Virus record (IMG/VR): IMGVR_UViG_3300005289_000052
Span: 179,670-243,669 of that record
DNA length: 64,000 bases
Strand: one strand, 5' to 3'
Part shown: in pieces, positions 1-64,000 of the stretch
Position numbering within the stretch: position 1 is the stretch's first letter
Layout: every line of letters starts with the position of its first letter
Program-made: the position numbers and the translations under genes
The notes under the pieces: generated by a model
The model's input: the letters and a program-made list of their open reading frames with translations, nothing else
Database searches by the model: none
Told to the model about the DNA's origin: nothing

Positions 1-423
1 GCGGCGGTAGTCATAATGATCATGACCAATCGCATTGCCTTCGGTGTTCTTGTAGGTGTCAGAATAACCGTCGAGTTTCTGAGCCAGGTAGCGTGCCCGA
101 ATGAACGGGTCTGCCATGAGGTAACGCTGCATCACCGGTGGAGCATTTTGCATCTGTGCAATCGATGATAACAGCCGGATAGCATCAGTATCCCACATGG
201 TCTGGACACTACGAACAGCAGCACGAGCCGCCCGCATTGCATCTTGACCGAAATACTGATCCCACTTCTGCGTAGCCATCTGCACGAATGCTCGACCAGA
301 ATCCGTAAGGTTCTGAGTAAACATCGCGGCAGATTCAGCCAGGTACTGCATTGTTGATTCGGCTCTTGGCGCGTACGCCAATTCGTTGAATGCCAACGAG
401 CCGCCTTCGATATAGCCTGCCAT
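1..423 (-). CDS. Conserved chimallivirus protein, partial (runs off left edge); position and sequence resemble phiKZ gp59-type protein
   Basis: Manual translation from ATG at 423 (GGAG RBS upstream): MAGYIEGGSLAFNELAYAP...QRYLMADPFIRARY...GHDHYDYRR, open to base 1; absent from ORF track; downstream of nvRNAP subunit. Confidence 0.7.
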   Translation of the reverse strand, partial: MAGYIEGGSLAFNELAYAPRAESTMQYLAESAAMFTQNLTDSGRAFVQMATQKWDQYFGQDAMRAARAAVRSVQTMWDTDAIRLLSSIAQMQNAPPVMQRYLMADPFIRARYLAQKLDGYSDTYKNTEGNAIGHDHYDYRR

Positions 424-464
424 GGTAGCTCCCTCGTTACATACTTTATTGGCTACCTGTAAGA

Positions 465-746
465 TTAGACGTGCTCAAACCCTCGGGCAGCCAGCCATTC
501 AGGTTGAGCGTTAGTTGCGACCAGCACCATGGAGTCGGTTCCTTTGTCCACCAGGTACAGGTCATATTGCTTCTTGTCATCGTGTTGACGACCGCGCAGT
601 TCGAAAACCACGTTGTGTTCCGCGAGTCCTTGCTTCATCGACACGAAGTCTTCCGCCGGTTGTGGGAACATGGCAAGATAGAGAGCAGGGGTGGAGTGGT
701 GTCCATCCTTGATCATCTGGAGCACTTTCTCAGCACTGGTGTTCAT
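465..746 (-). CDS. Hypothetical protein (93 aa)
   Basis: ORF track; AAGGA RBS; co-oriented with operon. Confidence 0.7.
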   Translation of the reverse strand: MNTSAEKVLQMIKDGHHSTPALYLAMFPQPAEDFVSMKQGLAEHNVVFELRGRQHDDKKQYDLYLVDKGTDSMVLVATNAQPEWLAARGFEHV

Positions 747-760
747 AGTTTCCTTTTCCT

Positions 761-788
761 TAAAAGGGAAGGGGGACTCAAGTCCCCC
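761..788 (-). terminator. Intrinsic terminator after nvRNAP subunit
   Basis: GGGGGAC-TTGA-GTCCCCC stem followed by TTCCCTTTT on minus strand. Confidence 0.55.
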
Positions 789-793
789 AGAGG

Positions 794-2236
794 TTAGCGG
801 CCATGGTGAATGAAGTTGGCAAGCGTTGCGATGATTGGTGCAGGAAGCGATACGTGTCCAGAGATTGCCCTGGGGTTACGTAGATCCAGTACACCATTAT
901 GCGGGGCCAACGGGTCCAACTTGAGAAGCGTCTTTTCGTCCAGGATCACAATGCCGTTCAAGGCGTCACCGTCAAAGTCGGCGTTCATCCCGGACAGGAT
1001 GTTCACAGATGGGCTGATGGTGTTGATCTTGGGGTCTTTCTTGATGCGACGGATGTACAGGCGCTGAGCCGAGAGACGGGTCAACGTCGGGTTACGCTGG
1101 AAGATTACCGCAATACCGCCACGGTGTCCTTCTGCGATCAGTTCCTCAAACAGCTCATCCAGCAGTGGGTGATACCGCAGGGTGTGCTCGTAAAGGAACT
1201 TGTTGATTTCGTTCGGGCTAAAGAGTTGGTCTGTTCCCGGAACGCAACGACGAAGTAGCTTGCTGGTCAGGTGAACCTTCAAGGTCATCACTGCCATCGG
1301 CCACGGTAGTTCGAGATCCTCGTAGTGGTGAGGGTCAGACAGGGACGAAATTACACCACGGAACGAGTAGTTAACTCGAGAGCCGAAGATGTGCTTACGA
1401 TACCAGCCTGGCTTACCACCCAGTTGCCCTGCGATGAAAGGCGCATAATAAGCCACCAACATGTTCAGAGCTTTGATCGTCATCACTTCAATCTGCCGAG
1501 GTTTCAGCGGAGTGGGTGAGTTTTCGATCGAACTGAATGTCCGCATGGCGTTAATCGCCGGAGTCATCCCTGTGTCAGCGTAGGTGCCAGTTGCCGTGTT
1601 CTCCGTAATAAAGGAGATCCGACTTGGACAGGGGATATACTTCGAGAAGATCGCATGACGGTACATCTGGACAAACATCAACGCGTCGTCCATTTGTTGC
1701 TGGTTCTTGTTGTTCGGAAGAATCTCCCGCAAGAACAAGTTCATCAGGTCATCGAAATGCCTGTAGAACGTATTGATACCCCGACCAATGTTCAGCCCTT
1801 TCAGGTACTGCAACACGTGTTGGGCATCGTTGTTGGGGGGAATGTACGATGGATTGGTTACCCAGTCCAGTAGGTTCGTTCCCTTGAAAGCGAAGATCGG
1901 CTTAAGCACATGGAGTGCCCAAGGGTTGATCAGTGCGTCAATGCCTCTTGGCGCAGCAATCCACAACAAGGACTCCAAAGGTCTTTCCGTAACCGACATA
2001 CAGGGAAACCCGCAGTGGTCACACACAACACCAACGTTGTGTTCGTACTTAACCCTCTTACATTCACATGACGGCACGACGTCTAAGGTGTCACCCTCAT
2101 AACGCGTCATGATCATTTGGTTCAGTCGTTCCCGATCCAGCTCGGTAGTAACATCGAAGTCGTTGATGATCACGGGAGCTGTTGTCAACTTGTTGAACAA
2201 CTCATCGTGACTAACGATTTCCGCTTCTACGCCCAT
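794..2236 (-). CDS. Non-virion RNA polymerase beta'-like subunit with catalytic motif (phiKZ gp55-56.1 type), uninterrupted
   Basis: Zn-binding CEC...CDHC, RKHIFGSR, QRNPTL and NADFDGD motifs; adjacent to chimallin. Confidence 0.93.
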   Translation of the reverse strand: MGVEAEIVSHDELFNKLTTAPVIINDFDVTTELDRERLNQMIMTRYEGDTLDVVPSCECKRVKYEHNVGVVCDHCGFPCMSVTERPLESLLWIAAPRGIDALINPWALHVLKPIFAFKGTNLLDWVTNPSYIPPNNDAQHVLQYLKGLNIGRGINTFYRHFDDLMNLFLREILPNNKNQQQMDDALMFVQMYRHAIFSKYIPCPSRISFITENTATGTYADTGMTPAINAMRTFSSIENSPTPLKPRQIEVMTIKALNMLVAYYAPFIAGQLGGKPGWYRKHIFGSRVNYSFRGVISSLSDPHHYEDLELPWPMAVMTLKVHLTSKLLRRCVPGTDQLFSPNEINKFLYEHTLRYHPLLDELFEELIAEGHRGGIAVIFQRNPTLTRLSAQRLYIRRIKKDPKINTISPSVNILSGMNADFDGDALNGIVILDEKTLLKLDPLAPHNGVLDLRNPRAISGHVSLPAPIIATLANFIHHGR

Positions 2237-2253
2237 GGGCTACTCCTGAAGTG

Positions 2254-2292
2254 ACGGACATAAAAAGAAAAGGGGACCGAAGTCCCCTTTTG
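2254..2292 (-). terminator. Intrinsic terminator after chimallin
   Basis: AAAAGGGGAC-TTCG-GTCCCCTTTT then CTTTTTATGTCCG. Confidence 0.8.
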
Positions 2293-2316
2293 CTCAGTGC
2301 AACACGCTACCGCTTA

Positions 2317-4353
2317 TTAACGGTTCCAGGTCCCGGTGAAGGGGGAACCGAACATGCGGGAACCTTGTTGCTGACCGCCACCGTAGTTGAAGAAGCCACC
2401 AACGTTGTTGGCAACCAGGTGGTTGAGGTCGTAGCCGCCGCGCTGGGTCAGGACGTTGTTGTCGTCCAGGCCTTTCGCAGGACGCACGTTCAGACCGCAA
2501 CGTACGATTGCTTCGGACAGCGCTTCCAGGAAGGAGTTGTCGAAGCTTACGCGACGAGCAAAGCCTTTGACGTGGATTTCCGATGCCAGGAGCTGACGCA
2601 GGATTTCTTTGCGCTGAGCCAGGCGGATTTCCAGAGGAACCTGGATGTTGCGGTGAGTTTCTTCCCACGCCTCGACCAGTTTCGGGTTGGTCTTGCCAGC
2701 CAGGTTGAGGATGGCCAGGTAGTCGATCTCACGCAGGTCACGACGATTGCCTTCGCGATCGTAGTAGAAGCCCAGGTGGATACGGTCCTGATCGTCGTAG
2801 CACACTGGCTTGGACGCATCGAACAACTGCTGGAAGTGACCCATGGTCAGGTTGTTGGCTGCTTGCAGGATGGTCAGACGTGCGTTCTCGTCGCCGTTGG
2901 CGGCCGCGATGTAGGTCTGGTGAATCCAGGACAGCTCGCCAACCTCGGCGATGTCGAGGGTGAAGATCAGCTTTTGACCGATCAGCATGTTGATGAGCTG
3001 GCGCATTTCGTTGTCACCGAAGTCGGCGGAACGAGTTGGCAGTGCATCAGGCTTGGCTTGCGGATCGCCGGTCAGGTTGACTTCGTAACCGGTAGCACCC
3101 AGGTCTTTCAGGTCCACGTCGGTAGCCTTGCCCTTGTTGGCGCGCCAGGTACCGGTGAACAGGCCGTTGCGGTTCAGGCCGAAAGCAGTGGACAGGGCCA
3201 GGAGTTGCAGCTCCATGTTCACGGCGTCGGTCAGGGTGTCGACCGAGGTCAGCACCATACGCGGCTGGTACATCTGGGTAGCCATCATTTGCTGCTGGTT
3301 GCCGAACATGCCGAAGGCTTGCTGCTGAGGCTGGAAGCCTGCTTGAGCCGGTTGGTACATCAGGTCGACGTAGCCAGCGACGCGAGTCAGTTGGCGGGTC
3401 TGTTGCAGGCTGAACTGCGAGTCGGCTTGGGACTGCGCGGACATGGTGACGATGATGTCTTCACGTACCGGCATGCCCACGATGTCTTCGCCGTGCTGAC
3501 GAGTGAACTCGACGCGCGCGCTCAGTTGGTCGCCGGAGCCGACTTCACCCAGGGTGAACGGTTCTTCGTTGCCGCCGAGCTGGTTGTCCATGATGGTGTA
3601 GCAGGCCTGGGTGCTGTTGTGCAGCAGGCGGTTGAAGCGGTTCTCGGTGCTGACTTCAGCTTCGGCTGGAATCACAACGCCACCGGCATCGTGGATCTGA
3701 GCGTTGAAGCCGTAGCTGTTGATGACGAACTGCTCCAGAACTTGCCAGTACGACTTGTTCAGGTAGATGTCGCCAGGCACGATGTCGACTTCGACGGTGG
3801 TGCCGCCCAGGTTCACGCTGCTTGGGTCCAGTGGAGCGCCGCTCGATTCGACCAGCAGGCTGTAGACAGCGATGTGCTTCTGGCCCTGGTATTCTTCGTA
3901 GTAGCAGACCAGGATGCTGGAGAAAGTCACCTTGGACTGGTTGTTGTCCAGTACCAGGATGTTGAACTCTTTCTTCTGCTGTTCGGTCAGCACTTTGCCA
4001 GCGCGTTCTTTCAGACCCAGTTGAATGGTCTGAACGTCTTCACCGGACATGTTCCGTGGAACAGGGCGGCGGTGGTTGGCGTTGATGTCCAGGACCGAAC
4101 GGCCACGGCTACCTACGCGGGAGTTGTTGTTGGATTGCTGGTTCATCTGAGCACCTGCGTTGAAAGGCTGTTGCGGTTGAGCATTGCCGCCAGTTGGCTG
4201 CTGTTGCTGCCCACCGGTTGGTTGTTGAGTTTGTTCTTGGGGCTGTTCAGCACCCGTTGGAGTCATACCCGCTTTCAGCATGGCATCTGCCATTGCGCTG
4301 TTCTGCGGCTGGTTCCCCTGGCTCTGGCCAGGTCCATTACGTTTGACGGACAT
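2317..4353 (-). CDS. chmA: Chimallin / phage nuclear shell protein (phiKZ gp54 type)
   Basis: 678 aa, strongly biased high-expression codons, lies between DNA polymerase block and nvRNAP beta' as in phiKZ; RIHLGFY...RDLREIDYL segment; low-complexity N-terminus and G/F-rich C-tail; early promoter upstream. Confidence 0.88.
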   Translation of the reverse strand: MSVKRNGPGQSQGNQPQNSAMADAMLKAGMTPTGAEQPQEQTQQPTGGQQQQPTGGNAQPQQPFNAGAQMNQQSNNNSRVGSRGRSVLDINANHRRPVPRNMSGEDVQTIQLGLKERAGKVLTEQQKKEFNILVLDNNQSKVTFSSILVCYYEEYQGQKHIAVYSLLVESSGAPLDPSSVNLGGTTVEVDIVPGDIYLNKSYWQVLEQFVINSYGFNAQIHDAGGVVIPAEAEVSTENRFNRLLHNSTQACYTIMDNQLGGNEEPFTLGEVGSGDQLSARVEFTRQHGEDIVGMPVREDIIVTMSAQSQADSQFSLQQTRQLTRVAGYVDLMYQPAQAGFQPQQQAFGMFGNQQQMMATQMYQPRMVLTSVDTLTDAVNMELQLLALSTAFGLNRNGLFTGTWRANKGKATDVDLKDLGATGYEVNLTGDPQAKPDALPTRSADFGDNEMRQLINMLIGQKLIFTLDIAEVGELSWIHQTYIAAANGDENARLTILQAANNLTMGHFQQLFDASKPVCYDDQDRIHLGFYYDREGNRRDLREIDYLAILNLAGKTNPKLVEAWEETHRNIQVPLEIRLAQRKEILRQLLASEIHVKGFARRVSFDNSFLEALSEAIVRCGLNVRPAKGLDDNNVLTQRGGYDLNHLVANNVGGFFNYGGGQQQGSRMFGSPFTGTWNR

Positions 4354-4438
4354 CGTGTGTTCCTTTCATTGAGGGTGAGCACTACAACAAACCATTTGCC
4401 TATGCTCTATTTAATTACACTTGGCATGGTCTCACTTA

Positions 4439-4457
4439 GGTAATATGTGGCTCAAAT
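4439..4457 (-). promoter_or_regulatory. Early (virion RNAP) promoter for chimallin
   Basis: ATTTGAGCCACATATTACC, matches phiKZ early TATATTAC-type motif; one of 8 copies. Confidence 0.75.
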
Positions 4458-4574
4458 GACTTTGAATCAAACATCACCTAAGCGGGTTACCAAGATCATG
4501 CGCCCATAAATCTAAATGCCGAAGCATCCAGTTGAGAGCATTCTCCTATAACATAGTGCAGTGTATGTAAGAAA

Positions 4575-4871
4575 TTACTTTATCCTCACATTACTGATCA
4601 GCGAGTAGACGGTAAGTCCTTTCGCTTTAGCAGCTTTTCGAGCATCCATCTCGGCTTGAAGTTCCATCATTGACTTGGAATCAAATTCAAACTCCGTGAT
4701 ATCGTGACCACGGTTGTTGCTGATCCCCAGTACAACTTTGCGTTCGAACTTCTTTCTGGCCTTAACAGCGGCCTTCACCGGCTCCGATGCAACGGACACT
4801 TGACCAGTAGACTGGGCAATTGCCAAACGCAGTGCTGCTTCGAAATCCGAGAGTTCATTGCTAACAACCAT
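4575..4871 (-). CDS. Hypothetical basic protein (98 aa)
   Basis: ORF track; AGGAG RBS; early promoter upstream. Confidence 0.75.
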   Translation of the reverse strand: MVVSNELSDFEAALRLAIAQSTGQVSVASEPVKAAVKARKKFERKVVLGISNNRGHDITEFEFDSKSMMELQAEMDARKAAKAKGLTVYSLISNVRIK

Positions 4872-4928
4872 GGTTCAACTCCTAAGTTGAAAAAGTTTAT
4901 AAGACAGATTACCTTGTGTCTGTCACGT

Positions 4929-4948
4929 GGATATTATGTATTTGAAAT
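4929..4948 (-). promoter_or_regulatory. Early promoter
   Basis: ATTTCAAATACATAATATCC variant of motif. Confidence 0.6.
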
Positions 4949-4979
4949 TCCTTTTAATCAACTCTAAAGGGCCGCCCCA

Positions 4980-6080
4980 ATGTACACCCTTTTCAATGAA
5001 CCGATCTGGGGTACGCAAGGTGCTAGCATTACCTTCCCCAAATATCAGCGAGCTATTCAGGGGCTGCGCCAGAATCTGGACAAGGTGATCGAGTACAACC
5101 GTACCTATCCACGTGCCGTTGATAGTGGTCACTTCCTCGTGAAACTGCTGCAATCCCTTAACGTACCATTGTCCATGGACGTGAACATTTACAGGGATCG
5201 TGTCGAGGAAGCCGCAGAAGGTCTCGCTATGGCGATGAACCTCACCTCTTCATTATACCGTGGTCGAGTCTTTAGTCCAGGACTTTTCTACGGGCCGGGT
5301 TCCTACGAGATCGTGGTTGCCCATGCTGAGGAATTCGATTTACGGGATATTGAGGATAACTGGGAGCAGTTGTGCCCAGTGACTTTCCTGACTCACCCCA
5401 AGACCGACCTCGGAATGGATACCCCCATGGGTTTCCAAACCAACGGTGAAGAAGGGTTGTCGATTATCCTGATCAACATTCCCATGCTGGCTGTGCAGTA
5501 TAAACAGTGGCGTATTCGGGAGTGGCACCAGAATAATGAAGCGCAGCGGACGATGATGCAGTTTGTATCCTCGTATCCCCTGAACAACGCTTTGCATTCG
5601 CAGTTGGACATTGCGATCCTGAACCGTTTCATGAATGTCTACCGGGGAGACCCAGTGGGACTGAGCATGATCCGTAAACCGTTTACCATGACTCGATGGG
5701 AAGCGGAACTGGACTTTGGGTTGGATCAGTACGCCGAAGACTTGCAGAAACGCAAGTATACCTTCGATCACTTCTTAGCTGTCTTTAAAGGAGTGTCAGC
5801 ATGGACCCTACGAGACGCTCTACGCATTCCTACGATGGCACCGACCCGTCAGGTCACGTGGGCGCTTGCGATGTCCAGAGCGCGTCTGGTGGACTTCCTG
5901 TTGGACTGGACCAAAGAGAACCGAGTGGATCGTAACAAGAGCTACTGTAACGATATCCAGTTGGAAACTTCTCGACTGCTGAATGACAGTGCTCTGCGTA
6001 GCTCCCTCCCGCGTTGGGCATATCCAGCTTGGGAAGACCTCTTTAAAGAGATCATCGCCAAAGCTAAAAGCGTCCGCTAG
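4980..6080 (+). CDS. Conserved chimallivirus protein (phiKZ gp52-like by synteny)
   Basis: 366-aa ORF opposite in orientation between DNA polymerase and chimallin. Confidence 0.75.
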   Translation: MYTLFNEPIWGTQGASITFPKYQRAIQGLRQNLDKVIEYNRTYPRAVDSGHFLVKLLQSLNVPLSMDVNIYRDRVEEAAEGLAMAMNLTSSLYRGRVFSPGLFYGPGSYEIVVAHAEEFDLRDIEDNWEQLCPVTFLTHPKTDLGMDTPMGFQTNGEEGLSIILINIPMLAVQYKQWRIREWHQNNEAQRTMMQFVSSYPLNNALHSQLDIAILNRFMNVYRGDPVGLSMIRKPFTMTRWEAELDFGLDQYAEDLQKRKYTFDHFLAVFKGVSAWTLRDALRIPTMAPTRQVTWALAMSRARLVDFLLDWTKENRVDRNKSYCNDIQLETSRLLNDSALRSSLPRWAYPAWEDLFKEIIAKAKSVR

Positions 6081-6124
6081 GGAAACGGGGAAGCCTTGCG
6101 GCCTCCCCGTTTCCCTTTATGCCG
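6079..6124. terminator. Terminator between convergent genes, with TTTATGCCG tail
   Basis: AGGGAAACGGGGA...TCCCCGTTTCCCT inverted repeat then TTATGCCG. Confidence 0.75.
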
Positions 6125-8345
6125 CTGCGGATGCTGGGACAAAGTCCGAAACCAACTTGGTATTGTTGTCGTTAGACAAGAACACGCCGAGCGATTCCAA
6201 GATCAGATAGAACGGCCGGACTGTAGAGTAGACCAGTTTACGAATGTTCATTGCTGACAATACTTCTTTTGGCAGACCAGTCAACTCCACAACGTCCTTC
6301 GGCAGCAGCAACGTGGTAGCGTTGGTTTTGCCAGCGTAGGTATCGGTGAGGGTTTGTTTGATCTGAGGATCTTCGATCGTATCCAACCACAGGCCCAATG
6401 CCGTTTTGTTAGGCAAGTCCAGGGAGACTTTGATCGCAGAGTACGGAGGTTTTGGAGCTTCCCCGTATTTTGGACGGAACACACGCTCCCACAGGAGGTA
6501 GTGTTGATAAGGAGACTGACCTGGGTTGACGTATGCCGCCGGGTCTTTCACCTGAGTCCGTGCCAAGTAAGTAGATTCAGCGCGCATCACAGAACCAATA
6601 ATGCCGTGTTCGATATCAGCAACACGCTGCATGATTTCCGTGATCTTGATCTTCTTGCCGTCGATGATGCAGTCCATGATTTCACACATGGTCGACGTCA
6701 CTTGTTTCATGATCTGTGGCGGACAGTTAGAGTCTTTGAGGTAAACCCCTTTGATCTCTTCTTCCAGCTTCGAGAACACGTTCCCTTCTTTGGCTGCCTT
6801 GTAGGCGTAGTAATGCTTAGCCATCGAAGTCAGCGAGAACACCGAGAATGCAAACTCGTTCTTCATCGCCAATACGTTCAGCTTCTCTGGTACCACACCG
6901 AGTGTAGTGGACAGCATAGCCAAAACGTGGATGATCGACTGGGTGGCCAGGTAAACCATGGTGTAGTCCACGGCAAACGCGGTTTCACTAAAGTCAATCT
7001 TACCGGTGTACCACTCAACCCAGTTCTGCACGGTGAAGATCGTGGAGTCTGTGTCGGAGGTGATCGCTACGTGTCGGACAGAATCCCGAATCCATGCAAC
7101 CGAGGCTGGCATGTTGTCGGATACCCAGAACGCTTTGATCAGGTACTGGTATTCGTTCAGTACGTGGTGGATGTTCTTGATGGTTGCCCCGATCAAGCAG
7201 TAGCTCGTTGGGTTTACTTCCAGCAAGCGACCCAGACCCAAACCTTGTAGCTCCTTAGCGCACAGGAGGCTCACAAACGCTTTTAAGTCCGCATCCATAC
7301 CCTTGACATAGACCTTGGCTTCTTCCAGCTCCAGCGGCACTTCTACCTTCATGGAGAGGCGAGCCATGAACACCCGCATTGGTCCGTCGTTGAACTTCGC
7401 CAAGTGCCAGCAATCGCCGACATAAGCAAAGGCCGAACGTTGCAGATCGTTCATACCTTCAACCAGCTTACGGATTTCCGCAATCTGACTTTTGTTGGTC
7501 CAGTAGTGGTGAGTCGAGTAAAGGATCAGTTCCATTACTTCGTCTACGGTTGGAGCACGGAACCCGTAGAGGCTCATCGCTTTCTCAATCAGATCGTAGT
7601 CAACGTGACCGATGATGCTGACGATATTTGCCTTCACTACATCAGGACACCAATAATGTCGGTTGCCTGCCAAGAACTTCTCGTTGTTGGCGTTCCCCAA
7701 ACTGGTGGCTACACGGCAGGTCGAAGTCAGGCTCGAGTGAGCAGACTTGTTGTGCAGGATCGTGGAGGTCGACGCTTGTGCCCCGGACAGACTGTTGTTC
7801 GCAATCTTGTACGTGGTTTGTTCGTTCTCCTTAAGTTCTGCCAGTTCTTCCATCTGTACAGCATGGCGGCGGAACTTCTTGACTGCTTCAACATCCCCGG
7901 CTTTCTCAGCCTCATCTGCTTTCAGATTGGATTCTTGTTGCTCCATCTGTGCATTGTGACCTTCCTTCTTTACAGCACCCCGGCCCACAATGTTACCGGT
8001 GATGTATTCCGACAGTAGAGAAGGAATAACGTCCGGGTGTTCGTACACAGTCATGGACGGTGCAAACAACCAGTTGTTATCTTTGATGTCCTTGAGGTAG
8101 GTCGAGTAAGTCATCTCCGTACGCTCACGGTCACCGACTTTGTTCCGGTGCAGGCAGTACAGAGCTGGGTCTTTGATCTCGAATTTACCACCCGGACCTG
8201 TCACACGGTGAATGTACCCTTGACAGTCTTCCAACGGCTTCCCCGTACGCACATGCAAAAAGATTGCCATGTCACGACGGTAGTTAGCCAGAATATCTAG
8301 GTCGCGCTTATAAGCGGACGCTGGCTTGATGAAATGGTTTTCCAT
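6117..8345 (-). CDS. Family B DNA polymerase, polymerase subunit (phiKZ gp50 type)
   Basis: KIANNSLSG (motif B), SDTDSTIF (motif C), KHYYA; probable start MENHF at 8345. Confidence 0.9.
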   Translation of the reverse strand: MENHFIKPASAYKRDLDILANYRRDMAIFLHVRTGKPLEDCQGYIHRVTGPGGKFEIKDPALYCLHRNKVGDRERTEMTYSTYLKDIKDNNWLFAPSMTVYEHPDVIPSLLSEYITGNIVGRGAVKKEGHNAQMEQQESNLKADEAEKAGDVEAVKKFRRHAVQMEELAELKENEQTTYKIANNSLSGAQASTSTILHNKSAHSSLTSTCRVATSLGNANNEKFLAGNRHYWCPDVVKANIVSIIGHVDYDLIEKAMSLYGFRAPTVDEVMELILYSTHHYWTNKSQIAEIRKLVEGMNDLQRSAFAYVGDCWHLAKFNDGPMRVFMARLSMKVEVPLELEEAKVYVKGMDADLKAFVSLLCAKELQGLGLGRLLEVNPTSYCLIGATIKNIHHVLNEYQYLIKAFWVSDNMPASVAWIRDSVRHVAITSDTDSTIFTVQNWVEWYTGKIDFSETAFAVDYTMVYLATQSIIHVLAMLSTTLGVVPEKLNVLAMKNEFAFSVFSLTSMAKHYYAYKAAKEGNVFSKLEEEIKGVYLKDSNCPPQIMKQVTSTMCEIMDCIIDGKKIKITEIMQRVADIEHGIIGSVMRAESTYLARTQVKDPAAYVNPGQSPYQHYLLWERVFRPKYGEAPKPPYSAIKVSLDLPNKTALGLWLDTIEDPQIKQTLTDTYAGKTNATTLLLPKDVVELTGLPKEVLSAMNIRKLVYSTVRPFYLILESLGVFLSNDNNTKLVSDFVPASAAA

Positions 8346-8403
8346 TAGTGCTCCCGAAAGCGGTAGTCCCACATTCTATTACCCTCTGACAGATTTTAAT
8401 ACT

Positions 8404-8433
8404 GACGTCATAAAAGGAGGCCGAAGCCTCCCT
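8404..8433 (-). terminator. Intrinsic terminator
   Basis: GGAGGC-TTCG-GCCTCC TTTTATGACG. Confidence 0.75.
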
Positions 8434-8437
8434 TCAT

Positions 8438-9085
8438 TTATTCCTCTTCCGAGGACTCTTCGTGTTCGATCTGCGCAGGCTCGGCTTTCTGGTCCGAAAC
8501 CATGTTCGCCATGTCGACGTTGATGGTCCATTCCTTGAAGAGGTTACCGATGTGGGCGTTCTCTTCCTCAGTACGCTGAGCAGGCTGGTTCACGATAACC
8601 TCTTTGAGAGGGTACGGGAATTTCGGCAGCTCAGTTTCCTTGGACTTGACTTCAAGGTCGATCTTGATCCACGCGTGACGCTCACCGCTTTGGGTGGTGT
8701 AGACGTCAACTTCCCATTTCAGATCAGTGTCTTCGATAGGGAAGAAGTACCGCGTCTTGTTCAGGCCTTTGTCGGCGAACAAACGGAACAGCTCGAAATA
8801 GTCCTTGGTGCAGACTTGTTCCACTTCGCGCTTACCGAGTTCCCCAGAGAACTTGGCTTTAACGCACATGTGGTACACGTTGTCGTTGATGGCCCGGACA
8901 CGGTTCTGAGCAAAGTTACCCTCACCGCGATCACGGTAGGACTCCCACTGCTCTTGCTTTTCCTGACCGGCAGCCTGCTCCAGGAAACTCCAGTCGTCTA
9001 CACGAGCAAAGAAGGTGTATTCGATTTCTTGCTGGACTTCACCATTGGCTTCGTCTTCGAGCGAAATGCTCAGGCGCTTCAACAT
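8438..9085 (-). CDS. CYTH / triphosphate-tunnel metalloenzyme-like protein
   Basis: N-terminal ExE (QEIEY), RVR, K, REVE, KTRY, WEVDVY, IDLEV pattern; GAGG RBS before ATG 9085 (track start at 9244 is too long). Confidence 0.75.
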   Translation of the reverse strand: MLKRLSISLEDEANGEVQQEIEYTFFARVDDWSFLEQAAGQEKQEQWESYRDRGEGNFAQNRVRAINDNVYHMCVKAKFSGELGKREVEQVCTKDYFELFRLFADKGLNKTRYFFPIEDTDLKWEVDVYTTQSGERHAWIKIDLEVKSKETELPKFPYPLKEVIVNQPAQRTEEENAHIGNLFKEWTINVDMANMVSDQKAEPAQIEHEESSEEE

Positions 9086-9131
9086 AACTTCCCCTCGCAA
9101 AAAAAAAAGAGGTGGGACCGAAGCCCTACTC

Positions 9132-9545
9132 TCAGATAGGTTTAGCCGACAGTTCCACGTGGTCGTATCCGTTCGCACCCAACAGCGCCAGGATGTGCTC
9201 GTAGTCGTCAGGCTTGACTTGAGAGATCTTGGCGTAGAGGACATCGAAGTTCATGGATACGATCGTGGATTCCCTGATCCATGGCAAGCCGAGGATTTCA
9301 AACTCGCCAGAAGGATGCTGAATACGCACATACATGTACGCAGTCGGATCGTCCGGGGTACCGGCTGGGAGCGAGGGATAAACGTTGACGTGCTTCTCCT
9401 GCACGCTGTGCCCCAGAGCACGAGCCGTGGTGTCGTCGATAATCGCCAACACTTTCACGTTCTTGTAGCTCGAAGGGAGCGCAGCGGCCGGGTAAACGGA
9501 AAACGACACAGTGCTCTTGGGGATCAATAAGTCCTGGGTAGCCAT
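9132..9545 (-). CDS. Conserved chimallivirus hypothetical protein (137 aa)
   Basis: ORF track; GGAG RBS; VYPSLPAGTPDDP...GLPWI motif. Confidence 0.75.
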   Translation of the reverse strand: MATQDLLIPKSTVSFSVYPAAALPSSYKNVKVLAIIDDTTARALGHSVQEKHVNVYPSLPAGTPDDPTAYMYVRIQHPSGEFEILGLPWIRESTIVSMNFDVLYAKISQVKPDDYEHILALLGANGYDHVELSAKPI

Positions 9546-9892
9546 TGGAAGTAAGACTCCTTGAACTCTACGAAGACTAGGCCTCGTGAATTCATTACTT
9601 TAATAGAAAGGAGAGGACCTCTTACCATGGTCTGCCAGAACCGTTCCCGTCTGATTCCTTCCACAAGATCCCAGAACAACTGGAATTGATCGTGGTCGTA
9701 CTCAGGGATATCGTAGTCATGCGGATCTACGATACCCAGAACAATGTTTATCAGCAGCTCAAGGTTGTTGGTGCGCTCTTCATCATAGGGTGTATCCTCA
9801 TAATGATTCTCCTCAGAATGGAGAGAACGCAAACCTTGGTACTGCTTAAGAGCCTCCGCTAGGCTTTGTGACACGAAGGCAACTCGACCCAC
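9524..9892 (-). CDS. Hypothetical protein, member of tandem small-gene run
   Basis: ORF track, GTG start with GAGG RBS. Confidence 0.7.
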   Translation of the reverse strand: MGRVAFVSQSLAEALKQYQGLRSLHSEENHYEDTPYDEERTNNLELLINIVLGIVDPHDYDIPEYDHDQFQLFWDLVEGIRRERFWQTMVRGPLLSIKVMNSRGLVFVEFKESYFQWLPRTY

Positions 9893-9900
9893 GATGACCT

Positions 9901-10257
9901 CTACTTAGTCGCCACCACCATTACAGTCTGGCTGACGAGTGCTTGAAAACGGTAGTGTAGCTTACCGGACTCATCGTAAAGCTTCATCTGACGGAAACAC
10001 TGTTGGAACCCGTTGGCCAGGTCTTGGAGTGCTTCTACCATGATGGAGCCATCGAATCCTGAACCGCCTTCACGGTGATCCAGTTCCCGATACGACTCGA
10101 TGTAAGCGTTGAGTGTGTTCATGTTATTACTATCGTGCAAATGATTAATTACATCCGACACGATAGATTTCAGATCATACTCGACGACAGACATCTTTGA
10201 GGTCGAAGCTTGGAAGTGCCGCAAAATATTTACACTGTTTAATGCGCAAGAAAGCAT
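9901..10257 (-). CDS. Hypothetical protein, tandem run
   Basis: ORF track, GAGG RBS. Confidence 0.7.
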   Translation of the reverse strand: MLSCALNSVNILRHFQASTSKMSVVEYDLKSIVSDVINHLHDSNNMNTLNAYIESYRELDHREGGSGFDGSIMVEALQDLANGFQQCFRQMKLYDESGKLHYRFQALVSQTVMVVATK

Positions 10258-10292
10258 GGCAAATCCTCGTCATAAAGCGAGGGCCGCAGCCC

Positions 10293-10712
10293 TCATCGAA
10301 ATGGTTCAATCAAGATGTTACTTCCGATCCATCTGCGGATCTCGTGATATCCATAGTTAGGTAACGGGGTGTATTGCAAAACCATTTCCCAAACTCGGTC
10401 GTGAATCTCACTAGCGAGTACGGTCAGGTGATGGATAGCAATAGCCTCCCCGTCAGAAAGCTCCGGCATACCAGCAGGCCGGTTAGCAATTAGATAGTCA
10501 GACATGATAGAGAGTGTAGACCATGTCGAATGTGGACGTAAGTCAAAAGACTGATTCAGATTCGACACAGTGAACGACAGCTCAATCAGATCCTTTATTT
10601 CAAGCGTGTGTTCTGCCAAGTACGGACCAAGATGGCTGTACTCGCGCATGATTCGTTCGACGGGAACGAGGATCTGTTGGTTTTGCACGATTACCAATCC
10701 TTCCATTTCCAC
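10293..10712 (-). CDS. Hypothetical protein, tandem run
   Basis: ORF track, AGGAG RBS. Confidence 0.7.
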   Translation of the reverse strand: MEMEGLVIVQNQQILVPVERIMREYSHLGPYLAEHTLEIKDLIELSFTVSNLNQSFDLRPHSTWSTLSIMSDYLIANRPAGMPELSDGEAIAIHHLTVLASEIHDRVWEMVLQYTPLPNYGYHEIRRWIGSNILIEPFR

Positions 10713-10732
10713 TCTCCTGAGAGTGTGTCAGG

Positions 10733-11164
10733 TTACCAGATTTCGATAAGATACCCACGGTCTGTGTGGTTGAGGTCGAAACTCCAATCACGGTGGCGCA
10801 TCAGTTTGGCTAGGTAGGGACGACAGATGCGTCTACCCAAGCCGTACACGTATTCGTAATGCTGTAGCAGGTCTCGCTCGGTGTGGAAGGCGTAGTAATC
10901 ATCCTTACACATCTGGTTTACCAAGATCTCATCCATCGCCATAACGAGACTTTCATGGTAAGCCAAAGGGTCATGAGTCAATTCGCCGTGTATCATGGTT
11001 AGCGTAAAGTCTACATGACCCATACCGATTATTCTCAGGGCCCGATCTTCTAACCTAGGAAAGATACTATCAGGCAAGTAAATGCTGAATATACCCTTAC
11101 AGGTCGGTAAGGTCACCTGTGATACCAAGCTGTCGGCGAAGTTCTGAAGGGTACCAATCGCCAT
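10733..11164 (-). CDS. Hypothetical protein, tandem run
   Basis: ORF track, GGAG RBS. Confidence 0.65.
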   Translation of the reverse strand: MAIGTLQNFADSLVSQVTLPTCKGIFSIYLPDSIFPRLEDRALRIIGMGHVDFTLTMIHGELTHDPLAYHESLVMAMDEILVNQMCKDDYYAFHTERDLLQHYEYVYGLGRRICRPYLAKLMRHRDWSFDLNHTDRGYLIEIW

Positions 11165-11570
11165 TATCTACTCCCTCTTGAATCTTTTGTCGCAAAACAT
11201 CAGTAGGGTTCTCTGGTCGGCAGCGTGCCAGTTGATAGATCACCACATCGCCACGTGGTGTCAACTCAAAGTCCCAACTCCAATCAGCCACCTCCACACG
11301 CACAAGTCCCCATACGTAACGCTTGATAGCGTCAATGGCTTCATCGAGCATGTCTTCGGCTTGGTTGTCAGGTATCTTATCGTCGTATGACTTAAGGTAC
11401 TTAACCAAGCTGTGGTAGCTAGACATCACGTTCCCATAGAGAACGTTTTCAACCAACCCGAAGTAGAACCCGGACAGGTCAACAAACTTGGCTTGAGCGC
11501 CAATGTAACTTGCTAGGCGCCCCTCCAGTTGTCTAATGACAGGAGCCCCAGGGATGACAAATGAGGCCAC
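11097..11570 (-). CDS. Hypothetical protein, tandem run
   Basis: ORF track; likely GTG start at 11570 with GGAG RBS. Confidence 0.65.
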   Translation of the reverse strand: MASFVIPGAPVIRQLEGRLASYIGAQAKFVDLSGFYFGLVENVLYGNVMSSYHSLVKYLKSYDDKIPDNQAEDMLDEAIDAIKRYVWGLVRVEVADWSWDFELTPRGDVVIYQLARCRPENPTDVLRQKIQEGVDNGDWYPSELRRQLGITGDLTDL

Positions 11571-12051
11571 GAGTGTTACTCCAATCCCAAATCCGGTAAT
11601 CACCTTTACGCTCCAGAATCAAGTTATTGCCGAACTCCTTGATTTCATAGACATCCCAACTCGGTCTATCCCCAAAGAGTTTGCCGAAGATCTGATTGAT
11701 TAAGCCTTCAATCGGATCACCAACAGCATCTACGAACATAGCTTTAAATTGGGGATGTAGATATTCATCGTTTGGACACAGTCGAGCCATTGCTCCCGAA
11801 CGGTGGCCACGCTCGATGAATTCCTTAGGGAACGGTCCGAATGCACGGGTGAGTTTCTTTTCTTCTGCTTCGATGGGGTACCAGCTCAACCAAGAGCGCA
11901 GTTGCTGGAGGACCATTGCTTTGGCCAACAACATACACTTAGATCGAGTTGCAGCAGGGATCAGGTGTTGACACCCAACCTCCAAGTAGAAGTTATCAAG
12001 CCTGTACTTCAACTGTAGTGCAATAGTTTCTACCGGATACAAGAAGTTCAT
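11533..12051 (-). CDS. Hypothetical protein, tandem run
   Basis: ORF track, GAGG RBS. Confidence 0.7.
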   Translation of the reverse strand: MNFLYPVETIALQLKYRLDNFYLEVGCQHLIPAATRSKCMLLAKAMVLQQLRSWLSWYPIEAEEKKLTRAFGPFPKEFIERGHRSGAMARLCPNDEYLHPQFKAMFVDAVGDPIEGLINQIFGKLFGDRPSWDVYEIKEFGNNLILERKGDYRIWDWSNTRGLICHPWGSCH

Positions 12052-12059
12052 GCCAGCCT

Positions 12060-12419
12060 CTAACTGCTAATCAAATACAATCCCGTCGGTCGGATCTCCA
12101 CACGGAGTTCTGACTCTGGGACATGGCTATACCCGCAGGCAGTCACCAACCGGAAGAGCCTATTACGCAGTACATTGTTTCTGTCAATACGCTGCATCAC
12201 TTTCAATACGGCGAATGAGGGACGTGGTTTCTCTATGCTGAGCAAAGTACTCAACTCGATACACTCAGCAACCCATGACAGTTCAACGGCTTCCACTGCA
12301 TTGACGTAGGAGAGTTCTTCGAAATCCCCATTGTACCAAGGTTCACAAATTTCCCGGTGGATCTCCATGCGGACCAAAGGGTGTAGGTTACGGTAATCCG
12401 CAACCAGTTCAAGTGCCAT
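12060..12419 (-). CDS. Hypothetical protein, first gene after early promoter
   Basis: ORF track, AGGTG RBS. Confidence 0.7.
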   Translation of the reverse strand: MALELVADYRNLHPLVRMEIHREICEPWYNGDFEELSYVNAVEAVELSWVAECIELSTLLSIEKPRPSFAVLKVMQRIDRNNVLRNRLFRLVTACGYSHVPESELRVEIRPTGLYLISS

Positions 12420-12450
12420 AACTTTTCACCTTTCTGAAGGTTAGTCACTT

Positions 12451-12470
12451 GGATAATATAGGTCTAAAAC
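12451..12470 (-). promoter_or_regulatory. Early promoter
   Basis: GTTTTAGACCTATATTATCC. Confidence 0.65.
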
Positions 12471-12557
12471 TAATTGGGATGGCGTCTATGACGTCTTCTC
12501 TATAGGATCAGGGGTATGTGTCAATTTAAACGGTATGTCGCTCACAGCGGCTAATAG

Positions 12558-13210
12558 ACGGCATAAGAAGGGTGAACCCCCACAGCACACCCCTCGGACA
12601 AGGAATGACTGTGGGGTAACCCACCAACAACACCAGTTCGCTTAGGAGGACGAACTTGAAGCAACACCCGGATCGCTTCCCTAAACATACTCAGTCAAGG
12701 TCGGCCGCCAGAGAGCCGAGTATGTTTAAGGCTGCGGTCAAGACGCTAAATCCCACCGGGAAAGAGTGAGAGGGTCAAGACAACAACTTGAGGGATTCGC
12801 CGTCCCTCCAGACCTTTCAGTTCCTTAGCATTTGCGAGACGCTAAGCAACTTCCTTACTGCCCCTGTGTTGGAAGTCGAGGTACACAGGAGTCCCCGGCA
12901 CTACTGGCCGGAGAATTACGCACAGGCGACAAGCCGCGCTCGCAGCGGCCGCCTTATCGCGTCAAGCTGCTTTCACTCTTTGAGCCGTCTACACTTACAC
13001 GGTGACTCGGTTCTTAGCCAAGGCCATGATTTGGGGTTCTGTCCTGAAAGTAGTAACAGTTCCTACGACGCCCGGTTTTACCCGGAGAAAGCACAACCTA
13101 GGGTGAGTGGGAAAGCCGAAACCTTCCAGACAGTTAATAGTCCGACGGGGAGGGACCCTGTCCATGGTGGGGTAGATTAGCTCCCACGCAAGTCTTACGA
13201 TACACTCACT
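12558..13210 (-). ncRNA. Candidate large structured ncRNA block at the 3' end of the tRNA operon
   Basis: No credible ORF; many hairpins; long-range pairs 12761-12769/12973-12981 and 13104-13110/13204-13210; ends in stem plus TTATGCCGTC. Confidence 0.5.
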
Positions 13211-13212
13211 TG

Positions 13213-13298
13213 TGGTACCCGAAGCCGGACTCGAACCGGCACGGCCTAAGGCCAACGCATTTTAAGTGCGGTGCGTCTACCGATTCCGCCATTCGGGT
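13213..13298 (-). tRNA. tRNA-Leu(UAA)
   Basis: Cloverleaf, CT-TAA-AA loop, long variable arm, GGTTCGAGTCC, encoded CCA. Confidence 0.95.
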
Positions 13299-13397
13299 GA
13301 ATGGGTGCCTTCTTTCTATTTGTCTCTGAAAGGGTTCTTTGTTTCCGGCGCAGATCCTAACTCATTGACGAAAGAAGACATTGAAACGTTGAGAGAA

Positions 13398-13472
13398 CGA
13401 CGCTACAGGATTCGAACCTGCGGGAAATACCGGTCGCAATGCGACTGCCTTCGACCACTCAGCCAAGCGCCG
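13398..13472 (-). ncRNA. tRNA-like RNA with collapsed 3-nt anticodon loop and no CCA
   Basis: Acceptor CGGCGCT/AGCGTCG, D arm GCTGAGTGGTCGAAGGC, GTCGC-ATT-GCGAC, T arm GCAGG-TTCGAAT-CCTGT. Confidence 0.7.
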
Positions 13473-13545
13473 AACTCTCAAACTAGATTTCCCCACTAGG
13501 TTAAAGCCTAGCTGCCAAGGTCGGGATCGACCTAGTGGAGAAAGA

Positions 13546-13633
13546 TGGCGGAAGGACAGGGACTCGAACCCTGGGACCTTTTACAGTCGGCGGTTTTCAA
13601 GACCGCTGCAATACGCCGCTATGCGACCCTTCC
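13546..13633 (-). tRNA. tRNA-Ser(UGA)
   Basis: GCGGT-CTTGAAA-ACCGC, long variable arm, GCCA end. Confidence 0.95.
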
Positions 13634-13887
13634 GAAAATCAAGCCAGGGCTATTCCCTGGAGTCACTCCCACGCCTAGGCGACGCGACCGATTAGAGGAA
13701 ACCTGAGAGGACCGATCGGCACGGTTTGTCTCTCACCCTTTTGGGTATGGATGTCTAGACGTTGAGTTGTGTGAGCAACTCCCCATTCGTCCACAGGGCA
13801 GGGCCACCAGCAGGGCAGGCGCTTGGTGTTGGGCGGACCATCCCGTTTATACTCGGGTATCTAAGCGCCTGAGGCGCGATCCATAAA

Positions 13888-13975
13888 TGGCAGTAGATAA
13901 GAGATTCGAACTCTTGTGGCTGTTACACCAACACGCTTTCCAGGCGTGCCCCTTAAGCCTCTCGGGCAATCTACT
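13888..13975 (-). tRNA. tRNA-Ser(GGA)
   Basis: CACGC-CTGGAAA-GCGTG, long variable arm, GCCA end. Confidence 0.95.
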
Positions 13976-14142
13976 GTAAAAGATGTAGCAAATCAATCAT
14001 TACCCGGTGTGCGACGTGTTGTATTTAGACAGCTCGGTGTCCCTGCCAGGATTTCGGGTTGTACCTGGAATACTCTCCCGAAGGACAGTGTTATACCTTT
14101 CGGCGTTTTTAACTATAGGGACTGTTCTATCGCACCACTGAT

Positions 14143-14217
14143 TGAAACCTCTTGATGGAATCGAACCATCGTCTTCCCGCTTGGGCGGCAGGCTATCTAC
14201 CATTGAAATAAAGAGGG
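14143..14217 (-). tRNA. Atypical or pseudo tRNA-Gly(CCC)
   Basis: Cloverleaf with CCTGC-CGCCCAA-GCGGG (G33 instead of U33), good T arm, 1:72 mismatch, ends TTCA not CCA. Confidence 0.6.
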
Positions 14218-14218
14218 T

Positions 14219-14405
14219 GAGTTGTTTCCCTTTGGTCTATGTTCTCTGAGGTCGGACTCGAACCGACAATGTCTAACGCTCTAACCATTACGCTAGCACG
14301 CTTCGACGCACCCACAGACAGGCAGCCCTACTAAGGGGCCAGGGTCATCTTGCCCGAAGGCTCAACCCAGGGTATACCAATTCCCCCACTCGAGGGAAAC
14401 AACTC
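14219..14405 (-). ncRNA. Expanded tRNA-Leu(UAG)-like RNA with extra arms, enclosed by a 13-bp stem
   Basis: Leu-type D arm GGGGAATTGGTATACCC, GGCCC-CTTAGTA-GGGCT arm, T arm GTCGG-TTCGAGT-CCGAC, flanking GAGTTGTTTCCCT/AGGGAAACAACTC. Confidence 0.6.
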
Positions 14406-14585
14406 TGATCATTCTTAAGCAGTAGATTTCACCGTACCGTCGGCTGTAATGTTACTTTCTACTTGCCTAGGCTTTCGCCTTGATTCCCTGCATCCAGACT
14501 CGCGTTACTGGATACTGCTTAAGAACAACAATGACAAACAAGATTCCTTTGTAACGCGTATTGTATTGCCTAATTTTTCAAGGCG

Positions 14586-14665
14586 TGGCCAGGGGAGCCT
14601 TCGGACCCTACTCCCACATGGAACCCCTGTTGGTGGGGCTGCTTTAGAGCTTTTAGCGACTGGCC
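14586..14665 (-). pseudogene. Degenerate tRNA-Leu(CAA)-like element
   Basis: GGCCAG/CTGGCC-A acceptor, GCCCC-ACCAACA-GGGGT arm, variable hairpin; D and T loops non-canonical. Confidence 0.4.
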
Positions 14666-14694
14666 GTTTCACGTTACCGCTGTTTATCAATGTA

Positions 14695-14770
14695 TGGCAC
14701 GCATCCAAGGACTCGAACCTTGAACCTCTGGGTTTGGAGCCCAGCGCTCTGCCAGTTGAGCTAGACACGC
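14695..14770 (-). tRNA. tRNA-Trp(CCA)
   Basis: CTGGG-CTCCAAA-CCCAG, canonical D and T loops, GCCA end. Confidence 0.95.
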
Positions 14771-14879
14771 GTTGTTGCGGTCGCCCACACCACCGGTTAC
14801 TGATACCCTGAAGCGGGTTTCGGGTCATGAGTCCCCGTGCGTCAGTTAACTGCGATTTTACCAATGATGCAGGCGAACA

Positions 14880-14955
14880 TGGTAGCACCAAGTGGGTTCG
14901 AACCACCGACCTCGCCCTTATCAGGGGCGCGCTCTACCAACTGAGCTATAGCGCT
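14880..14955 (-). tRNA. tRNA-Ile(GAU)
   Basis: CGCCC-CTGATAA-GGGCG, ACCA end. Confidence 0.95.
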
Positions 14956-14962
14956 ATGAAAC

Positions 14963-15193
14963 TTAACACAGGATCGCGATACCCTCATCACAGTGACAAG
15001 GACAAGTACAAACCTCTTCGTCCTTACCATCGGGCTTTACAAGCACCCAATTGCGATGTGGTCGCGGTGTAGCGATGTCACGTTCTTCAATGCGAACGAT
15101 CTCACCAAACAGCTTTCGAAGGCGTTCAATATCGGGCGGACTATCGTAACTGGTCCTGAAAGTTGCTTGGGGGTATTTGCAACATCCAAACAT
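14963..15193 (-). CDS. Small Cys-rich protein (76 aa)
   Basis: Likely ATG at 15193 (MFGCCKY...CTCPCHC...C); follows the 60-aa gene. Confidence 0.55.
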   Translation of the reverse strand: MFGCCKYPQATFRTSYDSPPDIERLRKLFGEIVRIEERDIATPRPHRNWVLVKPDGKDEEVCTCPCHCDEGIAILC

Positions 15194-15209
15194 GACGTCA
15201 CCCTTGTGC

Positions 15210-15392
15210 TTAGGAAGCCTTGAGGACTTCGCCGATCTTGATCTCGCGATCGTCGTACACAACCCGGTGGCTGCTTTGACCATCTTGCAAGACGAACTCT
15301 TCATGAATCTCGCCAGTGACGCGATTCACGATACTCACTTTAACTTCCTTATCGGAAGAACAGTGGGCGGCAACAGTAACGGTGGTGGTCAT
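15210..15392 (-). CDS. Small beta-rich hypothetical protein (60 aa)
   Basis: GAGGAG RBS; MTTTVTVAAHC... Confidence 0.75.
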   Translation of the reverse strand: MTTTVTVAAHCSSDKEVKVSIVNRVTGEIHEEFVLQDGQSSHRVVYDDREIKIGEVLKAS

Positions 15393-15401
15393 GGTGACTC
15401 C

Positions 15402-15776
15402 TCAGGCTGAACGACGGTTGTGGTTGACGCGCTGGATTTCCAGCTCGACATACAATTCCATCGGGTACTGAGAAGGCAACTCAACCGAGACACGCGCATT
15501 GGCAGTCTCAGGATTCACGAACACCGCAAACGGTGCATTGGCGAAAGAGCCCAACACACCCTGCATGTTCACACCACGCGCAGCCTCGTTAACAATCGGG
15601 CTGTTGATGTTGCAAGCGATGTCAACACCATCGACGGTGGTAACACGCACAGCTTTCACCGATTCGATCGAGTCGGTTGCGTCGAAGTCTTCGATCTGGG
15701 TAGCCAACAGGCCAAACAGATTGACTTCACTAACCTTCAGCGGCAAGCGCAGATGGTCGACAGGATACTTGTACAT
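15402..15776 (-). CDS. Hypothetical protein; stand-alone paralog of the C-terminal domain of the DUF2829 protein
   Basis: Aligns by eye with the C-terminal ~120 residues of 15786..16418; both end NRRSx. Confidence 0.8.
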   Translation of the reverse strand: MYKYPVDHLRLPLKVSEVNLFGLLATQIEDFDATDSIESVKAVRVTTVDGVDIACNINSPIVNEAARGVNMQGVLGSFANAPFAVFVNPETANARVSVELPSQYPMELYVELEIQRVNHNRRSA

Positions 15777-15785
15777 GACAGCCCC

Positions 15786-16418
15786 TTAATCCGAGCGACG
15801 GTTGCGTTGGCCGTATTCGATACGAAGAACGGCGAACAGTTCGACACCGGCAGTCGGTGCGGCGTGAGCACAGGCTTCCCACATCTGGGTATCTACCTGA
15901 ATCGACAGAGCACGACCATTCGGCATCCGGTCGTTGAACGACTTCATGCGAGTCTCGCTCTTGTGTGCTACTGCTTCAACGACGTTGCTCTGGACGACCA
16001 GGGCATCAACCGTTTCAATGCGCACCACTTGGACTGAGAAGATCGCATCCAGCTTTTCCAACTTGGCGCCAGCGGCTTCACCCAACTCGTACAAGTTGGA
16101 GCGCACATCACCATCAAGCGGAATACGGACCTCGAACTTGTTGACGTAATCCTCAGCATCAAGGACTACCCAGTCGTCAGCCAGGATGTCAGACTGAGAG
16201 GCAACCCACGGCACAAAATCACCGTTGTGTGCTTTCAAGCCCAACCAAGGTCGCAGGTTCGGTGTAGGGTCCTTACGAACGTTGAGCCCAACGGTTCGGG
16301 CACCCACGTCATAGTGACTAGCGCCAACTAAGACGACCCACATGCCTTTACCGTTCCAACCCTCGCGTGTGGCGCGAGAGCCGTGCTTCAATCCCGTAAG
16401 GGCTTGACCGAACTCCAT
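15786..16418 (-). CDS. DUF2829 (Tad2-like anti-defence sponge) domain fused to an unknown C-terminal domain
   Basis: MEFGQAL..LK.G....R.GWNGKGMWV ... FVPWVASQSDILADDW signature; AGGAG RBS. Confidence 0.85.
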   Translation of the reverse strand: MEFGQALTGLKHGSRATREGWNGKGMWVVLVGASHYDVGARTVGLNVRKDPTPNLRPWLGLKAHNGDFVPWVASQSDILADDWVVLDAEDYVNKFEVRIPLDGDVRSNLYELGEAAGAKLEKLDAIFSVQVVRIETVDALVVQSNVVEAVAHKSETRMKSFNDRMPNGRALSIQVDTQMWEACAHAAPTAGVELFAVLRIEYGQRNRRSD

Positions 16419-16439
16419 GTGAAGCTCCTGTTGTGAAAT

Positions 16440-16513
16440 TGGGGTGAAGCCGGGAATCGAACCCTGGTCCTCTGCGCCACAAGCAGATGTTCTACCACTG
16501 AACTAGCAACACC
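16440..16513 (-). tRNA. tRNA-His(GUG)
   Basis: TCTGC-TTGTGGC-GCAGA, G-1:C73, CCA end. Confidence 0.92.
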
Positions 16514-16521
16514 ATTGAAAT

Positions 16522-16609
16522 TGGAGGTGGGTAAGAGATTCGAACTCTTGGAGCTGTTACACCCTGATCCTTAGCAAGGACCCGCAATCGGCCTCTCTGC
16601 CAACCCACC
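16522..16609 (-). tRNA. tRNA-Ser(GCU)
   Basis: GGTCC-TTGCTAA-GGATC, long variable arm, CCA end. Confidence 0.93.
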
Positions 16610-16629
16610 TTAAAACTGTACAACGAAAA

Positions 16630-16704
16630 TGGCTCCGAGACCTGGATTCGAACCAGGGACCAAACGGTTAACAGCCGTCTACTCTACCGCTGAGCTATCC
16701 CGGA
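16630..16704 (-). tRNA. tRNA-Asn(GUU)
   Basis: GACGG-CTGTTAA-CCGTT, GCCA end. Confidence 0.95.
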
Positions 16705-16811
16705 AAGGAAATTGAATGGGAAATGTGCCTCCGTCCCAAAGCGGAGGCGTAGGATATGGAGTGAACCATAACTGACGCCCGCAGCCACCCCGAAGGGCAA
16801 TCCACCACAAA

Positions 16812-16898
16812 TCAACGTAGGTTGCTTTATACCTGACTAAGCGACCAGACCATGGAGGAACTGACTAGGGGTATGATCCCTAGTTCTCCCTACGTTGA
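16812..16898 (-). ncRNA. Circularly permuted tRNA-like (YrlA-like topology) RNA candidate
   Basis: 10-bp terminal stem; T-like arm precedes an acceptor-like hairpin (with internal CCA) and a D-like arm. Confidence 0.5.
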
Positions 16899-16901
16899 AT
16901 A

Positions 16902-16977
16902 TGGCGCCTCCGAAGGGACTTGAACCCTCGGCCCCCGGCGTGACAGGCCGGTGCTCTAACCACTGAGCTACGGAAGC
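16902..16977 (-). tRNA. tRNA-Asp(GUC)
   Basis: CCGGC-CTGTCAC-GCCGG, GCCA end. Confidence 0.95.
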
Positions 16978-17171
16978 GTAAACGTCCTGAGGAAAATGGA
17001 CTCTGCGATCACCCAGACTGTGCCTGTAGGTGCATCACTTGTTGGCTCAAGGTTCGTGTAGACTACCATGGGCCAGGAACAATCTTGAGCGTGTCGACCG
17101 ACGTGGAGCACTAGAAAGCGCAACCCACTAGGAGAGAGGTACTCTCGATCCTTCTCAACAATCTCAATCAT
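16968..17171 (-). CDS. DUF1653-like small protein; stop codon lies inside tRNA-Asp
   Basis: Y..PSG..F.VLHVGRH......MVVY......G.VWV.....F pattern; GAGG RBS. Confidence 0.65.
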   Translation of the reverse strand: MIEIVEKDREYLSPSGLRFLVLHVGRHAQDCSWPMVVYTNLEPTSDAPTGTVWVIAESIFLRTFTLP

Positions 17172-17608
17172 GTTCATTCCTCGAATATGGCTCCGGCTTG
17201 CTTCCCGCCGCAAAGACGGTTCACTAACTCATGTGTAGCCAGACGACCCGCCGGAGAGGTCTTTAACTAGATGCACCAGTATCCCTGAGGTTCCGAAGAA
17301 GGCAGGTACACGATGCAACTCCACTGGACTACGAGTTTGGGTGATCCTCTCGGCAGATTCCCGCCGAGTTAATGCTGTGGGCCGCGGGGAGGGTTCGCTC
17401 AAAAGGCAACCAAAGCGGCTCTACTGCAAAGGATCGTAATCAACTTCCCTCGCACTGAGTGGATTGCTCAGCACTTATTTTCCTTGATCCCCAGGGACGG
17501 TAGGGACATCGACTCGGTGCCTGGCTACCCTTCCACAGGGCTGCTGGTAACGTTGTCTCACAAGGTAAAACCACCGTATCGCCAGCAAGGGTCGTTGCGG
17601 TGTTAAAA

Positions 17609-17684
17609 TGGCGGAGGGTAGTGGGATCGAACCACTGCATGATGGAATCAAAGTCCATTGCCTTACCAACTTGGCTAACCCTCT
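17609..17684 (-). tRNA. tRNA-Gln(UUG)
   Basis: ATGGA-CTTTGAT-TCCAT, GCCA end, 1:72 mismatch. Confidence 0.92.
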
Positions 17685-17834
17685 CTGAAATTTTTACCTC
17701 GCCGCTAAGCACGACACCTAGCGACTTATTATTACCGTGACCCCGGATCAAGGGTTGTCGATCAGGTTCGTTACGCCTGGCCCTACACGGTAAAACCCAT
17801 TGCAAAATCCCTAGGGCTATCACAATGTTAAAAG

Positions 17835-17919
17835 TGGTGGATGATCTAGGACTCGAACCTAGGGTGTATCAATGTGCCGATTTACAGTCGGTTGTCTTCG
17901 CCGCTCGACGCAATCATCC
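17835..17919 (-). tRNA. tRNA-Tyr(GUA)
   Basis: CCGA-CTGTAAA-TCGG, long variable arm, ACCA end. Confidence 0.93.
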
Positions 17920-18196
17920 AGTAAAGCTGACAGTGTTGCGCATCGAAGCGCTGCTGGTTCCCGGACCGCACCAGCTTTCCATTAACGACGGCTGACGCGT
18001 TGTCAGCTATGGCCCTCGTTAATGACTCCCCAGGAGTACACCGCCTCAAAATGGTGCCCCGTTTCCCTATTACGGGAATCTGTTCGACTGACTCCGTGAG
18101 AGGAGAGTCTAGGTTACACGGACTCAATGTCTCCACCCCGAAAGGTTCATGACACGAACTCCCATGGCCTCAGACCAGGACGTGAAACTAAGAATG

Positions 18197-18327
18197 TGGC
18201 CCCGCTACCTGGATTCGAACCAGGGACCTCCCGACGGGCACGCGTGTTCAAACGTTCTCACCGCAGCGCGGCTATTAACGTAACCGCATGTCAGACGAGT
18301 GCTCTATACCAACTGAGCTATAGCCGG
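18197..18327 (-). ncRNA. tRNA-like RNA (GAC/Val-like) with a 53-nt insertion in the anticodon loop
   Basis: Canonical TAGCTCAGTTGGTATAGAGC D arm, CCTGG-TTCGAAT-CCAGG T arm, GCCA end; insert at 18236-18288. Confidence 0.75.
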
Positions 18328-18330
18328 GAA

Positions 18331-18567
18331 TGAGAGAGACCGCTACCCCGATCTACGGACTGTGATACTCCAAGGGACTCAGGCGAAAGGGAACCGAAAG
18401 CCTGAGAACTGCGGTATGCAAGCGCAGTTTGTCTATTACCCCGGAGACGGGTCACGTGCAGTATGTTGGGTGTGTGGGGTCCGTCAAGTCTCCACGTTCC
18501 CCCTTGGTGGCGAAACCAAGAGCGTGCTGGAACTTTCCCTTCAACCTGCTTCGCGTCATTTCTCTCA
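18331..18567 (-). ncRNA. Candidate structured leader RNA of the tRNA operon
   Basis: Ends pair (TGAGAGA/TCTCTCA); several internal hairpins; no credible ORF. Confidence 0.4.
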
Positions 18568-18595
18568 TGATATCATTGAGCTATGTATTTTTTTA
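18567..18595 (-). promoter_or_regulatory. Putative middle-type promoter driving the tRNA/ncRNA operon
   Basis: AAAAAAATACAT resembles phiKZ middle motif AAanntTAC, about 20 nt upstream of the RNA block and just past a terminator. Confidence 0.4.
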
Positions 18596-18610
18596 CTGTA
18601 CTAGTCAGGG

Positions 18611-18637
18611 CAAAAAAAAGAGGGCTCCGAAGAGCCC
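18611..18637 (-). terminator. Intrinsic terminator
   Basis: GGGCTC-TTCG-GAGCCC TCTTTTTTTT. Confidence 0.8.
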
Positions 18638-18645
18638 ACTACAGA

Positions 18646-19044
18646 TTAAGGGATTTCTGGGAAACCAATGATCTTGAGGATCAGGTTTCTCTTACGACGG
18701 TACCAGCCATCTGGCATCGCAGGAATTCCACGGGCGGCAGACTCTTGTCGAATCTTCTCATCGGTCTGGAATAGCAGCGGTACTGGGAAGTAGTGCCAAG
18801 CATTCGGTTGACCATAGCGCACCAGAGCGTGAGCAGCTTTACGGCTCCACTCTTTTATAGTGACTCCGAGACGCAGGTCTTCTTTGATCTGTTCTTGTAA
18901 CTCAGGTGGGGAGGCTGGGTTCAAGAGACTGATGTAATGGGTGCTCTTCTTCTTGGATCGTCGAGCAGCATAGATGACGCCACCAAGTTCGTGGTGTACC
19001 TGATTGCCGTTAGCGTAAGTGTGGGTGTAGTATTCGCGAGCCAT
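18646..19044 (-). CDS. Hypothetical early protein (132 aa)
   Basis: ORF track; sits between early promoter and terminator. Confidence 0.75.
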   Translation of the reverse strand: MAREYYTHTYANGNQVHHELGGVIYAARRSKKKSTHYISLLNPASPPELQEQIKEDLRLGVTIKEWSRKAAHALVRYGQPNAWHYFPVPLLFQTDEKIRQESAARGIPAMPDGWYRRKRNLILKIIGFPEIP

Positions 19045-19102
19045 GGTTAGATTACCTTCTAAGGTTAATAGGTCAGAGGTTGTAACACCAACTATTCACT
19101 CG

Positions 19103-19121
19103 GGTAATATACATCTGAAAG
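19103..19121 (-). promoter_or_regulatory. Early promoter
   Basis: CTTTCAGATGTATATTACC. Confidence 0.75.
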
Positions 19122-19178
19122 TTCTTTCAATCGACCCGAATAGGATGAGTGGGTTTTCTTTTATATGGGGTGTTCTTA

Positions 19179-19796
19179 ATGAACCGGTTACATCAATTGG
19201 TGGAGGAAGGGGAACTTTCTTATACCTACAGTCCTGAGGGCATAGACCTTCTGGATGCTGCGGGTGCCGAGGTACCCACTAAGGACATCTACATCTTGCT
19301 GACCGATACCAAAACTCTTGTGAGTAAGGTTAGTCGCATGGTGACTGGTGATCCGTACAACCATGTTTCCTTAATGCTCACCGATAACTTCGACGACGGG
19401 ATTTACACGTTCAGTCTGGGTAACGGGATCAATGGCATAAAAGGCGGCTTCATGGTTGAGGACCGTGCTAACCTGAAAGGGTCACGTTACTCGATGTATC
19501 GCCTGGGCGTCACACAGGGCGTGTACGACAAGATCAAAGCTCGGGTGACCGATTATGTCAATGGTGTAGAGAAGACCTCCTACAACCACCTGGGGCTGTT
19601 TAACGCCATCTTTAAGAAGAACATCTTCAAGTCAGAAGACGACCAGACCTCCATCTGTTCTGAGTTCGTGGTTGAAGTGCTAAAGTTCTCAGGCGTAGAA
19701 CTCTTTACCAAAAGATTCTCCAGCTCTGTAAGGCCTTACGAAATGATCAAGTCCAAGCTACTCAAGTTCCACAAGCGCGGCACCATCAAACCGTAA
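19179..19796 (+). CDS. Permuted papain-like (NlpC/P60, YiiX/YaeF C92-type) amidase/peptidase
   Basis: DIYILL, YNHVSL (His) N-terminal to SICSEFV (Cys); YNHLGL. Confidence 0.8.
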   Translation: MNRLHQLVEEGELSYTYSPEGIDLLDAAGAEVPTKDIYILLTDTKTLVSKVSRMVTGDPYNHVSLMLTDNFDDGIYTFSLGNGINGIKGGFMVEDRANLKGSRYSMYRLGVTQGVYDKIKARVTDYVNGVEKTSYNHLGLFNAIFKKNIFKSEDDQTSICSEFVVEVLKFSGVELFTKRFSSSVRPYEMIKSKLLKFHKRGTIKP

Positions 19797-19799
19797 CGT

Positions 19800-19842
19800 A
19801 GACCGGCTCACTTAGGTGGGTCGGTTTATGACGGCATAAAAG
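19800..19842. terminator. Terminator with back-to-back TTTATG(A/C)CG motifs
   Basis: ACCGGCTCAC-TTAG-GTGGGTCGGT TTATGACG overlapping CGGCATAAAA. Confidence 0.65.
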
Positions 19843-19854
19843 CTAAGCTCGAGG

Positions 19855-20377
19855 GAATCTCGACCCTACTCCCGATCGCCCACACCTTAGGGAGGTGGTG
19901 TGGCACGTCAGTTTCGCTGTGGAATCCCTGCGGCTTCGCTTTTATGTTTCTTACTTTCAGATAACGACGTAAGCTCGACGAGTCTAGGTTCAAGTTAGGG
20001 GTGCTCTCGAAGTCACCCAACGTAACCAACCCAGATCTGCCTCACGGTATCGCCCCGGTATCACACTGACACCATATCCTGACGCGGCTTTATCGGCTCG
20101 TCACTTTCAATACGACCACACGTCTACTGAAAGCGCATCCCGGTACCGATAACCGGTGCAACTCCCATGTCTACATGCCTTCGCAGTAGAAAGCGCAAGG
20201 GTCCTGATTGTTGTTTGCCGGAACTCCCCTCTGTGCCTGGCCACAAACTGATAACGAGCTGACGCATCAGTCCATGAAGTACGAATACTCGTACCAAGCT
20301 AAGAGTCCCCAACCAGAACCACATCTTCAACACATTCGTCACGGCGTTGCGCGTTGACCGTCGGATTCCCGAGATTC
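19855..20377 (-). ncRNA. Candidate large (~520 nt) structured ncRNA at the end of the PhuZ operon
   Basis: 5'/3' ends pair (GAATCTCGG/TCGAGATTC, then TCCGA/TCGGG); many hairpins with minus-strand G-U pairs; no credible ORF. Confidence 0.55.
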
Positions 20378-20397
20378 AATAATCGACTGGAGGTCTC

Positions 20398-20724
20398 CTA
20401 TACCTGACACATCCCTCGAACGTGTGGTAGTCGGATCACCGGTGCGGGACTCGCCCGCGCTGTCTTCTCATCGAACGCTGGCTCACCTAAGAGCCAAAGC
20501 ATCTCATCAACCCTGTTCCTCCAAAGATCACCTTGAAGAACCAGAGGCTCAGTGAACTGGTCAGTTCTACACCACAGACCAACTTCCTCAGCCTTAACGA
20601 GATGCGGGTTCCAGGAGCGCCAACGCTGATCGCTATCTTCGATAACTTCAACATTGTGCTCCAAGAATATCTGAGCAAGCAACGAACTCAACCCGAGACA
20701 GCCCCCAACAATGAGAACTCTCAA
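20398..20724 (-). CDS. Hypothetical protein with Rossmann-like N-terminal strand-loop-helix
   Basis: MRVLIVGGCLGLSSLLA; TTG start, AAGGA RBS. Confidence 0.55.
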   Translation of the reverse strand: MRVLIVGGCLGLSSLLAQIFLEHNVEVIEDSDQRWRSWNPHLVKAEEVGLWCRTDQFTEPLVLQGDLWRNRVDEMLWLLGEPAFDEKTARASPAPVIRLPHVRGMCQV

Positions 20725-20738
20725 ATGGTCGTCCTTAC

Positions 20739-20918
20739 TTAGCCCAAACCAATCCCCGAAGGACGGTTCTCAACCAGGTCTTGGTCGGGATCGTACTTCT
20801 TTTGAGGGTAAGGTTCGGCCCAAGGCTTTCCTTGACAACAGTCACAATGGAACGGCGTAGCGGGTGGTGCAGCCAACATCACGATGGTATTGCACTTATC
20901 GCAAGCGTACTCCCGCAT
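20739..20918 (-). CDS. 59-aa zinc-ribbon protein (not in ORF track)
   Basis: AGGAG RBS, MREYACDKCNT...FHCDCCQGK...GLG*; fills the gap directly after phuZ. Confidence 0.7.
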   Translation of the reverse strand: MREYACDKCNTIVMLAAPPATPFHCDCCQGKPWAEPYPQKKYDPDQDLVENRPSGIGLG

Positions 20919-20930
20919 GACGTTCTCCTT

Positions 20931-21896
20931 TTACAGAACCAGGAAGTCCTGGGTTGCAGCGTCTTTCTCGGTCACGAGGACTTTGGCAGAGCTGCGGCCT
21001 TCACGACGTTCCACGAATTGCTCGACCGTACGGTTAAGCGTGTCGTAAGATTGGCCAAGGAACTGCGTCGAAATGACGTAGTGCAGTTCGCTGACACCCT
21101 CGACCGGCGTCTGGAAGAAACCGGCGCAGGAGTATTCCGGCACTGGGCTTTGCAGTTGCGCTTGGTCGCGATCGGCGTACAGGCTTGCGATTGCGATTGG
21201 GTCCAGGATTTCCTTGACCTTCTCGGCGTCGCTGTAGATGTCCAGCAAGGCCAGTTGTGCTTCGACCGAAGTGGACTTGTTGAAACGCAGCCAGTGCAGA
21301 ACGTCCATGGTGTCCAGCTCGGCGTTCTGGCGGGAAGCCAGGTAGCGCAGGCAGGTGATGGCGAAGTGCAGTTGACCGTCGATGGTAGAACGCGTGGTGC
21401 CCTCGCCACTGTGGCGGTAGAAGGCAACGACCGGAACCTTGATACCGTTGGAGATCGCCGACAGCGACTTCAAGGTGTTCAGGCTGTTCTGTGCAGTGAT
21501 GGTGGACTCGGCGGAACCCGCACTGACCACGACCACAGCTTTGCCACGTTCCAGGAGTTCACGAACGATCAGCGGACCGATCACCGAACCCGAACCGCCC
21601 GAGGCGGAGAACACGACGATGTTGAAATCTTCTGGTGGCTGAGCCAACAGGATTTGCTTGATGCTGTCCGAGATGACCTGGTGGTTCTCGCGACGAACCT
21701 TACCGGAACCGTCAGTGCCTTCGAGCACGAAGATGGCTTCGGCTGGGATGGTGGTGTCCAGGTTGGAACGGCTGGTGTCTACGAAAGAGACCAGTGGGGT
21801 GGCGAAACCTGCGACTTCTTTCTGGCCGAGGTAACGTTTGGCGATGTTGTTGCCCAGACCGCCTGCACCGTAAATACGAACTTTGCCTTGAGACAT
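20931..21896 (-). CDS. phuZ: PhuZ phage tubulin
   Basis: GAGGLGNN, VDTSRSN, GSGKVR, ASGGSGSV tubulin signature, ELDTMD (T7 loop), acidic/hydrophobic C-tail. Confidence 0.95.
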   Translation of the reverse strand: MSQGKVRIYGAGGLGNNIAKRYLGQKEVAGFATPLVSFVDTSRSNLDTTIPAEAIFVLEGTDGSGKVRRENHQVISDSIKQILLAQPPEDFNIVVFSASGGSGSVIGPLIVRELLERGKAVVVVSAGSAESTITAQNSLNTLKSLSAISNGIKVPVVAFYRHSGEGTTRSTIDGQLHFAITCLRYLASRQNAELDTMDVLHWLRFNKSTSVEAQLALLDIYSDAEKVKEILDPIAIASLYADRDQAQLQSPVPEYSCAGFFQTPVEGVSELHYVISTQFLGQSYDTLNRTVEQFVERREGRSSAKVLVTEKDAATQDFLVL

Positions 21897-21954
21897 TGAA
21901 TCAATCCTTGCGTAAAGTGACGGAAGTGACTGTCGGGGTTCCCCAAACTAACAG

Positions 21955-22311
21955 TTACTGCTCAGGGAAACCCAGAGCAGCTCGAACCTCTGCATCAAGA
22001 CGCTCAATCAACGCCTTCACCTCATCGGCAACCCAATCGAACTGCCAGCCTTCTTTCAGAATGTGCTCAAGCTGGGAGATGGAAGCCTCTTCAGGGTCCC
22101 ATTGTCCTTCCAACCCATAACACGAACAGTGGCTACCGTAAACGGACCAAAGCTGGTTGTCCTTCTTGAATATCACAACGGCGTGTCCATCGTAGTCCTC
22201 GTACTCGTACGCGGCCAAGAGGATTTCAACGCCATCGAGATCTGCTTCACCGATGGAGAAGTCGTTAATCAAACCTTTCTGCTGAGTTTCGGCCCAGTTG
22301 TGCATATACAT
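21955..22311 (-). CDS. Conserved phage hypothetical protein with GSHCSCYG motif
   Basis: YEYEDYDG...YGSHCSCYGLE; GAGG RBS before ATG 22311. Confidence 0.75.
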   Translation of the reverse strand: MYMHNWAETQQKGLINDFSIGEADLDGVEILLAAYEYEDYDGHAVVIFKKDNQLWSVYGSHCSCYGLEGQWDPEEASISQLEHILKEGWQFDWVADEVKALIERLDAEVRAALGFPEQ

Positions 22312-22519
22312 GTAGCAATTCCTCAATGATTTTCGCGTCAAGTGCGAATGCTTCTTTTGCAAAGAGGCGTATCATCGTGGCGTTTTGCTATCTGGGAAAC
22401 CCGAACAATCAGAGAGCTGCATGTTCTCTCAATTCATAACACCACGGAATCTTTTTTTACAGAAGCTTAGGAAACCCCGGTCATTCTATGACCCTAGGTC
22501 CAACTTCTCCGAGGTCATT

Positions 22520-23335
22520 ATGAACCCGATTCAAAAAGCAATCTCGGACGTGAAGATGGCCATCCCTCGGCCTATCCTCGAACGCACGTTCATGAAACCG
22601 GACCCGTACGCTATGGGTACCCGGATGTCTTACAACCCAACGTCTCTGGATTTCCGGCTGCGCACCGCTGTTATTGAAGGCAACGTTCTGCCCGACTGTA
22701 ACTTGGTAGGTGGTACTGAGGTTACGATTCCTTTGGTTTCCGTAATTCCCCAGTGGGTCTCAGACTACAACGTGGTCTACCGCGTCCCAAAATCCTTGAC
22801 TCAAAACCGTAGTATCTTAAGACTGTTGCACCTGACCTTCGGTGATGGTGGTGTGGTCGGTAGTATGAACTTGGCTATCCAAGGTCGTTCTGCTTTGATG
22901 GACGGTGCTCAAGGTGTACTTCAGTCTCACCTGCCCATTCCGATTGTCTCGACCGCTAACCTTGAGTTGCTGGCTGAGAACGTCGTCTTGGTAAAAGACA
23001 ACATCACCATGCCTGGGAACCCGTTCCTGCGCTGTGTGGTAGAGGGTGACTCTGAACTCAACCACTTGCAACCAACCTCCTACAAAGCGTTCTCTAAGTT
23101 GGTGGTGTTGGCTACTAAGGCTTACATCTTCACTAACATCGCTCTGCCAATGGACCAAGCGGAACTGTCCGGCGGTATGGCGTTGGGGCGCTTCAAGGAA
23201 ATCGTCGATGGCTATGCGGATGCTTACGAGCAATACGAACAGTACTTCGAAGAGACTTGGCGCAAGGTTGCTATCTTCAACGACCCAGAGGCGAACAAGC
23301 GTCACCTCAAGTTGCTGACCGGTGGCCGGTGGTAA
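22520..23335 (+). CDS. Conserved chimallivirus virion protein (possibly neck/adaptor)
   Basis: GAGG RBS, ATG 22520, TATG late motif at ~22487; family recalled, not searched. Confidence 0.65.
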   Translation: MNPIQKAISDVKMAIPRPILERTFMKPDPYAMGTRMSYNPTSLDFRLRTAVIEGNVLPDCNLVGGTEVTIPLVSVIPQWVSDYNVVYRVPKSLTQNRSILRLLHLTFGDGGVVGSMNLAIQGRSALMDGAQGVLQSHLPIPIVSTANLELLAENVVLVKDNITMPGNPFLRCVVEGDSELNHLQPTSYKAFSKLVVLATKAYIFTNIALPMDQAELSGGMALGRFKEIVDGYADAYEQYEQYFEETWRKVAIFNDPEANKRHLKLLTGGRW

Positions 23336-23339
23336 GAGG

Positions 23340-23381
23340 CAAAAAAAAAAGAGCAGGGAACAACCCCTGCTCTTTATGCCG
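23340..23381. terminator. Bidirectional terminator
   Basis: A10-GAGCAGGG...CCCTGCTC-TTTATGCCG between convergent genes. Confidence 0.8.
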
Positions 23382-24257
23382 TTAGGCCGCTAGTGAAGGT
23401 CTCGGTTTACGTTCTTTGCTGAACATAAACTCCATACGGGACTTAATGACCTGGTTAAAGTCGTAAGCTGGGAACGCACGGTCGTCATGAAACCACTTGA
23501 AAGAGTACCCGCCAATTTCAGTGATGTCCTTGTCTGCCAGTTTCTTGGCAATCAGCTCAGCGTCGATGCCAGTCATCAGGTAGGCACCCTGGATGGAGTG
23601 GCACACGATGGTGCGGTTATCACCGTGGTCAACGCAACGGATCTTGTCGCCGCCTTTCAAAGGCTTCTCTGGTGGGACGTGTTTCTTCGGAGTATGTTTG
23701 GCTACGAACTCTTCGCGAGGGTTCTTGGCCATTTGATGGACTACGTCCGGCAGGGTCAACTTAGCAGCCAGATCCTGTACCGTCATGTCCATAGCCGAAG
23801 CCGCTACCTGTAGCGAAGGGTAGATGAACATACGGCCGGTGTGTTTCTGACAGACCAGGATTTGAGCACGCCACGAAGAACCACTAGGCTTTTCACGAGC
23901 CGGTGCATCCATCGCTCTAGAAAGCTGGTGACTGATGGTGGGGTTCAGTGTATTGCTGTCTTCCCAGAATAGATTGGAAGCCTTGCAGTTTTCTGGGTTC
24001 ATGTCACGATGGCCAGTAATCCACATCTGGTTACCATCGCCCACGGGTGGCGGACCGTTAAACAATTCGTTTACCAGATCCCCTAAGTACATCTCGGGAC
24101 TCCCGTGCATCTGGAGCTTAAGATAGCCGTCTTCGTCATTGCGACATTGGATCATCCGCCAACGGTTACCCAAACCTTCTTTGCGCACTCGCGCATTACC
24201 CGCATCGCTAACTTCATATTTGCGATTCTCGGGTACTGGTTCCCATCTTTCAGTCAT
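23382..24257 (-). CDS. NUMOD4 / HNH homing-endonuclease-like protein with C-terminal NUMOD1-like repeats
   Basis: ERWEPVP...YEVSDAGNAR; GHRDMNPENCKASNLFW; YPSLQVAA and HSIQGAY repeats. Confidence 0.75.
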   Translation of the reverse strand: MTERWEPVPENRKYEVSDAGNARVRKEGLGNRWRMIQCRNDEDGYLKLQMHGSPEMYLGDLVNELFNGPPPVGDGNQMWITGHRDMNPENCKASNLFWEDSNTLNPTISHQLSRAMDAPAREKPSGSSWRAQILVCQKHTGRMFIYPSLQVAASAMDMTVQDLAAKLTLPDVVHQMAKNPREEFVAKHTPKKHVPPEKPLKGGDKIRCVDHGDNRTIVCHSIQGAYLMTGIDAELIAKKLADKDITEIGGYSFKWFHDDRAFPAYDFNQVIKSRMEFMFSKERKPRPSLAA

Positions 24258-24287
24258 GGTAGTAACTCCAAGCGTTAGTTGTCACAT

Positions 24288-24307
24288 GGATGATATAGAT
24301 CTCAAAT
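24288..24307 (-). promoter_or_regulatory. Early promoter
   Basis: ATTTGAGATCTATATCATCC. Confidence 0.6.
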
Positions 24308-24327
24308 CTTTTTCAAGGTACTACGGT

Positions 24328-25077
24328 ATGTCATATCAAGAAGGTAAGGGTAGTACATTTACACACGATGGAGTCGAGTATCCACTGGACCCATTCTTGG
24401 CTCGTGCTCAGAAACTCAAGGTCAAGCAACTGCGGATCAACGACATCAAGTGGAATCTGGATGGGATGACTCTGGATGCTGAACGTGTTCGTCGTGCTGA
24501 CACCAGCGTTCCGATCCTGTTCACGGTAGATCCTCAATGGGGTATCGTCATTGTTGATGGTACTCATCGCCTAGCCAAGGCTGTACAGCAAGGAAAGTAC
24601 TCGATCTCAGGTCGGGAAATCCCAAAAGCATGGTTTGACGAAATCGGGTCGGTGTCCATGGAATCGGATAACACCAACTTCACAGTAGGACAGGTGACTC
24701 GTGAACAAGTCTTTGAATGGCTCGCCCAACATGACCAAGCCAGACCTGAGCCCCCTAATGAATCAGCTTTTGCCGCTGAAGGTGCTGGGATTGATCGAGT
24801 CTACGCCTTCTGCTGGGACGGTGCCGAAATCGCAGGCTATGCGTGCCTACTCAACGGTCAACGATATCTTATCGACATGTACGTGTGTCCCCAGTATCGA
24901 CGTAAGGGTGTAGGTCGTTTGTTGGTCAACTCGTTGCTCATTGATCTGGTGGTGGTGAAGTCTTATCAGACAGCCATCATTGAGTTCCTAGAGAAATGTG
25001 GGTTCCGCTTAGAGAACGACTTCGTAAGAACCCGAATCTACCGTAAGTACCACGGACCTAAGGTACACGCTTACTGA
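24328..25077 (+). CDS. ParB/Srx-like domain fused to GNAT acetyltransferase
   Basis: PIL...VIVDGTHRLAKA; DMYVCPQYRRKGVGRLL (acetyl-CoA motif) and FLEKCGF; probable start ATG 24328. Confidence 0.8.
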   Translation: MSYQEGKGSTFTHDGVEYPLDPFLARAQKLKVKQLRINDIKWNLDGMTLDAERVRRADTSVPILFTVDPQWGIVIVDGTHRLAKAVQQGKYSISGREIPKAWFDEIGSVSMESDNTNFTVGQVTREQVFEWLAQHDQARPEPPNESAFAAEGAGIDRVYAFCWDGAEIAGYACLLNGQRYLIDMYVCPQYRRKGVGRLLVNSLLIDLVVVKSYQTAIIEFLEKCGFRLENDFVRTRIYRKYHGPKVHAY

Positions 25078-25116
25078 CGGCATAGAGGCTCCCGTGTGGG
25101 AGCCTCGTTATGCGCT

Positions 25117-25452
25117 TTACACGTGACGGCGGAACTTGTACCAGTTTGGATCGTGTACAATGTTCTCGTGGCCCTGTTTGTAGAGCACGAACTTGCCGAC
25201 GCTGGTGAAAACCTCGGTGCAATTGTATTTGTCCTGAATCTCCCAGGAAACCAAACGGGTTTCGTCCAGATACTGCGCAGGTAGCGACGCAGCATGTTGT
25301 CTTGCGTACTCCTGAATGGCTCCAATCATTTTCAGCTTGATAGGGTCCAACAGGCTAGCTTGGTCCAGGTCCCGACTGATGCAACGCCCCACACGTCCAG
25401 TCAAGTCCTCGATTAACTTTTTAAAACGAACTGTGTGTAGTTGTTCGGACAT
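25117..25452 (-). CDS. Hypothetical protein (111 aa)
   Basis: ORF track; followed by terminator at 25076-25115. Confidence 0.65.
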   Translation of the reverse strand: MSEQLHTVRFKKLIEDLTGRVGRCISRDLDQASLLDPIKLKMIGAIQEYARQHAASLPAQYLDETRLVSWEIQDKYNCTEVFTSVGKFVLYKQGHENIVHDPNWYKFRRHV

Positions 25453-25855
25453 TTCTAAGTTCTTCTGAGGGTAAGTGTTGGTTACTACATAGCCATAGCT
25501 TACTCTCTGTAAGTATTTATCCTAACCTTTTGAAATTTCCGGGAATTTTTTTAGTTTTTGTTTTTTCTCTCTTAGGGTCGCCAGTTGCACTAGTGGTCTT
25601 GTTGTACTCGCGTACAGACCACAGGTGCCTGCTCCCTAGGCTTAAGGTTCCCTCGCGGGAACAAAAGCCAGAATAGCATACGGAGTAGGCTATGCTACGC
25701 AGCCACTCACAAAGCAATATTGTTAAGCTTCGCTTTTGTTCTATTAAACCCCCCAAACCCCCCTTGACCTTCATTTCAAAACATCAACTATACTCGCAAA
25801 AGATAAGCTAGCTTAATTATCCAAATATTGCAACAGGGGGACGAACCCCCTGCAT

Positions 25856-26260
25856 TCAAAGATAGAAGTAGTCAGTAGTGTCCTTTTGAACAAAATGGAT
25901 AACGACTTGATGAACCAAAGCCTTGAAGACATCAGGTTCAACCACAAACAACTCAGTCCCCACTTGAACATAGAAACGACTGTACTCCAACCGTCTAAGT
26001 TGATGACCTACCTCAGACGTACAAAGATAATGGTTAGGTCTAACCTTGATATCGTCTTTGTAGTTGACTAACGGTAAGTGGTCATAGATAAACAGCCTCA
26101 CCTTAGGCTGTCCTTCTCTTTCATCAGTTCCCAACTCACGTACCGCAACGAAAGCATCCACACGGGCCTCTAGGAGGCTCTCTAACGAACGTACGCTACT
26201 TGCGAGTACACATCCTAGGATCTGAGCTAACGTGGTATCTACCGCTATTGCCTGCCCCAT
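25856..26260 (-). CDS. Hypothetical protein
   Basis: ORF track; likely start ATG 26260 after terminator. Confidence 0.55.
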   Translation of the reverse strand: MGQAIAVDTTLAQILGCVLASSVRSLESLLEARVDAFVAVRELGTDEREGQPKVRLFIYDHLPLVNYKDDIKVRPNHYLCTSEVGHQLRRLEYSRFYVQVGTELFVVEPDVFKALVHQVVIHFVQKDTTDYFYL

Positions 26261-26303
26261 ACTAACCCCCTGCATAAAAGGGAGCCGAAGCTCCCTTGAA
26301 TGG

Positions 26304-26798
26304 TTAGACCGCACACGCTACGAATAACGCAGCATCTTCCAGACTGGCCACAACGACTGCACCGGAGTCAGAACATTGGGTCAGTAACTTCGAACGTTCA
26401 GCGTTAACCGGACGGCCAACGACGATGGCGTTCTCAGGTTCTTCGATTGCACCAGCTACGCGACGCTGCTCGAACGCGGAAGTACCGGGTTCTTCAGGCA
26501 GCACGAAGATACGAGTAGCAGTTGCCAGGGCCTTCACAGTGTCGACGACGGCCTGTTCTTGTAGCTGGATGGTTTCCAGGGAAGGAGAGTTGGAGGTGTC
26601 GACGTTCCATACTTTCACTTCCTTGTGGCATTCCATCATGATGGCTTCCCACTCACCAGAACCGATGTCGCCGTGGATCACCACGTTACGTTCGTTCTGA
26701 ATCCCGTCCACATCCGCCTGCTCATCGATAGGAGCTGCGTTGTTTTCAGGAGCCTCATCTGCTTCGTCCGACGGATCGAAGTATTCACCAAGAGACAT
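26304..26798 (-). CDS. Degenerate nucleoside 2-deoxyribosyltransferase-like fold protein with acidic N-terminus
   Basis: AAGGAG RBS; VVIHG...W...WN...IFVL...G.VVVASLED pattern. Confidence 0.45.
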   Translation of the reverse strand: MSLGEYFDPSDEADEAPENNAAPIDEQADVDGIQNERNVVIHGDIGSGEWEAIMMECHKEVKVWNVDTSNSPSLETIQLQEQAVVDTVKALATATRIFVLPEEPGTSAFEQRRVAGAIEEPENAIVVGRPVNAERSKLLTQCSDSGAVVVASLEDAALFVACAV

Positions 26799-26875
26799 AT
26801 AAAGCTCCTTTTGCAGTTTGGTCTCATAAGATCGCAAAAAAAAGAGGGAGTGTGACCTCCCTTCTTTTTGCCGCG

Positions 26876-27526
26876 TCAAACGCGTTGCCGCAAGATAGCC
26901 TTCTCACGAGCCACCTGGATGAACAGCCCGTTCTTCGAGCCATCCTTGTTTCCGGTGATTGTGAGCAGGTCTACTTTCATGTGTGCGATCTCGACACGCT
27001 TTACGTTTTCTTCGTTCAGCGTACCGTCCTTATTGAGCAAGCAGTTGTGGATGCGAAGACCCAGCAAGCGCAGCTCGTCAATCTGTGGTTGAGCTTCTTT
27101 CGGATAACCTTCGAGCAAACACACGTGCTCATAGAAGATTGCGAAGTGACGGATTAAATCACCCACTGGATCTTTTACTATGGTCGTTGGATCTGGCATG
27201 GTACGGTTTCCTACATTGTTCCACCGGTCACGCACCTCCTGAAGGGCAGCTCGGAGATTGTCTTCTCCAAGTTGCTCAATCATGTACTTCGTCATCCCTG
27301 AGATAACACTCTCACGAGTGAAGGTAACACCGGGGTTCTCTTGCAGGTACTGCTCGAGGAAAGTAGGAGGGCGAGGTTCATAGTCATTACCAACCTCCAT
27401 ACCTTTTAACGCAGCCGGATCATCACCGGTAAAACTTGGAGCTGGAATACCCCATTGTGGAGTATCCATGATGGAACTGAAGTCACACGGGATTTCGTCT
27501 TCTGAGACGTTAGTTTCTTGGCGCAC
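26876..27526 (-). CDS. Hypothetical protein (216 aa)
   Basis: ORF track; GAGG RBS; flanked by terminators. Confidence 0.7.
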   Translation of the reverse strand: MRQETNVSEDEIPCDFSSIMDTPQWGIPAPSFTGDDPAALKGMEVGNDYEPRPPTFLEQYLQENPGVTFTRESVISGMTKYMIEQLGEDNLRAALQEVRDRWNNVGNRTMPDPTTIVKDPVGDLIRHFAIFYEHVCLLEGYPKEAQPQIDELRLLGLRIHNCLLNKDGTLNEENVKRVEIAHMKVDLLTITGNKDGSKNGLFIQVAREKAILRQRV

Positions 27527-27587
27527 GTGAGTAGCCTCTAGAGAAAAAAGAAAAGTCCCCAGGAGCCGAAGCTCCCAGGGTTATTGC

Positions 27588-28193
27588 TTACAGGGTGGAT
27601 TGACCGCCCTGCTGGGTGGACATGCTCAATGCGTTGAGCGCTTCAACCAGTGCTGGGTCAGCCACTTGGGAGAACGCGTCGCGCATATCTTCGTCGATGA
27701 GGGGTTCTGGTTGCTCGCCCACTTCAACTGCACCGCCGTCCATGCCGTGTGCGACGTTAGTAGGCATCCGATGGATACCGCCTTTGCGCCCACGAACGAT
27801 GGTGGCGAGTCGAGCCTTGACCATTTCTTCGACCTTGACTTTGAAACCAGGTTCGATCAGCTCTTTGGCTTCAGCGATGGTTTCGTAGTGCTTGCCTTTC
27901 TGATCGAGCTTTTCGGCTTCGTCGGTTTTACCGGCGCGGGTAGCCAACTCGAGTTGAATGGCCAGGTCGAACATTTTCTCAGCCATCTTTTCGACGGTGT
28001 AGGATTTCAGAAGGAACTCAGAAACCCGACGCTCGGCCGGACGGACGATTTCAGCTTCACGCATGGCCAGGATTTGATCGGCAGTGCGAACAGCCGGAAC
28101 TGGTGCAGGCTGAGGGTTGCTCAGTACAGCCAGAGACAAGGCGCTGAAAGTACGTGGGCCCATTTTTTCGGTAGTGGTGAAAGTATTGAACAT
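27588..28193 (-). CDS. Hypothetical early protein, helical (201 aa)
   Basis: AAGGAG RBS; high-expression codon bias. Confidence 0.8.
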   Translation of the reverse strand: MFNTFTTTEKMGPRTFSALSLAVLSNPQPAPVPAVRTADQILAMREAEIVRPAERRVSEFLLKSYTVEKMAEKMFDLAIQLELATRAGKTDEAEKLDQKGKHYETIAEAKELIEPGFKVKVEEMVKARLATIVRGRKGGIHRMPTNVAHGMDGGAVEVGEQPEPLIDEDMRDAFSQVADPALVEALNALSMSTQQGGQSTL

Positions 28194-28262
28194 GGTGACT
28201 CTCCTTAGAGCATTAGCTTAGGTGTGGACCACCCGGAATTGGATGGTCCGTTGGGGTTGGTA

Positions 28263-29069
28263 TTACTGTTGGGTGAGGAACGCGAAACCGGTGACATCAC
28301 CGTTATCGTCGGTCAGCGGCTTGGTGCCGAAGAACGCAACGAGTTCGTTATTACCGAGCAGCGCACCAACAGGTACGTTGTCGAACGAACCAGGCAGGTT
28401 GGTCATCAGGCGGCGCAGTTCATTGACGGTGAGCTGAGGAATTTCCAGCTCATCTTCCTTACCGTCTACACGAACCATATCCCACAGCACGTTACCGGAC
28501 ATGTCGCTGTAGCGAGAAGCCGCAGCGCGAGCCGATTGAGTGCGGGTATCGAGGTTGCCGCCGCAGGAGTAGGTGCTCAGTTGAGCATCGCCTTCTTCGG
28601 ACAGGCACAGTTCGTTCAGGCAGAAAATGGTGTTACCCATGATTGCTACCACACGCTCACGCTGACCTGGTTTGCCGAACTTGGCAACGTGAGTCAGTTG
28701 AGTGTGCGAACGACCGTTGTTGTGCAGGTCTTTGATCAGACCCTTTTGCTCGATGGCCGAGGCGATCAGCTTGTCGTTCTCGAGACCTTTCTTGCGGAAG
28801 ATGCGTTCAGCTTTGGTTTCCAGCGGCAGCCACAGATCAGCGATGGCTTGCTTGAAAGCATTACCAGCACCGAACGATTCGACGCACACTTGATCCAGCT
28901 CATTCACCCACGCGTTGTCGATGTTGCCATCTTCACGCATCAGGTAGATAATCGGGGTGCCGTCGATGCCAGCTACTACGGAGTGCTTGGTGTAAAGACC
29001 ATCTTTGCTGCGAGCGAACTCAACAACTTGATTGGTGATTACTTCAACGGCTTCTTTGGTGTATTTCAT
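28263..29069 (-). CDS. Hypothetical early protein
   Basis: AAGGA RBS before ATG 29069; early promoter upstream. Confidence 0.8.
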   Translation of the reverse strand: MKYTKEAVEVITNQVVEFARSKDGLYTKHSVVAGIDGTPIIYLMREDGNIDNAWVNELDQVCVESFGAGNAFKQAIADLWLPLETKAERIFRKKGLENDKLIASAIEQKGLIKDLHNNGRSHTQLTHVAKFGKPGQRERVVAIMGNTIFCLNELCLSEEGDAQLSTYSCGGNLDTRTQSARAAASRYSDMSGNVLWDMVRVDGKEDELEIPQLTVNELRRLMTNLPGSFDNVPVGALLGNNELVAFFGTKPLTDDNGDVTGFAFLTQQ

Positions 29070-29129
29070 TTTACTTTCCTTCTGAGGATAATTAGGTTGT
29101 CGAAAGGGATTTGGTATCCTATTCACTGT

Positions 29130-29148
29130 GGTAATATGTATCTGAGAT
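29130..29148 (-). promoter_or_regulatory. Early promoter
   Basis: ATCTCAGATACATATTACC. Confidence 0.75.
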
Positions 29149-29212
29149 TTCTTTATTTCGACTTTTCCCTTAGGCGTAATTTATGACTACAGTTACTCCT
29201 GAGGAAGGCGTC

Positions 29213-30439
29213 ATGGCCAGTACTATCAAAGGGGTCTTCAACGATGAACTCGGAGACCTCGAGCTTGACCCTAAGCTCGCAAAACGTTTGTCACATTTCA
29301 AGCACGCCTTTATCAACAAGAACGATGACCACATCAACTTCTTCGGTGGTAACCTTCTAGGCGTGGAGATTGTCCGTTACCTACAGGCTGACCGCGACCA
29401 ATGGTTCAGCGAGGTGTTGGATATCGACGACGTACTCCTGACCGAGAAGCTGTACGGTTTGGATGTCATCAACGAGGAGTTCAAACGGACTTCCGACGTA
29501 GTGAACCTGACCAGCGTTTGGTTACTGCACGCGCTTTATAACTCCAAGCGACTGACCGCTACGGAGAAAGAGAAAGCGATGGTCGATGTGGCGTACATGT
29601 TACAGGTGAAGTTCATCACCAGTATCTTTGCCCACTACTTCAAGTTCCCCGCGGATAAAGAGATTGCTCAAGCGGTCTACGAATCCTTAAGTTACAAGTT
29701 CGCTCTTAAACGAGCTGGTAGCTGGAACGCTTTGTTCATTGAACGTTCCAAGGACATCATTGCCCACAACAGCATTCACTTCAAGACCATCAAGGATTTC
29801 AACGACGACGAGGCGATCTTGTACATGATCACCGACATCCAAGGTCGTATCCGTGAAGTGGTTAAGAAGATGTACGCTGTACTGATTCAGATGCGCGATG
29901 ACAAGAACCGCATTACCAGTACCTCCAGTGTGTCTTTAACCACAGATGGGGAGATGATCCTCAAAGACCGTCAGCGTGGCTTCTCCACCTACAAGCGGTA
30001 TATCCACGAGATCATCCCAGACCGCACCACGTTTATTCGTGATGAGGTCGTGTCTGTTATTACAGACGCCATGCACACTATGTCACCAAAGCTGTTCCTG
30101 GACGTGTTGGAACATTGTAGCGCCAACTACGGCAAAGCAAACCACGCCGAGATTGGTGAGCTGTGTGACGAGACCTTGCTCCACGCCTTCGACTGGTTGT
30201 CGGCTAACAAAGCCTTGCTTCGTAACCAAGCGGACCTCGGTAAGTTGTTGACCCGACTGCGCTCGCTGTATATGGCATCGCGTATGGTTGACCCGACGCT
30301 ACTCAAGATGCGGGATCTGGCTGACAACATCGTTAACAAATCCAGTACCTCCAAGAACAAGGCCATGCAAGCATCTCTGCGAACTGGCCTGCAATTGTAC
30401 ATCGTGCTTCGGACGTTCACGATGAACTACTACTCCTGA
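29213..30439 (+). CDS. Conserved chimallivirus protein (phiKZ gp32-like)
   Basis: NKNDDHINFFGGNLLGV, KFALKRAGSW motifs; GAGG RBS. Confidence 0.7.
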   Translation: MASTIKGVFNDELGDLELDPKLAKRLSHFKHAFINKNDDHINFFGGNLLGVEIVRYLQADRDQWFSEVLDIDDVLLTEKLYGLDVINEEFKRTSDVVNLTSVWLLHALYNSKRLTATEKEKAMVDVAYMLQVKFITSIFAHYFKFPADKEIAQAVYESLSYKFALKRAGSWNALFIERSKDIIAHNSIHFKTIKDFNDDEAILYMITDIQGRIREVVKKMYAVLIQMRDDKNRITSTSSVSLTTDGEMILKDRQRGFSTYKRYIHEIIPDRTTFIRDEVVSVITDAMHTMSPKLFLDVLEHCSANYGKANHAEIGELCDETLLHAFDWLSANKALLRNQADLGKLLTRLRSLYMASRMVDPTLLKMRDLADNIVNKSSTSKNKAMQASLRTGLQLYIVLRTFTMNYYS

Positions 30440-30445
30440 GGCAAT

Positions 30446-30808
30446 ATGAAAAGACTCATCCCGCTCTTTAAAGCGTTAGGCACCCAGTTCAACTCGGAAC
30501 ATGTCGAGACGATCATGAAGGTTGAGCGCGCTCCTTTTGAGGGCGACTTGCGCAAGATCATCAAGTCGACTGAACAAGCCATCCGGGTCACCACTCGGAT
30601 TGAAAGCTGGGAGTTTCTGTGGTGGAGCGGGTATGAGGAAAAGTCGTGGGTGAACTACCATGTAGTCCATAACCTCAAGCTCGGTTACATGAATGGTCGA
30701 AACGTTTTGGCCTACAGTGACCGGACTGAGGGTACGATCGTCAACTACCACAAGCTGGCGAAATTGTACAGCGACTCGTTGAACTTGGTTTTCCAACAAG
30801 TTGGTTGA
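30446..30808 (+). CDS. Hypothetical protein (120 aa)
   Basis: GAGG RBS; ends at bidirectional terminator 30807-30846. Confidence 0.65.
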   Translation: MKRLIPLFKALGTQFNSEHVETIMKVERAPFEGDLRKIIKSTEQAIRVTTRIESWEFLWWSGYEEKSWVNYHVVHNLKLGYMNGRNVLAYSDRTEGTIVNYHKLAKLYSDSLNLVFQQVG

Positions 30809-30846
30809 CAGCATAAGGGGAGGGCCTGAGCCCTCCCTCTATGCCG

Positions 30847-33057
30847 TTATGCAGCCCGAGGCATTCCCCACGGTGAGGAAACCTGAGCCGGAGCACGCTT
30901 CTGACCCCAAGAGATGCCCTTGGAGAAGAAGTCGTTTTGTTGCACACGAGCCTGACGGTTGTTACGAACCATGCGCTCTTCCGAGGCACGTTTGATCAGG
31001 GCGTTCATGTTGTTCACTTCATCAGTGTCATCTTTGATACGTCCGCTCAAGAACCGCAGACGTGCTTCCAGACGAGCAATGGTGAAGGTGTCCTGTGCTT
31101 CCCCGAGGCGAACATAGAGGTCATCCAGTTCGGAACGGAAATCTTTCTGCACTTGACGATCTCGGACTTCTTGAGGAGTGAGTACTCGAGAGTTGTCACT
31201 CACCATCGACATCACAAGGCTGGTATCAATCCCGTAGAAGTCGAGGTTGGTCCCAAGCTGCAACATCCAGTTAGCCAACAGCCAAGCGATTACCGTATCG
31301 TCGTGACCTGAGGCTTCGTGGTCGATTCGTCCTCGCTTCACTACCAATGCTCGGATCTCGTTTGACAAGGCTTTGTCCCTGACGAGATGTCCTCCTTTCT
31401 TCGCGGCGTTCTGCAACACAGTGGAGTAAAGGATGTTCCGAGACTCGGAGGTGGTGTTGAAACCGAAGTACTTCTTGGTTGAGTCCATGAAGCTTTCGGA
31501 ACGAGCACCAGGCTTGGAGATCTCTTTGAACAGTTCTTGACGCTCGCTGGATTCTTCCACGATGCGGTTGAAGATCCGACGGTACGGGTCGATCCCGTGT
31601 TTCGGCAGAGTCAACAACAGGGAGTCCACGATCATTTGACCGGTAGACTTCTTCTCTGGGATCACGGTCATGTTCGGGTAGCGGACCATGATTTCTGCCA
31701 GAGCGTTGGAGAAGCGGATCAGGTTGGTTTCGTTCACAGTGAACGCACCGACCACCGACATGTCCTTGACCGACAGGATAACACCAGCGATAGCATCTCG
31801 ACCCACAGCTTCCGAGGTATCGAGACCCAGGATGAAGTGATCGGTAAGCTTGGCGTGTGCCAACTCGCGTTCGTCCAAGTACCAGCGGATGACGTACAGT
31901 TCTTTGGTGATCTCGGTGTGCTTGACTTCCACAACACTGTCGCGGATCTTTTCGTTGAGCGACGGAGTAAGTGGAGAACTCTGGGTACCAGATGTCCACA
32001 CGTTGAAGAAGTCACGGTCTGCCGCATCGCCGAAGGAACTGGCTTGAGACATTGCCTCGTACAGCCATTCGTCGGTGTAACCCAACTGACGGTGCGAGAA
32101 GGTGGCGTTGATAATAAGCTTACGTCCACCACAGTTACGACGAACCATTTCAACCAGCGATTCCCGATCGACGCAATCGAAGAACAGCTCGGTCCAAGTA
32201 GCACCGCCGATAATCATGTCGTACATGAAGCGACCGTCGCGGTCGTCTTTCTTACCTGCCGTTGTAGTGAAGATGTTACCGTACGGACGACCGTACTTCT
32301 TAGCTTCTTCACGAGCTGTGGTAGCAGCAGCCAGTGCCGCTGGCAGGGTGGTACCGATGTGACTAATGAACGGACCTTCGTCGATGTGAGCGATAGGTGC
32401 AGTGAGACCCCGACCCAGGTTGTTCGCAGCAGACTCGGAGGACTGAGCCACACCAGTGGTGTATTGGTTATCGTGGTACTTACAGGTAACTTCGAACTGG
32501 TTGTCGGAGTCTTCCCGTGTAAGCGGAACCAGGTACGCTGGCAACAGGTCACGCAGTTTCTTGATACGCTCAACGTTCTTCTTACGGAGGGTATCGTCCT
32601 TGGTGATCATGTTGATGATGGAGTTACCAGCACCGATGAACAGCAGCCAAAGCATGATGCAGTCAGTAGACACAGATTTACCGGTCTGACGTGGCTGGAT
32701 CAACGCGATGTCGATACTGTTTAAGAAAGCCCAGGTGGTTGCGATGTTACCACGGTTGGCTTTGTAGGGAATTGGGTTGGGACCTGCTACGGGCGGGATT
32801 CGAACAACCTCGCGCAGGAAGTACCACATGTTCCAGCGACACTCCAAACCGATGGCGACTTTAGTCTCTTCGGAAAGGATACCGCAGTGAGGATCTACCC
32901 CTTTGAGTTGAGGGTTGATGAGTGCCAGGGGGAAGAATCTATTCTTGACACCCATCTCGCCATACAAGGCTACGAGGCGTAAGAACGATTCATTCTTTGT
33001 TTCAAAGTCTGGGCGTGCCGTGGCATATCGCGTCCAGTCATTGTTGAATAGAATCAT
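30847..33057 (-). CDS. terL: Terminase large subunit
   Basis: Walker A PRQTGKS, Walker B AHIDEG, TTTAG, nuclease LGLDTS and GHDDTVIAW; start MILFNNDW at 33057. Confidence 0.93.
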   Translation of the reverse strand: MILFNNDWTRYATARPDFETKNESFLRLVALYGEMGVKNRFFPLALINPQLKGVDPHCGILSEETKVAIGLECRWNMWYFLREVVRIPPVAGPNPIPYKANRGNIATTWAFLNSIDIALIQPRQTGKSVSTDCIMLWLLFIGAGNSIINMITKDDTLRKKNVERIKKLRDLLPAYLVPLTREDSDNQFEVTCKYHDNQYTTGVAQSSESAANNLGRGLTAPIAHIDEGPFISHIGTTLPAALAAATTAREEAKKYGRPYGNIFTTTAGKKDDRDGRFMYDMIIGGATWTELFFDCVDRESLVEMVRRNCGGRKLIINATFSHRQLGYTDEWLYEAMSQASSFGDAADRDFFNVWTSGTQSSPLTPSLNEKIRDSVVEVKHTEITKELYVIRWYLDERELAHAKLTDHFILGLDTSEAVGRDAIAGVILSVKDMSVVGAFTVNETNLIRFSNALAEIMVRYPNMTVIPEKKSTGQMIVDSLLLTLPKHGIDPYRRIFNRIVEESSERQELFKEISKPGARSESFMDSTKKYFGFNTTSESRNILYSTVLQNAAKKGGHLVRDKALSNEIRALVVKRGRIDHEASGHDDTVIAWLLANWMLQLGTNLDFYGIDTSLVMSMVSDNSRVLTPQEVRDRQVQKDFRSELDDLYVRLGEAQDTFTIARLEARLRFLSGRIKDDTDEVNNMNALIKRASEERMVRNNRQARVQQNDFFSKGISWGQKRAPAQVSSPWGMPRAA

Positions 33058-33134
33058 AGTTGAAAGTCCAGGTATATGGGTCGTATACTCATAGACTAAG
33101 GGCATAAAGCCGGGGTTTCCCCCGGCTCCATGTT

Positions 33135-34817
33135 TTACAGGGCTTCGACTTGCAGCGTAACCATACCACCCATGCCCAGTTGGAGGTCGCCCTCTTGCTG
33201 GCGCTTGATGAAGCGGATGAACAACGATTCGCCGTTCTTCGGAACCGCTGGAACCTGAATCTCCGTGTTCCAACGATCGATTGGGTAGGCGTACTCCTTG
33301 TCCCCGATCATCAGTACGAAGTAGTTCGGCTCTGGCGCTTGTACTTCCGATTGAGTGTTGATCAAAGGTTGTGCGTTGTAGAACACGTCCTTGATCCACA
33401 GATCTTTGAGTACGTAACCAGAATCGATCTTGAGCTTCCAGTTGTTCACGTTAATGAACTTGGCACGAGCCCGCAGTCCTTTACCGTACAGCTCAGGTTG
33501 CCCTGGGTAGTACTCGACGTTCCAGCCATTGGACTCGGTGTTACCCGGAGCCAACAGTGCAATACCGATGGACTGTGCATGACGCCAGTTGCTGTACGAG
33601 CTGTCGACGTCTTGCATGTTGATACCAACCGACACACGCTGGATCGGACCGTAGGAGATCGGATCGAACGGGTTGGAGTTGATGTTGAACGTAACCTTGG
33701 AGGTAACGTCGTAGAACTCGGAACGGTTCAGGTTGAACAGGAACCAACGCAGACGATAACCCTGAGTGGCATCGACCCATTCCGGGAAGCAGAACAGCTT
33801 GACCGAGAACGCACCGTCCATACGCGTAGTGGTTGCCCAATACGGTTCCGACATGAACTTCTGCACGTTTGCCGAAGCACCGTACACGTATTCATCCGAG
33901 GACAGTTTGTACGACAGAACCAACTCGATCTTCTGGCCCACGATAGTACCGATGAAGTTGGACAACCCGTACAGGTTGAACTTGGTGCCGTCGATTGGGA
34001 AGAACTTGCGGGAACCATCGGAGTAGGTCACCACACCACGGGCGTTGATTGCATCCACCGGCATGTTGATAGCGAAACTCAACAGGCTGTCGTCGCCTTC
34101 GGTGAGGAATGGCGATTCCAGGTGGATACTGGTGATGAACTTCTTCGAGGCATCCGTGGTGCGGATGAACGCAGTGTTCATGACCAACAACTTGGTGATG
34201 GAGGTCACGTTACCCACGTCGTCGTACAGTACCGCAGTCACGACTTCGTTGTCAGGCAACTCTTGCAGGGTGTAACCAACCATCGGTGCTTTGACCGCGT
34301 AGTTGAGTGCACTGTCTACCCCAGTTGCAGACTTGGGAACCTGAACCAGTTCCAGCGGGATGTTCTCACCGAGCAGCGTACCGCCCTGGTCGTACATCGC
34401 CGAGATCACCTTCGACTCGTCACCGATGTCAGTGCCCAAGAAAACCTTGAGGCTGGTCACAGTGGTACCGTACACACGCAAGCGCGAGTCCAGAGCCAAG
34501 ATGTGAGGGCTGACAGAAGTGTCGAGGTAAGCACGGTAGGATTCGTTCTGATGCTCGTACCCTACACCCAACAGGATGTCGAGATCGGAGACGTCTTCGC
34601 CTTCCTTCGGTGCTTCGTATTTCTTGAGCTGGCTAAGACCAGTGAGCAGGTTTACCGCAACCACCTGCCACAGACCAGTTACCCAGTCCCAAACCTCGTC
34701 GTCCACGTTTGGTACGTAACGACCAGTGCCGGTAGGACCGGTATAGATTTCACTCTTGCGCCACCGACGGTGACCCCGGTTGGGATCAGAGATCGGGACG
34801 ATAAACGTATCGCTCAT
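33135..34817 (-). CDS. Virion structural protein (phiKZ gp26-like)
   Basis: Synteny between terminase and sheath; beta-rich. Confidence 0.75.
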   Translation of the reverse strand: MSDTFIVPISDPNRGHRRWRKSEIYTGPTGTGRYVPNVDDEVWDWVTGLWQVVAVNLLTGLSQLKKYEAPKEGEDVSDLDILLGVGYEHQNESYRAYLDTSVSPHILALDSRLRVYGTTVTSLKVFLGTDIGDESKVISAMYDQGGTLLGENIPLELVQVPKSATGVDSALNYAVKAPMVGYTLQELPDNEVVTAVLYDDVGNVTSITKLLVMNTAFIRTTDASKKFITSIHLESPFLTEGDDSLLSFAINMPVDAINARGVVTYSDGSRKFFPIDGTKFNLYGLSNFIGTIVGQKIELVLSYKLSSDEYVYGASANVQKFMSEPYWATTTRMDGAFSVKLFCFPEWVDATQGYRLRWFLFNLNRSEFYDVTSKVTFNINSNPFDPISYGPIQRVSVGINMQDVDSSYSNWRHAQSIGIALLAPGNTESNGWNVEYYPGQPELYGKGLRARAKFINVNNWKLKIDSGYVLKDLWIKDVFYNAQPLINTQSEVQAPEPNYFVLMIGDKEYAYPIDRWNTEIQVPAVPKNGESLFIRFIKRQQEGDLQLGMGGMVTLQVEAL

Positions 34818-34820
34818 GGC

Positions 34821-37391
34821 TTATACCCATCCGTCTTTGATGGACACGAAGTGACTTAGGTCGACTTTGTTATCCAGGTAAAGGGCAATCGCCCGTTTCA
34901 GGAAGTTGTACTGATAGATGTTCAACTCCGTTTCGTACGACAGGTGGTGTGGGTGGATCGAAACATACCGTGTGTCCACACCCTGCTTGCACGGGTCAAA
35001 CTTCAACAGGTACTCGTAGTCTTTCAACCACCGCTTGATCTCCACGTCCCCGTAGTAGGCTTCCATCTGGTCGTCCCAGATCAAACCAGTCATCAGGTCG
35101 AACATCACCTTACACGCAAACGGGCTAAACACCTCGTAGCGTTCTTCAATGATGTTGGGCGAGTTGATCACCGCTTCCGGTAACTTGAGCGTCAGGTAAT
35201 CTGAGATCGCCGTATCGATCGCACGAGACTTGGCCCGCAGGGAATACGTGTTCTCATCTACCAGATCACGCAGAGGAACCACCACATCGTCAATCACGTA
35301 CGGACTGCCGTTCTTCACTTCGGTAGTGAGGTACACTCCGCTGTGCTCTTCGGCAAAGGCCAACACGTCACGCGTCTTGGTCTGTCCACGCACGATCATA
35401 CGCATGACCTTGTCGTCACGGATGTCAAACCGTTTGTTACGGCTGAGCAACCCATTCCACACAAAGCCAAACTCGGCTGGGGGTTCTTGCGTCATGTCAT
35501 CCTGTGGGAACCCGGTGACACGACCAGTGATCTGCTGAGTACCGTTCTCAATCATGAACTCCCGGTTCGTCAACGTGACGTACGGCCAGTTCAAGAAATA
35601 ATCCAACCCTTGGATGATTGGGTGTCCATTGAGGAACAGTTCCAGCTTACCCATCGGCAGGTTCATTTCCTGCTCGTACCAATTCCCATCCGTACGCTTC
35701 TCGGTCGCTTTGATCGGGAAGTAGTACAGGCCATCCGGTGCCGTAATCTCGATATTGAAAGCGAGGAACTTACGGTCGTCACGAACTGCCGTGTACCAAC
35801 GTACACGGTCCAGTGTCCAGGTCACTTTACCATTAGCCAACACGTAGTCGACATCTGGCGTTGCCGTTACCCATTCAAACGAAGGCGTCCCGGCGACCAT
35901 AGAGCACTTGTAGAACCGATAGTTGCAAGACGGGTTCAGGGTGCTAGTCACTTGATGGTAAATCGTGTCCAAAGAGTTCGAACCAATCCCCACCAAAGCT
36001 TCAATCAACTTGCAACCTTCATTGCGAGGGTTGTAGTACTCACCTGAGGTGTGCGGGTAGAAACCCAGCAGCTTACCGTCTTTGTCGTGCTCGAACACAG
36101 TCGATTCAAACTGAAGTCCGTACGGCAACTTCGCGAAACGATCACGCGGATGGATAGTCACCTTCTGAGGAGTGTCAGCCACCAACTTCGAGATAGCGTT
36201 GTACCCGTAGGCATTCTGGACCATCTCACGATTGATCTCAGGACCCATGGAACGCATGATCTTCGTGTACATTGCAGCTTCGAGTTCTTCTGCACGCCAG
36301 ACCTTAACAGTCGACTCCAAACCCAACATCGCTTTCGGGATGTCAGAAGGCTTCAACTTGTACAGCTCTTTAATGCGGGAGTTCTCATTTACCAGCGGCC
36401 GTTTCCAACCCGCTTCACGGATACACAGACGTACGGTGATTTCAGCTAAGTCATGCCACCCTTCGGTTGCAGCAACAAAGCCTGCCACGTAAGGTACTAC
36501 AATCGAGTAGTCCTTGTGCGTGACCATCCGCATCGAGTCGTCTTGGTTCTTGTGGTGGTAAACGCCTTTGTAACGACCATTGGTTTCTTTCTTGATCAGA
36601 TAGATGTCAATGTCGTCACGGTAATCAATCGTCTCCTTTTGGTTAGCCACATAGTGGAGCAAGTATTTACGCTTGTTATCCAGTTTGCTGACGAACGTTG
36701 GGAGGTTCTTGAGAGGCAGGTCTACAACACGCCGAATGGTCGAGTCGTAAACGTACTCCAGGATGTCGCCAACCTTAATGCGATCAGGTTGGAAGTCATC
36801 CACCAGGTAGCCGTTGTGATAGGCGTACGTGTGACCGATCTTAGCACGCCATGCTTGGTACTCGCGCTGATAGGTCAGGAGCAGAGCCCGGTCACCGGTG
36901 TAGACGTGTCCCTTGACCTTGATCTGGTTCTCGTCGGGATAAGACCGAGTCGACGCAAAGAAGGCGTTGGAATACACGCGGAAGAAAACGGGATTGTGAT
37001 ACAGGTCACCAAAGATCTCGCTACGCTTGATGGCGATAACGATGTTGCGATCCCCCATTACTTGCAGGTACGCCATATGGCGAGGGATTTGCACACCGTC
37101 AACGTTGTACAGATCCACCAACATCTTCGCCTGTTCGCACACAGTCGAGAAAGGTGTCCACGTCTTCCATGAGTTAACTAACCCAAGAAGCTTAGGATGG
37201 ATCTGGCCAATCCAGTACACGTTAAACAAGTCGGTGCGGTTCGGCAGAGGGATGGTCTGCCATTCCACATCAACATAGCGAGCTTCACCAAATTTGTCCG
37301 TGATGTGGGCCATTTGGTAAATGTATTGGTAATCCTGATCGGGAGTACACCAGACATTGTCTAAGGCGTGCTCAATCAGGAAATCAGCCAT
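34821..37391 (-). CDS. Virion structural protein (phiKZ gp27-like)
   Basis: HALDNVWCTPDQD N-terminus; synteny. Confidence 0.78.
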   Translation of the reverse strand: MADFLIEHALDNVWCTPDQDYQYIYQMAHITDKFGEARYVDVEWQTIPLPNRTDLFNVYWIGQIHPKLLGLVNSWKTWTPFSTVCEQAKMLVDLYNVDGVQIPRHMAYLQVMGDRNIVIAIKRSEIFGDLYHNPVFFRVYSNAFFASTRSYPDENQIKVKGHVYTGDRALLLTYQREYQAWRAKIGHTYAYHNGYLVDDFQPDRIKVGDILEYVYDSTIRRVVDLPLKNLPTFVSKLDNKRKYLLHYVANQKETIDYRDDIDIYLIKKETNGRYKGVYHHKNQDDSMRMVTHKDYSIVVPYVAGFVAATEGWHDLAEITVRLCIREAGWKRPLVNENSRIKELYKLKPSDIPKAMLGLESTVKVWRAEELEAAMYTKIMRSMGPEINREMVQNAYGYNAISKLVADTPQKVTIHPRDRFAKLPYGLQFESTVFEHDKDGKLLGFYPHTSGEYYNPRNEGCKLIEALVGIGSNSLDTIYHQVTSTLNPSCNYRFYKCSMVAGTPSFEWVTATPDVDYVLANGKVTWTLDRVRWYTAVRDDRKFLAFNIEITAPDGLYYFPIKATEKRTDGNWYEQEMNLPMGKLELFLNGHPIIQGLDYFLNWPYVTLTNREFMIENGTQQITGRVTGFPQDDMTQEPPAEFGFVWNGLLSRNKRFDIRDDKVMRMIVRGQTKTRDVLAFAEEHSGVYLTTEVKNGSPYVIDDVVVPLRDLVDENTYSLRAKSRAIDTAISDYLTLKLPEAVINSPNIIEERYEVFSPFACKVMFDLMTGLIWDDQMEAYYGDVEIKRWLKDYEYLLKFDPCKQGVDTRYVSIHPHHLSYETELNIYQYNFLKRAIALYLDNKVDLSHFVSIKDGWV

Positions 37392-38310
37392 TGAGAACCT
37401 CGATCAGACGTGACAGGTTGAGGATGAACGACTTGCCAGCGCCGTTACGGTCACAGGCTTGAACGATCTTGGCGATACCCGAGTTACGGTAGCTGCGATC
37501 GAGTAAGGACATGTAGACCATGGCCAGGAAGGTTGGAACGTGTTCCAGACCTACGCCGACAATCTCTTTGGCATTGAGGCCATACCAACCACCACCGACC
37601 AGGGCATAGATCAGAGGAGTGTTGAGGCTCTCGGCACGTTTGTTGTCCAGTACTTCACGCAGGACTTGAACGTAGTCGTCGATGGACTCCATGTGGCGCA
37701 GAGCAGCAGCCTTGTCGAAGATCACATCGGCAGGGATACGAGTAGCACGGGCTACCTTGAGCGACAGGCGTTGCAGTTCACGCTCGTCGAACGGACCGTC
37801 TTCACCACCGACTGGCTTCTCTTGGAAGTGGCAGGCGTACCAAACAGCACTGACCATGGTGATCAGCATTTGTTCTTGTGGCGAGAAGTGCAGTTGGCGA
37901 GTGATACGCTCAGCCAGGAAACGGGAGAACACAGCCATCGGCAGGTCACCCAAACCAGCCATGTCAGCCACGCCATTTTTCAGGCCATAACTGGTCAACG
38001 CTGCACGCACGCCATTGAAGGCGTATTCGGCATAGTTAGACGGAGTCAGAACACCGTCACCCATGCGAGCGTAAGCGCGAGTGTCGATCACCACCATCTG
38101 GAGGTCGTAGCGGTCTTTGAATGGGTAGGGGTGAGCAAACGGAGGAATCTCCTTGTTACCCGGAACGATACCCCAGACCGAATTGATGGTCTTACCGTTG
38201 ATCTGAATAGGCGCCAGACCACCTTCGATCTCGGCCAGTTTCAGGCCTTTTTCAACTGCGCCCATCTGGTATCCGGCGCAGGGTTTGCATTCGTACGGAG
38301 AAAGCTTCAT
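37384..38310 (-). CDS. Virion-associated protein (phiKZ gp28-like)
   Basis: Synteny; divergent from sheath gene. Confidence 0.7.
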   Translation of the reverse strand: MKLSPYECKPCAGYQMGAVEKGLKLAEIEGGLAPIQINGKTINSVWGIVPGNKEIPPFAHPYPFKDRYDLQMVVIDTRAYARMGDGVLTPSNYAEYAFNGVRAALTSYGLKNGVADMAGLGDLPMAVFSRFLAERITRQLHFSPQEQMLITMVSAVWYACHFQEKPVGGEDGPFDERELQRLSLKVARATRIPADVIFDKAAALRHMESIDDYVQVLREVLDNKRAESLNTPLIYALVGGGWYGLNAKEIVGVGLEHVPTFLAMVYMSLLDRSYRNSGIAKIVQACDRNGAGKSFILNLSRLIEVLNG

Positions 38311-38513
38311 TCGGTCAAGTCCCCTTGAAGGATATTGTAAAAGTTTACGAAACCGACATATGTACTTTCCGACATGGATAGTATGATGTATTACATCGGT
38401 TTAGGCAACTATACCATTCAAGTCAATTCGCCCCACAAAGGACCATGGCCTTATGGGAACGAACCTTGTTTGGCCAACGCAGTACTTTAGATAGATCTAT
38501 CACAGGAGCTGTT

Positions 38514-40574
38514 ATGATCACCATCAGAAACGCTGCTCCTCGCTCAATCCTGTTGGGTCTGAAAGATGAGAGTGGTCGCGCTCCGGTTGTTGAGCCGGAA
38601 CAAATTCCCTCCCACCTGGCACACGTGTTCACGTTCGCTGAGCGTGGTTCACTGATTCCCCAACTGGTTGTCGGGGACAGCCTTCTCACCGCCTTCGGTG
38701 CGAAGACTTTCGACTACCGCTCCAAGTTCGCTACTCACCAGACTCCGCTGATCAACACCATCAATGGTGAAGCGAACAGCATGATGGTGCAGCGCTTGGT
38801 TCCTGACGACGCCACCACCGCGACCTTGGTCCTGTGGCTGGACACCGTTGCCGACGAAATCGTTGACTACGAACGTAATGGCGATCTGAGCTTCAAGCTC
38901 GACGCACAAAGCGTACGTATTCCAAAAGCCGACAAGATCGCGGGTAACCGTGCGCGTTGGAAAGCTGAGCTGCTGCCTGCCGACAAAGGCCTGGCCGAGC
39001 TGACCAGCAAAGTCGGTGAAATCATCGCGGACAAGGACGGCGCTCAGTCGACCATGTACCCAATCCATGCGTTCTCCGTATCGTCTCCGGGCGGTTTCGG
39101 TAACCTGGTTGGTATCCGCCTGTCTGCTCCGACCATGTTGTCGTCCAACCCGATCGACAACACCACTGCTGAAGAGGCGAAAGCCTACCTGTACCGTGTG
39201 GCCTTCGTTGAGCGCCCGGATCAGTTCAGCACTCCGGCGATCATCGAAACCATCCAAGGCGAGCAGTTCATCGACTTCGCCTACAAGGAAGGTGTGATCA
39301 ACTCCCGTACCGACAGCCTGGTGTCTGCAAACGACACTCTGCTGCAAGCGTGGAATGCTCCGGCGATCAACGGCATCCCAGCCACCGTCGGTGTGGTTGA
39401 CCAGATGCACGTCTACCAGGACAACATCGAAACTCTGTTGGCTGTGTTCCAGCAAGCAGAAGCCGAGTTGGGTCTGATCGGCGAAGACGAGGAGGACCTG
39501 CACCTCTTCAACTTCGTGGGCGGCACCAACCTGGAAGGCATCCCGTACTACACCTACTCGGTGGAAGGTCCTCAGTCCGGCGGCCTGCTCATGGCAGATT
39601 CCGCTACTCACTACTTCGGTGGTGGTTCTGACGGTACCCTGACCAACGAGAACTTCGACAAGTTGGTAGCTGCTCAAGTTGCTGGTTACGGCAACCTGGC
39701 TGGCTTCGACTTCCTGGACACTGCGATCTATCCGCAGAGCTGCATCTACGACTCCGGCTTCACGCTGGAGACCAAGAAGAAGCTGTTGACCGTCCTGGGC
39801 CGTCGTAAGGACATGTGGGTTGTACTCTCTACCCAAGACGCTGCTGCTCGTCAGAACAGCCCTTCGGAAGAGTCGAGCATCGCGATCTCCCTGCGGACCG
39901 CTGCTCGCATGTACCCAGAGTCGGAAGTTTACGGTACGCCGGTTTGCCGCGCTATCGTGATCGGACACTCCGGTTACCTGATCAACTCCAAGTGGACCAA
40001 GCTGACCCCGCTGACCATCGAGTTCGCGGCCAAGTCTGCTCGTTACATGGGTGCTGGCAACGGTATCTGGAAGTCGGCTCAGTCCTTCTCCATTTCTCCG
40101 GCCAACCAAGTCACCATGTTCCGCAACGTGAATGCTTCCTTCAAGAAGGCAGAAGTACGTTCGCAGGACTGGGAAAACGGCTTGGTGTGGGTACAGAACT
40201 ACGACCGTCGTAGCCTGTTCTTCCCAGCGTTCCAAACCGTCTACGATGACGATTCCTCGATCCTGAACAGCTTCTTCAACATGGCCGTGGCCGTGGAGCT
40301 GGAAAAGATCTCGGACCGCGCCTGGCGCGATCTGACCGGCATCGACGGTCTGACCCCTGGTCAATTCATCCAGCGCAGTAACCGTCTGATTCAAGACGCA
40401 GTGAAGGGTCGTTTCGATGGTCGCGTTACCATTGAAGTTGACACCATCCTGACTGCTGCTGATACCCAGCGTGGCTATAGCTGGTCCTGCAAAATCACCA
40501 TGTATGGTAACAACATGATGACCGTGGGTACCTTCACTATCGTCGCACGTCGTCAAGAGGATCTCGCACAATGA
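38514..40574 (+). CDS. Tail sheath protein (phiKZ gp29-like)
   Basis: AGGAG RBS; NAAP...GLKDES, YDSGFTLETK, YPESEVYGTPVCR motifs; strong codon bias. Confidence 0.9.
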   Translation: MITIRNAAPRSILLGLKDESGRAPVVEPEQIPSHLAHVFTFAERGSLIPQLVVGDSLLTAFGAKTFDYRSKFATHQTPLINTINGEANSMMVQRLVPDDATTATLVLWLDTVADEIVDYERNGDLSFKLDAQSVRIPKADKIAGNRARWKAELLPADKGLAELTSKVGEIIADKDGAQSTMYPIHAFSVSSPGGFGNLVGIRLSAPTMLSSNPIDNTTAEEAKAYLYRVAFVERPDQFSTPAIIETIQGEQFIDFAYKEGVINSRTDSLVSANDTLLQAWNAPAINGIPATVGVVDQMHVYQDNIETLLAVFQQAEAELGLIGEDEEDLHLFNFVGGTNLEGIPYYTYSVEGPQSGGLLMADSATHYFGGGSDGTLTNENFDKLVAAQVAGYGNLAGFDFLDTAIYPQSCIYDSGFTLETKKKLLTVLGRRKDMWVVLSTQDAAARQNSPSEESSIAISLRTAARMYPESEVYGTPVCRAIVIGHSGYLINSKWTKLTPLTIEFAAKSARYMGAGNGIWKSAQSFSISPANQVTMFRNVNASFKKAEVRSQDWENGLVWVQNYDRRSLFFPAFQTVYDDDSSILNSFFNMAVAVELEKISDRAWRDLTGIDGLTPGQFIQRSNRLIQDAVKGRFDGRVTIEVDTILTAADTQRGYSWSCKITMYGNNMMTVGTFTIVARRQEDLAQ

Positions 40575-41428
40575 GCCGTTTAGCAGATACCATTCTTGAC
40601 AACAAGGCGTACAACCAGTACGGGCGGTCGGCCATGGTCGACATCCGTAAGGGTGGTTCCAACGGTCCGGCACCGGACTACGCGGCCTACGTAACGAACT
40701 CCGCGTACGTTCGTCGGAACATCATCGCTATCCTCATCGAGGCCCCTCGTGGGTTCCAAGATCTGGAAGACCCGGACTATTGGGTTTCCACTCTGAAGAA
40801 CCTGGTCGAGCTGGCACCGAAGACTATCGAGGGTCTGTCTCAGACTCTGACTGTCGAGCACATCGAAAACCCATTCGGTGGTGCTGGTGAGGTTCAGCAG
40901 GATATTTCGAACGTCACCCGTCAGCGTTCGGCTCCACAGTTCACCTGGAACGAGAAGTACGGCAAAGCTGTGGCTTCGTTCCTGAACGGTTGGGTTCTGA
41001 ACCTGATCATGGACCCGGATACCAAGTACCCGCGCGTTGTCAAGAACACCGACAAACCGGCGGACTTGCTCCCCGACTACACCGGGATGACCGTGCTCTT
41101 CATCGAGCCGGACCCAACCCACACCAAGGTGATCACTGCCTGGCTGTCTACCAACATGCGCCCAACCGGCACTGTTGCGGAGATCTCCGGTTCTCGTGAC
41201 ATCACCGCTGCGCTGCAAGGTGCGGACTACTCGGTTGAATTCACTGCCCTGACCCAAATTGGTGAAGGCGTGAACAGCTTCGCTCAAGAGATCCTGGACA
41301 ACATGACTCTGACCGGCGCTAACCCGAGCCTGCAAGAAGCTTTCGTACGAGAAATCGACGCGGAAGTAGAAGCAGCCGACACCGGCTACGCAAACCGCAT
41401 CGAGAAGATGGCTTCGGCCACCATCTAA
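40571..41428 (+). CDS. Tail tube / major virion protein (phiKZ gp30-like)
   Basis: Coupled (ATGA overlap) to sheath; YVRRN, EKYG, LFIEPDP motifs. Confidence 0.82.
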   Translation: MSRLADTILDNKAYNQYGRSAMVDIRKGGSNGPAPDYAAYVTNSAYVRRNIIAILIEAPRGFQDLEDPDYWVSTLKNLVELAPKTIEGLSQTLTVEHIENPFGGAGEVQQDISNVTRQRSAPQFTWNEKYGKAVASFLNGWVLNLIMDPDTKYPRVVKNTDKPADLLPDYTGMTVLFIEPDPTHTKVITAWLSTNMRPTGTVAEISGSRDITAALQGADYSVEFTALTQIGEGVNSFAQEILDNMTLTGANPSLQEAFVREIDAEVEAADTGYANRIEKMASATI

Positions 41429-41435
41429 GTGTGGT

Positions 41436-41472
41436 GACATACTCGGGGGCCTTCGGGTCCCCGTTTATGCCG
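41436..41472 (+). terminator. Intrinsic terminator
   Basis: CGGGGGCC-TTCG-GGTCCCCG TTTATGCCG. Confidence 0.8.
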
Positions 41473-41522
41473 TATTTTGTGAAGGCCTCTGTTTTCAACA
41501 CTTCACCTTAGGGATAGCAACC

Positions 41523-42779
41523 ATGCTTAAGCAATACATGGAGCCTGATCAGCTCCCAACTACCAATTGGTCAATGGAGGCGATTGACAGTCTGATCGCA
41601 TCCGCTGACGCCAAACTGGATCGCTTTGAAGCGCTCTGTGTTGCGATGGAGGAAATCGAGGAGATCCATAACGACCTCGAAACCCTGATCGAAAACAACG
41701 ATGCGAACCAGACCACTGCGGTCATGATCCGTGAGCGTATCGAACGTGTCTCTGACGACACCGGTATCCAAGCAGTCATTCCTGCTCTGGAAGACCACGG
41801 CGACGATATGATCGCTTACCACCAGATCTCGATGGAAGCTGTGTCGGGTATCTGGAACCGCATCAAACAAGCGTACGTCTCCGAATGGCAGACCATGTTC
41901 GATGGTTTCTCCACCCTGTTCGGTGGCTATCGTCGTTGGGGTCTGCGTCAACAAGCGCGTATCCACAAACTGCGTCAAGAGTGGAAAGACAAGAAGCCAG
42001 AACTGAACGAACAGCGCCACAAAGGTTCGCTGGCCGGTCAAACCGTCTTCATGGCTTTCACCATCGACGGTCGTATGTCTAAAGACCCAGTCGGCGACAT
42101 GCAGAAGGACGTGGCCAACGCCAAGTACCTGACCCAAGAGTATCCGAAAGCCCTGGCGATGTACCTCGAGAAAGTTCGCGGTATTATCAACGGTGGTAAG
42201 TACGACAACGACGCAGGCTTTGAGTCTTCTGTACTCGGCAAGCTCGGCGGTCTGGAACACCCGTCTCAAGTCCTCAAGTCCCCAATCATCGGTAAAGGCA
42301 ACGTCATGTTGCACAACCGTGGTCTGGAAGTGAAGAAGGGTCGTTCGGTCAAGCCAGTGGGTTCCGATGACAAGTACCGTAAGTTGGCCGACCTGTCGGT
42401 TCAAACCTACGTGAAAGAATTCGTGTTCACCTGGTCCAACCTCAACTCTGGTATCATCGAGGACTTCTACCTGTCCACCGCTGATGTCGACAAGATGCTG
42501 GATCTGTGCGACGAGTACTGCAAGTGCCTGATCAATGCGATGGAAGTGTTCCGTCCAATGCAGAAGGCTATGAAAGGTCTGGCTGACTTCGCCAAGAAGA
42601 ACATCGAGACCGATCGTCTGAACGGCACCAACCAGAAAGCGTTCAAGCAGATGCTGAGCTTCGTACGTGGTCTGCGCCGTTACGCCAAGACTCCGTACCG
42701 GATCGAGATCACTCGTATCCAAGGCATCGTCATCGCCTCCCGCATCATCGCCAGCCGGACTATCGCTACAGCGAAATGA
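41523..42779 (+). CDS. Internal head protein with acidic propeptide
   Basis: Acidic N-terminal ~100 aa with SME, AME, ALE, SME prohead-protease sites. Confidence 0.72.
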   Translation: MLKQYMEPDQLPTTNWSMEAIDSLIASADAKLDRFEALCVAMEEIEEIHNDLETLIENNDANQTTAVMIRERIERVSDDTGIQAVIPALEDHGDDMIAYHQISMEAVSGIWNRIKQAYVSEWQTMFDGFSTLFGGYRRWGLRQQARIHKLRQEWKDKKPELNEQRHKGSLAGQTVFMAFTIDGRMSKDPVGDMQKDVANAKYLTQEYPKALAMYLEKVRGIINGGKYDNDAGFESSVLGKLGGLEHPSQVLKSPIIGKGNVMLHNRGLEVKKGRSVKPVGSDDKYRKLADLSVQTYVKEFVFTWSNLNSGIIEDFYLSTADVDKMLDLCDEYCKCLINAMEVFRPMQKAMKGLADFAKKNIETDRLNGTNQKAFKQMLSFVRGLRRYAKTPYRIEITRIQGIVIASRIIASRTIATAK

Positions 42780-42832
42780 CGGCATAAAGGCAAAAAAAAG
42801 CAGGGGCCGAAACCCCTGCTTTTTATGCCGTC
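42778..42832. terminator. Bidirectional terminator flanked by inverted TTTATGCCGTC motifs
   Basis: GACGGCATAAA...AAAAAGCAGGGG-CCGAAA-CCCCTGCTTTTT-ATGCCGTC. Confidence 0.8.
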
Positions 42833-43215
42833 TGTTTCTGACGGTATTCCAACACCAACTCGTGTGTCTGCATGAACAGCTCAACCTTCTCCAAGAACCC
42901 GACGTCCAACGTGCACCGGAGTTTGTAGCCGTTCTTCTGACAGTACTCGTAGAACTTGTGATAACTGTCCTCCGCTTTGGTGAAACGATCGGCGTATGCC
43001 AAACACCACTGAAAGATAGTTAGAGGTAAACCCTGATCACCACGCACCTGATGGATACGTAGAGGGAGTGCCTCACGTTCAAGTTCTTCAACAAACAAGT
43101 CGAAGTCCACGACGTTGTACATCAACAAACCGACTTCATTCAGATTGTCGAAGTTTCGCTCCCCAGCGAGAATCGCCCCCACCAACTTCTTGTACCACTG
43201 AACGTTCAACCCCAT
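42823..43215 (-). CDS. Hypothetical protein (130 aa)
   Basis: ORF track; AAGGA RBS. Confidence 0.7.
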   Translation of the reverse strand: MGLNVQWYKKLVGAILAGERNFDNLNEVGLLMYNVVDFDLFVEELEREALPLRIHQVRGDQGLPLTIFQWCLAYADRFTKAEDSYHKFYEYCQKNGYKLRCTLDVGFLEKVELFMQTHELVLEYRQKQTA

Positions 43216-43245
43216 GGTCAGTATCCTTACGATGCTCTAGTCATA

Positions 43246-43608
43246 TTAGATCAGTTCGCCTGCATCTACTGCTGTGAGGCCCTGAGCCTCTGCGTAGCGC
43301 ATCAAACGGTCCTTGAGGTTATGTCGGTGACAGAAGACACCGGCACGACACATACAAGCCACTACAACGCGTTCCAGCCGTACGACCCGGTCCCACTCTG
43401 CTTGGTGTTCGACCTGTTTGTCATCGAGGATCTCATTGTAGCGTCGGGTGTACTCTTCTTGGCTGAGCCCGGAGTACTTGATCCCGTGAACGATTTCTTT
43501 GATCGGCGAGAAAGCCACATTGCCATTGCGCCAGGTCGTGTCGATAAACTCAATACCCAGCTCTTTAGCACGTCGCCACTTACCCATTTGGATCGTGTAG
43601 ATTTCCAT
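43246..43608 (-). CDS. DUF488-like protein
   Basis: IYTIQ...DTT...FSP...YTRRY...VVACMC....CHR pattern. Confidence 0.65.
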   Translation of the reverse strand: MEIYTIQMGKWRRAKELGIEFIDTTWRNGNVAFSPIKEIVHGIKYSGLSQEEYTRRYNEILDDKQVEHQAEWDRVVRLERVVVACMCRAGVFCHRHNLKDRLMRYAEAQGLTAVDAGELI

Positions 43609-43686
43609 ACCCATCTCAGCCAAAAAAAAAGAGGTCAGCATAAAAGCGGTAGGGGGTTACCCTACCGCTTGGCCTAGGCCGGATGA

Positions 43687-44178
43687 TCAGCCAGCGAGAG
43701 CAGCTTTCGCGCGCTCGTTGATGCTGTCACGAACTTTCTTCAGCACACCCTTGTTGGCGTGGGCGTTGACGCCGTACTTCATCGACACGATACCGTACTT
43801 GGTGATGACCGCGTTCGGATCGCGCTCTTCGCCTTCTTTCGGGATGCCGCCAGCCGGGTATTCTTTCGAACGCTGGATGGTACCAGCAACGGAGTCGGCG
43901 CCGTAGCCGAATTCGACCGACAGTTGTTCCAGCTTCTCGTCGCCTTTGAAAGCTTCGATGCCGATGCGGCCCAGGGCTTCGGCAGTGGCAGCGACCAGGT
44001 TCACCGGGTGCTCTTGGTGCAGAGCGCGCGACTCGACGGTGATGCCTTCTGGCAGAGTGGTGTCGCCGATGTTGGATGGCAGCGAAACGATGGAGCCTTC
44101 GCGGGTCATCTGCGAGAACAGGGAGTCAGCCAGAGCGTTGACGGTTTCCAGGGCGGTGGCTTTCTTGGATTCGGACAT
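43687..44178 (-). CDS. Abundant-type hypothetical protein (163 aa); also the C-terminal part of a 294-aa ORF from 44571
   Basis: Internal AAGGA RBS and ATG at 44178; strong codon bias only in this part. Confidence 0.7.
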   Translation of the reverse strand: MSESKKATALETVNALADSLFSQMTREGSIVSLPSNIGDTTLPEGITVESRALHQEHPVNLVAATAEALGRIGIEAFKGDEKLEQLSVEFGYGADSVAGTIQRSKEYPAGGIPKEGEERDPNAVITKYGIVSMKYGVNAHANKGVLKKVRDSINERAKAALAG

Positions 44179-44605
44179 TGCACGTTTTCCTTGCGGGTTA
44201 TGAAGACTACGGGTTGCGTTGCGGATATCGCTTACATATCCTTGCACTTTGCCGTAATCAATTACAGGTAGATTGAGTCTTCTCTCGAAGCTTTCGCGGG
44301 CAGCGCTTACTGCGTTGTCCACAATTTGTTGGATTTCGTCCTCAGTCAACTTCCGAGGTTTCGGATAGACGAGTTCGATCACCTGGGCGATTTCTTCGAC
44401 AATCTCGACTTGAGTTTCCTCATCGATGTTATCGAACCACCCATCAAAGCCACCACGACCATCCAAAGAGCGGATGACTCCGTTAGCAGCTCGTGTAGCA
44501 CGACAGCTCAAATCCATGTCTTCGAAGACAGGAAATAGATCAGCGCGGTCGAGTGTAGCTTGTGCGGACATGATGAATCTCCATTCAAGCCAGGTATTGC
44601 ACTAG

Positions 44606-44624
44606 AGTAATATATACCCCAGAT
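44606..44624 (-). promoter_or_regulatory. Early promoter (for the ORF starting at 44571)
   Basis: ATCTGGGGTATATATTACT. Confidence 0.65.
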
Positions 44625-44633
44625 TCTTTTCAA

Positions 44634-44987
44634 TCACATCGCGCAGACACACTCAGAAGGAGGTGGGTCACGCGGGATGATCTTCACGACTTGCTCGAGT
44701 TGCTTTTCCCAGACGACGTGTTCACGATAGCCATCAGACTTGACAGCCACGCATAGACCACAGTAGGGGAAGATGTAACCATGCCAGCCACCATTACGGG
44801 AATGGAACTTGAGACGTGGAATTTTCCTTACTTCCCCATCGAGGTTACCCAGGGCATCAGTAGAGACCTGAGTGTTAGGTTGATGGACAGCCTTCTCTTC
44901 GTAGATCTCCCAGAAGTCGCCATCAGCCGGAATCAGCACGTCACCTTTTTGCAGACGCACTGTTTCCATCATTACGGGTTCTTTCAT
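44634..44987 (-). CDS. Hypothetical protein, paralog 3 of triplet
   Basis: LQKGDVL...HQPN...DALGNLDG...YIFPYCG. Confidence 0.7.
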   Translation of the reverse strand: MKEPVMMETVRLQKGDVLIPADGDFWEIYEEKAVHQPNTQVSTDALGNLDGEVRKIPRLKFHSRNGGWHGYIFPYCGLCVAVKSDGYREHVVWEKQLEQVVKIIPRDPPPSECVCAM

Positions 44988-45286
44988 CGTCGACTTCCTG
45001 AGGTGTCTTTGATGCCATTGTTTGGCTTCTCGCGGCGGACTACGATGTGCTCTGGCACAGCCACCGACGAAATGATTTTCTTGACATCATGATTGCGACA
45101 ACGCACAGCAGTGCGCTCACGCATCATCAGTACACGACCATCACTGAGCTGGTAGTGAACGTTAGTCGTTGCATGTGGGTTTGGAGCAGGGATGTCCTCC
45201 TTACCAATCACCCGCGCTTCCAATGAGTCGATGAAGTCACCGATCTTGATATCGCGGATGTGAACTCGTTCTTCAACGTGACGCAT
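44984..45286 (-). CDS. Hypothetical protein, paralog 2 of triplet
   Basis: IKIGDFI...PAPN...YQLSDGR. Confidence 0.7.
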   Translation of the reverse strand: MRHVEERVHIRDIKIGDFIDSLEARVIGKEDIPAPNPHATTNVHYQLSDGRVLMMRERTAVRCRNHDVKKIISSVAVPEHIVVRREKPNNGIKDTSGSRR

Positions 45287-45634
45287 TTATTTCCCCTTGG
45301 ATCGAAGTAGTGGGGTCTCGATACGGGGATGGTGTACAACCTTGAATGTCTTCGGAAAGTTTTCTTCCTTAACTACCTTGCCTTCATTGTTCACGTACAA
45401 CAGCACACCGGAGTGTGGGAACAGGTAAGCTTGATAGCCGCGACCATCACGGAAATGATACTGCCAGACATTTTCAGGTGGTTTACCAACCCACTGACCC
45501 AACGAATTGGTCTTACCCTCATAGTTAGGTTCAGGTACGTAATTTCTTCCCACGAAGGTCAAGTCATACGCCGGTAGATAATCGCCAGCAAAGATCTGGT
45601 CAACGCTAGCAGTCGAAGGCTTTACTCCGGTCAT
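45287..45634 (-). CDS. Hypothetical protein, paralog 1 of triplet
   Basis: IFAGDYL...PEPN...NSLGQWVG...YHFRDGR...YLFPHSG. Confidence 0.7.
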   Translation of the reverse strand: MTGVKPSTASVDQIFAGDYLPAYDLTFVGRNYVPEPNYEGKTNSLGQWVGKPPENVWQYHFRDGRGYQAYLFPHSGVLLYVNNEGKVVKEENFPKTFKVVHHPRIETPLLRSKGK

Positions 45635-45637
45635 CCT

Positions 45638-45865
45638 TTACATCCTTTTCTTAAATGTGTACACGATTACCAGCCCAACCGACAACACCACAACGTAAGC
45701 GATCTGTGCGATCTCGATACCATCACGGTGTCCTACCACACACTTCAAATAGATGGCCAACGCCACGTAAAGGATTGACGTTATGATCAAGAACCAAGCG
45801 GTCTTGCTCCAACCCTTAATGAAAGCCCAGAACTCTTTAAGAGCTTCCAAATTCTCTTTCCACAT
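45638..45865 (-). CDS. Small membrane protein (2 TM)
   Basis: GGAGGAG RBS; two hydrophobic stretches; basic C-terminus. Confidence 0.7.
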   Translation of the reverse strand: MWKENLEALKEFWAFIKGWSKTAWFLIITSILYVALAIYLKCVVGHRDGIEIAQIAYVVVLSVGLVIVYTFKKRM

Positions 45866-45917
45866 ATTCTCCTCCTGAGGATAAATAGATCTCTACAACT
45901 TTGTAGCTTATCCCTAA

Positions 45918-45936
45918 GGTAATATGTGTTTGAAAT
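45918..45936 (-). promoter_or_regulatory. Early promoter
   Basis: ATTTCAAACACATATTACC. Confidence 0.75.
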
Positions 45937-46011
45937 AGATTTAGATAGAATGCGATTTAAGCGGCATAAAAGCCCTAGGGGTATAACCCCTAGGGTCTTA
46001 TGACGATCGTA

Positions 46012-46725
46012 TCACCACCGGGCGCTGGGCGGCTCCTGATGGGACAGCAACTCGGCTGTAGCACCCTTGACTTTCTTCCACTCGGTAGAATCAAGTTTTC
46101 GGAGATTAGTTACCTCTCCTTTATCCCAACCCTTAACCCAACGAGAGAACTCAAAGGTCCAATACCCCTCGGTCAAGATCACGTCATGACTGAAACGTAC
46201 GGTAGCCCCTTTAGCAACCTCAAAGAACACCTCGATGGTTTTCTCACCCCGAGCATTACGCTGATACTCACGCACCGAGCGATAGAAGTACTTACCAATG
46301 ATCTCAGCACTGTACTGCCACTTCTCAGGTGTATAAGGAACCAGCCAACGTTCGTCAGTGAAGTCAGCATCGTAGAGCACTTTGACGTTAGGCTTGACAG
46401 AGACCTCGTTACGGAAACCGTAAACGTACCATCCGTCCCGCCATTTCTTTTCAGCACGACCCCACTCCCAATCAGCACGATCCTGTTGATAACCCAGGAT
46501 GCAACCAAAGATCGTAGGTGCAACACTTACCCGAGGAACCGAACGATCTTCCTTAGGTGCAGAACGTTGCGTCAAAGCCGGGACAAACTTCTTGATGCCA
46601 GGGTTAGTGGAGATGTGGTACAACCACTCCTGACCCAAGTCATCAGGGGACACTACTTCACAGTTCTTACCGACACCGTTACGGAAGGACCCAATGTACG
46701 CTTCACAGGCTTCAATGTCATTCAT
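46012..46725 (-). CDS. Conserved protein (phiKZ gp174-like by synteny), probable head protein
   Basis: LYHIS...F.P......ED.SVPRVSVAPTI.GC; follows protease; ends PPSARW. Confidence 0.7.
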   Translation of the reverse strand: MNDIEACEAYIGSFRNGVGKNCEVVSPDDLGQEWLYHISTNPGIKKFVPALTQRSAPKEDRSVPRVSVAPTIFGCILGYQQDRADWEWGRAEKKWRDGWYVYGFRNEVSVKPNVKVLYDADFTDERWLVPYTPEKWQYSAEIIGKYFYRSVREYQRNARGEKTIEVFFEVAKGATVRFSHDVILTEGYWTFEFSRWVKGWDKGEVTNLRKLDSTEWKKVKGATAELLSHQEPPSARW

Positions 46726-46734
46726 GTCGCCCCC

Positions 46735-47499
46735 TTACCAGCGAGCGGACGGTGGCAGGACCAGACCAGCCTTACCGTGTTTCTTCCAGCCGAAGTCGAC
46801 GAAGATAGTGGAGCCAGAAACGCCACCAGACGATTCCATGGAAACGCCAGCACCAACGCCAGTATCCAAGGATTCGATGTGATCTCGGGTGAACTCCATT
46901 TCCTGGAAGGATTCCAGAGACGGAGCATTCCACTTACGAGCATAGTCAATGCCAGGCTCGTTCACGTAGTCCCAGGTCACGATGGTGCGGATGTGCTTGA
47001 CCAGACGACCACCTTCGATCTTGTCATCGGTCAGAGAACGTACCGAGAAGCAAACGCTCTCGTTTGGGTTCTCCAGCGATTCACCCAACGCTTGACCTTT
47101 CGGACCGCTAGGCTTCACACGACCAATTACGGCAACCACACGTTGACCAGACTTATCCTTGACGGCGTTCTGTTCAATGCGTACGTCAGCGAAGTGACAG
47201 CAGACGTTGTCTTCGTAGATGGTGGAGACACGGCGCAGGAAGCTACGCATGTCCTGGTTGGGGAGTTGTTTCGGGTGACCGTATTCACCACGGCAAGCAC
47301 CGGTTTCAATCCGACGCATCAGGCTGGACGATTGCTCGAACAGCGACTTGGCCGATGCCAGTGGATAGAATGCACCACCACTGTTGTAACAATCCAGACC
47401 ACCCAGCACCAGCTCGTAATAGCCTTCGCTGTCGGGTCGGACCTTTCCTACTTTGTTTGTGCCGAGCAACGCGACACAACCATAACTGACACGTTCCAT
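46735..47499 (-). CDS. Prohead maturation protease (phiKZ gp175-like)
   Basis: GEYGHP (His), FSVRS (Ser), TWDYVNEPG; C-terminal SLE/SME autocleavage sites. Confidence 0.9.
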   Translation of the reverse strand: MERVSYGCVALLGTNKVGKVRPDSEGYYELVLGGLDCYNSGGAFYPLASAKSLFEQSSSLMRRIETGACRGEYGHPKQLPNQDMRSFLRRVSTIYEDNVCCHFADVRIEQNAVKDKSGQRVVAVIGRVKPSGPKGQALGESLENPNESVCFSVRSLTDDKIEGGRLVKHIRTIVTWDYVNEPGIDYARKWNAPSLESFQEMEFTRDHIESLDTGVGAGVSMESSGGVSGSTIFVDFGWKKHGKAGLVLPPSARW

Positions 47500-47505
47500 A
47501 GCACG

Positions 47506-48228
47506 TTACCTTCTCAAGAGTCCTTCGATAGGCTCCACTGTGTCGGAAGGGTTCACCAATGCGGAGGTTAAGCCTTCTTCCCAATAGGCACCTACCAGTT
47601 TAGCGGTGGTGTTACTTGCCCCGTACGTAACGCTTCGCAGCGGAATGAATGTCGGGTCGATAGCCAAGTCCTTTTCGGTCTTGACTGACTGGCGGTAGTA
47701 TTGCGTCCGGTCATTGGCCAAACGACTGATGGCGGCTACAATCATTTCCACGATGGCGTGGTTAGCCCCCACCGAGACTCCCGCATGGTGGCGAGCGCTC
47801 TCGAAGATACGTCCCAGTTCTTGGTAACCCATGAACCAAGGTACGTGCCCTTTACCTAACAGCTCCGAATAAATTCGGTAGATGAAGATGTCGCTCTTGA
47901 GGAGGTTGATGTTGGCAATCACCACAGAACCAGGAGTGAACACGAACTCGATGTAGTCTTCGTCTTCAATCTTGATATAGTTGGTGATCGTGGGCTCGAT
48001 GCGCATCATGGCGTTGGCTAACGATACACCCATGTAGGTGTCGTCAACCGTGATTGCAAAGATACCAGAGATCGAAGTCTCAGTACCTAGGAACGCCATC
48101 TGTTGTTCAGCAAAACGGGCAGGGATGTAGATCTTACACCCCTTCGTTGTTACCAACGTCCCGTCTTCCATTTCCTTCAGATACGCATGAACCTTGGAAG
48201 CATCCCGCTTAAGCTTCTTCGGGTCCAT
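47506..48228 (-). CDS. Conserved protein (phiKZ gp176-like)
   Basis: Synteny; GHVPWFMGY motif. Confidence 0.72.
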   Translation of the reverse strand: MDPKKLKRDASKVHAYLKEMEDGTLVTTKGCKIYIPARFAEQQMAFLGTETSISGIFAITVDDTYMGVSLANAMMRIEPTITNYIKIEDEDYIEFVFTPGSVVIANINLLKSDIFIYRIYSELLGKGHVPWFMGYQELGRIFESARHHAGVSVGANHAIVEMIVAAISRLANDRTQYYRQSVKTEKDLAIDPTFIPLRSVTYGASNTTAKLVGAYWEEGLTSALVNPSDTVEPIEGLLRR

Positions 48229-48238
48229 ACTCTACCCC

Positions 48239-49684
48239 TTACTGGCCAGGTGCGTCTTTGGTGATCAGAGTCGCAACCCAAGTAGGGACGAACTCCATCA
48301 GAGCCAGCAAGCCGACTTCACGCATTTCCAGTTCTGGGTGCTCTTTGGCAACGCTGTCCATGGTGGACAGGATGTCGTAGGCGTTGGTGTGCGGGAAGAT
48401 CACCGAGCAGATGACTTTACGCAGAGTGATGAACAGGTCATCCTCGTACCAGTTGTTCGGCATCTGGCGGATGTAGTTGTGCAGAGCAACAACGTACACC
48501 TTACGCTCGGTCACCAGCAGGTCTTCCGGCAGGTTCTCGATCTCTTTCTCGACCGCACGAACCAGACCAGTTTGGTAGTGGTTGGCTTTCTGCAAACGCA
48601 GGTTGGTAGCCATCACACGTTCCTGGGATTCCCAGACCTTGATGTAACGGTCCTTGCGCTCCAGCAGGATGTCGTAGTTCGAGTTGCGATCCGAAACGAA
48701 TGCACCGAACAGAACTTCTGGAGTACCACCGGCTTCGAGCCACTTGTCGTAGACGTCGGCGTTCACACGGATTTCGACAGGGTTAATACCGATGTCGTCT
48801 TCACGGAAACGCGACCAGTCAGCAACCAGGACTTTACGCTTGGAGTTGGACTCACGACGCTCCAGGGTACGGCAAACAGCACGAGCAGCTTGGCTCATGA
48901 TGTCGATGACGTACTCTTTGTACTCGTTCAGACCAGCCTGTACACCTTCCGGGGTCACTTCGCACAGACGCGAGGCAATCAAGAAGATCACGAGGATCTG
49001 AGTCGGTTCAACGTACAGGTGGTTCAGGTGCGACAACAGCGAAGAGTTGTAAGACTCGTCACGGTTAACGAAGATCTTGTTGTAGATCTCCTGAACGTAA
49101 CCTTGCGGCAGCGTGTCGATGAACGATTGCAGCTCGGTATTGAAACGGGCAACGCCGGTCTCAACCAGAGCCAGTGGGGAAGCTAGGCCGTCAGCCATCG
49201 GTACGGTGATGCTCAGACGAACATCCTTTACAGGAGTTTCGTTGTAGCGGTCAACCAGACCGGTCAGGTAGTGGCTGTCCCAGATGTCAGCAAACTTGTC
49301 AGCACGTACCGAGATGGCAGTGTTCTTCAAAGTCAGTGCATCGTCGACGTATTGCGACACGTAGTCACAAGCAGCCTTTACCGAAGGGTTGACTTGGTTA
49401 CGGGCAACGTCGAGGTTCCAGGCGATGGTCTTCTTCAAGACCTCGATGACCTCATCCATTACCATGTCGTGTTCAACCACGCCAGCGGCGTTCTTGGATT
49501 GAGCGCCGAACATGATGCGTTCTTCGATCGACATCTCGAGAGTGCCGACGTCAGGGTTTGGCAGGTAGCCTGCACGGACCAGACTGGCCAGAGGAGTACC
49601 GTCGATTGCACGAATCGCCAGACCCTTGTTATCCAGTACCTGAGCCAGGCTCACCGCTGCTGTCAAGGAGTTATAGTTCAGCAT
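48239..49684 (-). CDS. Conserved protein (phiKZ gp177-like)
   Basis: Synteny; 481 aa. Confidence 0.72.
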   Translation of the reverse strand: MLNYNSLTAAVSLAQVLDNKGLAIRAIDGTPLASLVRAGYLPNPDVGTLEMSIEERIMFGAQSKNAAGVVEHDMVMDEVIEVLKKTIAWNLDVARNQVNPSVKAACDYVSQYVDDALTLKNTAISVRADKFADIWDSHYLTGLVDRYNETPVKDVRLSITVPMADGLASPLALVETGVARFNTELQSFIDTLPQGYVQEIYNKIFVNRDESYNSSLLSHLNHLYVEPTQILVIFLIASRLCEVTPEGVQAGLNEYKEYVIDIMSQAARAVCRTLERRESNSKRKVLVADWSRFREDDIGINPVEIRVNADVYDKWLEAGGTPEVLFGAFVSDRNSNYDILLERKDRYIKVWESQERVMATNLRLQKANHYQTGLVRAVEKEIENLPEDLLVTERKVYVVALHNYIRQMPNNWYEDDLFITLRKVICSVIFPHTNAYDILSTMDSVAKEHPELEMREVGLLALMEFVPTWVATLITKDAPGQ

Positions 49685-49686
49685 GG

Positions 49687-49881
49687 TTACACGACCCCTT
49701 GATCTTTGGCCAGTTTGCGTTGGATAGTCGCGGTGATCGCCGACTTCATGGTGGCTGGAGGAATGCGTTCCCCATTGATGGTGTTCGAGACAGCTTCACC
49801 AGCAACAGCCATGATCAGTGTAGCCGACAGTTCAACTGCGTTGGCTAACACCGTCAAGTTCTGCTCGTAATTTTTGGACAT
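49687..49881 (-). CDS. Small hypothetical protein (64 aa)
   Basis: ORF track; abuts next gene. Confidence 0.6.
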   Translation of the reverse strand: MSKNYEQNLTVLANAVELSATLIMAVAGEAVSNTINGERIPPATMKSAITATIQRKLAKDQGVV

Positions 49882-49932
49882 AACGGAACCCGTTCTGAGA
49901 GTTAACGATGGGGTCCCGAAGGACCCCTAAAT

Positions 49933-52900
49933 TCAACCTTTTCTGTACGCCTCAACCACCTTCTTGCTGAGGACCTTGAGAAGCGTGGTAGTGGTACCAA
50001 TCAACTCAGGCGACAGCACGATACGGTTCGAGAAGGAAGTGTACGAGAAGATGGCACCCAGTGGCAGACCAGACAGCGTCGTGTTGACACCGGACATCAC
50101 CCGACCAAAGATGGTCTTCATCTGGTTAGCGAACACACCTTTGTCACCCACGCCTGCCCCGACCTCAGTCGTTACATAGATGCGGATCAACATCGAGTCC
50201 ATGTTCAGAGGGTTACCCGCTACACGCAGGGCACCGTCTACGCTACCAGTCAGAACCTTACGACCCAAAGCCCTTTGGAGCTTAGCCCGTTCTTTGTCCC
50301 CGTGATCAGCAATGGCGCGAAGACTTTCAGACATGTCTTCTTTATCGCCGTTGTAGTACACCTCGATGGATTCTACCACCCCGTTGTACTTCGCTTTCGG
50401 AGTTGGACTCCCCAGCAAACGGAGTGTATCGATCGAGTCTTCGTCGAACAAATCGGTGTTAGCCGTTACGGCGTCTTCGATTGTACATAAAATATCCTCA
50501 CTATCGACCTTTTGCCCCTTGGTTACCAGACCGTGAATCTTCTGGTCAAACGTTACCACGAGGTCACGAGGTTTAGTGATCTGAGTCCGAAGCAATTTTG
50601 CAATGTCTTCAGAGATCACCGAGGAGTCTTCTAAGGTATCGGCACACTCCAGAATAGCTGTCCGTACAGTGATACCAGTCTTCAAAGAAACTTGAGACGG
50701 GTTCAACGCACTAGGCTTGAAGTAGTGAGAGTTGTAGGCAACCACATCACCAGCTTTGATCTTCTGCCCCACCTTGAGTTCTGAAACTACCTCATGTGGG
50801 AAGATCTTACCGGCTACCGTACCGAAGCGACGACCCAGCTCTACCGAACGCTGAGTACCGTCTTTGTATTCAACCGTAATAGCTTTGTCGCTGACAGCAA
50901 CCACAACACCATCACCCTTCGCCGTGTAGGCAAAGAGGTCGTTCACACGGTGAGGCAATACGTCGCCATAACCAGTCTGAACTGGCTGGACATCGTAACC
51001 CACGGCAAACATGGTGGAGTGATACTGGATACCAATGAAGTTCACACGCTTCGGGTCGTCCCGGTCTGCACAAGGCGAAACCAGAGCAGCAGTCGAGATC
51101 AACTTGGTCGCACCATCTTGACCAGGTTCGTAACGACGGCTCAAACCACGCAAGGAAGTGAAGTTCGGGTCCGCAGTGGTAAACGTCGAAATAGCTACGT
51201 CACCAGAGTCCACGGTCGACTCGGAGATCACACCCATGTCGTTAGGGTGGAATACACGGCTACGCTTAACCATCGAACGACGGCTACGTCCACCAGTACC
51301 ACCAAACGTCACAGACTCTTGGGTACGCAAGCACTCAATCGGGTTCGACTCTTCCACCTGACCTTTTGACGGGTCGTCCTGAATAGCCTGCCAGATAGCG
51401 TGAGGCGCCATCTCCATCTTGTTCCCCGCCGCACCACGACGAGCGTTGTGTACACGAGCGGAGCGAACCATCTCTGCGTAGACCGCACCAGAGATCCTTT
51501 CATACCCCTTGATCCGCATGTACTCCATATCCGTTTCGGCAGGAGCCCAGTCAGTGGTCAACAACTCCACTGCACGAACCAACAGACCTTCCCACTCAGT
51601 GGGTTCCTTCATCTCTGTCAGGAGGTCGAAGGTGATAGGGTCAATGAACAGATCACGCAACAGGTCGAGTTCACGCAGATAACGCACACCGATCTTGTTG
51701 GTCTCCAACACGTTCAGGTAAACGTCTTTGCGGTTGAAGTCGTACACACTGTGCGAACGGATAGCTTTCCAATACGACAGGAAGCCAGCCATCAACAGAG
51801 AGACTACTTTATCGTCACGATGGAAGATCAAGTTCTCATCGGCAAAGCGAACAGCGTATTCGCCTTCACCCAACTTGAGTCGCTCACCCACCTGCTGACG
51901 ACGGAACACGGTTGGCCTGAGGGCCTTGATCACACGTTCCAGACCGAAGTAGTAGCCGAGGATAATGCCCATCGGGATGGACTTGTTGAACACACCCATC
52001 TCTGCCATTTCAAGCGGAGCCTTAGAGGTGTCCAACTGCAACAGCTCTTCCAGTTTACCCAATGGTTCAGGACCACGGGCTTTCTGGACGTACAGGGTAT
52101 CGTACTGATCGACCAAGACCAGTTCAGCACCCTTCTTACCGATGACCACCATGCCCTTGGATTCAGCAGCACGAACTTTAGCCTCACCGAACTCCTTCTC
52201 ACGATTAGTAAACTCGAAGAAGAAGTCAATCCCTACCGCAGTGAAGCGCCGGAAACTCTGAGACAGCAAGCTGTAGAGTCGTGGGGTTTTGTTCAGGTGA
52301 TCAAACACGTTTGACGGGCGCAACTCAGACACACGGTTGTCTTTCGGGTCCAGTCCGATTGCTCGGATGGTATCACTCAGCCATTTTGGATAGTTGTTGA
52401 CAGATCGTGGTGACCGATCAACGAAGACTTTACCATAATAGCTAGTGAGAGCAACACTGGTCGAATCAACCTTCCGAATAGGGACATCGCCACGCTGCTT
52501 CCGTAAGCTGTAGCGTACCCCGTTTGCCAAATAAGAACCATCTGGTGATACCTTGGGAACTTTAAAACGAATGGTGGAGGCAGGGCCGGTAGCCGGTGCC
52601 AGTTTAATGGTGTGGATTTCGTAGTGGTTGAGAACATCCTCTACTTCTTCCACTTGGTAATCGACAATCGCGATACCAGCGTTCTGCAACGACATCACCG
52701 AGTTGACGATGTCTTTGTTCAGGATCTCCGTGACGTACCGGCTATCGAACTCCAGCAGAGACGATTGCAGCATGGTCTTGTCGAAGACCAGTGGGTTGTC
52801 AGGGATCTTGGTGGACGACGTGATCTTTAGGGACTCAGGCTTGATCACAATGTGGTCAGCCAACATACCTGGACCGTACGGGTTCTTGATCTCTTTGTAG

Positions 52901-54207
52901 CTGTTAGCCAGCTTCATGAGACGACGATACTCACCGCCAGTCATCATCCCCGAGTCAGCCATTTCGTTGGCCTTATCGACGATCCCTTGGTCCAGTGGCT
53001 TACGCTCACCGCCGATCTTCACGAGTGCCGGAACTGTAGTCTCCAGCTCAGCCTCGTTCTTCTCAGCAGCTTCGTTCATCTGGTCCAGACCCTCAAGATC
53101 TTTATCGATCTCAGCATCCATCGCAGCAATAGCAGCCAACTCGTCCAAGTCTTCTTTGAGGTGTCGTGCTTGTTCCTCTTTGAAGTCGACGTCGGAGATG
53201 AAGTCCTCATCCTGCGTAGTGACAACAGGGCCAGACTCTTCCAACTGCTTCGCAACAGTGGACGTGCCTTTCTTGTTCTCAATCGCATCAGGGTGAAGGT
53301 TGTCCTCGTCCTCTACCTGCTCTTCCTCCTCCTGCACCTCTACGATGGTGTGGGATTCTTGCAGGGTCATCAAAGACTTGAGGAAACGCTTCTGGAGTAC
53401 GAGAGAGTCGACACCTGGTGTCTTCTTACCCTCAGCATCCACCCCTGACTTCCACGAGTTCAGCAACCCAAGGTTCACACAGAACCAACGATCCTTCGAT
53501 TGGAAGATCACGTTGACCTTAGCGTAGTTCTCGGGTTTGATGTGACCCATCGGGGACTCAGCCCGGTTATCACCCAACCACTGGAACATGTCCATGATGT
53601 TGAATGATTCGTTGCCTTGGATCTTCGTCAGGCTGGTACGGTCAATACGGCGATCAGCCATACGCAGCGCAGTAAAGGATGGCAACATGTCTGGGAGTTG
53701 GACACGGACGAACTGGTGACGGTCAGGCCACTCAGTTGCAATCTCATCCACCTTCTTCCACATGGTCACCCGAACGTTTACCCAGCGGTAGTAAGCCGCA
53801 AAGAAACTGGTTGGGTAACGCTTGAGGAATTGAAGCGGTGCAAAGTTCTCAACCACCCAAATCCGTGGGTTACCAAACACCGAGGCCGGGGACATCAACG
53901 GACGGATCTTAGATCGCGTACGACGTTGGTATTCCCGGATTGGCTTCTGGACAATGAACGGAGTGGGCTTAGGATTACCGATATCGGAACGCAACTCGAT
54001 GTTGTGCTCGATGTAGACCATCTTCTCAGAGTTCTTGATCAGAGGGTCGTCCAGGCCGATGCCGAACGTTGCAGAGTCTTCAGGAAAGTAGTTGATCACC
54101 GCCCCTTGTGGGAGCGACAACTTAGCGATCCCGAATGAAACAGGCATCGTGAAATTCGGTAGACGACGCACACCGAATGCACGATACCACATGGGGTAAA
54201 GAAGCAT
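49933..54207 (-). CDS. Virion RNA polymerase beta-like subunit (phiKZ gp178-like)
   Basis: GGTGGRS, SESTVDSGDV, DDPKR, EDSSVIS, GDKGVFANQMKT motifs; 1424 aa. Confidence 0.92.
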   Translation of the reverse strand: MLLYPMWYRAFGVRRLPNFTMPVSFGIAKLSLPQGAVINYFPEDSATFGIGLDDPLIKNSEKMVYIEHNIELRSDIGNPKPTPFIVQKPIREYQRRTRSKIRPLMSPASVFGNPRIWVVENFAPLQFLKRYPTSFFAAYYRWVNVRVTMWKKVDEIATEWPDRHQFVRVQLPDMLPSFTALRMADRRIDRTSLTKIQGNESFNIMDMFQWLGDNRAESPMGHIKPENYAKVNVIFQSKDRWFCVNLGLLNSWKSGVDAEGKKTPGVDSLVLQKRFLKSLMTLQESHTIVEVQEEEEQVEDEDNLHPDAIENKKGTSTVAKQLEESGPVVTTQDEDFISDVDFKEEQARHLKEDLDELAAIAAMDAEIDKDLEGLDQMNEAAEKNEAELETTVPALVKIGGERKPLDQGIVDKANEMADSGMMTGGEYRRLMKLANSYKEIKNPYGPGMLADHIVIKPESLKITSSTKIPDNPLVFDKTMLQSSLLEFDSRYVTEILNKDIVNSVMSLQNAGIAIVDYQVEEVEDVLNHYEIHTIKLAPATGPASTIRFKVPKVSPDGSYLANGVRYSLRKQRGDVPIRKVDSTSVALTSYYGKVFVDRSPRSVNNYPKWLSDTIRAIGLDPKDNRVSELRPSNVFDHLNKTPRLYSLLSQSFRRFTAVGIDFFFEFTNREKEFGEAKVRAAESKGMVVIGKKGAELVLVDQYDTLYVQKARGPEPLGKLEELLQLDTSKAPLEMAEMGVFNKSIPMGIILGYYFGLERVIKALRPTVFRRQQVGERLKLGEGEYAVRFADENLIFHRDDKVVSLLMAGFLSYWKAIRSHSVYDFNRKDVYLNVLETNKIGVRYLRELDLLRDLFIDPITFDLLTEMKEPTEWEGLLVRAVELLTTDWAPAETDMEYMRIKGYERISGAVYAEMVRSARVHNARRGAAGNKMEMAPHAIWQAIQDDPSKGQVEESNPIECLRTQESVTFGGTGGRSRRSMVKRSRVFHPNDMGVISESTVDSGDVAISTFTTADPNFTSLRGLSRRYEPGQDGATKLISTAALVSPCADRDDPKRVNFIGIQYHSTMFAVGYDVQPVQTGYGDVLPHRVNDLFAYTAKGDGVVVAVSDKAITVEYKDGTQRSVELGRRFGTVAGKIFPHEVVSELKVGQKIKAGDVVAYNSHYFKPSALNPSQVSLKTGITVRTAILECADTLEDSSVISEDIAKLLRTQITKPRDLVVTFDQKIHGLVTKGQKVDSEDILCTIEDAVTANTDLFDEDSIDTLRLLGSPTPKAKYNGVVESIEVYYNGDKEDMSESLRAIADHGDKERAKLQRALGRKVLTGSVDGALRVAGNPLNMDSMLIRIYVTTEVGAGVGDKGVFANQMKTIFGRVMSGVNTTLSGLPLGAIFSYTSFSNRIVLSPELIGTTTTLLKVLSKKVVEAYRKG

Positions 54208-54221
54208 ACGCTACTCCAGTG

Positions 54222-55382
54222 TCAATCTTTGTAAAGGAACAGGGACTCTTCCACCAGGTCAACAATCGACTTGGCGTAGTACGGGGCCAAGACACAGAGC
54301 TTCATGGCAGGGTTGAGCATGTCATCAGCAGTGAAGCGGTAGATGTCGTCCAACATACCGAGGTAGTAACCCGACAGACCGTCAGCACCGAAGTTGATGG
54401 CAGGGCGCAGGAACGATGCTACTTGAGCATAGTTGCAAGGACCTTTGTTGATGATGTCGACCACACGATCGTATTCATCTTCCACCTGAACAGCCATGTC
54501 CTCGAACTTCAACGCAACCTCGAGCAGAGCCAGCATCTCTTTCGGAGCCAGCGCACGGAAGTCACGGAACTTGAGTTGGTTATTCTTAACGTTGGTCCAA
54601 CGAGCCGAACGATGCTGTTTCTCAGCAAAGTGCTGGAGCAACTTACGAACCTCTGGGTTCACCGAAGAGGTGTCCACAGGTTCTGGGTTGAAGATACGCT
54701 CCTCACCCGGCAACACGATCTTGAGATCCTTGTCACCCAGTGCAGCAGTAGGAGCTGTGAACTTCTGACAGAACTGTTCGAACTCCATGCGGATGACGTC
54801 TTCTTTCAACGTCTTGTTCATCGCAGCGTTGTTCAGACGCTTAACGATCTCGCCGATCTCTTTACGGACCGCTTGACCTTTAACGATGTACGCACCCTGG
54901 TACGGTTTCAACCAACCAGAGAAGTTGCCGAACATGTCGATCAGGTTATAGTCCAGACGACCATTGATGCAAAGACGTTTGAATACAACCTCGTCCTTGA
55001 TCTTGCCAGTCGGCGAACCTTTGATCTTCTCGATACGAGGCTTGAGCTTAGCCACACGAGCAGAAATCTGCTGTGGGGCGTTGCCGGTGTAGAAACGTTG
55101 CTTGTTGTTGAAGATGCTTTCGTACGCTTTGTTCAACGCACGCTTAACACGGTCCAACATCGAGTTGATCGCTTCCAGGGAGATGGTCGCCTCGTCTTCC
55201 ATCGAGATCTGAGGGATACCCGTCGCCACACAGAACTCAGCAACCGCCTCCATTGACTCCATGGAGATCTGGCCACCTTGCAGCTCGCTACGAGCCTTCA
55301 TCAGAGCACGCTTGGCGCTACGCAGATCGCGCATCATCTTGCGGTGGTCTTTACGTTTCATCGAGTGGATGTCGAAGCTCAT
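54222..55382 (-). CDS. Probable internal head protein with propeptide, between vRNAP genes
   Basis: SMESME, ISME, ISLE sites in first ~75 aa. Confidence 0.6.
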   Translation of the reverse strand: MSFDIHSMKRKDHRKMMRDLRSAKRALMKARSELQGGQISMESMEAVAEFCVATGIPQISMEDEATISLEAINSMLDRVKRALNKAYESIFNNKQRFYTGNAPQQISARVAKLKPRIEKIKGSPTGKIKDEVVFKRLCINGRLDYNLIDMFGNFSGWLKPYQGAYIVKGQAVRKEIGEIVKRLNNAAMNKTLKEDVIRMEFEQFCQKFTAPTAALGDKDLKIVLPGEERIFNPEPVDTSSVNPEVRKLLQHFAEKQHRSARWTNVKNNQLKFRDFRALAPKEMLALLEVALKFEDMAVQVEDEYDRVVDIINKGPCNYAQVASFLRPAINFGADGLSGYYLGMLDDIYRFTADDMLNPAMKLCVLAPYYAKSIVDLVEESLFLYKD

Positions 55383-55383
55383 C

Positions 55384-57012
55384 TCAGTCCCCAGTCATAT
55401 TCCGTAATACGAGTTGAACAGTCTGCACGTTGCAGGAAGCTTTAAAGCCACCACGTGGATCGAGGTAAGCCTCGCGACTGTTAAGAAGTTTGTCGATCTC
55501 ATCAATGGACTCTTGCGTGTACACGATGGTCGAAGAAGCGGTGTCACCGTCGAAGTCAGCACCCAGGCCACCCAAGCGAGAAGGATGGATAACCTGCGAG
55601 TCAACGTAAGCCAGTGGTTCGTAGGACGGGAACTCCAAAGCTACAGAGTCCTCCATCGGGTTCCAATCAACACCCAGCTCAACCCGCACCTCACCTTTCA
55701 TGGTGGTCTTGGTGTAGATGGTGGATGGATAGGTCGAACCAATGCCCGTCACTGGGTAACGAGTTACGATGGTCTTCAACGTGTTCCAGCGTTTATAGCC
55801 GGAGAGGTAGATCAGTTCGATCAGGGTCAGAGGAGCTACGTTCTTACGATCGAAGCCTTCTGGGAGTTCACCGATGTCGCCAAAGATCTTGAAGGTGTTA
55901 TCAGGCCCACGATACACCAGGCCCAAGTAGCGGTCTTCAAGCATCACTGGTTTGTGACGGTTCTCCACGATCCGCATCGACTCAATGACTTTCTCCAAAC
56001 CTTCAACCGTAATCCAACGGTCACGAACATCTGGAGGCAGATCAACCAGTTCAGACTTGAGGGTCTTGGGGTCAATCAATCGAGCAGAAGTAGAACTGTC
56101 ACCTACCGAGAACACTTCACCCAACCATCCATTTCGCAACAGGAAGATAGTCAGAGGAAGTGCACCTTTGGCTACTTGGAACATACCCAAGATAGTGTCG
56201 GTGTAATCTGGCGAGTTGACCTCATCCAAATCCGCAGTGGAGGTGTCCATTGCAGAGATCACGTTCCGAGTACCGTTGAAGATACGACGGCTACCGTATT
56301 TCTCTTGGATGAAGCCTTTCTTACCAGTGATCATCCGCAGGACGTGGTCGTACACATCGTTAAAGCCCTGTTGGAGGGATCTGCGGCTGTTATCGTACAA
56401 CGGGGATGTCTCTGTACCGTCAGCAGAAACGATCACCTTAGAGGCGCCGAGAATGCGTCGGTAGACATCGTTGATCTCATCCTGTGTACCACGTCCCGTC
56501 GAGTCGACGATGTAGTCACGCAGGCCAGCAGGCATCACCAAGATCTTGCTGGTGGTGGAGATCGCTTGATACTTCTGAATCATCTTGATCCGTTCAGTAC
56601 GGACCGGAGACTTCGATTCACGGTATTTGATCTTCTTCCAATGTTTCAGGAAGTAGGCGTAACCAGTCTCACCCGTCAATTCGTTAGCAAGGATGAAGTC
56701 ACCTTCCTTGTCATCGAAGATGGCGTAAGCAGTACCGGCCATGATGTCACGATACAAGCCACGCAGTTGTACTAATGCGCGGTAGATCGTTGGGTGGAAA
56801 ATGTTCAGGTGGATGTCGATGTACGAGAAGCGGGTGTCCCGCAATTCATCACCAACCCGACCGAACGTTAAGACACTGAACAGGCCGTCTTCGTTGAAGT
56901 TACCAGTCACCCCGTCATGAACGTCAGGGGACTTAACAGGCCGTAACAACTTCAACTTCTCTGCCGTTAAATTCAGGATCGAGACGTTAAATGGGATCTG
57001 GCTATTTTTCAT
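55384..57012 (-). CDS. Virion RNA polymerase beta'-like subunit (phiKZ gp180-like)
   Basis: DGLFS..FG, GKKGFIQ...SRRIFNGTRNVI, TRYPV, GADFDGD. Confidence 0.92.
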   Translation of the reverse strand: MKNSQIPFNVSILNLTAEKLKLLRPVKSPDVHDGVTGNFNEDGLFSVLTFGRVGDELRDTRFSYIDIHLNIFHPTIYRALVQLRGLYRDIMAGTAYAIFDDKEGDFILANELTGETGYAYFLKHWKKIKYRESKSPVRTERIKMIQKYQAISTTSKILVMPAGLRDYIVDSTGRGTQDEINDVYRRILGASKVIVSADGTETSPLYDNSRRSLQQGFNDVYDHVLRMITGKKGFIQEKYGSRRIFNGTRNVISAMDTSTADLDEVNSPDYTDTILGMFQVAKGALPLTIFLLRNGWLGEVFSVGDSSTSARLIDPKTLKSELVDLPPDVRDRWITVEGLEKVIESMRIVENRHKPVMLEDRYLGLVYRGPDNTFKIFGDIGELPEGFDRKNVAPLTLIELIYLSGYKRWNTLKTIVTRYPVTGIGSTYPSTIYTKTTMKGEVRVELGVDWNPMEDSVALEFPSYEPLAYVDSQVIHPSRLGGLGADFDGDTASSTIVYTQESIDEIDKLLNSREAYLDPRGGFKASCNVQTVQLVLRNMTGD

Positions 57013-57074
57013 GGGCGCCTTCTCAGGAATTTATATGAATACCATTACTACACCCAAGAGCCGGGAGCATTACC

Positions 57075-60000
57075 ATGGCTAAGGATCATAACGACATTGA
57101 TGACGATTTAGACAATTTTGACGACTTTGACTTCGGGGATGATTTCAATTTTGATACTCCTCCTCCGAAGGATGATCGCAAGCCAATTGTCAAGGTCGCC
57201 ACTTCGTTCCTGGCGGGGGCTGCCGAAGAGTTATCTGACCCTACTCGGGTTAAGAAGATGGCTCTTGACGCTCTCCCCGAGGGATACGGTAAAGCGGCTG
57301 GGATGGCCGATAAGGTAGCGTCAACTGGGCGCGAACTATACCATACGACCGCCGAAGAATTGAAGCCGGTGATTCGAGACGCCAAACGCTTAGGGCGTCG
57401 CGTTTTGCCGATGACAAAATCCTTTTTGCCCGAGAAACTGCAAAAGAAGTTTGAGGACATTGTCTCCGAAGAACCTAAGGGTCCGTCGGTAGAACAAACC
57501 CGTGATGCACTGATTAACTCAGAAGTCAGCGACATCTTTAAACTTCAGATGGAGGCTGATGCTCAGCAACGGGAAGAGGACAACATCCAAGACCAAGCTG
57601 AGCGTAAGCAAGACACCGCTCGGTTTAAGACTCAGATCGAAACGCTTAACTCGATCCTGTCTGGGGTTAACCGTCAGGTTGCATACCAAGACCAGATCCT
57701 GGCACGTTTCCAGAAGAAGAGTCTGGAACTGCAATACCTGCAATACTTCACCCTGCGTGATACCTACGAGTTGCAGAAAGCTGCTGCGAAGGACACGAAG
57801 ACCGCACTCCAAGACATCGTGAAGAACACGGGTCTGCCTGAATTCGTCAAGTCCAACTTGAGCGAACACGGTGGACATCTGTTCCGTGAACGTCTGCTTG
57901 GTGCAGCATCGTCGAAGGTGAGGGAGTACGGTGCCAAGTTCATTGACAAGTACGCTGGCAACATCAAAGACGCGATGAAGAAGAACGTTGGGGCATTTAA
58001 AGACGCCGCAATGAACGGTCTGACTTCGGCTGACATGTTGTTGGATGCTCGTCAAGGCATGCAAGATGCCGGTGAGTCTACTGATCCGTACACCAGTGGT
58101 GGTAAGTTTGCTGGTGGAATGATCGGTGGTGAACTGGGCGATCGGTTGGCTAAGTTCCTGCGCCCACACGTGGCCAAGATCCCAGGTGTTGCAAAGCTTG
58201 GGAACAAACTTGAATACGGTGCAGACAACCTTCCTGCCCTGATCTCTGATTGGGCGAAAGGAAACCAAGGTGAAGATACCAACTCACCGATGTGGAACAA
58301 GTTGCTACGAGGCTTTAAGGACCTAGCGCCTAAAGATGTCGTGGACAACAAACTTGGTGAGACAGACCTACTGCGTTCTCAAGACGCGGTGCCGTTTACT
58401 CATCTGGTCCGTAAGTCGATCACAGACATCATCCCAGGCTACCTCTCGCGGATTCACCATGAGTTGGCAATCCTGCGTACTGGTGACGCCAGTATCAAGC
58501 GGGTTGGGTATGACCTGAAAGATGGGTCATTTGCTTCCATGGATAAGATCACAAAGTCCATGGCGGGAAGTCTGTTCGATCAGACTAAGAACTTCGATGG
58601 GGTTAAGGATAAAACCAACGAACTCATTGACAAGATTGAAGAGAAGCACGGGGAGAAGCTTTCACCTACTCAACGTAAAGCGCTCTACAACAAGTTCATT
58701 GAAAAGGCTGCAAGTGGACAAGGCCGCTTCAACGTTAAGGAACTCTCTGACGTTGACACTTGGAAGGATCTGGATGATGACGATGCTCTGAAGCTTTCGT
58801 ACATGTTCAGTGACGACGTGGGTGAGGAGAACCAAAACCACTATTCAAAACAATTCCTGAAGATTCGGGATCACGTTAACAACCCTACGGATGCCATCAA
58901 GTCGATGGTCGATGCTGGGCAACTCGAACAGATGCGAGCGTTGGGTCTGATCACTGGCGAGGGTGAAAACCGTCGCATTGATCAGAAGCGTATCATCGAG
59001 ATCTTACAGCGAGGTGGATTCGGTGAGCCAACTGATGGCGGAACTGATTCTCCTGGTGGTACTCCTCGTAATCCTAACGGTGGTCCTAACGGTGGAAATC
59101 CTCTTGGCGGTCTTCGCGGCGCCAACGACAATCCTCAGGCTGCTCACTCGGACGCCGAAAAAGTAGCGACGCCCAAGAACCCTAACGAGTTCATGGAGAC
59201 CATTGGTGAGTACCAGATGTTGCTGTTGGAGGATATCCGTAAGGGTATCGCTAACCCGGCGGCGTTGGCGCAATATTCCGAAGCAGCACGCAATGATCCG
59301 AAGGCTACAGATGACGAGTGCACCTGTGTCGAGCGAATGATCAAAGCGTATCAGGAAGGCAACCAACAACTGGTTGATCAACTGACTGCTACCTACGAGC
59401 TGTTGATCTCTGGTCAACTGCAAACCATTTCGATGGGGGTTCCGTTTGACCCTGAGAAATTGGGGATGCGAACTTTAGGTGGTCATCTGGGTAAAGGTTT
59501 CGGGAAACTTAAGAACGCCGGTAAATGGGCGGGTGGTAAGTTCTCGAGTTACTACAAAGGTGCGATGAACCTCCAGAAGAACATTATCAAGGGTGGATTC
59601 AAAGGCGCTTGGGCTGGTGCCAAGGGTGCTGCGAATCTGATGTTTGGTCGGGCAAAAGGTAAGCTCAACGAGTGGGGCGACGTTTACGTCAAAGGTCAGT
59701 TCCGCCCAATCTTGACCTGGGCTCAACTCAAAGCCGGTGAATACCTCAACGAAGACGGTACGCCGATTACTTCGTGGAAGGACGTCAAAGGTCCAGTGAA
59801 GAACAAAGCAGGCGAGTACGTCTTAACTGCTGAGCAATTCGCACAAGGCTTGGTGGATGAAAAGGCTCGTCCTCTCTTCACCAAACTCAAGGACTTCGGC
59901 AAGGGGATGTTCAGCAAGATCAACAGCCTTTACACAGCACCGTTCAAAGCGATCAAGAACATGGTCTCTGGTGCGTGGAATGGACTGAAAGGTTTCGTTG

Positions 60001-63000
60001 AACGACCTCGTGACATGTACATCCCTGGCAACCCAGTGCCGGTACTGTTGGCCTCTGTAATGGCGGCTGGTGGATACCGTAACGCCGACGGGTCTCCGAT
60101 CACTAAGTGGACGGATATCAAAGGTACGGTGTATGACCTTGAGAACAACGTAGTAGTCTCTCTGGAGACGATGCGTCAAGGCTTGGTCGACATGGCAGGT
60201 AAGAAGTTCACGACTCTCAAGGGTGCTCTGTGGAGCGGTGCTAAATCCTTGGTGGGTGGTGCCTTCCGAATGGGTCGTCGTGCTATCGGTTCTGTCAAGA
60301 GCATGATGGGCAAAGGGTTCGGTGCTCTCAAGAAGGGTGCCGGTGGTTTGATGGGTATGGTCAAAGGTGGCCTCAAGAAAGCGGGAATCGGTGGAGGCGG
60401 TGGTTCTTCTGAGATGATGGAAGTCATCGGGGAATACCAAATCCTGCTGCTCGAAGAAATTCGGGATGGCATCCGTGACCTCAAACCTAAAACCATTCGT
60501 GGTGACATTGATGGTGACGGTATTCGTGAAGGTTCGTCACAGTGGTTGAGTGAACGCCGGAAGAAACGTCGTGAGGATCGAGAGGCTGCACAGAAAGCCA
60601 AAGACGATGCGCGTAACGGGAAGAAGGAAGAGAAGAAAGGTGGCCTGCTGGGTCTCATTACTCTGATCGCCGGTGGCGTGATGGGGATGGCGAAGAACCT
60701 GTTGTCTCTGCCTAAAGCTTTGTTCAGCATCGCTCGGAGTCTCAGTGCTGCAAAAGGCATTGGTGCTCTGGCTGACATCGCAGGTGGCATGGGTCGCGGT
60801 GGGCGTCTGGGTCGTATTGGACGCGGAGCTGCAACCGTAGGCCGTGGTGCTATGGCGGTGGGTGGTATGTTAGGTCGTACCGCTCTGGGTGTTGGTCGTC
60901 TGGCCTTTGGGGGCGTTGGTGGTATTGCTCGCGGTGCTTGGGCTTTAGGTTCAGCAGCCATTGGTGTACTCGGTGCTCCGTTGGTGCTCGGTGCTGCTGC
61001 GGTTGCCGCAGTAGGTTATCTGGCGTACAAAGGGTACAAGGCCTACAAGAAAGCCAAGAACTCCCACCTGGTCAAGTACCGGATGGCACAGTACGGTATT
61101 TCTTGGGACGACGAAGATCAAGTCAGCAAGGCTATGGAGTTGGAACTGATTGTGGCTCCGGCTGTACAGTTCAATTCCAACAACCCTCGCATTGATTGGA
61201 AGGCGGTGAAGGTAGACAAGATCAAGGAACTGTTTGGTCTCTCGGACGATGAGCCTGAGAAAACTGAACGCTTCGGCAAATGGTTCGAGACTCGTTTCGG
61301 TCCAGTCCTCATCAACCATCTGAAAATGCTTCAGAAGTATTCAACCAGCACCAAGCTGGAAGAAGCTGACGATGTAGTGAAGATGGAAGATAAGCTGAAG
61401 TACTTGGAAGGCGTTAAAGTTGACGACCCAGATACCACCTACGGTGATCTGACCAGTCCGTTTGACGATGACGATCTTTCGATGGGTCCTGCTCAAGTCC
61501 AAAAGGTGTGGGAAGAAGTTACTGCCGCCATCAAGGAGGACATGCCTGAGAAGGCTAAGGAATCCAAAGGTGAACAAGCTCAAACCGGCGCTAAGGAAGC
61601 TGCTGGTGCTGCGGCTGCTGCCGGTGCTCTGAAACAGAAAGGTTTCATGGATGGAATCAAAGACGGACTGGTTAACAGTACGTTGCTGGGTCGAGCGGCT
61701 AGTTGGCTCAACGAGAAAACGGGTGGTGCTATTGTCAAAGGGGCTTCGGCTATCTTTGGTGCGATGGCTGCTCCGTACGTTGGTGCATTCAACTGGATCA
61801 AGGAAAAGATCTTCGGTAAGGACTTCAAGGTTCCATCCATCTTGTCAGGTGAGATCGACCCTCTGACCAGTATCCGGTATCGTCTCTACGGTATCTACTC
61901 AATGGAGTACGCGCGTGTCTCGCCTATCTCCAAGCTGGAAGAGTTGTTGATTGATGACGTTAAGTATTCGGGTAGCGGTAAGGCTGAGTACGATGGTGAA
62001 CCTGGTGACATCTGGAAGAAGGTAGCAGGTAGCTTTACTGCAACGCCGGATTCCGATGAGGCCAAGGATCGCTGGATGCAGTGGTTCAGCAATCGTTTCC
62101 TGCCGGTGTATATCTCCTACCTGACGGCTGTACGTGGCTTCTCGAAGAACGGTAACCCGTTCGATGCGTACTCTCGTCTGCGTGCTGCACAGAGCCTTGA
62201 GATCGCTCGGTTTATGAACTCGGCTAACGCTGAGGAAGATTCCAAGTCTGAGAACAACCGTTCTGTGTGGGGAGTGACTGCTTCGCCGTTTGATGATTAT
62301 CCGCTCAACACGGATGCCAAGATCATTGAACCGTTCATCTCGGTGATTCAAGCCGATGCTAACAAGGAAGTATTGAACGAGAAGGTGAAGGTTGGTGCGG
62401 CTGCCAAAACTCAGGACATGATCAATCGTGCTCTGGGTACTAACAGCACTTCCGGTCCGTTGATGATGCGTCAGGACAACGGTAACGCAGCACAGTCAAA
62501 ACTGCCGGGTGGTCTGCTGAGTGCGATGTATGGCACGATGAAGACTGCGGGTGGTGACCCAGGCTACATGAATGGTGGCTTGCAGGTTCAACACCCAGGT
62601 AATGGTACTGGTGGTAGTGTCAACGACTTGCCTCAGGTCTCAGGAGCTGATGGAGAGTACTCGACCTACAAGGACATGATTGTAGCGGCATCGAGGATGG
62701 TCGGGGTTGACCCTGGCTTGATGGCAACCATGGCTGCCTTGGAGTCTAACTTCAAAGGTCGTGTGAAGTCTAAGTCCTCGTCTGCAACCGGCCTGTACCA
62801 GTTCATTGACGATACATGGAAAGCGATGTTGCTCAAGTACGGTCCGAAGTATGGACTGGACCCCAACACGCCTCCAACCGATCCACGTGCGAACGCCCTG
62901 TTGGGTGCTGAGTACATTCGTGAAAACACTGAGAAGCTGAAACAAGGTCTGGGTCGAGATCCAACGGACACCGACATCTACCTGGCTCACTTCTTCGGTC

Positions 63001-64000
63001 CTGCTGGTGCGCTCAAGTTCCTCTCCGCTAAGGGTGATGCGAACGCGGCGAGCATCATGCCAAAAGCTGCCAACGCCAACAAAGCGATCTTCTTCGCTGA
63101 CGGTCGTCCTCGGACTATCAGTCAGGTCTACGCTGAGGTCGACAGACGGGTTAAGGTCAAGCGTGACATGTACGCAGGGGATGCACGCAGTGCCATGGGT
63201 ATGGCTCCAGGTACAGCGAATACTCCAACCCCAGCTATCCCAGGCGTTACCTCATCTGCTGGTCTCGGAATGCCGCCTGCGGCTAACGAAGGCAGCGGTG
63301 GTGGTAGTGGTTCCATGGGTGCTGGTACTGTAGGGATCATGGCTCCTTCGGGTGCACCGTCTCCTACAGGCGTGGGTTCGGGTAGTGGTGGTAGTGATAC
63401 TGGTGCTCTCGGTGGTGGGATGTCTGTCCCAGGCATTACTCCGATGGGTGGTCAACCAGTCAGTGGCTCACAACAAGCACTGTCTACTAACACAACGCTT
63501 GCCGGTGGTAAAGATGCGGGTACGGTTATCCTGCAACGGGAGAAGTCGACTGATGGTGGTACGTTCGGTAAGTTGACCTTGCCTGACGGTACCTCGTACA
63601 ACACCTTGGAACTGGCTTGGCGTAACAACGAGTCAGGTAAGTCTTGCATTCCTCCGGGGACTTACAAAGTCGAGACGCGGAACTCTCCGAAGTTCGGTCC
63701 TGGCGTATACGAGGTGAAGAACGTACCTGGCCGTTCAGCGATCCTGATTCACTCCGGTAACTTTGCCGGTAACGTGGACAAGGGTCAAAAGTCGAACGTA
63801 CAAGGTTGCATCATGCTGGGCTTCTCACGCTCAGTACAAAGTGGCCAGCCGATGATCAACGAATCTAAGGCTGCAATGCAATCGTTCATGGAGAAGATGG
63901 GTGGACGTCCGTTCACCATGACTGTCGTGAGCGCAGAAGGAAGTACCGAGACTCCTCAAGGTACCCAAGGGGCTCCTGCTCAGGAGCAAAGTCAAGTATC
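57075..64000 (+). CDS. Tape-measure / virion lysin (phiKZ gp181-like), partial: SLT transglycosylase domain (~62660-63150) and DUF5675-like peptidase domain (~63520-63930)
   Basis: Manual translation from ATG 57075 (GGAG RBS; MAKDHNDIDDD...); same frame gives AALESNF...SATGLYQF...YLAHFFG and TLE...CIPPGTY...ILIHSGN...GCIMLG; absence from the ORF track fits no stop in window. Confidence 0.88.
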   Translation, partial: MAKDHNDIDDDLDNFDDFDFGDDFNFDTPPPKDDRKPIVKVATSFLAGAAEELSDPTRVKKMALDALPEGYGKAAGMADKVASTGRELYHTTAEELKPVIRDAKRLGRRVLPMTKSFLPEKLQKKFEDIVSEEPKGPSVEQTRDALINSEVSDIFKLQMEADAQQREEDNIQDQAERKQDTARFKTQIETLNSILSGVNRQVAYQDQILARFQKKSLELQYLQYFTLRDTYELQKAAAKDTKTALQDIVKNTGLPEFVKSNLSEHGGHLFRERLLGAASSKVREYGAKFIDKYAGNIKDAMKKNVGAFKDAAMNGLTSADMLLDARQGMQDAGESTDPYTSGGKFAGGMIGGELGDRLAKFLRPHVAKIPGVAKLGNKLEYGADNLPALISDWAKGNQGEDTNSPMWNKLLRGFKDLAPKDVVDNKLGETDLLRSQDAVPFTHLVRKSITDIIPGYLSRIHHELAILRTGDASIKRVGYDLKDGSFASMDKITKSMAGSLFDQTKNFDGVKDKTNELIDKIEEKHGEKLSPTQRKALYNKFIEKAASGQGRFNVKELSDVDTWKDLDDDDALKLSYMFSDDVGEENQNHYSKQFLKIRDHVNNPTDAIKSMVDAGQLEQMRALGLITGEGENRRIDQKRIIEILQRGGFGEPTDGGTDSPGGTPRNPNGGPNGGNPLGGLRGANDNPQAAHSDAEKVATPKNPNEFMETIGEYQMLLLEDIRKGIANPAALAQYSEAARNDPKATDDECTCVERMIKAYQEGNQQLVDQLTATYELLISGQLQTISMGVPFDPEKLGMRTLGGHLGKGFGKLKNAGKWAGGKFSSYYKGAMNLQKNIIKGGFKGAWAGAKGAANLMFGRAKGKLNEWGDVYVKGQFRPILTWAQLKAGEYLNEDGTPITSWKDVKGPVKNKAGEYVLTAEQFAQGLVDEKARPLFTKLKDFGKGMFSKINSLYTAPFKAIKNMVSGAWNGLKGFVERPRDMYIPGNPVPVLLASVMAAGGYRNADGSPITKWTDIKGTVYDLENNVVVSLETMRQGLVDMAGKKFTTLKGALWSGAKSLVGGAFRMGRRAIGSVKSMMGKGFGALKKGAGGLMGMVKGGLKKAGIGGGGGSSEMMEVIGEYQILLLEEIRDGIRDLKPKTIRGDIDGDGIREGSSQWLSERRKKRREDREAAQKAKDDARNGKKEEKKGGLLGLITLIAGGVMGMAKNLLSLPKALFSIARSLSAAKGIGALADIAGGMGRGGRLGRIGRGAATVGRGAMAVGGMLGRTALGVGRLAFGGVGGIARGAWALGSAAIGVLGAPLVLGAAAVAAVGYLAYKGYKAYKKAKNSHLVKYRMAQYGISWDDEDQVSKAMELELIVAPAVQFNSNNPRIDWKAVKVDKIKELFGLSDDEPEKTERFGKWFETRFGPVLINHLKMLQKYSTSTKLEEADDVVKMEDKLKYLEGVKVDDPDTTYGDLTSPFDDDDLSMGPAQVQKVWEEVTAAIKEDMPEKAKESKGEQAQTGAKEAAGAAAAAGALKQKGFMDGIKDGLVNSTLLGRAASWLNEKTGGAIVKGASAIFGAMAAPYVGAFNWIKEKIFGKDFKVPSILSGEIDPLTSIRYRLYGIYSMEYARVSPISKLEELLIDDVKYSGSGKAEYDGEPGDIWKKVAGSFTATPDSDEAKDRWMQWFSNRFLPVYISYLTAVRGFSKNGNPFDAYSRLRAAQSLEIARFMNSANAEEDSKSENNRSVWGVTASPFDDYPLNTDAKIIEPFISVIQADANKEVLNEKVKVGAAAKTQDMINRALGTNSTSGPLMMRQDNGNAAQSKLPGGLLSAMYGTMKTAGGDPGYMNGGLQVQHPGNGTGGSVNDLPQVSGADGEYSTYKDMIVAASRMVGVDPGLMATMAALESNFKGRVKSKSSSATGLYQFIDDTWKAMLLKYGPKYGLDPNTPPTDPRANALLGAEYIRENTEKLKQGLGRDPTDTDIYLAHFFGPAGALKFLSAKGDANAASIMPKAANANKAIFFADGRPRTISQVYAEVDRRVKVKRDMYAGDARSAMGMAPGTANTPTPAIPGVTSSAGLGMPPAANEGSGGGSGSMGAGTVGIMAPSGAPSPTGVGSGSGGSDTGALGGGMSVPGITPMGGQPVSGSQQALSTNTTLAGGKDAGTVILQREKSTDGGTFGKLTLPDGTSYNTLELAWRNNESGKSCIPPGTYKVETRNSPKFGPGVYEVKNVPGRSAILIHSGNFAGNVDKGQKSNVQGCIMLGFSRSVQSGQPMINESKAAMQSFMEKMGGRPFTMTVVSAEGSTETPQGTQGAPAQEQSQV

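Follow-up and report, generated by a model that had tools for sequence, protein, structure and literature searches.

In phage HK97, Duda, Oh and Hendrix reportedly observed in 2013 that the C-terminal segment of the protease anchors the enzyme within the shell and is also able to bring in foreign proteins, while to our knowledge no natural second protein has been reported to carry this protease tail. In the lambda C/Nu3 and herpesvirus UL26/UL26.5 pairs, the protease and the scaffold end alike through nested in-frame genes and reach the same capsid-protein site. The cargo-loading peptides of encapsulins are short C-terminal peptides through which cargo enzymes attach to the inside of a shell with the HK97 fold. 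For phage T4, Mullaney and Black are said to have described in 1996 a capsid targeting sequence, a short peptide that loads non-structural enzymes into the prohead. ModA and ModB, paralogs of the T4 ADP-ribosyltransferase Alt, are not packaged. Alt itself is a packaged cargo protein that is delivered into the host (PMC13282480).

The protease of the locus analysed here is most readily compared with SPN3US gp245 and phiKZ gp175, which likewise combine a catalytic domain, autocleavage at an S/A/G-x-E site and a C-terminal propeptide (PMC5694885, PMC7411985, PMC10052503). The SPN3US studies identify H77, S153 and D178 as the catalytic residues of gp245 (PMC5694885) and describe autocleavage at E203, by which a 64-residue C-terminal propeptide is shed (PMC5694885, PMC10052503). 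The am66 mutant protease, which is missing the last 26 residues, autocleaves and cuts its substrate in vitro and is absent from the mutant proheads, from which the authors concluded that a packaging signal lies within the C-terminal region of gp245 (PMC7411985). The wording in the consulted text of the SPN3US and phiKZ protease papers is that of a C-terminal 'domain' or 'propeptide' (PMC5694885, PMC7411985, PMC10052503), and no description of a terminal motif or of a second carrier family was found in the literature searched, including the available text of the SPN3US protease papers.

The window is a stretch of 64,000 nucleotides, positions 179,670 to 243,669 of the IMG/VR record IMGVR_UViG_3300005289_000052. 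This 243,669 bp record encodes chimallin, the nuclear-shell protein (phrog_4795), and a phiKZ-type major head protein (phrog_3231), which together with a virion RNA polymerase beta subunit identify it as a nucleus-forming jumbo phage. The polymerase subunit gene (49933..54207; 1424 amino acids; phrog_3148; e-value: 0) heads a conserved module on the minus strand, the order of which (RNA polymerase beta, a small ORF, a protein of approximately 480 amino acids, a gp244-like protein and the protease) is the same in SPN3US, RTH11, Xoo-sp14, RP12, FLC9 and Goslar. In the window, a 64-amino-acid minus-strand ORF lies between the polymerase gene and a gene for a 481-amino-acid protein (48239..49684, minus strand), which occupies the module position of the approximately 480-amino-acid protein. 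The gp244-like gene follows (47506..48228, minus strand; 240 amino acids; phrog_2926; e-value: 1.9e-82), and its product shares 31% amino acid identity with SPN3US gp244 (e-value: 9e-35) and is also a homolog of phiKZ gp176. These two proteins correspond to the C-terminal beta' subunit of the virion RNA polymerase, a function assigned to gp244 (PMC5694885), and the window homolog is not a carrier of the tail motif. The prohead protease gene (46735..47499, minus strand) lies upstream of a neighbour gene of the functionally unannotated family phrog_5043 (46012..46725, minus strand; 237 amino acids), which starts 9 bases past the protease stop codon. A terminator-like hairpin on the same strand (45973..45995) is located 17 bases past the neighbour stop codon and comprises a 10-bp stem with 7 G-C pairs and a T run. 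Judged from this arrangement, the protease and neighbour genes are the final two of a transcription unit and are likely co-transcribed. A 523-amino-acid antisense ORF that masks both genes was discarded as spurious on the basis of the codon-usage model of genes.

On sequence evidence, the product of 46735..47499 (254 amino acids) is an S80 head maturation protease of the phiKZ gp175 type. It matches the Pfam family PF20034 (Peptidase_S80) over residues 6-223 (Bitscore: 256, cut-off 23.4; e-value: 2.7e-76) as well as phrog_3014 (e-value: 7.6e-79), shares 34% amino acid identity with SPN3US gp245 and is also a homolog of phiKZ gp175. The predicted catalytic residues H75, S152 and D177, which align with H77, S153 and D178 of SPN3US gp245, are invariant in 120/120 homologs. 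Two candidate autocleavage sites, SLE196 (46912..46920, minus strand) and SME222 (46834..46842, minus strand), are situated upstream of the C-terminal tail, and the predicted propeptide spans residues 197-254 (46738..46911, minus strand). An [SAG]-x-E site occurs beyond residue 150 in all 121 of 121 protease homologs, mostly 20-35 residues from the end, and the SPN3US autocleavage residue E203 aligns to E202 of the window protease. Autocleavage of the window protease at an S-x-E site is thereby suggested, in line with the first-pass annotation, which had stated that phiKZ-type proteases remove their own C-terminal peptide after S/A-x-E sites, and with the autocleavage described for SPN3US (PMC5694885).

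The protease ends in LVLPPSARW and the neighbour protein in HQEPPSARW. The shared hexapeptide PPSARW comprises residues 249-254 of the protease (46738..46755, minus strand), followed by a TAA stop codon (46735..46737), and residues 232-237 of the neighbour (46015..46032, minus strand), followed by a TGA stop codon (46012..46014). Apart from this tail the two proteins are unrelated in family. The first-pass annotation had reported these identical ends together with their different codons, and both were confirmed; the coding stretches differ at 6/18 bases, with serine encoded by TCC in the one and AGC in the other. When all 243,669 bp of the genome are translated in six frames, PPSARW is encountered exactly twice, namely at these two C-termini. 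Among the 253 genes selected by a codon-usage model, the protease and its neighbour are the only pair with a C-terminal 5-mer or 6-mer in common, where amino acid composition predicts 0.0014 pairs sharing a C-terminal 6-mer genome-wide and 1.1e-5 for adjacent genes. The tail pair is real and not a chance identity. In the scan of proteome C-termini that had been proposed along with the original observation, only these two proteins carry the motif, and the three other W-ending genes of the genome do not match it. The terminal W of one of the latter, a protein of 316 amino acids, is not kept in five homologs, while a W-ending protein of 351 amino acids has no homolog among the five phages searched.

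The hexapeptide is retained at the protein level. Between the two tails of one genome, 4-7 of the 18 bases differ in the clade to which the window belongs (11 genomes), and most of these differences are synonymous, TCN versus AGC serine codons among them. Since synonymous sites differ freely between the tails, purifying selection is acting on the peptide, and the codon differences rule out gene conversion or recent duplication as the source of the tail identity. This agrees with the earlier reading of the two ends as protein-level conservation in otherwise dissimilar proteins, one of the S80 family and the other of phrog_5043.

Comparison across both families indicates that PPSARW is the clade-specific version of an old motif, P-[P/A]-[S or aromatic]-x-[K/R]-W-COOH. 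A terminal W is present in 115/120 protease homologs sharing 46-91% amino acid identity, and the logo of these 115 W-ending proteases shows P at position -5 (91%), [PA], S at -3 (76%), A (57%), [RK] and W; K or R occupies position -1 in 61% of the protease homologs. SPN3US gp245 agrees with this pattern in ending in W, whereas the proteases of phiKZ, PhiPA3 and Phabio carry a related basic tail, P-x-aromatic-[ML]-R, without the terminal W, which is therefore not universal. The 'phiKZ-type' label of the first-pass annotation thus fits the family of the protease, whereas the exact motif falls outside it, since phiKZ and PhiPA3 lack the terminal W. The motif terminates the autocleaved propeptide of the S80 proteases of the Chimalliviridae, the nucleus-forming jumbo phages.

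In the neighbour family, a profile search (e-value ≤ 1e-3) recovered 557 representative clusters. All 22 of 22 close homologs of the neighbour end in E-P-[PA]-S-[AK]-x-W. Among 148 of the 557 that were inspected (50%-level representatives), 117 end in W and 133 have a W within the last 4 residues, and in an alignment of 141 sequences W237 is conserved in 94% and P232 in 79%. Multidomain homologs, namely P0280 (with a NUDIX domain), P0171 (864 amino acids), P0218, P0237 and P0181, keep the motif at their very end; as these members with extra domains beyond the neighbour domain still end in the motif, it evidently needs a free C-terminus. The tail is absent in about a tenth of the family, including SPN3US gp246. 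In a neighbour-family tree built without the last 12 residues, 11 tail-less members require 11 separate changes, which makes the tail an ancestral feature of the sampled family that has been lost sporadically, although part of the apparent losses may stem from faulty gene calls. The existence of tail-less members further implies that the core function of the neighbour is independent of the tail. The motif is thus common to orthologs in both families over a wide range of divergence, so that the refuting case named in the first-pass annotation, a motif not found in orthologs, does not apply. A short terminal peptide that is conserved independently of the remaining sequence and occurs in unrelated proteins is the pattern expected of a capsid-targeting peptide. 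As regards a cleavage site directly ahead of the neighbour tail, the conserved Q/E-E preceding P-P has an aromatic residue or His, not S/A/G, at P3, and an STE215 site is located 22 residues from the end, with S/A/G at P3 in only about half of the close homologs.

The two tails also co-vary by genome. Protease and neighbour were paired by genome in 15 lineages and the seven residues preceding W were scored, giving a mean tail similarity of 13.9 within genomes against 8.7 between genomes (permutation p = 1e-5; n = 15, the related genomes being not fully independent). A conservative set of 11, in which the clade with the consensus motif was left out and close pairs were represented by one member only, gave p = 9e-4. 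Examples of protease and neighbour tails include GSQLW and GSELW in Eowyn, PGWARW and PGFFKW in the IMG/VR genome G004, and AGSFNHW and AGSYEW in Goslar, while two IMG/VR genomes have R/A-P-G-S in both tails. The FLC9 tails, PAFLEW and PPHLQW, resemble each other though the genes are 78 kb apart. The tail pairs of PCH45 and PhiEaH1 are exceptions, with little same-genome similarity. Occasional exchange between the two tails could also account for the covariation.

When genome-specific tail patterns were applied to Eowyn, FLC9 and another IMG/VR genome (G001), they matched the same two genes only. With two carriers per genome in the four genomes checked, the tail is a private address and not a general cargo tag. 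The earlier suggestion of a prohead-targeting signal potentially useful for loading cargo is supported in part: the SPN3US protease shortened by 26 residues is active but not incorporated (PMC7411985), which is indirect evidence for such a signal, and the two carriers speak against a tag for cargo in general. A neighbour-family gene was not found in PhiPA3, RTH11, Xoo-sp14, RP12 or Phabio (profile search, e-value ≤ 0.01), and the proteases of RTH11, Xoo-sp14 and RP12 retain W tails though these genomes are neighbour-less. On the basis of this profile search, the neighbour is rejected as the general receptor of the protease tail. The simplest reading is that both tails are directed at a third partner, encoded by the phage and evolving rapidly. 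A complex prediction for protease residues 213-254 and the major capsid protein (L041:6011-8188:-) returned a score of 0.00, which speaks neither for nor against an interaction.

The neighbour protein has no Pfam family match. Its AlphaFold2 model, based on the 141-sequence alignment, is of high confidence (pLDDT 92; pTM 0.88), with the protein's own tail modelled at a pLDDT of about 80. The model suggests an N-terminal domain with an ADP-ribosyltransferase (ART)-like fold (about residues 20-145; 46291..46668, minus strand) and a C-terminal beta-rich domain (about residues 146-224; 46054..46290, minus strand), the latter with scattered low-Z rows and no informative structural match. Three minus-strand codons specify a candidate triad: H37 (46615..46617; 99% conserved) in strand 34-39, Y102 (46420..46422; 81% conserved) in strand 99-105, and E125 (46351..46353; 100% conserved), which precedes strand 126-128. 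In the predicted structure these residues follow the strand order expected for the H-Y-E clade. About 20 of the best 40 VIA-align rows for the model are ART-fold chains with low Z values of 4-5.5, including Scabin (5.5), pierisin (5.0), Tpt1 (4.9), pertussis S1 (4.7), Arr (4.3) and diphtheria toxin (4.1), as well as an Rhs ART toxin, RES and ParT; on this scale unmatched models often reach Z 7-8, above all of the ART rows. A language-model feature search returned Arr (0.92) and, with Arr excluded, viral DarT/PARP (0.90) and Tox-ART-HYD1 (0.85). Foldseek against the PDB gave no match for the model, a profile search of PDB sequences gave none for the family, and a Pfam search of 141 family members (e-value ≤ 1) gave no family of the ADP-ribosyltransferase clan, while structure searches of BFVD and the ESM-Atlas returned uncharacterised phage proteins only. 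As there is no sequence-profile link, the neighbour is termed ART-like and not a member of the superfamily. It weakly resembles H-Y-E ADP-ribosyltransferases in its predicted structure, and these weak but convergent leads point to a possible NAD+-using enzyme.

Our favoured explanation, which we consider reasonably probable, is that the tail is a shared docking peptide for one prohead site that has been borrowed by a putative cargo enzyme. The protease tail would anchor the zymogen inside the assembling prohead, either at the core or scaffold or at the major capsid protein, on its inner face or its propeptide, and autocleavage at an S/A/G-x-E site after assembly would release the catalytic domain. 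The phrog_5043 neighbour, with its identical free C-terminal tail, would compete for or share the docking site of the protease and be loaded into the head as low-copy cargo, comparable to T4 Alt; it would then travel with the virion to the next host, or act as a competitor. The common receptor, the packaging of the neighbour and its enzymatic activity are inferred. Points that weigh against this reading are that gp246, the tail-less SPN3US homolog of the neighbour, goes unmentioned in the main text of the SPN3US mass-spectrometry papers, that the proteases of phiKZ, PhiPA3 and Phabio lack the terminal W, and that the PCH45 and PhiEaH1 pairs show little same-genome similarity. A bolder version, in which the tail is a portable loading tag of 6-8 residues at a free C-terminus that originated as the protease anchor, coevolves with its receptor, was adopted by an ART-like family for packaging and for delivery into the host along with the DNA, and is sufficient for foreign cargo, is tentative and on balance doubtful.

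The same facts that argue for a shared receptor would also fit a decoy or regulator, in which the neighbour tail competes to set the amount or timing of the protease and the neighbour is subsequently degraded or excluded instead of travelling as cargo. The tight linkage of the two genes, 9 bases apart, likely co-transcribed and ahead of one terminator, suits such a role, as does the lack of a structural-protein annotation for the neighbour in the records examined. We nevertheless hold this to be unlikely, as the two domains of the neighbour are predicted with confidence and contain invariant polar residues of the kind found in enzymes, its tail-less relatives point to a tail-independent core function, and many phages have tailed proteases and no neighbour. 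A direct partnership, in which the protease tail binds to the body of the neighbour, the neighbour's own tail being bound in cis or head-to-tail and the protein serving as a chaperone or adaptor, would explain the adjacency and covariation and would be compatible with the confidence at which the neighbour tail is modelled. This arrangement is very improbable in view of the W-tailed proteases of the neighbour-less RTH11, Xoo-sp14 and RP12 (profile search, e-value ≤ 0.01) and of the distance between the two FLC9 genes, and the main text of the SPN3US mass-spectrometry papers does not mention gp246, the tail-less neighbour homolog, among the prohead proteins.

Carboxylate-reading domains typically recognise motifs that require a free C-terminus and end in an aromatic residue, and the tail would suit a reader other than the capsid, such as a host or other phage factor involved in membrane association at the site of prohead assembly or in stability control by a tail-specific protease or chaperone. 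The tails, however, vary strongly among phages of related hosts while co-varying within each phage, which favours a fast-evolving phage-encoded partner over a conserved host factor. Furthermore, the am66 phenotype is a specific loss of incorporation with activity retained (PMC7411985), and a destination outside the capsid has a correspondingly small probability. The probability of a chance identity, or of a recent local duplication or gene conversion without function, is negligible: although the adjacency of the genes would favour local copying, the expectation for adjacent genes is in the order of 1e-5, the peptide is kept in every clade genome despite the base differences, and hundreds of divergent homologs in the two families retain the motif.

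As a proposed docking peptide shared by a protease and a putative cargo enzyme, the tail can be set against the systems described above. Like the HK97 segment it is short and C-terminal, while the HK97 protease family is unrelated in sequence and its motif is different. The lambda C/Nu3 and UL26/UL26.5 pairs involve overlapping frames and a scaffold partner, whereas here 6-8 terminal residues are kept in common by selection in two separate, unrelated genes and the partner is enzyme-like. The T4 signal is N-terminal and serves several cargo proteins, in contrast to the free C-terminal end of two proteins per genome observed here; the tail-less neighbour homologs would parallel ModA and ModB, and the tailed ones Alt. 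The encapsulin peptides differ in motif and system, and the capsid protein is here one candidate receptor.

These results narrow the published view that a C-terminal propeptide probably targets the protease to a defined terminal motif, which is old and family-wide, and provide in the neighbour a natural second carrier and internal control. From the same-genome covariation, exchanging tails between phages is predicted to be unsuccessful unless the receptor is exchanged too, which offers a genetic route to the receptor. If the peptide is sufficient, it would be a minimal tag by which proteins can be brought into the capsids of jumbo phages. For the previously unannotated neighbour family, with its 557 clusters, a possible role as an NAD+-using enzyme is the first lead to its function. 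The shared tail furthermore bears on how nucleus-forming jumbo phages choose their roughly 50 head proteins.

The window encodes a nuclear shell protein (chimallin) at 2317..4353 on the minus strand (L042:87-2123; phrog_4795, E 3e-116), on the strength of which the phage is assigned to the nucleus-forming jumbo phages. The genes for the S80 prohead protease (46735..47499, minus strand) and its 237-aa phrog_5043 neighbour (46012..46725, minus strand) were displaced in a length-based gene call by a 523-aa open frame at 46000..47571 on the plus strand, which lies antisense to both genes and spans them. Both real genes were recovered over this frame when a codon-usage model was used for gene calling, and the frame was rejected as a gene: it is an artefact produced by the genome's G+C content (52%).

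Just downstream of the terminator-like hairpin that follows the neighbour gene (45973..45995, minus strand), two small proteins of 117 and 115 aa are encoded on the minus strand (44634..44987 and 45287..45634, respectively); they share 29% identity (E 2e-8) and are paralogs. A 100-aa ORF is located between them, while a 75-aa hydrophobic ORF (45638..45865) precedes the pair. No family was found for any of these four products.

The position of the neighbour gene around the protease differs among the phages compared, namely Goslar, Eowyn, PCH45, PhiEaH1, Moabite, Proteus phage 10 and Centimanus (loci L001 and L058-L063), SPN3US (L040), FLC9 (L002/L003), the phage of locus L064 and the window phage. 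It is found downstream of the protease in the window phage, SPN3US and L064. In the enterobacterial phages of this set it is flanked by the gp176-like gene and the protease, and in FLC9 78 kb separates the two genes. The gene module around the protease is otherwise fixed.

The neighbour domain is also found fused to HNH, GNAT, Pol-beta-type nucleotidyltransferase and NUDIX partners (proteins P0144, P0168, P0176 and P0280), and in tandemly duplicated form, in proteins of about 470-495 aa (P0207, P0216, P0273 and P0276), although some of these forms may be merged gene calls. A short relative of the family's N-terminal part (profile E 2.6e-7), a 159-aa open frame, is present on the plus strand of the phiKZ record at about 257.1 kb (L050:1498-1977), far from the protease gene and without the terminal Trp motif.

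Second S80-like copies, short and divergent (about 150-180 aa), are located elsewhere in two IMG/VR genomes of 313-315 kb, G002 (L038) and G001 (L039), one copy being interrupted by in-frame stops. These are reminiscent of SPN3US gp117, a truncated protease relative described in PMC5694885. In 83/121 protease homologs a further conserved element, G-W (for example within D-F-G-W or D-L-G-W), is found 15-20 residues ahead of the C-terminus; in the window protease it falls at residues about 235-240 (about 46780..46797). It is also present in the phiKZ and PhiPA3 proteases, both of which lack the terminal W, and may belong to the same putative docking segment as the terminal motif.
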